64,000 nucleotides of DNA, from assembly GCA_964016885.1 (NCBI GenBank), contig OZ024740.1, forward strand, positions 92,132,001 through 92,196,000. Reading direction: 5' to 3'. The notes under the pieces are model-generated. The model was not told the origin of the DNA. It searched no databases and worked only from the letters and a program-made list of their open reading frames with translations. Position 1 is the stretch's first letter, and each line of letters opens with the position of its first letter. This DNA comes from Eledone cirrhosa (lineage: Eukaryota). This document shows positions 1 to 64,000 of this stretch, piece by piece. The translations under genes and the position numbers were made by a program.

Positions 1-818
1 CCGATAAAGTCTTTGCTACATGGCTATGAAAAAATATGTACGAAGCCTGTAGAGTACACGATTGCAGAGTGCAGCTGATCTAATATTCACACTTCTTTGA
101 GAACATTTCTAAGTATCTCTAAGAGTCGTATGCTTGCTTCGCAGGTTCTCGAAAATGCATATTACTACGTTCCAATAGACAGATTCTTATTTCCCTAATG
201 TTTCTAGTGGAATGCTGCAATATATATCTGTGCATAAATGTTACTAAATTGGAACCAGTCAATGTGGGAGTTTATTTCCTCTTCTTCCTGAACTTAATTA
301 ACATGTGCTGTTGGAAGATGTATCAGAAGTGGTGGGTGTAAGATTAGTCAGCAAGGATTTACAAATGACAAGGACTTACTTAATTCACCAGAGGTTAATC
401 TGAAATATGCACTTCAAATGTTGATCCCCAATTCTGCTCGACTAGAACAGAAATCAGTACTGCAAATACTGAGACACTCTTCCTTTCAAGGATGGCTTCA
501 CAATGCAACCTACATTAGATTAGAATTTCACTGAAAGAGGTGGAGTTATTCACGTATCTCATGGCAATTTTCAAGGCTGATGGAATTCAGGACGCTGATT
601 TCAGAAGTTGGTACAATAATTCACCAGCTTCAACATTCGGCATTCAATTAGGTTTCTTGGATAATGACCGATAGAATACGATACCGAATACAAGCACCCG
701 AAATAGGATTCGACAGAAACATGTTAATTGCATAACGTGAAGATGAATGAATCTCTCCTGACAGTGACTTTACATTTGAAGTGACAGATCACTGCTTCAA
801 TATTATGGAGTCGTGGCA

Positions 819-1043
819 GGAAAGTTTGAGTAAGAAATCGCTAGACATATTTTACGGGAAAAAATGACCAAGGAGAGACCCCTCCAATTCTAAAGATTAG
901 CGGCCGTCATATAGATGCAAGTACATCTTTAAAGGAAAGTTTGAGTACGAACTCGCTAGACATTTTTTTTACGGGAAAAAACCAGTAAGGAAAAACCACT
1001 CAAATTCTAAAGAGTAGTGGCCGTCATATAGATGTAAGTACAT
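819..1043. repeat. Diverged tandem duplication, ~115 bp x2
   Basis: ggaaagtttgagta...ggccgtcatatagatg.aagtacat occurs at ~819 and ~934. Confidence 0.75.
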
Positions 1044-1223
1044 ATTTATGTAATTATTTTTGTATTATCGATCACAATACCTGAAAGGCTACGTGGCGGA
1101 AAAAGGCAAAACCCACACGTACCCACACATAAACACACGCGGGCGAACACGGAATATAATTGTGTTTCAAACTGAATCTTCTTTTTCCACGATGGCCATC
1201 GGTTACTATTACTACTGTATAAA

Positions 1224-1276
<53 letters not shown>

Positions 1277-1329
1277 ATTTAAAAGTTCACTATTCACAAG
1301 TGTTTTTTAAGCTTCATATCATGTATCCC

Positions 1330-1400
1330 TATTTTATCTGATGAGAACGCAGATATCATCCCATGATGATATTTGTTTTTGAAATGCGCATAATAAAATA
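1330..1400 (+). ncRNA. Type I hammerhead ribozyme (family G; single arm ~1272-1440)
   Basis: tattttat-CTGATGA-16 bp stem II-GAAA-tgcgca-TA-ataaaata; homologous to 54510 and 56256 copies. Confidence 0.85.
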
Positions 1401-1784
1401 CTTGGAACTCTTTTAACCATCTTTTGATCTTATGTTGTATATATAGAGAAAAAAAAAACCACCACACCACAGACATGTTTAATCCCTATATATAGAACAA
1501 CACACCATATACACATCATTTTGACAAGCGCACCTCAGCGTTAAAGGTCTTTCTAAAAACGAAACAATACCTCCTACATTAACCAAGAACTCCTAAGACC
1601 TAACCAACAACCAACAACTTAATTTACCAAACAAATTTTTTTAAGATGAATTTTTTCTAATCCGGAAAAATATTATTGTTGGATTTTGTGAAGAAAATAA
1701 ATTTGTTGAAAGCACAGAGTGAAGCCATTTTTTTCTTGCTCCCTGTCTTAATATACCTAACTGTACCAAGGATTACACACATTT

Positions 1785-2930
<1,146 letters not shown>

Positions 2931-2932
2931 TA

Positions 2933-2983
<51 letters not shown>

Positions 2984-2985
<2 letters not shown>

Positions 2986-3034
2986 CTTCCTGAAGATTTC
3001 ATCTGAATGAAACAGTACTAGTCCTGTAGAAGCT
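2984..3034 (+). ncRNA. Hammerhead (family K; fragment 2981-3122)
   Basis: agcttc-CTGAAGA-t ttca tc tgaa t-GAAA-cag..ctg-TA-gaagct; related copies at 13480-13618 and 16862-17056. Confidence 0.75.
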
Positions 3035-3134
3035 CCTTCTATACAATAAATATATTTTACTATGCCATGTATTGAGTACCGTACTTACTGTGGTTATCCC
3101 CGACTCAACCCGGGACCTACGTATATATATATAT

Positions 3135-3898
3135 TTGATTTGCAAAGCTGTCTAAACGTATTGTTGTAACTCTGGGTATTATTCTCCATCGAGTGCTAAG
3201 CTGCATTCCGAATCTGCATTCGTTAGCTTAGCCGCAGTCAAAAGCTTCGTTAATGCTGTACTAAAATTTGTATTTTTAACTCCTAGAATAAACGATTAAC
3301 TGATTAATTTAATTAGACAATTCTCTTGATTGATTAATTGTTTATGTTTGTTTGATAACTCTGATTGAGTGCTTAATTCGGTTTATCTAAGGGAATGTCA
3401 TTCCTTTGTCCCAAATTTCGAATTACCCCCCCCCTTTGAGAAAACCACGTGTCGATAGCGAACATTACTGCTAGAAGCCCCCCCCCCACGAGGCTATAGA
3501 TCGCAAGACTTGTTGACGAAGTAAATCCTTTGTTCTGTCGTCAAAGGCCGTTAACATGCAGACCCCTGCAAGCGGAATTATTCGATCTCGTATTTACAGG
3601 AACCTAGCGTGGATGTTGTATGTTATATGTGATGTATATTGTATGCTATACGTTATGCGTTATGTGTTGCATTCGATGTCCACGTCCAGGTCAGTCAAAA
3701 TCTTTTCCTTAGTTCAGTTTTTTTCGTTGGTATGGCAATGCGGCTGGACTGACGCTCGCTATATTTGATTTGCAAAGCTGTCTAAACGTATTGTTAAAAC
3801 TCTGGGGTTTATTCTCCATCGAATGAGAAGCTGCATTCCGAATCTGCATTCGTTAGCTTAGCCGCAGCCAAAAGCTTCGTTAATTCTGTACTAAAATG

Positions 3899-3900
<2 letters not shown>
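3135..3900. repeat. Unclassified element with ~140 bp direct terminal repeats
   Basis: ttgatttgcaaagctgtctaaacg...ctgtactaaaat at ~3135-3270 and ~3764-3900, TA-flanked. Confidence 0.7.
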
Positions 3901-3929
<29 letters not shown>

Positions 3930-4270
3930 GAGTGTGTGTGTTTGTGTGTATCTGTGTCTGTGTGCGCGTGTGTGTGTGAAGTATAATCGAAATGCAATGC
4001 ATAGTTTTCGACATCCAATATATAACATGGAAGCATGAAAGGGGTTTGAAAACGTAGACATATTAAAATAATATATATTTGCTTTATCACAATAGCATAT
4101 CAATTCTCAGTATATGTTACAGCACACATCATTATAATATGATATATATCGAAAATGAAAAACTGACCCGCTGCAACTTCGTCGCATATTACTCTGATCG
4201 TAAATAGACCTCGTAGTCATACGCACACATACACACACAGACACAGACACAAACAAACATTCACAAACAT

Positions 4271-4353
<83 letters not shown>

Positions 4354-4357
4354 CACA

Positions 4358-4482
<125 letters not shown>

Positions 4483-4489
4483 ATATATT

Positions 4490-5049
4490 TACTAAAATAA
4501 CAGATTAAAGTTTGAGCAAAGAGTCGCTGCTTTCATCCTTAACAGGATCTTCTGCAGCTAAAAATAATAATCTGTGAACGCAGAAGTTAATATTTGGAAA
4601 AACGTTGCAACCGAAGGAAGATAGGAAGACGATACTTTGGTTCGTGGAAACGTTCCCTAGCAAAGAACGAAAAAGAAAGGAAGATAATGCGTCATTATGT
4701 GGTGCGCTGAGAACAATTACACGCCAAGACAAAACCACATTAATGGTATAACTGAGAGTCGTAGACTAAAATTCTCTTTAGGAAAGCGAATGATTCTCGG
4801 CTTCAGAGTTAAGAATAATGTAAATAAATTACAGAGGTAATTGAAATCAACAAAAATTAAATATATACATGCACGCATCCATATACATACATACACATGC
4901 ATACGCGAAAACACCCACCATGGGAAAGCAAATACAAGCACGTACACAAAAAAACGCACGCACAAACATAACCCACGCGACGCCCACATAGGAACGTACC
5001 CGCACACATATGAACGTATACAGCACGTACACATAAAAATATATATAAA

Positions 5050-5089
<40 letters not shown>

Positions 5090-6550
5090 ATACACATATG
5101 TTTGCTAAACAACGTCAAACAAAAAACAAAGTACACATATACACACACGCTACATACGTACGAACCCGCATACTCACATAGACGCAAACCCCACGTAAAC
5201 ACATAACTATATGCACATGTAACAGTACATATCATATAATATAATATATACGCATATAACATATACAAGCAAATATACGTACGAGAAAGTATACGTACAT
5301 TCATAAAAGATACAGGTAAAATATACTTACTTATACAAATATGTAATGGTATAAACATAACATATACTTAGCTACCACACCAAGACGTAAAATATCCGTC
5401 TATAGTTCGTACTATCCGATAGGGTATTATGTGGGACTGTAATACAGGAAGGTTTTGTACAATTTATGTTTACAAGCCGAAATTGCCTCAGACTATTGTT
5501 TAAGATGTGGTCTATGGCGTAGAGTATTTCCAGAGCTTCAGCGTCGCAGAGGTCGCATGGTGTTTTATTTCCGTTATACGATCTAGCCTGAGCTAGGATC
5601 TCCCAGTGTAAATTATATTGGGTGGGGTTGTCTTTTAGACTCCAGATATAAGTTGAAAGTGACGCCATATTCCTTCTTAAAGAGTTAAGAAAAGAATGCG
5701 TATGCATGTAAAGACGCTGCTTGAATCTATTTTTACTAGACAATGTTATTAGAGAGGCTTTTCCCAGATAGAGGGCAGTCAACCCTATTCCTACAATTAC
5801 AGTTAGTACTAGCTGCAGGGCTGCACGTGTTCCTACGGTTAGGTAATTTAGCTAAATTTGAAGCTGTGATGTTATGTGCAAGGTTAGGAGTTGTAGAGTA
5901 AGAAATGTTAATGGTATTTCTATGTACGTATATGGATACGTGCATGTATATATTTAATTATTGTTGATTTCAGTTACCTCTGTAATATACTTACATTATT
6001 CTTAACTCCGAATCCGATAATCATTCTGTTTCCTAAATAAAATTTTAGTCTGCGACTTCAGTTATTCCATATACGTGGTTTTGTCTTAACGTGTAATTGT
6101 CCCCAGTTCTCCACATCATGACGTATTATCTTCGTTTTTTCCGTTCATTGCCACAGATCGTCTCCACGAACCACCTAATAGAATGTTAGTTTATGACTTC
6201 ATTTATACCATAAACGTGGTTTTGTCTTTGCGTGGCTTTGTCTTTACGATTAATGACGTATATCTTCGTTTTTTTTCTGTTCTTTTTCAGCTAACGTTTC
6301 CACGAAGCAAAGTATCATCCTCCTGTCTTCCTTCGGTTGCAAGATTTTTCGAAATATTTACTTCTGCGTTCACAGATTGATATTTTTAGTTTCAGAAGAT
6401 CCCGTTAAGGCTGAAAGCAAATATTCTTGGCTTAAATTTTAATTTGTTATTTTAATAAATATTTACTCGACGGTTCTTATATATTTGATATATATTTATC
6501 CTTATCGAGACCTCTTTGGATTTTATTCTTCAAATGAATTATTATTACTA
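4490..6550. mobile_element. PLE family A (Hydra-clade-like), tail-out inverted copy; HHR motifs 4509-4559 (-) and 6388-6438 (+)
   Basis: Minus arm 4490-~5930 includes an endonuclease remnant; plus arm ~5920-6550 mirrors its 3' end; (TA)n flanks. Confidence 0.85.
5400..5920 (-). pseudogene. PLE linker + GIY-YIG endonuclease remnant
   Basis: NTINISYSTTPNL..CNCRNRVDCPLSG, then frameshift to FKQRLYMH..SLSTYIWSLKD..WEIL..CDLCDAEALEI. Confidence 0.85.
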
Positions 6551-6596
6551 AATATATATATATATGTATGTGTATATATATATATGTATATGTATG

Positions 6597-6659
<63 letters not shown>

Positions 6660-6879
6660 TTTCTGAATTTGTTTAGCAAGATTCTTTATCTGAAATCGTG
6701 TGTTGAAACCGATATTGTTATACTTTGGGAGGGTCATGTTGCCAATAAGAAACACACGCACCAGTTGCTTTCACTTCAATTTATTATTTATTTATAAATT
6801 TATAAATTTACAAATCTACAAACTTATAAAATTCTGGTTGGTTGGTTGGTTACACAACCAGATAGTTGTTTATATATAT

Positions 6880-6924
6880 AGTCATAGTCATTTCGTCACA
6901 CACTCTGTGACCTCTTCAGTGACT
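6880..6924 (-). ncRNA. Minimal hammerhead in PLE terminal repeat
   Basis: agtca-CTGAAGA-g gtcaca..tgtgac-GAAA-tgac-TA-tgact. Confidence 0.8.
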
Positions 6925-7254
6925 GGGGATTCCTTTCTTCGTTTCTGTGCCTTTTCTTTCTTCTATCCTACGCCATTTTGTTTCTGTGTGTGTGTTGTGT
7001 GCTCAGTTTGCGCATGTGCCACATCCGGGTGTCTGTGTGTGTTTCTGTTCATGTTTCTATTTGTTTATTTATTTATTGTTGGTTGGTTGTTTGTTCTATG
7101 TGTGTGTGTGTTTACATTTTGTCCTGTGTGTGTTTACATTTTGTCCTGTGTGTGTTTTCATTTTGTGTGTGTTTTCAATTGTGTGTTTTCAATTTGTGTG
7201 TGTTTTCAATTGTAAGTTGTTTGTTCTATGTGTGTGTGTGTCTTTATTTTGTCC

Positions 7255-8900
7255 TTAATTGTAAGTTGTGATGTTGCTGTTCCACTCATATTTTCTATTT
7301 AATTTTGGTTTTAATTCTTTTATGCTTACTGCCTCTGTAATTTGCCTAAACATTGCGTCTTTTCTGTGCGTGGATTCTATTTTTATTTCTATGCTCTCTA
7401 ATCTACCCCTGTGTTCTATCTTAGCATGTTGGTAGAGCACAGATGATTCTTTATTATCTTGGAGGTCTCGCCAGTGTTCATTTATTCGTTCCCTATACTA
7501 CGAGCTGTCTCACCTATGTACACTATATTTTTGTTTCTACATTGTCCTTCAGTACATCTTATGCTATACACTACATTTCTAGTTTTACAGTTAATATGGG
7601 GGCTTACTTTACAGGTTATACATTTCTTATCTATACATGAGGGTCTTTGGAACGGGTATGTCTTGCTAATAAGTGTTTTTACGGAGGTACCAGCTCTTTC
7701 TACTATCTTAATATTGAGGTTATGTTTATTTAGGGCCCTTCTAAATTTGTAGGCTAGTTCGCCTCTAGGGGTTGTATTGATGAACATTACACTCTGGTAT
7801 TTATTGCTATCATACCATGAGTTTATTTTATTGGCCTTGTTCCTAGTTCTTTCTATTCTATTCCAAAATTTGCTCCTTACAAGGGGCAGGTCCCATTTAT
7901 GTCATTATTTACCATTTTTTCCCATTTGGTTCTGGCTCCTTTATACACTCTGATTCTATCTCTCTGATTGTAGCCAGAGAACTGCATACGGTGGATGAAG
8001 TGTTGTATGTGTCTCTCTAGTTCTTCGGGGTTGCACTTGCGGGACACATTTCTCATCACCCGTACCAAATCCACAATCAGTATGTTGATTTTGGTATGGT
8101 CCGAAATGGCCGAGTTTCGGTGGATCAGATGTTTGGAAGTCATTGGTTTGGCATAATGGAAATGGAGGATTTGTTTTTGGTTGTTAATGGTATCTAACCA
8201 GAGCTCTGTGTCTAGTACAGGTAATCGATGGTTGGGGTGTCTACTTGGGTAGTCTATAGTAACTCTAATGCTCCGGTGGATGGAGTTTGCTATTTGCTGG
8301 ATGCTTTCCATTGTGTTTTTCTCTAGTTCCTGACTATTCTTTAGTGGGGGTGTCTTAACTACGATGTTTATATCATCTACGTATCGGGAGTACATTATCA
8401 GGGTTAAGCTGTCTTCTAATTGTTCATTAAGTTTTTGTTTAAGTCTACTGTCCCACCATACCATGAATAAGTTAGCTATGTCGCCTGCAATGCTCACACC
8501 AATGACTGCTCCTTCCTCTTGGGCATATGTTTTACCATTAAATTTGAACATATGTTCCTTAAGGATTAATTTTATGCTGGCCCCTACCGCATGTGCAATC
8601 ATTTTCTTCAGTTCATCGTGGTTTTCGGGTGTCCGTATGGCTCTGGTCCACCCGTTCCATCTATCTGTGTGGGTTTTCTTGGCCATTGAGGTAATGGTAG
8701 GTGGTCTGCCTCTTGCTGGTCTTGTAGGGCACAGGTTGCTAAGGTCATAAGTGTCTAGGTAACTATTACTATGGGTAAGCTTAAGTAGAAGTCCCAGCTC
8801 ACTGGTATCAATCCCACGGAACTCAACCTTGCTCTCGCTGATCATTTCTACGCATTTCTCCACAGCAAAATCCACGTCAATAGATGGATACAGCCCCTTG
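7255..8900 (-). pseudogene. PLE reverse transcriptase (from LYPSID onward) + GIY-YIG, frameshifted
   Basis: LYPSID, YAQEEGAVIG..ANLFMVWWD, RYVDD, LPVLD, HYAKPM; frameshifts near 7877 and 7490 relative to the right arm. Confidence 0.92.
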
Positions 8901-9527
8901 TATAGGAGCACATTTTGGAATAGAAGAGAAAGAACTAGGAACAAGGCCAATAAAATAAACTCATGGTATGATAGCAATAAATACCAGAGTGTAATGTTCA
9001 TCAATACAACCCCTAGAGGCGAACTAGCCTACAAATTTAGAAGGGCCCTAAATAAACATAACCTCAATATTAAGATAGTAGAAAGACCTGGTACCTCCGT
9101 AAAAACACTTATTAGCAAGACATACCCGTTCCAAAGACCCTCATGTATAGATAAGAAATGTATAACCTGTAAAATAAGCCCCCATATTAACTGTAAAACT
9201 AGAAATGTAGTGTATAACATAAGATGTACTGAAGGACAATGTAGAAACAAAAATATAGTGTACATAGGTGAGACAGCTCGTAGTATAGGGGAACGAATAA
9301 ATGAACACTGGCGAGACCTCCAAGATAATAAAGAATCATCTGTGCTCTACCAACATGCTAAGATAGAACACAGGGGTAGATTAGAGAGCATAGAAATAAA
9401 AATAGAATCCACGCACAGAAAAGACGCAATGTTTAGGCAAATTACAGAGGCAGTAAGCATAAAAGAATTAAAACCAAAATTAAATAGAAAATATGAGTGG
9501 AACAGCAACATCACAACTTACAATTAA
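8892..9527 (+). pseudogene. PLE Cys-rich linker + GIY-YIG endonuclease, open but 5'-truncated
   Basis: CIDKKCITC..CKTRNVVYNIRC..C..VYIGETARSIGERINEH..HAKIEH..RQITEA..LNRKYEW. Confidence 0.92.
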
Positions 9528-9835
9528 GGACAAAATAAAGACACACACACACATAGAACAAACAACTTACAATTGAAAACACACACAAATTGAAAACACA
9601 CAATTGAAAACACACACAAAATGAAAACACACACAGGACAAAATGTAAACACACACACACATAGAACAAACAACCAACCAACAATAAATAAATAAACAAA
9701 TAGAAAAATGAACACAAACACACACAGACACCCGGATGTGGCACATGCCCAAACTGAGCACACAACACACACACAGAAACAAAATGGCGTAGGATAGAAG
9801 AAAGAAAAGGCACAGAAACGAAGAAAGGAATCACC

Positions 9836-9880
9836 AGTCACTGAAGAGGTCACGGAGTGTGTGACGAAAGGACTATGACT
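9836..9880 (+). ncRNA. Minimal hammerhead in PLE terminal repeat
   Basis: agtca-CTGAAGA-g gtcac..gtgac-GAAA-ggac-TA-tgact. Confidence 0.85.
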
Positions 9881-10040
9881 ATATATATAAACAACTATCT
9901 GGTTGTGGAACCAACCAACAAACCAGAAATTTATAAGTTTGTAGATTTGTAAATTTATAAATGTATAAATATACAATAAATTGAAGTGAAAGCAACTGGT
10001 GCGTGTGTTTCTTATTAGCAACATGACCCTCCCAAAGTAT

Positions 10041-10462
<422 letters not shown>

Positions 10463-10685
10463 ACGGATTAACAAATAATAGTTAAATGCAGTCCACTTAG
10501 GTGAAGTCCAGTTATGGTATTCCAGGTAGTGGATGATATTAACGCTTGGCTTGGTTTGACTCAAAAAGGCGTTTTCATAGTGATGCTGCGGGTATGCTGT
10601 AATTCCTATGTTGTAAACACTTGGAGTAATAATAAATCAGGAAAGAAGGTTTACATGGTTTGCTATACAAAAAAGTTTTTAATCA

Positions 10686-10798
10686 CATAGCTTACATTTG
10701 TTTCACTGAACTGGTCTGTCTAGAGATCGCTATCCGCCTAATTTTGCGTCACTCGATCGCCAATACAGAATTATAACCAGTCAGATCTTCGGTGCATG
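10686..10798 (-). ncRNA. Hammerhead variant (CCGAAGA core, long stem II)
   Basis: Mirror of 12054-12166. Confidence 0.65.
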
Positions 10799-11658
10799 CG
10801 AGAATGAAGAAAATACACAGGCAAGAATAGAAAAGAAAATATGGCGTAGTTATGGCATTCAATTAGAACAATAACAACAACAATTATTACAACAATGCTA
10901 TCAATAAACTATTTAAGGAGACCCTGACATTACTTAGGTGGGGGGTATATAATGTATCTAATGTTACGGCGTGAAAATCAGCTGTCATAAGGCAAAAAGT
11001 ATCGTAGTGTGTATCAATTTTAAATTATAAAGATATGCTAGTTTTTACAGTCCTTCTCTTCATCTTCAACAGTATACATGAGTGGGACCACTGTCAAAGC
11101 TCAATAGTTGTAGAGTTAATACAGAGGTTAACGAATTAATATACGTTAACTGGTCGAAGTTGTCGGCTGCTAAAACCTATAGTACAGGGATGTCCTATTG
11201 CGGGCTGTGTGACCTTGAGCTATTGTATATCCTTAGAAATGTTAAAAGGCTACTTAATAATAAGTTAGAAAGATCTATCTTCTGCAGACGTAGAATAATC
11301 ACTAAATTCATAAGATTCAAACCTCCGTGAATCGAACTAACATAACATAGCTTTAAATTAGGATACCTACTACCCACAGAAATATATTCATTAAGTATAC
11401 TATTTCCTTCACAAGTCTATACCACACAATTGTCTGTAAATACCTCATCTACCAACAATCTTACTCCTTCTCAGCTGCTGCAATCATTTGATCCTAGATC
11501 CTAGTTTTTCTCATTTCACTACTACAATGTTACTTTACCTTCTTTTTGCCATAACTACAATTAGCACGCTTTTCTCTTTGCATGTATGTATATTTTTGTA
11601 CGAGTGTATATTGATGTGTATGTATGTGTCTATGTACACATATATGTGTATATATATT

Positions 11659-11694
<36 letters not shown>

Positions 11695-12053
11695 CGTAGA
11701 TATATGCGTATATTAATTCGTTAACCTCTGTATTAACTCTACAACTATTGAGCTTTGACAGTGGTCCCACTCATGTATACTGTTGAAGATGAAGAGAAGG
11801 ACTGTAAAAACTAGCATATCTTTATAATTTAAAATTGATACACACTACGATACTTTTTGCCTTATGACAGCTGATTTTCACGCCATAACATTAGATACAT
11901 TATATACCCCCCACCTAAGTAATGTCAGGGTCTCCTTAAATAGTTTATTGATAGCATTGTTGTAATAATTGTTGTTCTTATTGTTCTAATTGAATGCCAT
12001 AACTACTCCATATTTTCTTTTCTTTTCTTGCCTGTGTATTTTCTTCATTCTCG

Positions 12054-12166
12054 CATGCTCCGAAGATCTGACTGGTTATAATTCTGTATTGGCGATCGAG
12101 TGACGCACAATTAGGAGGATAGCGATCTCTAGACAGACCAGTTCAGTGAAACAAATGTAAGCTATG
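12054..12166 (+). ncRNA. Hammerhead variant (CCGAAGA core, long stem II)
   Basis: catgct-CCGAAGA-t ctgactggt...accagttcag t-GAAA-caaatg-TA-agctatg. Confidence 0.7.
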
Positions 12167-12218
12167 TGATTAAAAACTTTTTTGTATAGCAAACCATGTA
12201 AACCTTCTTTCCTGATTT

Positions 12219-13045
<827 letters not shown>

Positions 13046-13686
13046 TCTATCGACACCTGTAATGTACCTTAAGAGACATCTGATGATAATGATATGATAG
13101 GCACCCAACATTTTGGACTGGTTTATAGATTTCTCTTGGCCTTTGTCACTCTAAGTAGAACTTCAAAGAATTAGCTTTTAAAGAATTTCCATTTTCCTTA
13201 AATCCATCAACCATGACCGACCCCCAACAATGATACAGACCCCTGAAATATAGACATTGTTAGCTTCAGAGAAACTTAAAAATAAGGCGTGGTACCCCAT
13301 TCTGAACTTGTTTATATAATTATTTCTGCCTTTATCACTCTAAATATAAATTATAGCCTTAATGAATTAGCCTTTACTGACTTCCCTTTTCTTTCAACGA
13401 ATGATATCTACCCATTCCACTCCCCACCCTCTCCTACCACCTGAAAAGATATAAATACCACAACATTTATTTTTGGAAAGCCAGATTCCAGATTATTTCT
13501 AAAGAATGAAACAGTGATGTTCCTGTAGAATCTCATCTATATTAAAACTTGTATATTCTGCTATGTATTGAGTACCTTACTTACTGTGGTTACCTCCAAT
13601 TCAACCCGGAATAACGTATGTATATATATATATATATATTTAAACAATATCTTAATAAATGGAAACTATATTTATAAAACCATATT

Positions 13687-13751
13687 TATTTTATTATACA
13701 TATTTCAAGGGCCAGCAAGCAAATTATGGTGCGCTTTCATCAGATAAAATA
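13687..13751 (-). ncRNA. Hammerhead ribozyme
   Basis: tattttat-CTGATGA-aagcgc..ccctt-GAAA-tatgta-TA-ataaaata. Confidence 0.75.
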
Positions 13752-15549
13752 CAGATTTTTATTATAAATAAATATTGACATACCCGGAAAAAAAAAAAAC
13801 CTTAACGGTTGGAGCTTCCTGGATAGTGGAGATATTACATTTATTGGGGGTGATAGAAAATTATGATTGAGTATGCAAATGAGTGTCCGAAAGGTTGTAA
13901 AGATAACGGTTTATTTAAATTAAACTTTTGCAAGAAGGTAATATGTAAGGGAGAGAGAAAGAAGAAAAAAGTAAAAAAAAGAATAAAGAAATAAGAATGA
14001 TAGGAGAGGAAAGAAAGAACGATTCTATATATTTTGACAGTGAAAATAGCGTGCATGAAGAGAAGAGCGTAAGTAAATTTAACTGAGAGAAGAGAAGAGT
14101 TTCAAAGGATAAATACAGCGTAAGTATATTTACGTGAGGGAAGAAATGAAGAAAAGAAGAAATGAGAATAGCGTGGAAGAAGAATATTTATAATGAAGGA
14201 TTCATTATGTTTTGATTATATATTCTTAATGATAGGTTGAAAAATTAGATTAAAATTAAAAATTAAAATTTAATAATGTTTATGTTAAGGATTATAGATT
14301 ATTTAAATAAATATATACTATTTTACATTAGAGCAAATCTAGTATATTTTTTGTTTTATTAAAAGTTGTAAGCCAAACATTTTAAACATCCAAATAATTC
14401 TAAATTTATGGGAAATTTTCGAGAATTTGCAAAAGAATAATCACTTAGTTATATTATAAAAACAGTAAGAAAGCGTAAAGGAATTTATAAGTGATTTTTA
14501 AAACTTATTTTATGTATGTGGAATTTATTTATATATGTGGAAAAACATATGATTTTTTTATATATATGTGGAGTAACCTATGGTTTATGCTTTAAATATA
14601 TTCTTAAGATAAATTTAAAAAAAAAATGTTTTAACTTTATAGCAAATAAATTTATGACTTCGTATAAAATAACATATGGTTCATGTTTTGAGTATATTCT
14701 TAAGATAGAAAATTTAACTTCTTAACTTTATAGCATTTAATCCTTAGAGTCATCTGAGTTCTTTAAAAAATCACTTCTTATAAAAAACATGAACAAATAA
14801 TCATTTTAAAAAATCACTTATAATTTCCTTTACGCTTCCTTATTGTTTTTATAATGTAACTAAGTGATTATTCTTTTGTAAACACTCGAACATTTTTCCA
14901 TAAATTTAGAATTATTTGGATGTTTAAAATGTTTGACTTACAACTCTTAATAAAACAAACTATACAAGATTTGCTCTAATGTAAAATAATATATATTTAT
15001 TTAAATAATCTATAATCCTTAACATACACATTATTACATTTTAATTTTTACTTTTAATCTAAATTGTCAACCTATCATTACAGTTATTATAATCAAAACA
15101 TAATGAAACCTGCATTATAAATATTCTTCTTCCACGCTATTCTCATTTATTCTTTTCTTCATTTCTTCTCTAACGTAAATATACTTACGCTGTATTTATC
15201 CTTTGAAACTCTTCTCTTCTCTCACTTAAATATACGTACGCTCTTCTCTTCATGCACGCTATTTTCACTGTCAAAATATATAGAATCGTTTTTTCTTTTC
15301 TCTCCTATGTTTCTTATTTCTTTATTCTTTTTTTTCTTTTTTCTCTCTCTCTCACATATTACCTTCTTCCAGCGGTTTAATTTAAATAAACCGTTATCTT
15401 TTCAACGTTTCGGAAACTCATTTGCATACTCAATCATAATTTTCTATCACACCCAATAAATGTAATATCTCCACTATCCAGGAAGCTCCAACCGTTAAGG
15501 TTGTCTTTTTTATCCGTGTATGTCAATATTTATTTATAAAACAAATCTG

Positions 15550-15615
15550 TATTTTATCTGATGAAAGCGCACCATAATTTGCCTTGGTGGCCCATGAAAT
15601 ATGTATAATAAAATA
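15550..15615 (+). ncRNA. Hammerhead ribozyme
   Basis: tattttat-CTGATGA-aagcgcacca..tggtg gcccat-GAAA-tatgta-TA-ataaaata. Confidence 0.75.
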
Positions 15616-15778
15616 AATATGGTTTTATAAATATAGTTTCCATGTTTTTAATACATTGTGTCTTTACTCCACTCCTCTGTTGAGTGCTTTATATCAGTAA
15701 TAAAAAATGTTTAAGATTGTTGAATCACGACAAATTAAATATAACCTCAGCATATATCTATATTTATATATATTTATT

Positions 15779-15895
<117 letters not shown>

Positions 15896-15914
15896 GTATA
15901 TATATATATATACA

Positions 15915-16674
15915 TAAGTATGTATACGTACATACATATATGTACAGAGACTTACAGTAGTATGGATATATATATACATACATGCACACATATATATATA
16001 TGTACGTATGGATTCATCGAACATTTATTATAATGCTCGGTGTGTTTGTAAACAAACATCCCGAATTAAGCCGTACAGTGTCTAGCAACCATCGTTGCTC
16101 AATTGTACAACACTGACAAAGGAACGCTGTGCTAGTTTCAATATACATACTACTGTACGTCTGTATACATATATGTATGTACGTATACATACTTATATTT
16201 AAGTAACAGACGTACTAACAGTGAGACATGAAATTTCGTTACATTTTTTTCCGTTTATCGTTTTCGGTGCGCCCGGCCGATTAACTCACTTGATATGCAA
16301 ATTAGGCGGTTCAGACGTTAATATGCGTAAGGGAAGTTCAATCATCTAGCAGGAAGGTATACGTTGCTGACGATAGCTAATAAGCTTGAAAGAAGTACAG
16401 CGTTCTTTTGTCAGTGTTGAACAAATGAGCAACAATGGTTGCTAGACACTATACGGCTTAATTCGGGATGTTTGCTTACAAACACACCGAGCATTATAAT
16501 AAATATTCGGTGAATCCATACATACATATATATATGTGTGAAATCTATGTATATATATATATATACATACTACTGTACGTCTATATACTTATATGTATGT
16601 ACGTATACATACTTATATTTAAGAAACAGCCGTACTAAGAGTGAGCAATGAAATTTCGTTTCATTTTTTCCGTT

Positions 16675-16676
<2 letters not shown>
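15915..16676. mobile_element. Family C PLE terminal-repeat-only element (inverted + partial tandem); HHR 16361-16403 (+)
   Basis: Same sequence as 25665-26400; acgttg-CTGACGA-t agct aata agct t-GAAA-gaag-TA-cagcgt. Confidence 0.85.
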
Positions 16677-16731
<55 letters not shown>

Positions 16732-16792
16732 ATATATATATTAATGAAAAGTATAGAAATGATTCTAACAAGAAGCCAACATTATTCCATAT

Positions 16793-16861
<69 letters not shown>

Positions 16862-16865
<4 letters not shown>

Positions 16866-17052
16866 TTAATATAGATGAGATTCTACAGGACTAGAACTGT
16901 TTCCTATTTAGAAATCATCAGGATTCCTGATGATTTCTAAGGACGGAAACAGTTCTAGTCCTGTAGAATTTCATCTATAATAACACTTTTATACTCTGCT
17001 ATGTATTGAGTACCTTACTTAGTGTGGTTACCTCCGATTCAACCCGCAATAT

Positions 17053-17056
<4 letters not shown>
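16862..17056. mobile_element. Family K palindrome with two back-to-back hammerheads (16879-16926 -, 16922-16970 +)
   Basis: Centre atcatcagga-t-tcctgatgat at 16924; each arm CTGATGA..GAAA cag..ctg TA gaat. Confidence 0.8.
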
Positions 17057-17142
<86 letters not shown>

Positions 17143-17800
17143 TATATGTATACCGTACGTTTAATTTAAGACATCTTGAAGACATTGCGCTATTATTTCA
17201 GAGTAGTGACGTTATCACATACTTCTTTTCTCAGCAAAAGAAGAGTGAGAAGCTCACAGATCTGTTTCACGCTGTTGGTGTTCCTCAGAGCAACACATTC
17301 GCCGACCTCTGCCGAAAGTTATAGAGGCTGGATTCTCATAGAAATCATTATACCGAGCGATTGACTGTCCAGCAAAAATAACAAAATTAGTATTGGTGCT
17401 TTGAAATAGCGATGTATACATGAATGTATGAATATTATATTGGATGATATACTGTATGTTTAATTAAAAACAATAGTATATATAAACATGGGGCCTGCTG
17501 TCTTTTACATTGTATGAAAAGACATTAAAACGGAAACAGAAATCTGTGGACATACTCCTTTAAGAAAGTCCGGATAAGCCTCCTACATCCAGATATGAGT
17601 CCGTAAACAATAACTCTCTACTTTAGTGGGCCATGGTGTCCAAATCCTGATTTCAAAGATTTCGCCAGCTGCTGCTATTAAGTTAGACATTATCCTTGCC
17701 AACACTGGACGAAATCTATCAAAGTTATCAAGGTTATACGTACACACACATACCTACATACACACACGCATCCCCCTCACACTCACACACACATACACAC

Positions 17801-17837
<37 letters not shown>

Positions 17838-17940
17838 CGTGCATATATATACAAAATGATTTCGATGGTTTATTAGAAAATAAAAAAACAAGTGAACATA
17901 GAATACTTACAAATATATATATATACATTGATACATACAT

Positions 17941-18320
17941 CTCTCATCTGATCTGTCTTATAGTCTGCAGAACATTGGAACGCCACAGATGACCCACCAA
18001 CCAGATCCTTCCATTTGTCTCGCCTCTCTGACTTCTCATGGTTTCACCTACACTTATGCCAGTCCATTCCGGGATATTGGCATCCCATCTATTTTCACTG
18101 TCTGCCTATTCCTCCCTCGTTGTACTGTTCCCTGCAGAACATTGTCGGAAAGCCATGAAGTTCTTGTCACGTGCCCGTACCATCTCAATTTGCGTTTTTA
18201 AAAATGGACCCGCATATCTTCGTAGAGCTCCATGGCTTGCGAAATTCTGTTTCGCACCTCTTCGATGGAGATGCGGTCTCTGTAGGTGGTGACATGTAGC
18301 TTTCTGAAGCATCTCATCTC
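17941..18320 (-). mobile_element. RTE-type LINE 3' fragment
   Basis: Minus strand reads EMRCFRKL..YRDRISIEEVRNRI..KRKLRWYGHVTR..VLQGTVQRGR. Confidence 0.8.
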
Positions 18321-18321
18321 A

Positions 18322-18360
<39 letters not shown>

Positions 18361-18589
18361 GATATATACATGTTGTTTGAATTCCGATGAGCATCGAGAG
18401 GTGAGCACTGTTATATACATGTACTCAATACGTTGGAAATTTATATTCTTTCCATGAAGCACTAGAAGTGTTTCATAGAAATATATGTACGTATATTTAT
18501 CTATTACTCTATTATGTGGTCCCGCCACCAAGCTGAGACCATGCTTGGGCACTAACGTCTTATTTTCCAATTCCACCCAACATATACCT

Positions 18590-19015
18590 TCAATCTATCT
18601 TATTTCACATTCTTTATTTTGATGAAGGACTAGCGCCCGAAACGTTAAGACCCTCTCCCTGCTATTTCAAGCGTTAAACCTAACACATTCCTTCCATGTA
18701 CTCTACATATTTTGTTTTTATTTCTGTTTATCTTGGCGTAGACATACAATACAACAGGAAGAATATAACAGTACCACTGATGATGTTGCGGATATGCAAC
18801 GAAAGAACTTTGTTAGACTATATATATGTTTTATATCTATATTATATCTGTATTTTTGACCGTTGGTCAGTCAATGATAAATAATGAGGATCAAATGCAT
18901 TAACTGTGGAGAAATAACCGATACAGATACAGAAGCGAAAACCAAGCAAACAGTGAGTGTGTTCTGTTATTATTTCTGGCAGTATTATTACAACAATATG
19001 ACCCTCCCCAAGTAT

Positions 19016-19020
<5 letters not shown>
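18590..19020 (+). mobile_element. Diverged PLE 3' terminal remnant with decayed HHR motifs (~18612-18650, 18772-18815)
   Basis: Ends atgaccctccccaagtataacaa(TA)n like 10045 and 58304; CTGATGA-t gttgc..gcaac-GAAA-gaactt. Confidence 0.65.
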
Positions 19021-19079
<59 letters not shown>

Positions 19080-19080
19080 A

Positions 19081-19250
19081 TAGGGTGCACCACCGCCTCT
19101 GTCTGCTAACATATTGCAACAATGGATACACTGGAATCAAACTCTGTCGATCGATTGGTTATTGATTAGGCGATACCCGCTGATGAAGCCACATTTGCCC
19201 TTTATGCATTATTGCATAATATATGCAGACAGGGGATGCGGTGCACCCTA
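19081..19250. mobile_element. MITE-like element (mariner-like termini)
   Basis: tagggtgcacc..ctgtctgc / gcagacag..ggtgcacccta inverted termini. Confidence 0.55.
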
Positions 19251-20178
19251 CTGCTGCATTAAGTGTGACCGAATCTCGAGTTCGGGAGCTACTATAGATA
19301 CCCGTTTAAGTGTCTTGTATTGAAGCGAATAACTATGTGTATACACTGGGAATGTATTTTACATTACCTATTGAGTACGCTGAGATGCAACCTTTCCTAG
19401 AATTTATACATATGCTGGGTCCGTCAACTTATTATCATTGTTATTATATATATATATTTGTTATATTATTGTTATATCGTTAATATGTGTTAAAACATTT
19501 CTGGTAATTAAATGATCTTGATTGAAATCGAAATAAGCATTTCAGTAGAGTAACTAAAGACGACATATACATAAACTTCATTAAGCAAACAAATTGGTGA
19601 CAATGAAAGTGGATAGATATTTATTAAATTCAGGTAACAGCATTTATTGATGCTTGTGTATGTCTGTGTGCTTAATCATGTATCAGTGATTGTCGTTGTG
19701 TGCACGTACGGGTGAATATTTATCTGTTTATGATCGTAAAAGTAATGGGATATGTTTTCTTTTATACATTTATAAGCTATTCCGGGTAATAAAACTGAAA
19801 TTATTGGTACTATAGTCTGTAATAATCTATCATACACTATATATTCATTGGAGATGAGTGATATTTGAACCAAATATATTCTCATTCACTGAAATTATAT
19901 CAAAGCCATATCTCTTACACTCCATAAAGTCTATTGCTCTTCGTAGAGGGTATCTCTTTAGTTGTCTATAATCAGAGAATAGTGAAATGGGGTTTATTGA
20001 TTTATTAATTACTTGGAATTTACCGCTTAGTTATTGCAGTCTTAAAGTTAATCACTTTGCTTTCACTGGAAAGTTTTGTTTCAAGACAAGTAAATTACTG
20101 CCTCCATTGAAATTGGCTACTATTTTCGTTTTTGTACATAATTTCTAACAATAGATAGATAATTAGATAACTGCTACG

Positions 20179-20267
<89 letters not shown>

Positions 20268-21628
20268 TACATTCATGATATCAGAATCGTTTCAATGAGA
20301 CGACTCACGTGTATTAATTTCCTGAGTTAGTTCAGATCCAATCAGGTTTCTATATATATTTATATATATCATTTAGCCTTCAGGTTACATTATATAATTA
20401 AGTCTCGGAGATTAAGATGTCGTTCATATTCCATGCGAATGCTTGAAATACTTGAGCATAGGTCTAAATTTGGACAACATGTTTCCCTGAAACAATACCC
20501 CGACCTGAGTCATATATTAGTTTCTGATTTAGGTACAAGGCCATCATAATAATATATTATATCACAGACAGAAGCCTCACATACACTACAGATATGTATA
20601 TTAGCATTGATCTAGAAAAGTGACTGAAATTTCAGATTATATCCCTCAGCCCATGAAAAAGAAATTCGTCATCTTTGTCCCCGATATGATAAGTCATTCT
20701 ATTAGGGCATAATATTGCTTCGGTGGGGGAAATTTTTAGGAGAAAATTGTCAGAGGCTGGAAAAATCCGAATGATCATGTAGAAGGATATCTTTGAAGAG
20801 AAGTAACCGATGGCTGTAATCGTATGGACATAACAGAGGCTCGATTAGTCTGAAATGGAATCAGGATCAAGATGTAAGTTATAGAATAGGACAGACATAT
20901 GTAAATGTTGATATTGAGTTCAGTGGTATGCATTCTAGGATATATTACACATCTGATTGATACACGATTTCTGTAATAGCAATCAGATATAAATTGCTAA
21001 ACTGTATGCACTAATTGTTACTTACTACTACTAATTGTTACTTAACCCTTTGTGCGTATCCTGCATAATTGGGGAAACATTTTGCTGATTTGCATAACAC
21101 TGTATGGAACACCCTTACAAATAACATCATCGCAAACCTGGTCATGTAAAGTGTCACTGTAGCTTAAAATACAACCATTCAAAAGAAAGATTCAAACAAG
21201 TAGTTGAAGTGAAAAGAATATATGGACATTATAGAAGTGATACGATTTCTATGATAGGCACATAACTAATTGTATTGCATGTGCAAATACATATCACCAA
21301 ATACTATGCGATTTATTGGACTCTTGTTTCATTTTGGACATTGATAGATTAATAAAACTGAAATTATGATTTATTTATGATACATTTAAGTAGGAAATTT
21401 ATTACTTTTGAGATGTTTGTACCCATTGACCATGTAACTAATTATTAACAATGGCGTACCATATGTCATGTCAGATGTTGATTCAACTAGCTTTTTTTAA
21501 TTATATATTTAAATAATAATAACAGAGTTATACCTATGTTTTCTGTCGTTGACGAACGTTTAGTCATATGATTTTCACTAAACATCATAGTTATCATGAT
21601 CAGAAAGTGTGTTAGGTCAAAGAAGAGG

Positions 21629-21855
<227 letters not shown>

Positions 21856-21857
21856 TA

Positions 21858-22045
21858 TATGGCGGTGGATTGGCAGTATCGGTAGAGGTTTGGACGCCAT
21901 GCTTTGACGCAAAGAGTTACGGCCCTTTCCATTCTGAGTTCAAATCCCGCGAAGGTTGACTTTGCCTTTCATCCTTACGGCGTCGATAAAATAAAGTACC
22001 AGTAATACACTGGGTATTTGCTGGCCTTGTGCCAAAGTAGAAAAA
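21858..22045 (+). mobile_element. tRNA-derived SINE (Meta-domain-like core)
   Basis: A box tggcagtatcgg, B box gagttcaaatccc, core gcctttcatccttacggcgtcgataaaataaagtaccag; several copies in window. Confidence 0.85.
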
Positions 22046-22299
22046 ATTAAATACAAGATAAAATAGTAACCTAAAAAACATGAAAGAACAGCCGAACTCC
22101 CACTGTCATCGCTTCCATCTCTCTCACCCTCTCCATCTCTACGTATGGTGAGCAAATATAGTCCTACGTGCTGGCCTCCCAACAGCCCCGGCAGACAGAA
22201 TGGAGGAGGCGTTTACCCTGTGGATGGTAAGGAAGACGAGCTAATAAAAATGAGAGTGATCTATTTTCTCTACTAATATATATTCTGTAATTCAATAAA

Positions 22300-22330
<31 letters not shown>

Positions 22331-22561
22331 TTAGAAACACACTGATACATGCTTACACACACATATACATGAATGCATCCACACCCAACCGTTAGTTAAT
22401 GGTGCCAACCTTACCGATGTTGCTCAATGAATGACTGGGACAGACCAATCCGGTTAAATTAGACTGAACCAGTATCAGAGTTAAAAATACATTATGAAGA
22501 GAGAAGAAACATTTAGATATAATTAGTAATAAAATGTATCATACCTAAACTGCTCCTAGAT

Positions 22562-22651
22562 TCCTCGACTACGTAGTTTCGTAGCATAAACACAAACAAT
22601 ACATCATAAAGATATAGAGTATTTGCGAGGTCAGCCGACTTATCAAGAGGA
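22562..22651 (-). ncRNA. Hammerhead, U3-A8 core
   Basis: tcctc-TTGATAA-gtcggc..gctac-GAAA-ctacgtag-TC-gagga. Confidence 0.75.
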
Positions 22652-23154
22652 TACCTCATTTTACTAGCTTCAATAACGCGTCTACACGACGTGAGAAGGA
22701 ATCCCAAAAGGCGGAGGGGCAGATAATCACGCGATATAACGGTCGAGAAATAGAGCTAAGCCTCTTATAACCCCGAAGAAAATACCACGGATGCGGAGGG
22801 GGTATTTATATCGAAGCCGTAGAAGAGGTGGTGAAGGTGGCGAGAAGTATGAGTAATGGCAGCTTTCCAGGAGTCACCACACTTCAAAGATTACTCGACC
22901 AGAGGGAGTTATGAACAATATATTTAGAAACACACAGATACATGCGGACACACACATATACATGAATGCATCCACACCTAACCGTGAGTTAATGGTGCCA
23001 ACCTTACCGATGTTGCTCAATGAATGACTGGGACAGACCGATCCGGTTGAATTAGACTGAACCAGTATCAGAGTTAAAAATACATTATGAAGAGAGAAGA
23101 AACATTTAGATATAATTAGTAATAAAATGTATCATACCTAAACTGCTCCTAGAT

Positions 23155-23245
23155 TCCTCGACTACGTAGTTTCGTGGCATAAACAAAAAACAATACATCA
23201 TAAAGATATAGAGTCTTTGCGAGTTCTGCCGACTTATCAAGAGGA
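23155..23245 (-). ncRNA. Hammerhead, U3-A8 core
   Basis: tcctc-TTGATAA-gtcggca..tgccac-GAAA-ctacgtag-TC-gagga. Confidence 0.8.
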
Positions 23246-23748
23246 TACCTCATTTTACTAGCTTCAAGAACGCGTCTACACGACGTGAGAAAGAATCCCA
23301 AAAGGGCGGAGGGGGAGATAGTCACGCGATATAACGGTCGAGAAACAGAGCTAAGCCTCTTATAACCCCGAAGAAAATACCACGGAGGCGGAGGGGTATT
23401 TATATCGAAGCCGTAGAAGAGGTGGTGAAGGGGGAGAGAAGTATGAGTAATGGCAGCTTTCCAGCAGTCACCACACTTCAAAGATTACTCGACCAGTGGG
23501 AGTTATGAACAATATATTTAGAAACACACAGATACATGCGGACACACACATATACATGAATGCATCCACACCTAACCGTGAGTTAATGGTGCCAACCTTA
23601 CCGATGTTGCTCAATGAATGACTGGGACAGACCAATCCGGTTGAATTAGACTGAACCAGTATCAGAGTTAAAAATACATTATGAAGAGAGAAGAAACATT
23701 TAGATATAATTAGTAATAAAATGTATCATACCTAAACGGCTCCTAGAT

Positions 23749-23838
23749 TCCTCGACTACGTAGTTTCGTGGCATAAACAAAAACAATACATCATAAAGAT
23801 ATAGAGTCTTTGCGAGGTCTGCCGAATTATCAAGAGGA
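23749..23838 (-). ncRNA. Hammerhead, U3-A8 core
   Basis: Third tandem copy; first stem II base mutated. Confidence 0.7.
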
Positions 23839-24304
23839 TACCTCATTTTACTAGCTTCAAGAACGCGTCTACACGACGCGAGAAAGAATCCCAAAAGGGC
23901 GGAGGGGGAGATAGTCACGCGATATAACGGTCGAGAAACAGAGCTTAGCCTCTTATATCCCCGAAGAAAATACTGGTTCAGTCTAATTCAACCGGATTGG
24001 TCTGTCCCAGTCATTCATTGCGCAACATCGGTAAGGTTTGCACCATTAACTCACGGTTGGGTGTGGATGTATTCATCTATATGTGTGTGTCCGCATGTAT
24101 CTGTGTGTTTCTAAATATATTGTTCATAACTCCCTCTGGTCGAGTAATCTTTGAAGTGTGGTGACTGCTGGAAAGCTGCCATTACTCATACTTCTCGCCT
24201 CCTTCACCACCTCTTCTACAGCTTCGATATAAATACCCCCTCCGCCTTTTGGGATTCTTTCTCACGTCGTGTAGACGCGTTCTTGAAGCTAGTAAAATGA
24301 GGTA

Positions 24305-24388
24305 TCCTCTTGACAAGTCGGCAGACCTCGTAAAGACTCTATATCTTTATGATGTTTTGTTTATGCCACGAAACTACGTAGTCGAGGA
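24305..24388 (+). ncRNA. Hammerhead, U3-A8 core
   Basis: tcctc-TTGACAA-gtcggca..tgccac-GAAA-ctacgtag-TC-gagga. Confidence 0.8.
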
Positions 24389-24454
24389 ATCTAGGAGGTA
24401 TGATACATTTTATTACTAATTATATCTAAATGTTTCTTCTCTCTTCTCTTCATA

Positions 24455-24511
<57 letters not shown>

Positions 24512-24754
24512 TAGTATATATATATATATATATTTAGTAGTAGGCAGGCCGCTGTCTTATTAACAACTCGCTTTCCACTGATTGACCTCGATGTCACGTG
24601 ATTGATTCTTTTTGAATTTGCCACAGACCTAGAGTCAGTGATTTTCTCAATGGCTAGGATTTCAGTCCACGCTTCGCTATTTCCTTTCCACTGAATAATT
24701 TATTTAATAAGTTTCCAGAGTCCTCGCTATGCCTGGAAACTTACATGAAAACAG

Positions 24755-24836
24755 ACTTTCCTGACGACGGAATGCTTTTACATATATTCTTCGGAAAATA
24801 TATTTACTCCATTCCAGAAACTAATTAGTTGGAAGT
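24755..24836 (+). ncRNA. Hammerhead in ~490 bp TA-flanked unit (24535-25025)
   Basis: actttc-CTGACGA-c ggaatg..cattcc a-GAAA-ctaattag-TT-ggaagt; relative of 28931-29836. Confidence 0.8.
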
Positions 24837-25021
24837 GATATTTTAGTAAGTAAGTCAATTTTATAATTTTTTTATAATTTTATAATTTTCTTATCTTACG
24901 TCTCTCATATTATTGTTCTGCAACCCCATGCATTGAACCAGAATGTTACTAAGACAAAACCTATATATTTGCTAGCAACGATATGCATCTGTATGTATAT
25001 AAATGTTACTAGATATAAATT

Positions 25022-25664
<643 letters not shown>

Positions 25665-25665
<1 letters not shown>

Positions 25666-26400
25666 ACATACATGCACACATATATACATATATGTACGTA
25701 TGGATTCACCGAACATTTATTATAATGATTGGTGTGTTTGTAAACAAACATCCCGTATTAAGCCGTAGTGTTTAGCGACCATCGTTTCTCGTTTGTTCAA
25801 CACTGACAAAGGAACGATGTACAAATTTCAAGCTTATTAGCTATCGTCAGCAACGTATACCTTCCTGCCAGATGATTGACCGTCTGAAAGTATATACTTT
25901 GCTTATGCATATTAACGGCTGAATTAGTCCAATTTGCATATCGAGTGGGTTAATCTGCCCGGTGCACCGAAAACGATAAACGGAAAAAATGAAACGTAAT
26001 TTCATTTCACCTCTTAGTACGGCTGTTACTTAAATATCAGTATGTATACGTACATACATATATGTATACAGACGTACAGTAGTATGTATATATATATACA
26101 TACATACATGCACACATATATATATATATATGTACGTATGGATTCACCGAACATTTATTATAATGGTCGGTGTGTTTGTAAACAAACATCCCGTATTAAG
26201 CCGTAGTGTCTAGCAACCATCGTTGCTCGTTTGTTCAACACTGACAAAGGAACGCTGTACTGGTTTCAAGCTTATTAGCTATCGTCAGCAACGTATACCT
26301 TCCTGCCAGATGATTGAACATCTGAAAGTATATACTTTCCTTATGCATTTTAACGGCTGACAGCCAAAATTGCATATCGAGTAGGTTAATCGTCTCCAGT
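25665..26400 (-). mobile_element. Family C PLE terminal repeat, partial tandem (~438 bp period); HHRs 25814-25856 and 26252-26294 (-)
   Basis: gtacgtatggattcaccgaac at ~25694 and ~26132; acgttg-CTGACGA-tagctaataagctt-GAAA-ccag-TA-cagcgt. Confidence 0.85.
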
Positions 26401-27201
26401 ACCCTGTAGAAACACATGGTTGAGTGACATGCGCCCGAGGCTGTCCCTGTACGAGATCGCTAGCATACCCGACAGGTTTAAGCCCATGGGTAACCCTGAG
26501 TTTTACCGGCATTTTTCGTCGAGAAAACTGAAATATATGTTGTCAACGACGACGGATAGGAGCTGGTGGATATCAGTAGAGGTGAGCCCGAATCATTGTA
26601 GGTTGGTAGGTTGAACACGTTTTATCAGTATATCGACCGACGACAGGGAGCGTGGGTTCCGAGGTGTAAAGAGCGACCACATCAAGGCTGAAGGCATATC
26701 TGTTAGCCTTTCTGGTGTAGGGATGCATTTGATGTAGGTGCTCCAACACTTCCTCTGAGCTATTTACGTGTCCCGGCAAGTTATCCAGTAGGATTTAAAA
26801 TATTCTGGCTAGGAGCCATGAAAATGTGTGGAGCGGTCCTTGCATGCACGATACAATAGGCCTGATCTTCAGGTCGGGTCCCTGTTTGTGTGTTTTCAAA
26901 GGTGATAGGAGGCGAGTAGTCTGCTGATCCTCGTGAGGAGATTGTATCTGAGCATCTTCGGGAGCTTCAGCCGGTCACAGATGTTGCTCAAGGCGGCATT
27001 GATGTGCTTCTCGATATGCGCAGGAGTGATTCCTGTGACTTTAGAGTAGAAGCTGTCATCGTGAAGGTGTTGGAGTGCTAGGGTGTTGTAAACCTCTCTG
27101 CTGATGACGCAGAATTATGTTCCCTTGTCGGATGGGAGGTAGATGAGGTTCCTCGATTTCAGGTTGGAGAGAGTGGTGAGTTGATATTTAGAGAAGTTGT
27201 G

Positions 27202-27240
<39 letters not shown>

Positions 27241-27720
27241 TGTAACATATCAGAGATGGAGTGATTTAACCTGATGAGTTTAGTGTCGAGTTCGTGGATG
27301 GTGGTGGGGGGTAGAGTGGGTTGTCGAGGTGGTAAGTGGGGAAATTGGGGCGGGTTGTGTGGGTGCTGTTATTTTCCCTGGAGCTGTTTATGGCGGTCAC
27401 CCATTTAAGTTGGTAGGCGGCTCGGCAGAAGTTGGCTTCGATGTCGAGTTTAAGTCTGTCGTCGAGTCGCTATGATACGATGAATTTGGGTCCGAAGCAC
27501 AGGAGTTCAGGCTCGTCATTCTTTGAGGTGTGGCTCGGTGTTGGTGAATGTGGCGGTGGCGGTTGGTATGTTGCTGTTTATGTTGTGGTCCTGGTATGTC
27601 TGTTTGTTAATGTCGGTGTTTTCGTTGTGGAGTTTAAGCAAGATCCATTCATATTTCCGCTTGAGCCGTTTCTTTAGTTGTGTTGGACTCTGTAGTGGTT
27701 GCATTGGTCGGTTTCTTTTT
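26400..27720 (-). pseudogene. Decayed PLE reverse transcriptase (N-terminal half)
   Basis: LLCFGPKF, IYLPSDKG..YNTLALQHLHDDSFY, KTHKQGPDLKIRPIVS, AFSLDVVALYT. Confidence 0.85.
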
Positions 27721-27798
27721 TGATTTTAAGGAGCAAGTCGCCGGGTGTTAGTGCTAATCAATGTGTCCGCTCTGAGAGTATCCGTTTATGGATGTGTA

Positions 27799-28795
27799 AC
27801 TAGACCTTAAAAATGCGCCAGCTCAAAGGGGACACAGAATGTTATAATAAACCTTCAAAAGTGTGGGACTAGAGTTGTTGCTTAAAAATATTGTAATCAA
27901 TATCTATCGTACACTCTTTGGCATCCTTTTATAAAAAAGATACTCATAACCAACTGAAGACGACACGATAATTATTTAATCGAATGTTCAATATCTCATA
28001 TTAGATGTTTAGTAATGATTAATACGAAATGCACTTAAACCGAATTCTATATTATAAATTCACTTAAATAATTATATTTTACATAATAATTGTTATAGTT
28101 GAATTAATAAAAATTACATACAATCTATAACATACAATCTATAACATAATAATACAAAAATTAGTCTAACATAATAATAATAAAATAATCTAATATAAAA
28201 CGAACAATAATATGGAGAAATATACAAGTAAATATGATACAACCAATATTATAACGAACTGAAAAAAAAATAGTTAATATAAATTAAAAAAATCATATAT
28301 AAATTAACAATATAACTTACAAAATCGAGAAAAATATTTTGAAGATAAAACGATGAAATACAGGACGAAGATCGGTAGGCGAAACGATAAATAAACGTTC
28401 AAACAAAGTGAGGGTGCTTTTGAGCAACAATTACTCTCATTGGTTGATTAGCCAATAAGACGATGAAATTAGCCAATAAGACGATACATTACAAAATATG
28501 TTTGGCAGAGTTCATCGCGGCCAGCGAAACCACTTGAATCTTTTATTTACAAGCTACGCATATATGTTAGACATGCAGAGTTAAAACATTCTGTTGTTAG
28601 TCACTGCGTGTCTAACAGATTGGCGGTTGAGATGTCGCAGGATATGTTTGATACACTCACGGTGTATGCGACAAGCGGTGTTTTGAAAGGCTGGTGTACG
28701 TAGGCACCCTGGTAAACAGATGTTCTAGATTGTGGTGGGGTTGTCATCGTTATTTAGGCAGCGTTTTACGAAAATAATTTGATAACCAACTTTGG
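27799..28795. mobile_element. Unclassified repeat family D (possible Helitron-like CTAG end on -)
   Basis: Homologous to 34188-35117; begins actagacc; duplicated agccaataagacgat motif. Confidence 0.55.
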
Positions 28796-28802
28796 CAAAT
28801 TA

Positions 28803-29885
<1,083 letters not shown>

Positions 29886-29959
29886 TGCTCAGAAGCGATT
29901 CTTAGAGCTGAAATAATTGTAAATGACCCCATTGAGTGTAAACTCTAAATTAGATTATA

Positions 29960-30000
<41 letters not shown>

Positions 30001-30015
30001 ATGTGTATAATTAAG

Positions 30016-30079
<64 letters not shown>

Positions 30080-30557
30080 CATAATTATACAGATGTTTCC
30101 GTATCCTAAGAGAGATAGAGAATAAGAAGATATAGAATAGTCTAGAGAAAGTTGGAAATGTGTGACTGTAATGTACTGTTGGCGCTTCTCTATACATCCA
30201 TACGATTAAATAAATAATCTTTAAGAAATGTTAATCTGAAATAGTAAGAAACACAATGCATTTTTCAGGTTTCAAGATTCTGATATGCTGATGTTTTGTC
30301 AATGAAATTAATGAGAATATCAATAGTTTTGGTTTATTTAAATATGTACGCGAAATGGTTTCTCTTGAGAAACAAATCACAGCATATTGTGGTAATCAAG
30401 TTGACGTAACAAAATATATTGCATTATATTTAAGGGTTAAGGCATTTACGTAAAAAATATGCATCTTAAGTTATTTGCATATATATATATATATGTAAAG
30501 TTTTCGCTGCTTGCATGCTGAATGGTGCCTATTTTAACTTTCATTATTTGTAGAATA

Positions 30558-30748
30558 AAGGGCGGCGAATTGGCAGTATCGGTAGATGGCTGGGCAACAT
30601 GCTTTCTTGCCTAGTTACATCCCTTTACGGTCTAAGTTCATATCCCGTCGAGATTAACTTTGCCTTTCATCCTTACGGGGTCGATAAAATAAAGTAGCAG
30701 TAACGTACTGGGTAATTGCTGACCTTATGCCAAAAGTAGAAACAATTA
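30558..30748 (+). mobile_element. tRNA-derived SINE
   Basis: Homologous to 21858-22045. Confidence 0.85.
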
Positions 30749-30795
30749 TTTGTAGAAAAATCTGATGTATTGCATAATATCTATTATATAATACG

Positions 30796-30982
30796 ATTGT
30801 TTCTACGTTTGAGACAGGGCCAGCAATTATCCCAGTGCATTACTGGCACTTTATTTTATCGAACATGTAAGGACGAAAGGCAAAGTTAACCTCAGTGTTA
30901 TTTGAACACATGCCGTAAAGGGACGTAACTCTATGCTAAAATCATGGTGTCCTACCGTCTAACGATACTGCCAATCCACCAA
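30796..30982 (-). mobile_element. tRNA-derived SINE
   Basis: Reverse-complement copy, tail-to-tail with 30558-30748. Confidence 0.8.
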
Positions 30983-31300
30983 TATAATAAACATGAAACA
31001 CCGAAATAGAAATAATAGGTTTTTTGCCCGTACGGAGAAGTAGAGATGGCAACATTCAAGATTTTGTCCTTAAAGTGATTGTGAACAGTGTGGGGAAACT
31101 TCATGACGAGTTTTCACTTACACAATCACACACACATGCACAGACACACTCTCACACACGTGCACACACACACACACATACACACATATACACGCACACT
31201 CACATACATACACAGACATATATATATATGTTTATATATACATACATCCCTCTCCACACCTCTCTATATCTTTCTCTCTGTCTCTCTCTCTGTATATGTT

Positions 31301-31380
<80 letters not shown>

Positions 31381-31604
31381 TAACAGATTAAAGAATCGCT
31401 GCTTTCACCCTTAACGGGATCTTCTGAAACTAAAATAAATAAATCTGTCAATGCAAAAGTAAATATTTCAAAAAACGTTTTAACCGAAGGAAGACAGGAA
31501 GACGATACTTAGGTCTGTGGAAACGTTCCCTGGCAAAGATAAACGTTCCCCGGATAAAGACAAAGATAATATGTCATAATTTGTAGCAGTGAAAACAATT
31601 ACAG

Positions 31605-32445
31605 ATGCGTTAATTAAAAGGTTGCGATGGGGTGACTTTTATTTCGATAATCTGGGAAAAGCAGACAACAAACATGATACATTTGGGTTTAAAATCTATA
31701 ATATCCCCCCGAGTAACCCAGCTTTGCTACCCTTTGAAAATGATGTCTTGGAACTCATATGGACTATCAAATTCCGGAATAGGAGCGATTCCTTCCAGCA
31801 GGACCTGAAGAATAGAATTCGCTCTATCAAGGAATCTAATTCCGTGCACGTCCACTCCGCCAAAACTGTAAATCTATATCAAGTGGAGCGCAGTACGTAC
31901 CATCAACTGCTACATAATTCTGTAATTAAGGATTACCGTAAATCTAATCGGATCGTCATTAATGAAATCAACGATGCTGGGTTTAAAATCACTTCTGATC
32001 TCAACATCGTGGGCTGGACTGAACCTCTGGACCCTATTTCTCCCCACTTTACCTTGGAGGATCGCAAAACCAATTTCCCGAACAACCCCGGCATATGCAA
32101 TAAGGAACATTGCCGTTTTCTCCTATTCGACATCAACCTACATAGGGTTAACCGACAATAGATTCAAGCAGCGTCTTTACATGCATACCCATTCTTTTCT
32201 TAACCCTTTAAGAAGGAATATGACGTCACTTTCAACTTATATCTGAAATTCAAAAGACAACCACGCCCAATATAAGTTATACTAGGATATCCTACTAAAG
32301 GCTAGATCGTATAACGGAAATAAATACCATGTGACCTCTGCGCCGCTGAGGCCCTGGAAATACTCTACGCCGAAGACCACATCTTAAATAAAAAATCTGA
32401 GGCAATTTCGCCTTGTAAACATAAATTGCACAAAACCTTCCTGTA
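31605..32445 (+). pseudogene. Hydra-clade-like PLE ORF: N-terminus fused by deletion to GIY-YIG C-terminal half
   Basis: LIKRLRW..FGFK..PP..LLPFENDVLELI..IKFR..FQ..AKT.NLY..FTLEDRK.NF, then YIGLTDNRFKQR..CDLCAAEALEI..LNKKSEAISPCKH. Confidence 0.88.
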
Positions 32446-32539
32446 TTACAGCCCCATGTTATACCCTAACGGATAGTACGAACTATACGCGAATATTTTA
32501 CGTATTGATGTGTTAGCTAAGTATATGTTATGTTTATAC

Positions 32540-33009
32540 TTTGGGAAAGTTATATTGTCACCAATAAGGTAGAGAATAGTATATTTAGAGAGTTGTCATA
32601 ATGTTGCCACGAGGAACAGTAGAAAGATATTATAGGAATATCGACAACGACTTTAGCTTGTTTTTACATTCTTTATTAACCAAGGTTAAGAAGTGAATTA
32701 GGCTGGCAGGCCAAGAGAAATGAAACAAATCAATTAAGAGAAAATACGGGCGACTGGCTGAAGGCGTTTGGCCAGGCTCGTAGGTAATGTTTTGTCGTTA
32801 CATATTGTTTGTGCTTACGGAGCAAATGAACAAGCGTGTTTTACCTTAGCATGGTCCAGCTGGAAGTGATAGCGTCCTCAAAACTTTGCGGGCTATTTCT
32901 CCCTGAGAACGCGTAGGGATACATCCTCTTCTACTGGCGCTGATTGGCTGAGCTGAGCCAAATCACGCACAGAGAATGTATTTGAGCCCGCGGAATGTAG
33001 GTCACTACA
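32540..33009 (-). mobile_element. Insertion into family A copy, probable solo LTR
   Basis: Absent from the 5340-5380 homolog; minus strand begins tgtagtgacc, has aataaa, ends ttcccaaa; imperfect 4 bp flank repeat. Confidence 0.5.
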
Positions 33010-33351
33010 TTACCATTACTTATTTGTATAGGTAAGTATAGTTTACCTGTATGTTTTGCGAAGGTACATGTACTTTCTCATAGGTATATTTGCTTGAATA
33101 TGTTATGGCGTATATATTATATATACTGGTACATGTGCATATAATTATGCATATACGTGAACTTTTCGACTGTGTGACTATGAGTGTTCGTACGTATGTA
33201 GGGTGTGTGTATATGTGTAATTTGCGTTTTGGTTGACGTGCGTCTGCGTACATATGTGTATTTACAGGTGGTATGTGTGTGAGCGCGTTTATACGTATTT
33301 ATGTGTGTATATTTCTATACGTTTATATAATTATATGTATACACGCACACT

Positions 33352-33392
<41 letters not shown>

Positions 33393-34187
33393 TTTTAATA
33401 TATATTTGTATGTGTATTTGATGTATACGTTCGTATGCGTGCGGCTACAGGCGTTGCGTGGGGTCTTTATGTGCGTGCGATTTTGTATTTCTTTTGTGTA
33501 CGTGCTTGCATTGGCATACCCATTGCGGGGGTTTTCGCGCATGCTTGTCTGTGTACGTATATGGTTGCGTGCATGTATATATTTAATTTCAATTACCTCT
33601 GTAATTTATTTTTTTATTCTTAACTCTGAAGCCGGGAATCATTCGGTTTCCTAATAGAATTTTAGTATACGACTTCAGTTATACCATATACGTGGTTTTG
33701 TCTTTGCGTGTAATTGTTCTCAGCGCTCCACATAATGACGTATCTTCTTCGTTTTTTACTTTCATTGCCAGAGAACGTCTCCACGAACCAACTAATAGAA
33801 TATTAGTGTGCGACTTCATTTATAACATAAACGTGCTTTTGTCTTTGCGTGTAATTGTTTTCACCTCGCCACATTATGACGCATTATCTTTGTCTTTATC
33901 CGTTCTTTGACAGGGAACGTTTCCACGAACCTAAGTATCGTCTTCCTGTCTTCATTCGGTTGCAACCTTTTTTGAAATATTTACTTCTTCGTTCACAGAT
34001 TGATTCTTTTTAGTTTCAGAAGATCCCGTTAAGGGTGGAAGCAGCGATTATTTGCTTAAACGTTAATCTGTTATTTTAATAAATATTTGCTCTACGCTTC
34101 TTATATATTTGATATATATTTATCCTTATCTAGCCCTCTTTGGATTTTAGTCTTCAAAAGTATTATTATTACTATATATATATATAT

Positions 34188-35117
34188 ACTAGACCTGAAA
34201 AATGCGCAAACTCAAAAGAGACACATAATGTTATAATAAACCTTCGAAAGTGTGGGACTAGAGTTGTTGCTCAAAAATAGTGTAATCAATATCCCTCGTA
34301 CACTCTGTGGCATCCTTTTATAAAATAGAGACTCATAACGAACTGAAGATGACACGATAATTATTTAATTGAATTTATCATTTAAAATTCGGTTTAAGTG
34401 CATTTCGTATTAATCATTATTAAACATCTAATATGAGATATTGAGCTAATGAGCTTAATTAATTATCGTGTCGTCTTGAGTTTGTTATGAGTCTCTTTTT
34501 TATCAAAGGATGCCACAGAGTGTACGATAGATAATGATTACAATATTTTTCACAACAATTCTAGTCCCACACTGTTGAAGGTTTATTATAACATTCTGTG
34601 GCTCTTTTCAGCTTGCGCATTTTTCAGGTCTAGTTTAATATTTTTTTTAAGGCAACGCTTGTTATAATTATATTTAAACATGATATATATATTACTAAAA
34701 AATTATCGTTTTAATGTAATTAGATTATATAATTGTTATTTTATAAATGATCTAATAGTTAATATAAATGTAATAGTTAATATAAATTTAAAACATCATA
34801 TATAAATTAACAATATAATTTACCAAAACGAGAAAAATATGTTATGGATAAAACGACGAAATATAGGAGGAAGATTCGAAAGCGAAACGATAAATACGCG
34901 TGCAAACAATGCGGCGGATGCTTTTGAGCAAAACTCTCATTGGTTTATTAGCCAATAAGACGATGAAATTAGCAAATAAGACGATACATTACAAAAGATG
35001 TTTGGCAGGGATCATCACGGCCAGCGAAACCCCTTGAATTTTTTTTCACAAGCTACTCGTGTATCTCAAGACACGCATACTTAAAACATTCTGCTGTTAT
35101 TCACTGTTTGTCTAACA
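34188..35117. mobile_element. Family D copy with internal inverted repeat (34188-34360 / 34460-34633)
   Basis: actagacctg..caggtctagt mirror; remainder matches 28270-28620. Confidence 0.65.
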
Positions 35118-35151
35118 TATATATATATATGTATATACATGTGTGTGGGTA

Positions 35152-35210
<59 letters not shown>

Positions 35211-35216
35211 GTGTGC

Positions 35217-35254
<38 letters not shown>

Positions 35255-37264
35255 GTGTGCGTGCGTGTTTGTGTGCATGTGTGTATGTGTGTCAAGAGCT
35301 TCACTGAGTAGATAAAGTTATAAAAGAGCGCTCTAAATATACTGTAATAAATAATTATTCAATACAATTTCAGGACAATACACGCTAGCCTATGTCAGAG
35401 AGACGCCCATCGCTGCTGTTTCTTATATTTCACTCAATACCAAGATGAACTACGATATTTCATACAATGCGATGTTTAGCTACTCCTCTTAAGATAATAT
35501 CTAGACAATGAAATAATTAAAAATGGAAGTAGACCCATAAAAATTGTCCAATAATTCAGAATGTGTATTTAATTAGAAGTGTCTATACAACAACTACAAC
35601 GGTGGGGCCCACTTGTAATTTCCCTTGTTATTTCAGAATCTCTACCAGTTGTTCTCAAATAAGATCTTATAAACCAAAGACCGTTGACTACACTACAAAA
35701 TGTGTTCCAGATGAAGTATATGTCATTATCATCTAATGATATCAAGAGGAAAACAAATCTGCACTCACAACGTAGGGGGACTTTAATTTACAATACCATG
35801 TAGTAGGGTGTCGTCGATATCAAATGTACAAAATTTCCGAATTTCAATAAAGTATTATATCAGGGGTATCTTTATAATGCTGAACACTCCACCATTCAGG
35901 AATTTTGTGGTGATCTATGTACTGCAGCTGACTTGAATATAGATCAGCAGATAAATACCACTCACCTTTTGCTACCAGAGAAAAAGCGTAATTATATACA
36001 ACTTCAAAAAATGGTCATGTACATCCGAGAAAATATTATTCTTATCCGGTTCTCGAAACTTTTGATGAGTAAAGTCCACACTCTCGAGCCAACTAGCACA
36101 CCATAACATTATGAAACCCACAATATCAGACTACCAACATGTCTTCAATTAAATTAATTGAATATTCAGCCCGCCTCAGACATGTACATACAGCAGAAGA
36201 TTGAGTCAACCACGTAGATGTGCGTCCATCAACAGATGCCTGATGGTTTTGAGTCGATTACATCTCAACTATAATAAAGCAAGGTCTGTTGACTGCGTAC
36301 GGTTTATTTATGTTAATCCAGTTAGTAAAATGAGTTGGATTACTTTGAATAAATAATGAATGGATATTACATAATGTATGTACTATATTTTGTAAACATA
36401 ATAACATCGTAAAAATAAAAAAAAACTACCATATATAGAGAAAGAGAGAATGTGTGATGAGAATTATAGAGAGATTATGATTTTCTACAAGCTGACGCGT
36501 ATGGGTGTGCACATACATACATCTATATGTATGAGTATATAACTATTATGAGTATATAACTACAATCGCGCCAACACAAACTTATAAAAATACACTCTCA
36601 CTGACATAATTCGCACAAATACACATATATTCACACATACTTCCACACAAACATACATACATTCACACATATACATTTACACAAACACACATATACAGTC
36701 ATGATAGCGTTTGCTGAATTGGAGATGGGAGGGTAAAGCAAGTATAACGTTTTATTTATTTATTAATTCTTTATTTATTTATTAACTCTTTATTTATTTA
36801 TTAACCCTTTTTTTTTAAAATCATTTAATATAATGGTTATAGAACGAGAACACTAACAAATATAATGTATACAAAGGAAAGGGAAAGGAAAAAAAAGAAA
36901 GAGAAAAATAGACAAGCAGGTGATACACACATCTTATGCCACAGAACAATATGCAGGCGAAATAGTGGAAAAGAGGCGCTACCAGAGCAAAAGATAGCAA
37001 TATATCGAGGAGCACTGGGAAACCTCTCACATAATTTTTGAGGCAAGCCAGCACGCTCGCAGCGTTACGTGGGGTGATGGCGAGGCTGAGTTGCTGGAAC
37101 AACCATGTGCCCTCATGAGGATCACCAGTTATATCTGTTTGGCGAGCCGTCAGGGAAGATAACCTCGATGTCAGTAGCCCGACTCACCGAAACGTAACGA
37201 ACGCCACAGGCTGAATAATGTAGTTAGCTGATAGAACACAGTATTTTTAGGATTTTGTTCTGTT

Positions 37265-37425
37265 AAGCTGCGGATGCTGTAGCTCTTGCCTTTACCGGTG
37301 CATCCAGTATGTGGGAAGAAGCAAAAGAGTCACTAACTGTGATGTCCCAGGTGAGGCACCTGCCTCTTGACCAGGAACACAGAGTAAGACCGTCAAGTAT
37401 TTTCCCATCAATTTGGGACAACCCA
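37265..37425 (-). pseudogene. Fragment of restriction-like endonuclease of a CRE-like non-LTR retrotransposon
   Basis: DGKILDGLTLCSWSRGRCLTWDITVSDSFASSH resembles the DGKRPDG..PW..G..L.WD.T motif. Confidence 0.65.
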
Positions 37426-37639
37426 GACGTTTCCAAAATTGAGAGGACGTTTGCCAAAATTTGTGAGTGGTAATAGGACACTATGTGTATGTACGCGCGC
37501 GTGAATGTGTCGGCGTTCTTACATTAGAGACATGTGTGTGTGCATTACTGTTTTTAAGTTAGAGATATATATGTGTGTATCCTTCTTTTTACACACACAT
37601 ACATTCACACAAACACACATACACATTGCCTAATGGACA

Positions 37640-37782
37640 GGTGGACAGAAGTCCCTCAAATGTATATACATGTGAATGGAGTTCTACTGAATCAGTCAGA
37701 GAAGATAAAGTATGATGAAGCCGTGTTAATGAGTGATGGAATGCAGGAGGCTGAATTAAGTGCAAGAATTGCAAAAGTTGAT
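37640..37782 (+). pseudogene. LINE (RTE-like) RT C-terminal fragment
   Basis: IHVNGVLLNQSEKIKY..MSDGMQEAELSARIAK. Confidence 0.5.
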
Positions 37783-38171
37783 ACAGTTAAGCGCCAGCCT
37801 CAGCATTCAGCAATCATATTAAGAAGGGGGGTGTAGGTGTAAGAACCAAACTTGGTGTCTTCCTGGTTGCTGCCTTCTTGGTTGCAGTTGCTGATAATCA
37901 ACAACTCACCATCGCCTAAATCAACCATTTGAGGCCTTTCACATCTTGACAATACTAATCACTTATATCTTCGTTTAATATTCAATTCATCTGCTGAGAT
38001 AGACATGTTTAGCTCTTGAAATCACTGGTAAAGTGGAATTCAGTCAACCTCTTACAGTAGTTATTCTCAACAGCCACGCTATAGTGAATTAAACTATTTT
38101 TTGTCATTTTTACTAAAACCTATATTCATACGTACATACATACGCACACAGACACACACACGCACGCACAC

Positions 38172-38231
<60 letters not shown>

Positions 38232-38232
38232 A

Positions 38233-38263
<31 letters not shown>

Positions 38264-38654
38264 ATGCGTGTGTGTGTCACTCTGTGTCTCTGTGTATGTG
38301 TATATTGTATGTTTGTATGTTTGTATGTATGTATATATTCATGTACAACCTGTCAAAGGTCAAAGGGCAAAGGAGCTCTTAAGAGTCAATGGCCATCCAA
38401 AATCACCGGGAGAGATGACCCCTTAGCCTTTGTCAAGGCAGAATTCTGGGAGAAGGAAAACTCTGATATAACACCTGCAACCCTGATGGTATCCAATGAT
38501 GTTGACGTGTTCTTCTTTTTGGTAAATATCATCTTGGTTAAGAGAGTGGGACTGGCTTTGAGCAGTGCCTTTGCTCACTATAAAAGCTTCACGGCACGGG
38601 CATTGCTTTATATCTGGAGATCTATCTGCACTTGTCGTCACATGGTACCATAGG

Positions 38655-38818
38655 CCCAGCACTATGTGTCAATAATTGTCACAAGTGTAGTGTTTGTACC
38701 AGAGTTTTCAAGTCACTGGCTGGACTAAAAAGTCACACTCGTTCAGCACATCGGTAGGGGTTCTCCTACATGGATATAAAGTAGTGGCCGTACTCGAAAA
38801 CGAGTTGGCAGCCACCAT
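38655..38818 (+). mobile_element. RTE-type LINE 3' end with terminal C2H2 finger
   Basis: HKCSVCTRVFKSLAGLKSHTRSAHR* followed by ctcg..cgag hairpin. Confidence 0.65.
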
Positions 38819-38982
38819 TCATGTATGTATATAGTGAATATGTAGACTCCAACATTGAACCCGATCTTTTAAACTTCATTTGCACATAGATGTTTTTTTA
38901 GAAATAATTATATATATATATATATACAAATGTTTGTATTTGTGTGTGTGGGGGTGTGTGTGTGCGTGTGTGCGTGTGTGAG

Positions 38983-39030
<48 letters not shown>

Positions 39031-39517
39031 TGTGTGTGTGTATGCGCGCGTGCGCGCGTCTGTGTATGACAGTCTTTATACATTTCGCAAATATACATAA
39101 ATTGGAGGCGTGCTAGAATTTTTTCCACGATAATACAAGTTCCTCAAGAGACGCTACCATATAAGCTGTCAATTAGCGTTTCCTAACTTTCCACCGGCTT
39201 TATTATTATGATGTATTGCTGCAATGGAATCTTCTACTCGGCTGTCAGCACTGCCACAGACACATAATTTATAACAGTGACTCAATTTTTAATGTTTCTT
39301 TAGACATTGCTTTCACCTGAGCTACATGAAGGTATTTCTATAATATTTGTCACTTTGCGTTATGAAGTTTATTCCTAACCATATGAAAAACTAAGTTTAC
39401 AAATAAGCATTCATACGAAAACATACAAATGTACACACCTACACACAAAGACATATATGAAATCATGTAAACACACATACATAGACACGCACACACTCAG
39501 ATGTTTGTATTTATTTA

Positions 39518-39640
<123 letters not shown>

Positions 39641-39709
39641 ATATATTTATATATTTATATATATATATATTTATATATATATATATATATATATTTATTT
39701 ATATATATA

Positions 39710-39822
<113 letters not shown>

Positions 39823-40032
39823 AATGATGGCTGCGCGTTGCAAATGGTGGTGCATATGAAAAAGTAAGTCCTTCATCAGTGGCCCTCGAACCATCCCAGG
39901 CATTTCAGCGCTTTAAGGGCCATATACCTCAGGTTGGTGCAAACAACGGCTAAAAAAAGTCGTTGGGACACGTAAATAAAGGGGACGTTAGGGTAACAAA
40001 CAAAATGGTTTAAGCAACGGAAAGTGAGAATA

Positions 40033-40106
<74 letters not shown>

Positions 40107-40884
40107 CACATATGAACGGAGTGAAAATATGAGAGGTGCTTATACATGAATCATTGTAAATATACATGAACCTACATATGGATGTGTATGTATGTTTCTG
40201 TGATCGTGTATTATTTTGTATTTGTTTAAATTGTTTATGTTTATATTAACCCTAGTATGAACACAAGTATATCCTATTATTGGTGTATGGAATACTTTCC
40301 GTTGCTCATGTTTATGAATCTTAATAAATTTAAAATGTTGAGTCAGAGTGTTTCCACAAATGGATCTCAATAGAATAAAAACCCATCGGCTTGATATGCA
40401 AAATAATTTCACTATACATAACCCAACGAGCGTTTCAGTCTCCACTGTGATTTCGTCTAGCAAAGAAATGCATATATCTATAAACCCATTTATTTGGTGA
40501 AATTTTGATATAGGAATCATGGAGCCAAAATGTACCCGGATCATTTGCGGCATGTAGAGTGGAGAGTTTATATATAAGAACTGATATGGAAATAATTTAG
40601 TATGTCAAATAATGCTGACCCTACTGACCATCCACATTTTAAACTCAAGCGAGTAAATGACTTGAATACGATCCTTTTTACGATAGATATCTGCGAGCTC
40701 TTCATCTACGACCATATATTAATATATGTATAGTATATACATCTCCAGATGGGTTAACCAGAAAAAATTTAAAACTTAGTGGATGATCAGAGTGATAATA
40801 TGTGTTACAAAATATCATATCATTGATAATTACATAAACACCCACTCACAAAACTGAGCGATACATCAACAAGTTACCTCACTA

Positions 40885-41220
40885 ATAATGGTTTCTGATT
40901 TATGCACATGGCTAATAATCTTTGAGAAAGGGGAAGGTCGAGGGCAGTACTTTTACTTTATTTTCTCGAACACGAAAGGATGAAACGCGAAGCAAAGATT
41001 AAGAGGGATTTGAACTCAGAATTTAAAGCACACATGTGTTATCCGGTGCTATATCGATATAGCCAATCCGCCAGTCGTGTGAACAATGATGGTTTCTGAA
41101 GTAGGCGCAAGGTCAGCAATTGCTTGCATTACTGGTACTTCAAGTGACAAAGAACATAATTGAACTCAGAACATACAGCGCAAATTGTACTGTCTGATAC
41201 TCTATCGATACAGCCAGGTT
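40885..41220 (-). mobile_element. Two decayed SINE copies
   Basis: aaggatgaaa, gggatttgaactcag (B box reversed), gccaatccgcc; second ttgaactcagaa at ~41161. Confidence 0.6.
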
Positions 41221-41397
41221 ATTTCACTGAGTATGAAACCGAATCCAAACGTAATTTGTGCGTGTGATATATAATAGCAGTATGCTTATCTACACAATGT
41301 ATATATGTTGATTATATATATATATAAAATATTAAAAAAATAATGAATAAAACAATGAAATCAACACTACCGTAAACTTTTGGTAGATTTATCTATA

Positions 41398-41579
<182 letters not shown>

Positions 41580-41713
41580 CATATATATACATATATATAC
41601 ATATATATATATATATATACATATATATAAATATATATATATATATACATATATATATACATATATATATATATATAGATATACATATATAAATATATAT
41701 ATATATACATATG

Positions 41714-42920
<1,207 letters not shown>

Positions 42921-42999
42921 GTATATATATGATCATTCGGCATGCCGCCACCTGTGGACGCAATGGATTTGCACATTAATACATACATACACACACACG

Positions 43000-43063
<64 letters not shown>

Positions 43064-43087
43064 CGTGTGCGTGTGTGTATGTACATG

Positions 43088-43167
43088 TACAAGGTGTTCC
43101 AGAACATGTATTTACGCTCCAACAGCATTGTAATAAAAATGTATATACTTTTTTGTACACCCTTTAT
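43088..43167. mobile_element. Tc1/mariner-type mini-MITE
   Basis: TA-caaggtgttcca ... tgtacaccctt-TA. Confidence 0.5.
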
Positions 43168-44032
43168 ATATATAGAGAGAGAAATTGATAAATAGATAGA
43201 TATATTTCTTTTATTTGCCACTAGGGCATCAAAAGTGGGACAAGTACAAAGGGGGGAGTTTACACAAAAAGGCGTCCTCAATAAGGAGGCAATAACAAAA
43301 TATAAAAATAAAATAAGATAATTGATAAATAGATAGATAAATAAAATTGATAAATAGATAGATAGATAGATAGATAGATAGATGAAACAAATAATACCGC
43401 ACATGGCAAATCAATGCACAGACGCTTATCTTTAGTCAACTCATGGACGTCCTCAGTTTTGTAACATTACAGTAGTGAATATTTATTCCCCTGGACTTAA
43501 GGCGTTAACAGAACATAATATTGGGGTATGAGACAAAACTTAACTTACGACGATTTACACAAAATCAACCTTTAAAACTACTGCAATCCAAAAAGCGTTG
43601 AAAGAGAAGGAAATGATGAAAACACAGGGTGTAATAGCTATGAATGTTTTGACTACGAGTGCGTGGGTTTTTATGTAGTTAGTGGTTTTATATTTGTGTT
43701 TTAGATTTGTGTTTGAACGGGTATGTTTAGGTACGTGTGCGTGTGTGTGCGTGCGTCTGTATGTATGTGTGTGTCAATGGACCCGTGTGTTTATACATAT
43801 ATTGCTATCTGAATTTGTAACCTCTACCTACAACCACTCCCAATGATCCCCTTCTCCACTTTCAGTTAAATTATTATGTATTTCTGAGATTATTCCCTAA
43901 TTGACCAAACATCATAGAACCTTTCTCTGGGCTAGCCAAGGCCACGTAACCTGAATAACTGACCCAATTCAGGATATTCACCTGAAATAATTTTATCTTT
44001 TTCTACTTTTTTCTCAGCTTATATACCTTTAT

Positions 44033-44086
<54 letters not shown>

Positions 44087-45809
44087 ACACACACACACAC
44101 ACACAGAGACACGCACGCACGCACGCACACACGCGCACACGCGCGTGCACAAATAAAGTGAATATGAGACGGAATTAATAATAGGAAACTCTCAGACAAC
44201 AAATGCAATCCGTGAGATGAATATAAATGGGAAAATACTTAAATAACCAAACAAGAAAAGCAATCGGAAAGTCTAAGCCCCGACGATAAAATTGCAATAG
44301 TTTTACACTCTTAAATATAACAATATAAGTAGTAATGAAACTACCACTACGTAGGTGAAAACAGTTAATGTTTGCTCCAGCTATCATTGTTAGTGGTGAA
44401 TGTAAGTACTGTGCAAGTTCTTCGCAATTAGGAATATCATAAACAGGTAAGAGCAATGGTAATGACGCACATATACAAACACATTTTATTTGTTCAATAC
44501 TTACTTAAGAGATACACCGGGAAAAGTTTGTAAAAGATACACATGTACACAAACGACAGTGCGTGATATTCTAATGAAGATTGTCGTATTCTAGACACGG
44601 TAAGATGCGCCGAGTTTACGTTTTCTTAATGTTGGTATCACGATGTGTGTCGTGGAAGGGTAATGTGTGGGGTGTGTTTTCAAATCTTTCACTGCAAAAT
44701 ATATTCAGAAGTGATATGAGCATAATGTTAATTTTTCTTGATTCGACAAAATCTACAATACTATTAATAGCGCATTTTTATTGAAAATACTCTGTAAAGT
44801 ATGTCATACATATCACTTTGTATCGATGAGTAAATCATTTTATCATGAGCAGCCAACGTCAATTTGAATATGGCGTGATCTATACTTGTAAAAATAATGT
44901 CTAAATTGGATGGCAACTTTTCCTCAATCGATACTCGTTGTATTTTGATGCTATTCAAAACTATTTAGTTGATGTTCATTGCTCGTATGGGATATATGGT
45001 GTCATGATATCTTTTACATGATATTTTATATACAGCCATGGCAACTTAAGTGGAAGTACTGATGACGATTTGCAGATACTCATGGTGTACATTTTACATT
45101 ATGTAGGTATTACTAAACAAAGAATGGTAGCTCGGTTCTATAGTTGGATGGATTCGGATCTGCATATATTTATCATTCTCATTCACTACATATACTTTGA
45201 CCAATTCAGAATTCTCCATTCAATCTCGGAAATGTTATAGATTTACTCTGATCTGAAAGATTCCTCTCTAAAGGACTAATACCAACGAAATGTTTATTGT
45301 CATAGCTAATTGTTTCACACGTAAACCACAATGTTTCCCTGAAAAAAAAAACGTATGTGCAAGCATAGATACACTTACATCCAATTAATTTCGAACATGA
45401 CCCTCTGATGAGTTAATATTCAGCTTATCGACATTATTCACATTCAATTCGAGCAATCAAACTTTGTTTCCATTTTTGTTATTGCTTACTAATTACAAAT
45501 ACAAAATCCATTATATTTTGAGCTGTCATTAATATATCACACTTTTTTCCGTTTCCACAAATTTCTATAAGTGATCGATCAAATTTGATTGAAGTCATAC
45601 ATTGAATATTTTCCATTCAAATATTCATAAGAATTCAGTTACATGACTACAGATGTTTTCAACGGAAAAAAATATTGTGCTTCACATTGATCATTCTGTC
45701 GTTCGGAATGTCAATTTTATACACACTTGCAAAATATTCATTTCCATTTGCCACAAATTACTTTATTCAGAATCATATCGGCTGGAAGGAAATAAGATGT
45801 CAGAAATGC

Positions 45810-45860
<51 letters not shown>

Positions 45861-45917
45861 AAAGAATAGAGGTGTAACACACGAGTTGTGATATATTAGT
45901 AAAAGGAAATGAAAATG

Positions 45918-46166
45918 CTGACAAATGTTTCCCAGTGATAAATAGTTTAATTAGGAATAAGTAAAAATTAGTAATAAGTATTGGTTAGTATTCAGTTTTA
46001 GTTTTAAGTTTTTACCGGTTGCGCATTTCTAATGCTTTTCAAAAATAATTTTGCGATAGAGCGCCCGTGATGTTTGCTCTAATCAGATTAGAATACTAAC
46101 CAATACTTATTACTAATTTTTACTTATTCCTAATTAAAATATTTTTCACTGGGAAAAGTTTGTCAC
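45918..46166. repeat. ~75 bp inverted repeat abutting the LINE 5' truncation
   Basis: 45918-45993 mirrors 46091-46166. Confidence 0.8.
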
Positions 46167-46177
46167 CATTTCTATAG

Positions 46178-49067
46178 AGTGACGCCTTTTCTAGAGTCCA
46201 TGGAGGCCATGAGGTTGGCACAAGAAATAAAGAAGGATTCAGGCTTCTAGAATTCTGCGACGCCAATGACTTGTGGATATGTAACACAGACTTCAAAAAA
46301 CCCGACAACCACCTGATCACCTATAGGTCAGGGGAGCATTCTAGTCAGATAGATTTTATCCTCATCTGAGGACGTGACAGATGGATGGTTGTAAACACAA
46401 AATCCTTCCCTAGTGAGGAATGTACCACCCAACATAGCTTAGTTGTCAGCGACCACACGGTCAGGACTAGACGAACCTGGAAACTGAAGCCAACCTGGAG
46501 AAGAAAGATCTGGAAGCTGAATGACCCAGAAGCCAGAAACAGATTTAAAGATATTTCAATCAACGATCATGAGACTAAAGAAGAACAGATATAGACATTC
46601 AATGTAGAAGAGCACTGGGAGTTCCTAAAAAATAATTTACTAAAGGCGACGGATGAGATCTGTGGCTGGAGTAAGCCTACAGGCAGGAGAAGAGTGACTT
46701 GGTGGTGGAATAATAAGGTAGATGAGGCAGTTAAGGCTAAGAGACAGGCATGCGAAGAATGGAAGAATGGGGGAAGCAGGGTAAATTACATAGATACCAG
46801 GAGGGAAGCTAAGCTACAAGTATACTTAGCTAGGAGGGAAGCAGAGGATAGAAAATGGAAGCATGTTTTGCAACGTGAAGACCAGAAAGAGGAGTTGTTC
46901 AAGAATGCGCGGCAGTGTGTCAGATAGAATGTGATGTCCTTTGAGAGAAGTGCATCCGGAATGATAAAGGTGAGCTTGCCCTTACAAGTGCTGAGAAGAA
47001 AGATCCGTGGAAGGGCCGTTATGATAGATTACTAAATGCAGCGAAAGCATGGGAAGAAGAGACCCTATCCCAAGTAGACCCTATAGAGGGGCCAGCAGTA
47101 CAAGTCAGCAGCGGCGTAGTAAGTAAGACAATCAAAGATATGAAGACGGAGAAGGCAACCGGTCCATCGGGTATAACTGCCGAGATACTGAAGGTATCTG
47201 GGTCGGTAGGTCACACCATAACCACGCGTATTGTTGTTAACCAGGTAATACTAGAAGGTGTCATACCAAAGGATTGGTGCAGTAGCATCATTGTCAACTG
47301 CTATAAAGGTATAGGTGATGCACGAGATGGAGGAAACTATAGAGGTATGAAGCTGATGGACCAGGTCATGAAAGTAACAGAAAGAGTTATGGCACAGTTG
47401 ATTAGGGACCGGGTTAAAATAGATGAGATGCAATTTGGGTTTGTGCCAGGAAGACTCACCACTGATGCTCTCTTCCTTGCGAGGCAGTTACAGGAAAAGT
47501 AGCTAGCTAAAAAGTAAGCCACTCTACCTGGCATTCGTCGATCTCGAGAAAGCCTTTGACAGAGTTCCCCGTGCTATAATCTGGTGGGCTCTTACACAAC
47601 TAGGAGTAGATGAATGGCTTGTGAAAGCTGTACAAGCCATGTATAGGGGAGCAGTCAGCAAAGTTACGGTTAGCAATGATTACAGCGAGGAATTTAGCGT
47701 ACAGGTCGGTGTCCACCAGGGCTCTGTTCTTAGCCCTCTCATGTTCATCATAGTCCTGCAGGCAATAACGGAGGAGTTTAAGGCGGGATGCCCATGGAAC
47801 TCATGTATCCAGATGAACTCTCACTTATAGCTTATTCTATGGTAGAATGAGAGAAGAAATTCCAAACTTGGAAGCGGGGACTAGAAAGAAAAGGTCTCAA
47901 AGTCAACCTGGCAAAGACTAAGGTCCTTGTAAGTAGACGAGAAAACAGAACCCAGATCCCCTCAGGGAAATGACCTTGCTCAGTATTTAGGAAAGTTGTA
48001 GGTAGGAACTCCATTCTCTGCCCCAAATGCAAACAATGGGTACATAAGAGATGTAGCGGGATCTCAGAAAGCTTAACTAAGAAAGTAAGCTTCACATTTA
48101 GCAGCTGTGCTGGGACGGCAAGCAGCAAACAGCCACAGAAAACACGTACCACCAAACTTTGGGAGGGCTTTGTAGTAACAGTAGACAGCTTCTGCTACCT
48201 AGGTTACCGAATTAGCAGCAGAAAGTACAATAACTATGGTAAGAACGGGATGGAATAATTTCAGGGAGCTACTGCCACTGCTAGCTGAAAACGGCTTTTC
48301 CCTCAAAATGAAAGGCAGACTCTATGATGCGTGTATACGAACAGCAATGTTACATGGTAGTGAGACCTGGGCGCTGTCTGTGGAAGACTTGCGTAGATTA
48401 GAAAGAAACGAAGCCTGCATGCTCCGATTGATGTGTAATAGTAATATACGCGAGCGGCAAAGCATAAATGAATTGAGAGAGAGACTGAGCATAAGAGGAA
48501 TCAAATGATGTGTGCAGGAGAGGCTATTGCGTTGGTATGGACATGTGATGCGTATGAAGCTTGACAGCTGCATAAAAATGTGTAGAGCAGTAGAAGTCAA
48601 TGAAAACGGCGGAGAGGGGAGACTCAAGAAGATCTGGGATAAGGTAATAAAAGCCGACCTTACCCAATTACACCTATCAAAGGAGATGACACACGACCGT
48701 AACCTCTGGCGTCATACAGTAATACATAAGACCCGACCCGTCACGGGTACAAGCCGAAGCTGAAGCATATACACAAAATTCCCCCACAACCTTCCACTGC
48801 AAAGTCGTCGTGGAGATGCCACGGCAAGAAGGTAACCAGCCCAAACTGTAAAGTGGTCGTGTAGGCGCCACGGAAACAAGCACCCAGCACTCACTCTACA
48901 TGAGGTTGGTGTTAGGAAGGGCATCCAGCAGCAGAAATCAAGCCAAAATCAGTTCCCGTATGAGCAAGACAAGGTGAGCCGACCGGACACTGCCCACAGC
49001 AGGAAAACCCGTCTAACCCATGCTAGCGTGGAAAACGTAAAACGGTGATGAAGATGATGAGGATGAT

Positions 49068-49070
<3 letters not shown>
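46178..49070 (+). mobile_element. RTE-clade LINE, 5'-truncated, multiple stops and frameshifts
   Basis: APE end (RNKEG.RLLEFC..TYRSG..SQIDFIL), RT (NYRGMKL, QFGFVPG, AFVDLEKAFDRVP, GVHQGSVLSPL), RWYGHVMRM, (GAT)n tail. Confidence 0.93.
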
Positions 49071-49101
<31 letters not shown>

Positions 49102-49149
49102 CATCCCGAGCTGAAGATCCGCGAAGATGAAACAATTGTTCTCGGTATG
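49102..49149 (+). ncRNA. Hammerhead in 140 bp TA-flanked fragment
   Basis: catcccgag-CTGAAGA-tccgcgaagat-GAAA-caattg-TT-ctcggtatg. Confidence 0.75.
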
Positions 49150-49239
49150 GTGAACTAACTGTTGTGTTACAACTTCCACCTAACTCGTCCCTTGGACTGA
49201 CCACTCTACTACTACGGATATTACCTTCCAGTGTTCCAC

Positions 49240-49282
<43 letters not shown>

Positions 49283-49304
49283 TTTATATATATATATAAT
49301 ATAT

Positions 49305-50393
49305 GTAGTAATAAACAGAGTAAATCGTGTGTTTAAAAACACGAGGGTTGAAAACCACGTTTGTTTGAAATATTTAACCCTGAAACAGACAGAAAATTAT
49401 ACAGACCGCCTCAATAACTATTACATCTCCCGGATAGATTAGGGTTTAATCTGTTTCGCCCTGAGAGTGTTTGTAACATATAATCCATGGGCTTCATCAG
49501 CGAGAGAATCATATTAAATGCGACAAACACTTAATGCTAACGTTCACACGAATCAATAAATACTTCACCTCGTGCGCCGTAAGTCAAAAGTGGCGTGATA
49601 GGGTTTGGCTAGAAATAATAGCCTAATACACACAACTTATAAGCTCACCTAGGAAGGGAGCCGAAATATAAATAAAAGGTAGAGTTAGTAACTCATACTG
49701 AAACCCTGCAATTAACAAGCCCAAAGTATAAATACTGAGCTTTATAATAATAATATATATAGTAATAAACACATTAAATCGTGTGTTTAAAAATACGAGG
49801 GTTGAAAACCACGTTCGTTTGAAATATTTAACCATGAAATAGACAGAAAATTATACAGACCGCATCAATAACTAGTACAACTCCCAACCAGATTAGGGAT
49901 TAATCTGTTTCGCTCTGAGTGTGTTTGTAACAGATAATCATTGGGTATCATCAGCGAGAGAATCAGATTAAATGCGACAAAACAGTTAATGCTAACATTC
50001 ACACGAATGAATAAATACTTCACCTCGTGCGCCGTAAGTCAAAAGTGGCGTGATAGGGTTTGGCTAGAAATAATAGCCCAATACACACAACTTATAAGTT
50101 CACCTAGGAAGGGAGCCGAAATATAAAGAAAAGGTAGAGTTAGTAAATCATACTGAAGCCTTGCAATTAACAAGCTCAAAGTATAAATACTGAGCATTAT
50201 TATAATTATTATTATTATAATTGTTCCTACTATTGGCACAAGGCCAGCAATTACTCAGTACATTGCTGGTACTTTATTTTATCGACCCCGTAAGGAAGAA
50301 AGGCAAAGTATTATTTTTATAATGGTCAGTATTTATAATTTGAGCTTGTTAATTGAAGGGTTTCAGTATGAGTTAATAACTCTACCTTTTATT

Positions 50394-50397
<4 letters not shown>
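49305..50397. mobile_element. Retrozyme-like dimer (2 x ~455 bp, sense -), SINE fragment (50220-50310) and short inverted arm; HHRs 49427-49506 and 49881-49960 (-)
   Basis: ctctcg-CTGATGA-a gccc..gggc-GAAA-cagatta..taatct-aTC-cgggag. Confidence 0.82.
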
Positions 50398-50444
<47 letters not shown>

Positions 50445-51969
50445 CAGTGTGAGAGAAACAGAAAAGGGGAAGTAACTTAGCATATAACAAGGGAAACAGT
50501 AAATTTCAGTTGTGATCAGTTTAATGTTAGATATAGTCGAATAAAAGCGTTATAGCATTCTGAGCGTGCAGTTTTATGACTACAAAAGAGATAATTTAGA
50601 GTGATGGTTTACATTTATGTATATCAACATGTATCGTTGTGATAACATGAAGATTATCCTTAGTTTCCCCTATTTTCTGTTCTATTCATTCATTAATCTG
50701 AATAATATAAACTGTTTAAACCTTTTTGATGAATTCAAAGAAACAATTCATCTTCGTATCACCTGGTTTCATAATATTTTTATGAGATTAATAGATGTTC
50801 CGATGATTAAATGCTATGAATGAGATTCATTTGAATTATATCATGTTCTATTATCTCTTTTTCACAAAAACTCTAAACATAATTGTAGGTTTTGTCATCA
50901 TCAATAAGAATATCTTCGAATTAATTTGGTCTCTTTTTAGTGATAGGAATCAGACGCATTCAGCAATTATCAAATATATTTTCAAACTGATTTGTTGATT
51001 TTATCGCTTATCGCTTATCCCATACTGTTTCATCCTTCCCACATGCAAAGTTTTTTTTATTTTTAGAATATATTTTGTATAAATATAATCTCGCAATCTG
51101 ACTTTTTGATAATTTTTAACATTTCTATTATATAGAGCAATTTGTTTTCTTCTTGATATCGCAGTAAATCATTACCTTGCTGTATCTGTTATATCTGGAT
51201 CACAAAATTGTTATTCATTTATTAGCAGTTCGTCACTCCAGAGACGCAATTAAATATATTTCATATATTACCTAAGATATAACCAGCATACGCTAGTAAC
51301 AAACATATGCAGACACCACTTCATCATAATACATTTCAGCATTCAGTTGTAAATTGCGTAAATGTTTGGAATATTCAATACGTAGTTTTAAATTCTCTGA
51401 AATGTCAAATAGCAGAAAGTTAGAAATATTATTCCATCCAGGGAACAACCGAGCATGAAATACGTTCTTTTTCAAATATCATGTCATTATAATATACCAA
51501 CTGATATGTGAACGTGGAAATCACTATGTACATATTGATATGTGTATGTACCGGCTTGAAATCATTTGTTATATTTAGGTCAATTTCCAAGCTGAAACTT
51601 TGAAGTCGCTGTCATCTTTTTACATAAAGATTATAATTTACAATCACAGCTCAACCATTTAATATTTGAATGATTTAAATAATACTGTGTTATAAAACAC
51701 ATGATCTAATATAATCTATATCATTATTTGCTAATCACTCTTTTAGGTGCCATAGGTATTCTCTTGATTCACACGCATTTGTCAAAGATTACCTTCTCGT
51801 GTTAGTATCAAAGAACCGAGGAAAATATTTCTGGATTATACAAATATAATACAGTTGTATAGGCAGAAATCTATCCACCAATCTATGTCAGCTAATCATA
51901 TGAAATAAATCATATACCATCAATATTGAAAAGGCCACATAACTTTGCAAAATGTTCCAGTCTGAGGTA

Positions 51970-52052
51970 TCTCCTGATGATTTCCAAGCCTCGTGGATAG
52001 ATCCAACACCGGGTATATAAAAAAAGTGGAACGAAATCGCCGGTGGTCGGGA
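51970..52052 (+). ncRNA. Orphan hammerhead
   Basis: tctc-CTGATGA-t ttcca..tggaa c-GAAA-tcgccggtgg-TC-ggga. Confidence 0.65.
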
Positions 52053-52852
52053 CTAGAGGTATTTTGGTAAAGTTTATGTGCCTTTTTTCTTCAAACTCCT
52101 ATTTTGTACCTAATTCCGTGTAGTTTGTTATTTGTCTAGTAAATTTCTACAGGCTAAAATAATTAATTAGATACATGTCATATGGCTGTACATTGCGGAA
52201 TATAGTCTGTATCATTTGTCTATTATCTATTCATAATTACATTTTAAACTAATAGTCTTATGTGGTTGATTTATACGGACTAGGAGAGGAAATACTGTAT
52301 ATATTTTATCTAATAGTTCTTCAGACTTGCAATTTTATATATATATATATATATATATATCTTGTGATCTCTGTATTACGGAAGCATATTACATAACCCT
52401 ATCACGACCGCTACTGATTAACGATAGAACGGAGGTAACCATTAGCTGTCAACGTCGAAGGGCTAATTCCTTCGCCAATAGAATTGTTGAACCCAACTTA
52501 GTCATGTAGCCCCATTTTAACTTGTAGCTAATAAGTTAAATTGCTATGAACAACTCGATAATTATAAGTTACCTCCCCTACATTGTCTCTCAATTAAAAA
52601 AATTTAAAAATTAGCACTTAACTATAAACACCCACAATTTTTAATCTCTCGAGAAGTTACTTCCCCTGAAACCTCCCTCTGATTAGTAAGATAAATATGC
52701 CATTTGGCAGCCACCGTGTTAGCCATAGGCAGATCTCACACAATGCAGCCTCGAAGGATGAATACTGCTTGATTATGGCTGACAACTGATGCAACCAAGC
52801 CACCATAGTAAAAACCAATATATGGAACATTATATTATGTAACATTATCCCA

Positions 52853-53030
52853 TTATTTATCGGTAGAGGGTCGGACGCCATGCTTTCCAGCATAGTTACG
52901 CCCCTTTACGATCTGAGTTCAAATCCCGCCGAGGGTGACTTTGCCTTTCATCCTTACGGGGTCTATAAAATAAAGTACCAGTAATGCACTGGGTAATTGC
53001 TGGCCTTGTGCCTAAAGTAGAAACAATTAT
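52853..53030 (+). mobile_element. tRNA-derived SINE
   Basis: Homologous to 21858-22045. Confidence 0.85.
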
Positions 53031-53297
53031 TTTAATTGATATTCCTTTGAAGTTCCGATGAGACACTCTGTTTTTTAAATATGTTAATTATTTTCAACTG
53101 AACCAGATCAATTATGATATATAGTCATCTGATCCAGAAATATTATATGGAGTTGCGAAACAATTGTAAACGGACATTATTATTATTAATATTATTATTA
53201 TTATTCTCTACATTCCTTACATCAAACTAAAATATGTTGACAATCTTTTAATAATGTCTTCCTTGTGAAATGTTGTGGTCGTGTTTTGATTAACTGA

Positions 53298-53387
<90 letters not shown>

Positions 53388-53392
<5 letters not shown>

Positions 53393-53568
53393 GTAACAGA
53401 TTAAAGTTTAAGCAAATAATCGTTTAGGGTTAAAACAGCGATTCTTTGCTTAAACTTTAATCTGTTATTTTAATAAATATTTGCTCTACGGGTCTTATAT
53501 ATTTTATATATATTTATACTTATCCAGGCATCTTTGGATTTTTGTCTTCAAATTTATTATTATTACTA
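53388..53568. mobile_element. Family A minimal tail-out palindrome
   Basis: aacagattaaagtttaagcaaa / tttgcttaaactttaatctgtt plus family A 3' extension. Confidence 0.8.
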
Positions 53569-53609
53569 TATATATATGCATATATATATATATATACATA
53601 TATATATAA

Positions 53610-54055
53610 CGAATGAAGTGTGGTAAGGAACCAGATGGGCCATAACGTACCAGAGTACTCGATACTTAGGGTAGTAGAGTGGGTAATAGGAAAATGTGTA
53701 ACCCCGACCGCAGAGCTCAAGCCGTTTCGACTACTATTTCTGGACTAAATTAGAATGTATAGCGTGTTAATAAATAGCCAAACTTTTCAAGGGGTAATTC
53801 CTTATGTGGGAAGATTGTAGTTGTCAAAATTATTAGTCTAAATTTCTTGTAAACACAGGGATATGACGAGGTACGGACGGAAAGTGTTGTACTGCGGAGG
53901 TAGGAGCCAGAATCCGAAGGAAGTGGGGTAAGGAACCAGGTGAACCATAACACACCAGAGTACTCAATACTTAGGTTAGTAGAGTGGGTAATAGGAAAAT
54001 AGTACTCTGGTGCGCTATGGTCCATCTGGTTCCTTACCACACTGCCTTCGTTATC
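53610..54055. mobile_element. Partial tandem (~307 bp) + inverted element; HHR 53701-53795 (-)
   Basis: acccc-TTGAAAA-g..gctattt..aaatagt..c-GAAA-cggcttgagctctgcgg-TC-ggggt; related to 62103-62278. Confidence 0.65.
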
Positions 54056-54328
54056 TAGCTCGAGATTCTAAACACAGGTACTCATGTTATCCCTCTTTTC
54101 TGAATCAGTTTCGGCGTACGTCCATGAATTGATGCAGAAGTCCTAATAAAAAGTAAAGTCGCCTTGGGTGAATAGGCAAATCATTTTCTATTACGAATTT
54201 TTAAAAGCATGTAATTGCGTTCCCTCTCTTTTTTTTGTTGTTTTTGCTGCTATCGAGCCACGTGAAATAAATACGTTTGTTTATATTTTGTTATTGTGTA
54301 TGCAAATATGTCTGTACACAAATATATG

Positions 54329-54385
<57 letters not shown>

Positions 54386-54389
<4 letters not shown>

Positions 54390-56362
54390 GAGGTGAGTTT
54401 TATTGTAGTACAATAAAGCAATGCAGATATCGGATAAGAAGCACTCTACAGTTTGTAGGACTGGAGTATACATAATATAAGATCAAAAGATGGTTAAAGG
54501 AGTTCCATGTATTTTATTATGCGCATTTCAAAAACAAACATCATCATGCAATAATATTTGTGTTTTCATCAGATAAAACAGGAGAACATGATATGACGGC
54601 TAAAAAACACTTGTGGATAATGCAGTTTTAAATCAACATATGAAAAGTGGTTTTAGATTGATGTGTGATATTGTGAAAAATATTTTATTTAGAGAGGGGG
54701 GGGTGGAAAGGATGAAAAAGGGGAGGAGATGAGAGTGAAGGTGGAGAGGGAGCGGGCTCCACTTCCACCTCTTTTAAAGCTCGTCTCTATAATCACCATT
54801 CATCTTTTAAATACAAATTTAAAAGAACCAACACGGCTCTCTCAGAACTCATATGGTCCTTGAAAGACAAAAACATTAAATATACCATCTTTTGGAAGAA
54901 GGTTTCTTCTGCATCCTCATACTTGAACAGCTCTCTATCTAAAATCTGTAATCTCTGCCTAAATGAAAAATTTACCATTATCTCTAATCTAGATTCTATA
55001 ATAAATAGACGTACAGATTTGTTTTCTATCTGCCTGCATAAATTCCATAGGACTTTTCACAAAGTATACAGCTAATATTCAATTCTTTATCAATTTAGAA
55101 TATTTTCTCAAAGGCACATATACATACACCTCTTTAAAATATACCCATCTTCCTACCTTACTTCAAAGGGCATTATACATTCTATAATACTTGTTTACTC
55201 ATTACCCTCATTCTATCTTCACCTTGTAAAATCCTTCATAACATATACATTTGTTTTTTTTGACGTTAGAATATTCATCCGCAATTATTATTATTTTTTC
55301 TCTCTATCATAAAACTTTTTAATCTCAATTTCATCCTTAATTTATTATTTTTTCTCCCCATCAACGAACTCATTCTTAATACATATTAACTCTTTCTTCG
55401 CACATATTATCAACTCCTTCAATATACAAACCTTAACTTCACATTATTTTTCTTAAATCATCTAATACACAAACCTTAATAATTTTTAAATACATATTAA
55501 CTCTTTCTTCGCACATATTATCAATTCCTTCAATATACAAACTTTAACTTCACATTATCTTTCTCAAATCCTTCTACACACAAACCTTAATAATTTTTTC
55601 TCTTCATTAATTTTGAAATTGCCACAATACTTATCAACATACACCTTTTTGACGTTAGAATATTCATCCGCAATTATTATTTTTTCTCTCTATCTTCATA
55701 CATAAACTCCCTTTCTTTCCTCGTACATATTTTTCCCTTCGTTAATTTTCAAATTCTTTTAATTTATACATTATCTTCCAACGGTTCTCAACCTCTCTAT
55801 GTAAAACAATATACCTTTTCTCAGTTATAAAAACTATCGCTTTCTCTCTATCACCCATCTCTCCCTCTCCACCTTCACTCTCATCTCCTCCCCTTTTTTC
55901 ATCCTTTCCAGCCCCCCTCCCTAAATAAAATATTTTTTCCTCGTACATATTTTTCCCTTCGTTAATTTTCAAATTCTTTTAATTTATACATTATCTTCCA
56001 ACGGTTTTCAACCTCTCTATGTAAAACAATATATCTTCTCTCAGTTATAAAAACTATCTCTTTCTCTCTATCACCCATCTCTCCCTCTCCACCTTCACTC
56101 TCATCTCCTCCCCGTTTTCATCCTTTCCACCACCACCCCTCTCTAAATAAAATATTTTTCCCAATATCACACATCAATCTAAAACCACTTTTCATATGTT
56201 GATTTAAAACTGCACTATCCACAAGTGTTTTTTAGCCTTCATATCATGTTCTCCTGTTTTATCTGATGAAAACACAAATATTATTGCATGCTGAAGTTTG
56301 TTTTTGAAATGCGCATAATAAAATACATGGAACTCATTTAAGCATCTTTTGATCTTATATTA
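54386..56362. mobile_element. PLE family G, tail-out inverted copy; HHRs 54510-54579 (-) and 56256-56324 (+)
   Basis: 54470-54750 mirrors 56080-56362; internal ~118 and ~220 bp tandem duplications. Confidence 0.88.
54770..55075 (+). pseudogene. GIY-YIG endonuclease C-terminal remnant
   Basis: FKARLYNHHSSF..TALSELIWSLKDK..WKKV..CNLCLNEKFTI..INRRTDL..CLHK. Confidence 0.85.
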
Positions 56363-56379
56363 TATATATATATATATTT

Positions 56380-58299
56380 CGTTTCTGAATTTGTTTAGCA
56401 AGATTCTTTATCTGAAATCGTGTGTTGAAACCGATATTGTTATACTTTGGGAGGGTCATCTTGCCAATGAGAAACACACGCACCAGAGGCTTTCACTTCA
56501 ATTTATTATAATAAATTTATAATAAATTTATAAATTTATAAATGTCTGGTTGGTTGGTTGGTTCCACAACCAGATAGTTGTTTATATATAGTCATAGTTC
56601 TTTCGTCACACACTCTGTGACCTCTTCAGTGACTGGGGATTCCTTTCTTTGTTTCTGTGCCTCTCCTTTGTTCTGTCCTACGTCATTTTGTTTCTGTGTG
56701 TGTGTTGTGAGCTCAGTCTGCGCATGCGCCACCTCCGGGTGTCTGTGTGTGTTTATGTTCATTTATTTATTTGTTTATTTACATTTTACTGGTTGGTTGT
56801 TTGTTCTATGTGTGTGTGTGTTTTCATTTTGTCCTTAATTGTTAGTTGTGATGTTGCTGTTCCACTCATATTTTCTATTTAATTTAGGTTGTAATTCTTT
56901 TATGTTTACTGTCTCTGTAATTTGTCTAAACATTGCGTCTTTTCTGTGTGTAGATTCTATTTTTATATCTATGTTCTCTAATTTACCCTTGTGTTATATT
57001 TTAGCATGTTGGTACAGTACAGATGATTCTTCACTATCTTGAAGGTCTCGCCAGTGTTCATTTATCCGTTCCCCTACAATACGAGCTGTCTCAGCTATAT
57101 ACACTATATTTTTGTCTCTACATTGTCCTTCAGTACATCGTATGCTATACACTACATTTCTAGTTTTACAGTTAATATGGGGGCTTATTTTACAGGTTAT
57201 ACATTTCTTATCTATACATGAGGGTTTTTGAAAAGGGTATGTCTTGCTAATAAGTGTTTTTACGGAGGTAAAGTGTTTTTACGGAGGTACCTGGTCTTTC
57301 TACTATTTTAATATTGAGTTTATGTTTATTTAGGGCCCTTCTAAATTTGTAAGCTAATTCACCTCTAGTGGTTGTATCGATGAACAGCCCCTAGAGGTGA
57401 ATTAGCTTACAAATTTAGAAGGGCCCTAAATAAACATAAACTCAATATTAAGATAATAGAAAGACCAGGTCCCTCCGTAAAAACACTTATTAGCAAGACA
57501 TACCCTTTTCAAAGACCCTCATGTATAGATAAGAAATGTATAACCTGTAAAATAAGCCCCCATATTAACTGTAAAACTAGAAATGTAGTATATAGCATAA
57601 GATGTACTGAAGGACAATGTAGAGACAAAAAATATAGTGTACATAGGTGAGACAGCTCGTAGTGTTGGGGAACGGATAAAGGAACACTGGCGAGACCTTC
57701 AAGATAGTACAGATGATTCTGTACTCTACCAACATGCTAAAATAGAACACAATGGTAAATTAGAGAACATTGAAATAAAAATAGAATCTACACACAGAAA
57801 AAACGCAATGTTTAGACAAATTACAGAGGCAATAAACATAAAAGAATTACAACCAAAATTAAATAGAAAATATGAGTGGAACAGCAACATCACAACTTAA
57901 AATTAAAGACAAAATGAAAACACACACACGCATAGAACAAACAACCAACCAGTAACATGTAAATAAACAAATAAATAAATGAATATAAACACACACAGAC
58001 ACCCGGACGTGGCACATGCGCAGATTCAGCACACAACACACACACATAAACAAAATGGCGTAGGACAGAACAAAGGAGAGGCACAGAAACAAAGAAAGGA
58101 ATCCCCAGTCACTGAAGAGGTCACAGAGTGTGTGACGAAAGAACTATGACTATATATAAACAACTATCTGGTTGTGGAACCAACCAACCAACCATAAATT
58201 TATAAATTTATAAATTTATTATGAATTTATTATAATAAATTGAAGTGAAAGCCTCTGGTGCGTGTGTTTCTCATTGGCAACATGACCCTCCCAGAGTAT

Positions 58300-58304
<5 letters not shown>
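56380..58304. mobile_element. Second head-to-head inverted PLE of the 6658-10045 family (endonuclease part only); HHRs 56590-56634 (-), 58107-58151 (+)
   Basis: Centre ~57385; YIGETARSVGERIKEH..LNRKYEW at 57637-57900; same termini as 6658/10045. Confidence 0.93.
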
Positions 58305-58383
<79 letters not shown>

Positions 58384-58434
58384 GAATATATGTATATATA
58401 TGTATATATATATATATGTGTATATATATATATA

Positions 58435-59387
<953 letters not shown>

Positions 59388-59520
59388 GTATATATATATA
59401 TATGTATATATATGTATATATATATATATGTATATATATGTATATATATATATATGTATATATATGTATATATATATATATGTATATATATGTATATATA
59501 TATATATCTATATATATGTG

Positions 59521-59550
<30 letters not shown>

Positions 59551-59551
<1 letters not shown>

Positions 59552-60630
59552 GTGTTCCTTCACGCACAAGGCGCTAAGGGACGCATGTATTGTCCAACCA
59601 ATGTGGTTCAATGGCAGGTTAATAAATTAACGAGCCAGAACATATATAAACAAGGTTTAGCAAATAAAGAAAAAGTTTCTAAATAAATCAAAAAAAATTG
59701 ACTTTACCTACTATAGTTACCTTTACCGATCGGTTTCGAATCCCAAAAATAAACGGAGGCCATTCGGCCTTAGTTGCAAAGAAAGATTCTCGTCAGAAGG
59801 TTCTTTTCATTCGAAGAATATAAAATTCTTGAATTTAAATTACGAACTAGCGCTATCCAAAACTGTTCCCGAGATGGGAGTGAATGAAGTGGATTCAATT
59901 ATTTCAAGGGCCGAAGTAAAGATAGAGGCAGAGGGAGTTAGGTCAACCGGCCGCAACTATCACTAGCAGCAGTCGGAACGACCAAATTTGCTTCTCAACA
60001 ATAGAGGAGAATAGTAATAATAGGATATGTGTTCCTTCACGCACAAGGCGCTAAGGGACGCATGTATTGTCCAACCAAATGCCAATGTGGTTCAATAGCA
60101 GGTTAATAAAGTAACGAGCCAGAACATATATAAACAAGGTTTAGCAAATAATGAAAAAGTTTCAAAATCAATTTTAAAAAATTGACTTTACCTACTATAG
60201 TTACCTTTACATGCGTCCCTTAGCGCCTTGTGCGTGAAGGAACACATATCCAATTATTACTATTCTCCTCTATTGTTGAGAAGCAAATTTGGTCGTTCCG
60301 ACTGCTGCTAGTGATAGTTGCGGCCGGTTGACCTACCTCCCTCTGCTTCTATCTTTACTTCGGCCCTTGAAAAAATTGATTCCACTTCATTCACTCTCAT
60401 CTCGGGAACAGTTTTGGATAGCGCTAGTTCGTAATTTAAATTCACGATTTTTATGTTCTTCGAATGAAAAGAACCTTTTGACGAGAATCTTTCTTTGCAA
60501 CGAAGGCCGTATGGCCTCCGTTTATTTTTGGGATTCGAAACCGATCGGTAAAGGTAACTATAGTAGGTAAAGTCAATTTTTTAAAATTTATTTTGAAACT
60601 TTTTCATTATTTGCTAAACCTTGTTTATAT
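59551..60630. mobile_element. Family H retrozyme-like unit (~480 bp), 1.4x tandem (-) + inverted arm; HHRs 59719-59801 (-), 60473-60555 (+)
   Basis: acctt-CTGACGA-gaatct..ggattc-GAAA-ccgatcgg-TA-aaggt. Confidence 0.88.
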
Positions 60631-60647
60631 ATGTATATATATGTATA

Positions 60648-60726
<79 letters not shown>

Positions 60727-60749
60727 GTATATATATGTATATATATATG

Positions 60750-61904
<1,155 letters not shown>

Positions 61905-61905
61905 A

Positions 61906-61967
<62 letters not shown>

Positions 61968-62016
61968 ATATATATATATAAATATATATATATGTATATA
62001 TATATATATAAATATA

Positions 62017-62102
<86 letters not shown>

Positions 62103-62398
62103 TAGGAACGAGTAGGACCCCTACGGCTGAGCTCAAGCCGTTTCGACGGCTAATTCCAGAATTAGCCGTCGAAACGGCTTGAGCTCAGCCGTCTGGGTCC
62201 TACTCGTTCCTATTACCCACTCTACTACCCTAAGTATTGAGTACTTTGGTGCGTTATGGTCCACCTGGTTCCTTACCATATTAAAATAACAGATTCAAGA
62301 TTAAGCGAAGATTCGCTGCTTTCATCCTAAATCGGATCTTCTGAGACTAAAAAAATCAATCCGTGAAAGCTTAAATAAATATTTCGAAAAACGTTACA
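62103..62398. mobile_element. Palindromic fragment of the 53610 family joined to a family A 3' end (62279-62398, -)
   Basis: gagctcaagccgtttcgacggctaattc-ca-gaattagccgtcgaaacggcttgagctc; then ttaaaataacagatt. Confidence 0.75.
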
Positions 62399-62706
62399 CA
62401 CTCTATATATATACACACACTATATATACATATATATACACACACACACAGATAGTTTCATAATGTCATAATGCAGACAACAGACATACAGACAGATATT
62501 ATTAGGGCACGACGTTGTAGCTATGTATCTATCTAAAAAGACATACTAAGAAAGACAGAGAGAGATCGCTAACCCTAGGGCGAGGAAAATACGAAATATA
62601 TTTTGCTCAAAAGACTCACACTACCATAAGTAATACATGTGTAAAGTTTGAAAAACATTGGTTGCGTGGATTTTGAGTTCTAGGGAATCAAACAGACAGA
62701 CATTCT

Positions 62707-63321
<615 letters not shown>

Positions 63322-63324
63322 AAG

Positions 63325-63525
63325 TTGAAAAAAATGAAAACGAAATTTCATTTCTCACTCTTAGTATGGCACTTACTTAAATGTAAGTATGTATGTATAC
63401 GTACATACATATATGTATACATACGTACAGGCTGTTCGGTTTGTTGACAAACAAACGAACAAAGCGGCGTTATAATAAACGTCGGCTAAACTGATGCGTG
63501 CATATATGTATGTGTACCTGTATGC

Positions 63526-63578
<53 letters not shown>

Positions 63579-63628
63579 TGCTACTGTACGTCTGTATACA
63601 TATATGTATGTATGTATACATACATACT

Positions 63629-63632
<4 letters not shown>
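63325..63632. mobile_element. Family C terminal fragments in inverted orientation
   Basis: Matches 25980-26080 and 16145-16200. Confidence 0.7.
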
Positions 63633-63684
<52 letters not shown>

Positions 63685-64000
63685 ATTATGAATACGAAGT
63701 AGCCTCCGAATCTCTCGAGTTTCAAGATCGTCAGACAAGACTATTAGTTTCAATAAAAGAGACAATATGAATATGGAAGGACTCAAGTGTTAGAGGAATG
63801 GTGGGTGGATAGGATTTTTGGAAGGTGTGTGTGAGGAGTTAGAGTAAGTTGTTTTGGAAATTGAAAGGCGAATAAAATGGAAACTGCAAGAGAGAAAAGA
63901 AATGGGTGTACAATGCATGTGTGATGATGATGATGATGAAACATATTTTTATAGATGTGTCGGGAGGAGAGGCACGCTATGATAAGAGAAGGAAAACACT

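What the first reader, a model, noticed from the sequence alone, without database searches (positions are those of the whole stretch)
59551..60630. Array ends at the predicted self-cleavage site
The minus arm is a partial unit (59551-59723) plus one monomer (59724-60207, 484 nt) running from cleavage site to cleavage site. At 60207/60208 gttacctt joins tacatgcgtccc of the opposite arm, matching GUA^aaggtaac (3 nt tac microhomology makes this ambiguous by 3 nt). This is a genomic footprint that the self-cleaved RNA was the RT template, and that RT crossed one ligated, uncleaved or jumped junction.
Basis: partly seen in the sequence, partly recalled or inferred. Interest (0 to 1): 0.75.

Follow-up and report, generated by a model that had tools for sequence, protein, structure and literature searches.

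The report
Two-armed retrozyme; cut-site ending mostly coincidental
This is one back-to-back copy of a 484-base non-coding jumping repeat with a predicted self-cutting ribozyme; one arm stops within three bases of the predicted cut, but other copies stop there only about 2% of the time, and their shape likely records a Penelope-type enzyme copying an uncut or circular RNA from two fixed start points at once.

Summary
In detail: a minus arm (59548-60210) of a partial unit plus one 484-nt unit meets an opposite arm at 60207-60210, 0-3 nt from a predicted type I hammerhead cut. The inference is mostly not supported. In a sample picked by 3' ends only, 4 of 182 arrivals at the cut site stop there and 178 read through. 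There is a broad 2.4-2.9-fold excess of 5' ends over -3..+13, with its top bin at +9 and no single-base pile-up. The 3 shared bases lie upstream of the scissile bond, which fits read-through plus microhomology joining; I put true run-off here at about 20-25%. The stronger footprint is at the 3' ends: they sit at unit positions ~82 (S1) and ~190 (S2) in (TA)n, and 101 of 118 two-armed copies pair S1 with S2 (S1+S1 2, S2+S2 0). Arrays reach 10 units with private variants in every unit. This is a non-LTR retrozyme, likely copied by a Penelope-like enzyme from a circle. The scan noted this two-arm design before in other families.

The parts
58832..59547 (.). Left (TA)n-rich flank (the tract also holds an unrelated short palindromic element at about 59082-59268)
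59548..59723 (-). Partial unit, positions 1-183; its 3' end at 59548 is an S2-class start point of reverse transcription (inferred), merging with (TA)n through ATAT
59719..59801 (-). Complete predicted type I hammerhead; predicted cut between 59724 and 59723
   Evidence: cleavage not tested
59724..60207 (-). Full 484-nt unit, 38% GC, longest ATG frame 30 aa
   Evidence: family: 1240 exact copies of +1..+26, 2069 candidates
60208..60210 (.). 3-nt overlap at the head-to-head junction; equals positions -3..-1 of the minus arm and 142-144 of the plus arm
60208..60634 (+). Opposite arm, positions 142-484 then 1-84; crosses a predicted cut at 60550/60551; core changed at 60478; 3' end is the S1-class start point (inferred)
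60635..60861 (.). Right (TA)n flank

Best explanation
This is a two-armed, head-to-head insertion of a 484-nt non-LTR retrozyme in a (TA)n tract, likely made when a Penelope-like enzyme primed both cut DNA strands at two fixed internal sites of an uncut, likely circular RNA, and its minus arm likely stops near the predicted cut through read-through and 3-nt microhomology joining rather than by running off a cleaved end. Shown: unit, hammerhead motif, (TA)n flanks, fixed 3' ends at ~82 and ~190, S1+S2 pairing, scattered 5' ends, homogeneous arrays. Inferred: (1) tandem transcripts self-cleave and monomers are ligated into circles, as shown for other animal retrozymes; (2) a Penelope-like RT/GIY-YIG protein nicks (TA)n on both strands and starts one cDNA at S1 and the other at S2; (3) each cDNA runs around the circle for a variable distance, crossing the junction about 98% of the time; (4) the two cDNA ends are joined head to head, often through 1-4 nt of microhomology, or a single arm is joined to the flank; (5) a few percent of passes stop in a ~16-nt zone at and just after the cut, from a mix of cleaved templates with trimming, pausing at the ribozyme, and local palindromes.
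For: 3' ends: among 201 insertions, 158 arms end at position 82 and 80 at 188 or 191; 333 of 348 S1/S2 ends are followed by TA-rich sequence. Pairing: 101 of 118 two-arm insertions are S1+S2, 2 are S1+S1, 0 are S2+S2, 15 involve another end; 43 of 46 in the sample picked by S1 ends. Sibling 481- and 487-nt families show +89 paired with +196/197 in 4 of 4 two-arm insertions seen. Read-through: 178 of 182 arrivals; genome-wide, 20 of 1240 copies of +1..+26 lack the normal bases at -5/-4, 17 of them true ends at -3..+1 including this locus. Single-template copying: arms up to 4911 nt with 10 near-identical units; 8 of 32 arrays carry variants fixed in all full units and absent from the other 31; one variant is in 7 of 7 units of L089 and in 1 of 209 loci; L094 shares two variants across both arms. 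Microhomology: 48 of 118 junctions overlap by 2 nt or more, against 17% by chance. Literature: two internal RT start sites that bound the Penelope 'tail', both strands cut and extended, ribozyme cleavage not needed in vitro (PMC11167929); circles proposed as RT templates (PMC7229834).
Against: No RNA was examined, so cleavage, circles and expression are untested for this family. No autonomous partner was found: tblastn with the window's Penelope-like RT and endonuclease hit neighbouring insertions only. The excess of ends at -3..+13 is real (p about 0.006; genome-wide 0.29%/nt detected, against 0.20 at +25..+62 and 0.10 at 381-406), so some cleaved-template events are likely and this locus could be one. 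Homogeneous arrays can also come from a multimer transcript of a homogeneous master, from gene conversion or from assembly smoothing; unsampled loci may share the 'private' variants (24T occurs in 10 other loci, 445T in 2). PMC11167929 found priming without homology to the target and no strand difference in start site, whereas here both sites are UA-rich and the two arms differ. The units of this locus differ from each other by 3.5-8%, mostly at private sites, so it cannot itself show single-template copying.
Confidence: 0.68

Rival explanations
1. One reading: the template was a linear dimer or longer RNA with a self-cleaved 5' end; RT crossed one uncut or ligated junction and ran off at +1, and the 3-nt match is chance.
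For: The arm is S2-class, and S2 arms stop at -3..+1 more often than S1 arms: 4 of 50 against 0 of 128 arrivals, Fisher p=0.006. The partner arm here (427 nt) stops before the same end. When one arm ends at -3..+1 the partner ends within -13..+45 in 9 of 16 cases, against 25 of 92 in the background.
Against: The overlap lies outside the cleaved RNA; chance 4 of 484. Exact +1 ends are few (2 of 68, by eye). The S2 split was found after looking; in the complete list it is only 7 S2 against 8 S1 once this locus is left out. Several S2 arms end at the site while their S1 partner has passed the same junction (L108, L136, L240, L241).
Confidence: 0.2
2. The local excess of ends comes from RT pausing at the folded ribozyme and the hairpin just after it, and from fold-back joining at the palindromes at -10..-3 and +7..+14 and TA pairing at -2 and +9; no cleaved template is involved.
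For: The top bin is +9, a TATA site; the control window also peaks at its TATA site; L229 is a perfect fold-back at +7; five ends at -2 join TA flanks; a long hairpin is predicted at about +10..+47.
Against: It does not explain the S2 bias at -3..+1 or the ends exactly at +1 with unrelated bases beyond (L112, L119, L120, L240). It overlaps with the best explanation and differs only in allowing no cleaved templates.
Confidence: 0.35
3. RT copies linear cleaved monomers and jumps from the 5' end to a 3' end at each junction (R2-like template jumping); here it jumped, copied 3 nt and stopped.
For: It accounts for arrays and for short extensions past +1; deletions and duplications near the junction exist (10 of the first 100 hits).
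Against: Such rearranged junctions are about 1% of 1347 passes, similar to the control window (about 9 of 50 hits among 1384, by eye). Ten clean consecutive junctions in one arm (L081) would need nearly perfect jumps.
Confidence: 0.1
4. The arrays and inversions arose at DNA level after insertion (unequal crossover, slippage, fold-back repair in TA tracts).
For: TA tracts are unstable; the satellite route is the model discussed in bioRxiv 10.64898/2026.07.22.740005.
Against: DNA-level events would copy one 3' end, yet the two arms end at different fixed sites in 101 of 118 cases; young arrays have almost no unit-to-unit differences.
Confidence: 0.05

Closest known systems
Metazoan non-LTR retrozymes (Cervera and de la Pena 2020, PMC7229834: passages plus sections 16 and 17 read; Li, Clavereau and Pollet, bioRxiv 10.64898/2026.07.22.740005: parts 1-3 of 5 read)
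   Same: Non-coding head-to-tail units of low GC, each with a type I hammerhead with a short stem III; dispersed monomers to multimers; proposed mobilisation by Penelope-like elements from circular RNA.
   Different: The unit (484 nt) is just above the 150-450 bp range of the first paper, within the 51-972 bp of the second. In the parts read, neither maps insertion ends, two-arm geometry or fixed start sites. Cleavage and circles were shown there by experiment and are not shown here.
Endonuclease-positive Penelope-like elements: Poseidon of Anolis (PMC11167929, parts 1-2 of 4 read), Adineta Penelope (PMC3846280, passages), Neptune/Naiad (PMC8557442, passages)
   Same: 5' truncation, partial tandems, head-to-head inverted copy, an optional tail on one arm, microhomology at 5' junctions, microsatellite targets, internal RT start about 85-92 nt after the ribozyme cut in Poseidon (82 nt here).
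   Different: No ORF. The tail is about 106-109 nt, not 30-40. Both start sites are UA-rich and match the (TA)n target. The pairing of one short and one long arm is near-obligate here; the papers describe the tail as optional or often at one end, without counts in the passages read.
L1 twin priming
   Same: Both target strands prime cDNA, giving two arms with outward 3' ends joined by microhomology.
   Different: No poly(A); both start points are fixed; arms overlap in sequence and can each run several units.

Membership tests
Non-LTR retrozyme | Type I hammerhead motif in each unit | tested here: met
   Motif in the unit; core intact in 137 of 140 distinct parsed segments; stems covary across sibling families; Rfam 0 hits at gathering scores
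Non-LTR retrozyme | Head-to-tail tandem units of a few hundred bp, dispersed in the genome | tested here: met
   483-485-nt spacing, arrays up to 10 full units on many contigs
Non-LTR retrozyme | Non-coding, low GC, no LTR structure | tested here: met
   38% GC, longest ATG frame 30 aa; 0 Pfam families for the 2 stop-to-stop frames in the unit that were scanned; no terminal direct repeats
Non-LTR retrozyme | Self-cleavage of the transcript | not testable with these tools
   Predicted only; the ribozyme-competent fold of the circle is 9.6 kcal/mol above the minimum; 8 of 9 predicted dimers did not cleave in the Xenopus preprint
Non-LTR retrozyme | Accumulates as circular RNA | not testable with these tools
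   Indirect only: homogeneous arrays with fixed private variants
Penelope-like element insertion | 5' truncation, inverted 5' copy and tail on one arm | tested here: met
Penelope-like element insertion | Microsatellite target | tested here: met
   333 of 348 S1/S2 ends followed by TA-rich sequence
Autonomous Penelope-like element | RT plus GIY-YIG ORF | tested here: not met
   No ORF in the unit; it works like a Penelope pLTR but is not an autonomous element
Non-autonomous partner of a named Penelope-like family | Sequence shared with the pLTR of an autonomous element | tested here: inconclusive
   No match to the Penelope-like copies in the window; no ORF joined to a unit in 335 + 30 loci; no genome-wide pLTR survey was done

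The most novel reading that the evidence does not exclude
One Penelope-like dimer primes both target strands on one RNA circle, first at S1 and later at S2, and the ribozyme is triggered during the reaction, so that the later S2 cDNA meets a freshly cut end several times more often than the S1 cDNA. Genomic end maps would then time ribozyme cleavage inside the retrotransposition cycle and give it a role in ending rolling-circle copying.
Probability: 0.2. Interest if true: 0.7.

Novelty: new member of a known kind. Interest (0 to 1): 0.42.

Why it matters
How retrozyme circles are written into DNA, and how Penelope-like elements make their inverted, one-tailed insertions, are open questions (PMC7229834, PMC8557442, PMC11167929). 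This family gives counts that bear on both: near-obligate pairing of two start sites, about 98% read-through of the ribozyme junction, and multi-unit arms that look copied from one monomer. These define a small RNA substrate (cut to +190) for in vitro tests.

Tried and rejected
Rfam at gathering scores: 0 hits. Sequencing runs: no RNA holder listed; laying contigs of 2 DNA-type or unlabelled runs showed the family but no piece spanning the junction, which says nothing either way. Chimera of two subfamilies switching at the cut: rejected, the differences between the three segments are mostly private. Exact-length circular permutation of arms: not seen, arm lengths vary widely. Early-abort gradient as the only cause of the local excess: not sufficient, since after 300 nt of copying the rates are 7 in 1141 nt at -3..+13 against 4 in 2440 upstream and 3 in 2049 at +14..+40, though these counts are small. 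Partner search: a ribozyme-anchored pattern found 134 hits in sibling non-coding families, and none of 30 loci had a Penelope ORF joined to a unit. Paper searches for twin priming with Penelope (none of 11 listed papers held both 'twin priming' and 'pLTR') and for rolling-circle reverse transcription of retrozymes (2 papers, listing only) found no end-mapping study; the library lacks most subscription papers, and supplements (for example Fig. S2 of PMC11167929) were not read. Look-ups of earlier findings near this place and by sequence gave nothing.

Full report
Anatomy. The window lies in a 3.0-Gb animal assembly. Between two (TA)n tracts are a minus arm (59548-60210) and a plus arm (60208-60634) of a 484-nt unit. 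I number the unit from the predicted cut (+1). The minus arm reads -3..-1, one full unit, then 1-183. The plus arm reads 142-484, then 1-84. Both 3' ends point outward. The unit is 38% GC and non-coding and holds a type I hammerhead with a palindromic stem III. The core is intact in 137 of 140 parsed segments, and stems I and II differ in a paired way in sibling families. Rfam did not detect it. The cut site is assigned from the known hammerhead consensus (my knowledge), not by experiment.

Family. There are 1240 exact copies of +1..+26 and 581 exact junctions of position 82 with (TA)n. From 335 fetched loci I obtained 271 non-redundant insertions not touching a locus edge and kept the 254 with at least 84% identity. 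Many of these were fetched because of where one 5' end lay, so they serve for 3'-end pairing only. For 5' ends I used the first 100 places, chosen by the 3' junction alone: 96 insertions with 97 of those junctions and 142 arms were recovered; this locus is not among them. Ends are BLAST ends against this one unit and can be shifted in the older subfamily; clusters near -170 and -146 look like alignment stops.

Do 5' ends pile up at the cut? In the unbiased sample the mean stop rate is 0.198% per nt. At -3..+1 it is 4 in 721 nt, at +2..+13 11 in 2230, at -40..-4 11 in 6319, at +14..+82 30 in 14391. The zone -3..+13 is 2.9 and 2.4 times its flanks, p about 0.006 each; -3..+1 alone gives p=0.057. 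Genome-wide pattern counts agree. In -13..+13, 146 of 1347 anchors lack the normal upstream bases; of the first 100, read by eye, 69 were true ends and 31 were indel, deletion or duplication variants, which I dropped; a script on fetched loci confirmed the positions. In the control window 381-406, 50 of 1384 gave 37 ends, 33 of them independent. In +25..+62, 126 of 827 gave 48 ends and 5 unclear in the first 100. Detected rates are 0.29, 0.10 and 0.20% per nt, and 0.32 at the site itself. Within -13..+13 the counts at -3, -2, -1 and +1 are 5, 5, 4 and 2 without this locus, and the top bin is +9 with 8. So there is a modest, broad excess and no spike. About 98% of arrivals at the junction go on (178 of 182).

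This junction. Head-to-head junctions often share bases: 48 of 118 overlap by 2 nt or more, against 17% in simulated blunt joins. Bases used for such joining must be present in both cDNAs. Here the shared bases are -3..-1, which a cleaved RNA lacks. A blunt join after run-off at +1 produces a 3-nt outward match for 4 of 484 partner positions. A rough estimate (inference): run-off at about 3% of S2 passes, times about 0.25 for a direct join, times 0.008, against about 0.4% for a random stop at -3 times 0.07 for a 3-nt overlap (8 of 118), gives about 20% for run-off. A template jump followed by 3 nt of copying would also fit but is less likely. This split was found after looking, and the complete list gives only 7 S2 against 8 S1.

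The stronger signal. 3' ends sit at position 82 (S1, inside TATATAT) or 180-198 (S2, mainly 188 and 191) and run into (TA)n (333 of 348). Single arms are S1 in 109, S2 in 20 and other in 7 cases. Two-arm insertions are S1+S2 in 101 of 118, S1+S1 in 2 and S2+S2 in 0; free choice could give at most half mixed. Sibling families show the same geometry at +89 and +196/197, as do the neighbouring element at about 60858-61830 and a Penelope-like copy at 6657-10046 with a 70-nt extension on one arm. Frangieh et al. (PMC11167929) showed for Poseidon that RT starts at two internal sites that bound the genomic tail, that both strands are cut and extended, that the protein is predicted to be a dimer, and that ribozyme cleavage is not needed in vitro. 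The simplest reading is one start site per target strand.

Template. Arms reach 4911 nt. Young arrays differ by about 0-1 nt between units, and 8 of 32 arrays carry variants fixed in all full units and absent from the other 31. L089 has one in 7 of 7 units, found in 1 of 209 loci; L094 shares two across both arms. This fits repeated copying of one monomer, as proposed for retrozyme circles (PMC7229834). Rearranged junctions are about 1% of passes, like the control window, which favours a covalently continuous template over repeated jumps. A homogeneous multimer transcript, conversion or assembly smoothing are not excluded.

Comparison and verdict. By every feature testable here it is a non-LTR retrozyme and it inserts like a Penelope-like element; the partner was not identified. 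Earlier unchecked notes of this scan report the two-arm, two-start design in other families of this genome and mixed results on cut-site ends; I read them after forming and testing my own reading, and they are not independent support. They call the host a mollusc or cephalopod, which I did not check. Verdict: observation confirmed, interpretation partly supported, new member of a known kind, interest 0.42.

Noticed in passing
window 60858-61830: Sibling retrozyme sharing stem III and a short motif at +14..+21; two arms, the plus arm about 100 nt longer at its 3' end; neither 5' end is at the predicted cut.
   Followed up: partly
window 6657-10046 and 56434-58307: Two-armed Penelope-like copies with RT and C-terminal GIY-YIG fragments, a cysteine-rich linker (Neptune-like, name recalled) and a minimal hammerhead; the first has a 70-nt extension on one arm.
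   Followed up: partly
window 58578-59268: Short palindromic elements in TA tracts with a hammerhead-like core (hits at 58740 and 59177), present twice about 440 nt apart.
   Followed up: no
window 49287-50206: 455-nt tandem dimer with a hammerhead-like core in each unit on the minus strand.
   Followed up: no
window 54467-56368: Another inverted-arm element (236-nt arms) with a hammerhead-like core and internal 111- and 220-nt tandem repeats.
   Followed up: no
L336-L365: Two further sibling families with 481- and 487-nt units, same stem III, start sites +89 and +196/197; 134 pattern hits genome-wide.
   Followed up: partly
L245, L246, L093: Short duplications and microhomology deletions at the ribozyme junction; possible rare RT slips or jumps.
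   Followed up: partly
G000 C19 and C27 (five hits): The same truncated copy and flank at five places, likely a segmental duplication.
   Followed up: no
window 46945-47827 and 47974-48255: RT fragments (RVT_1) and a PHD-finger frame, likely a decayed non-LTR retrotransposon.
   Followed up: no
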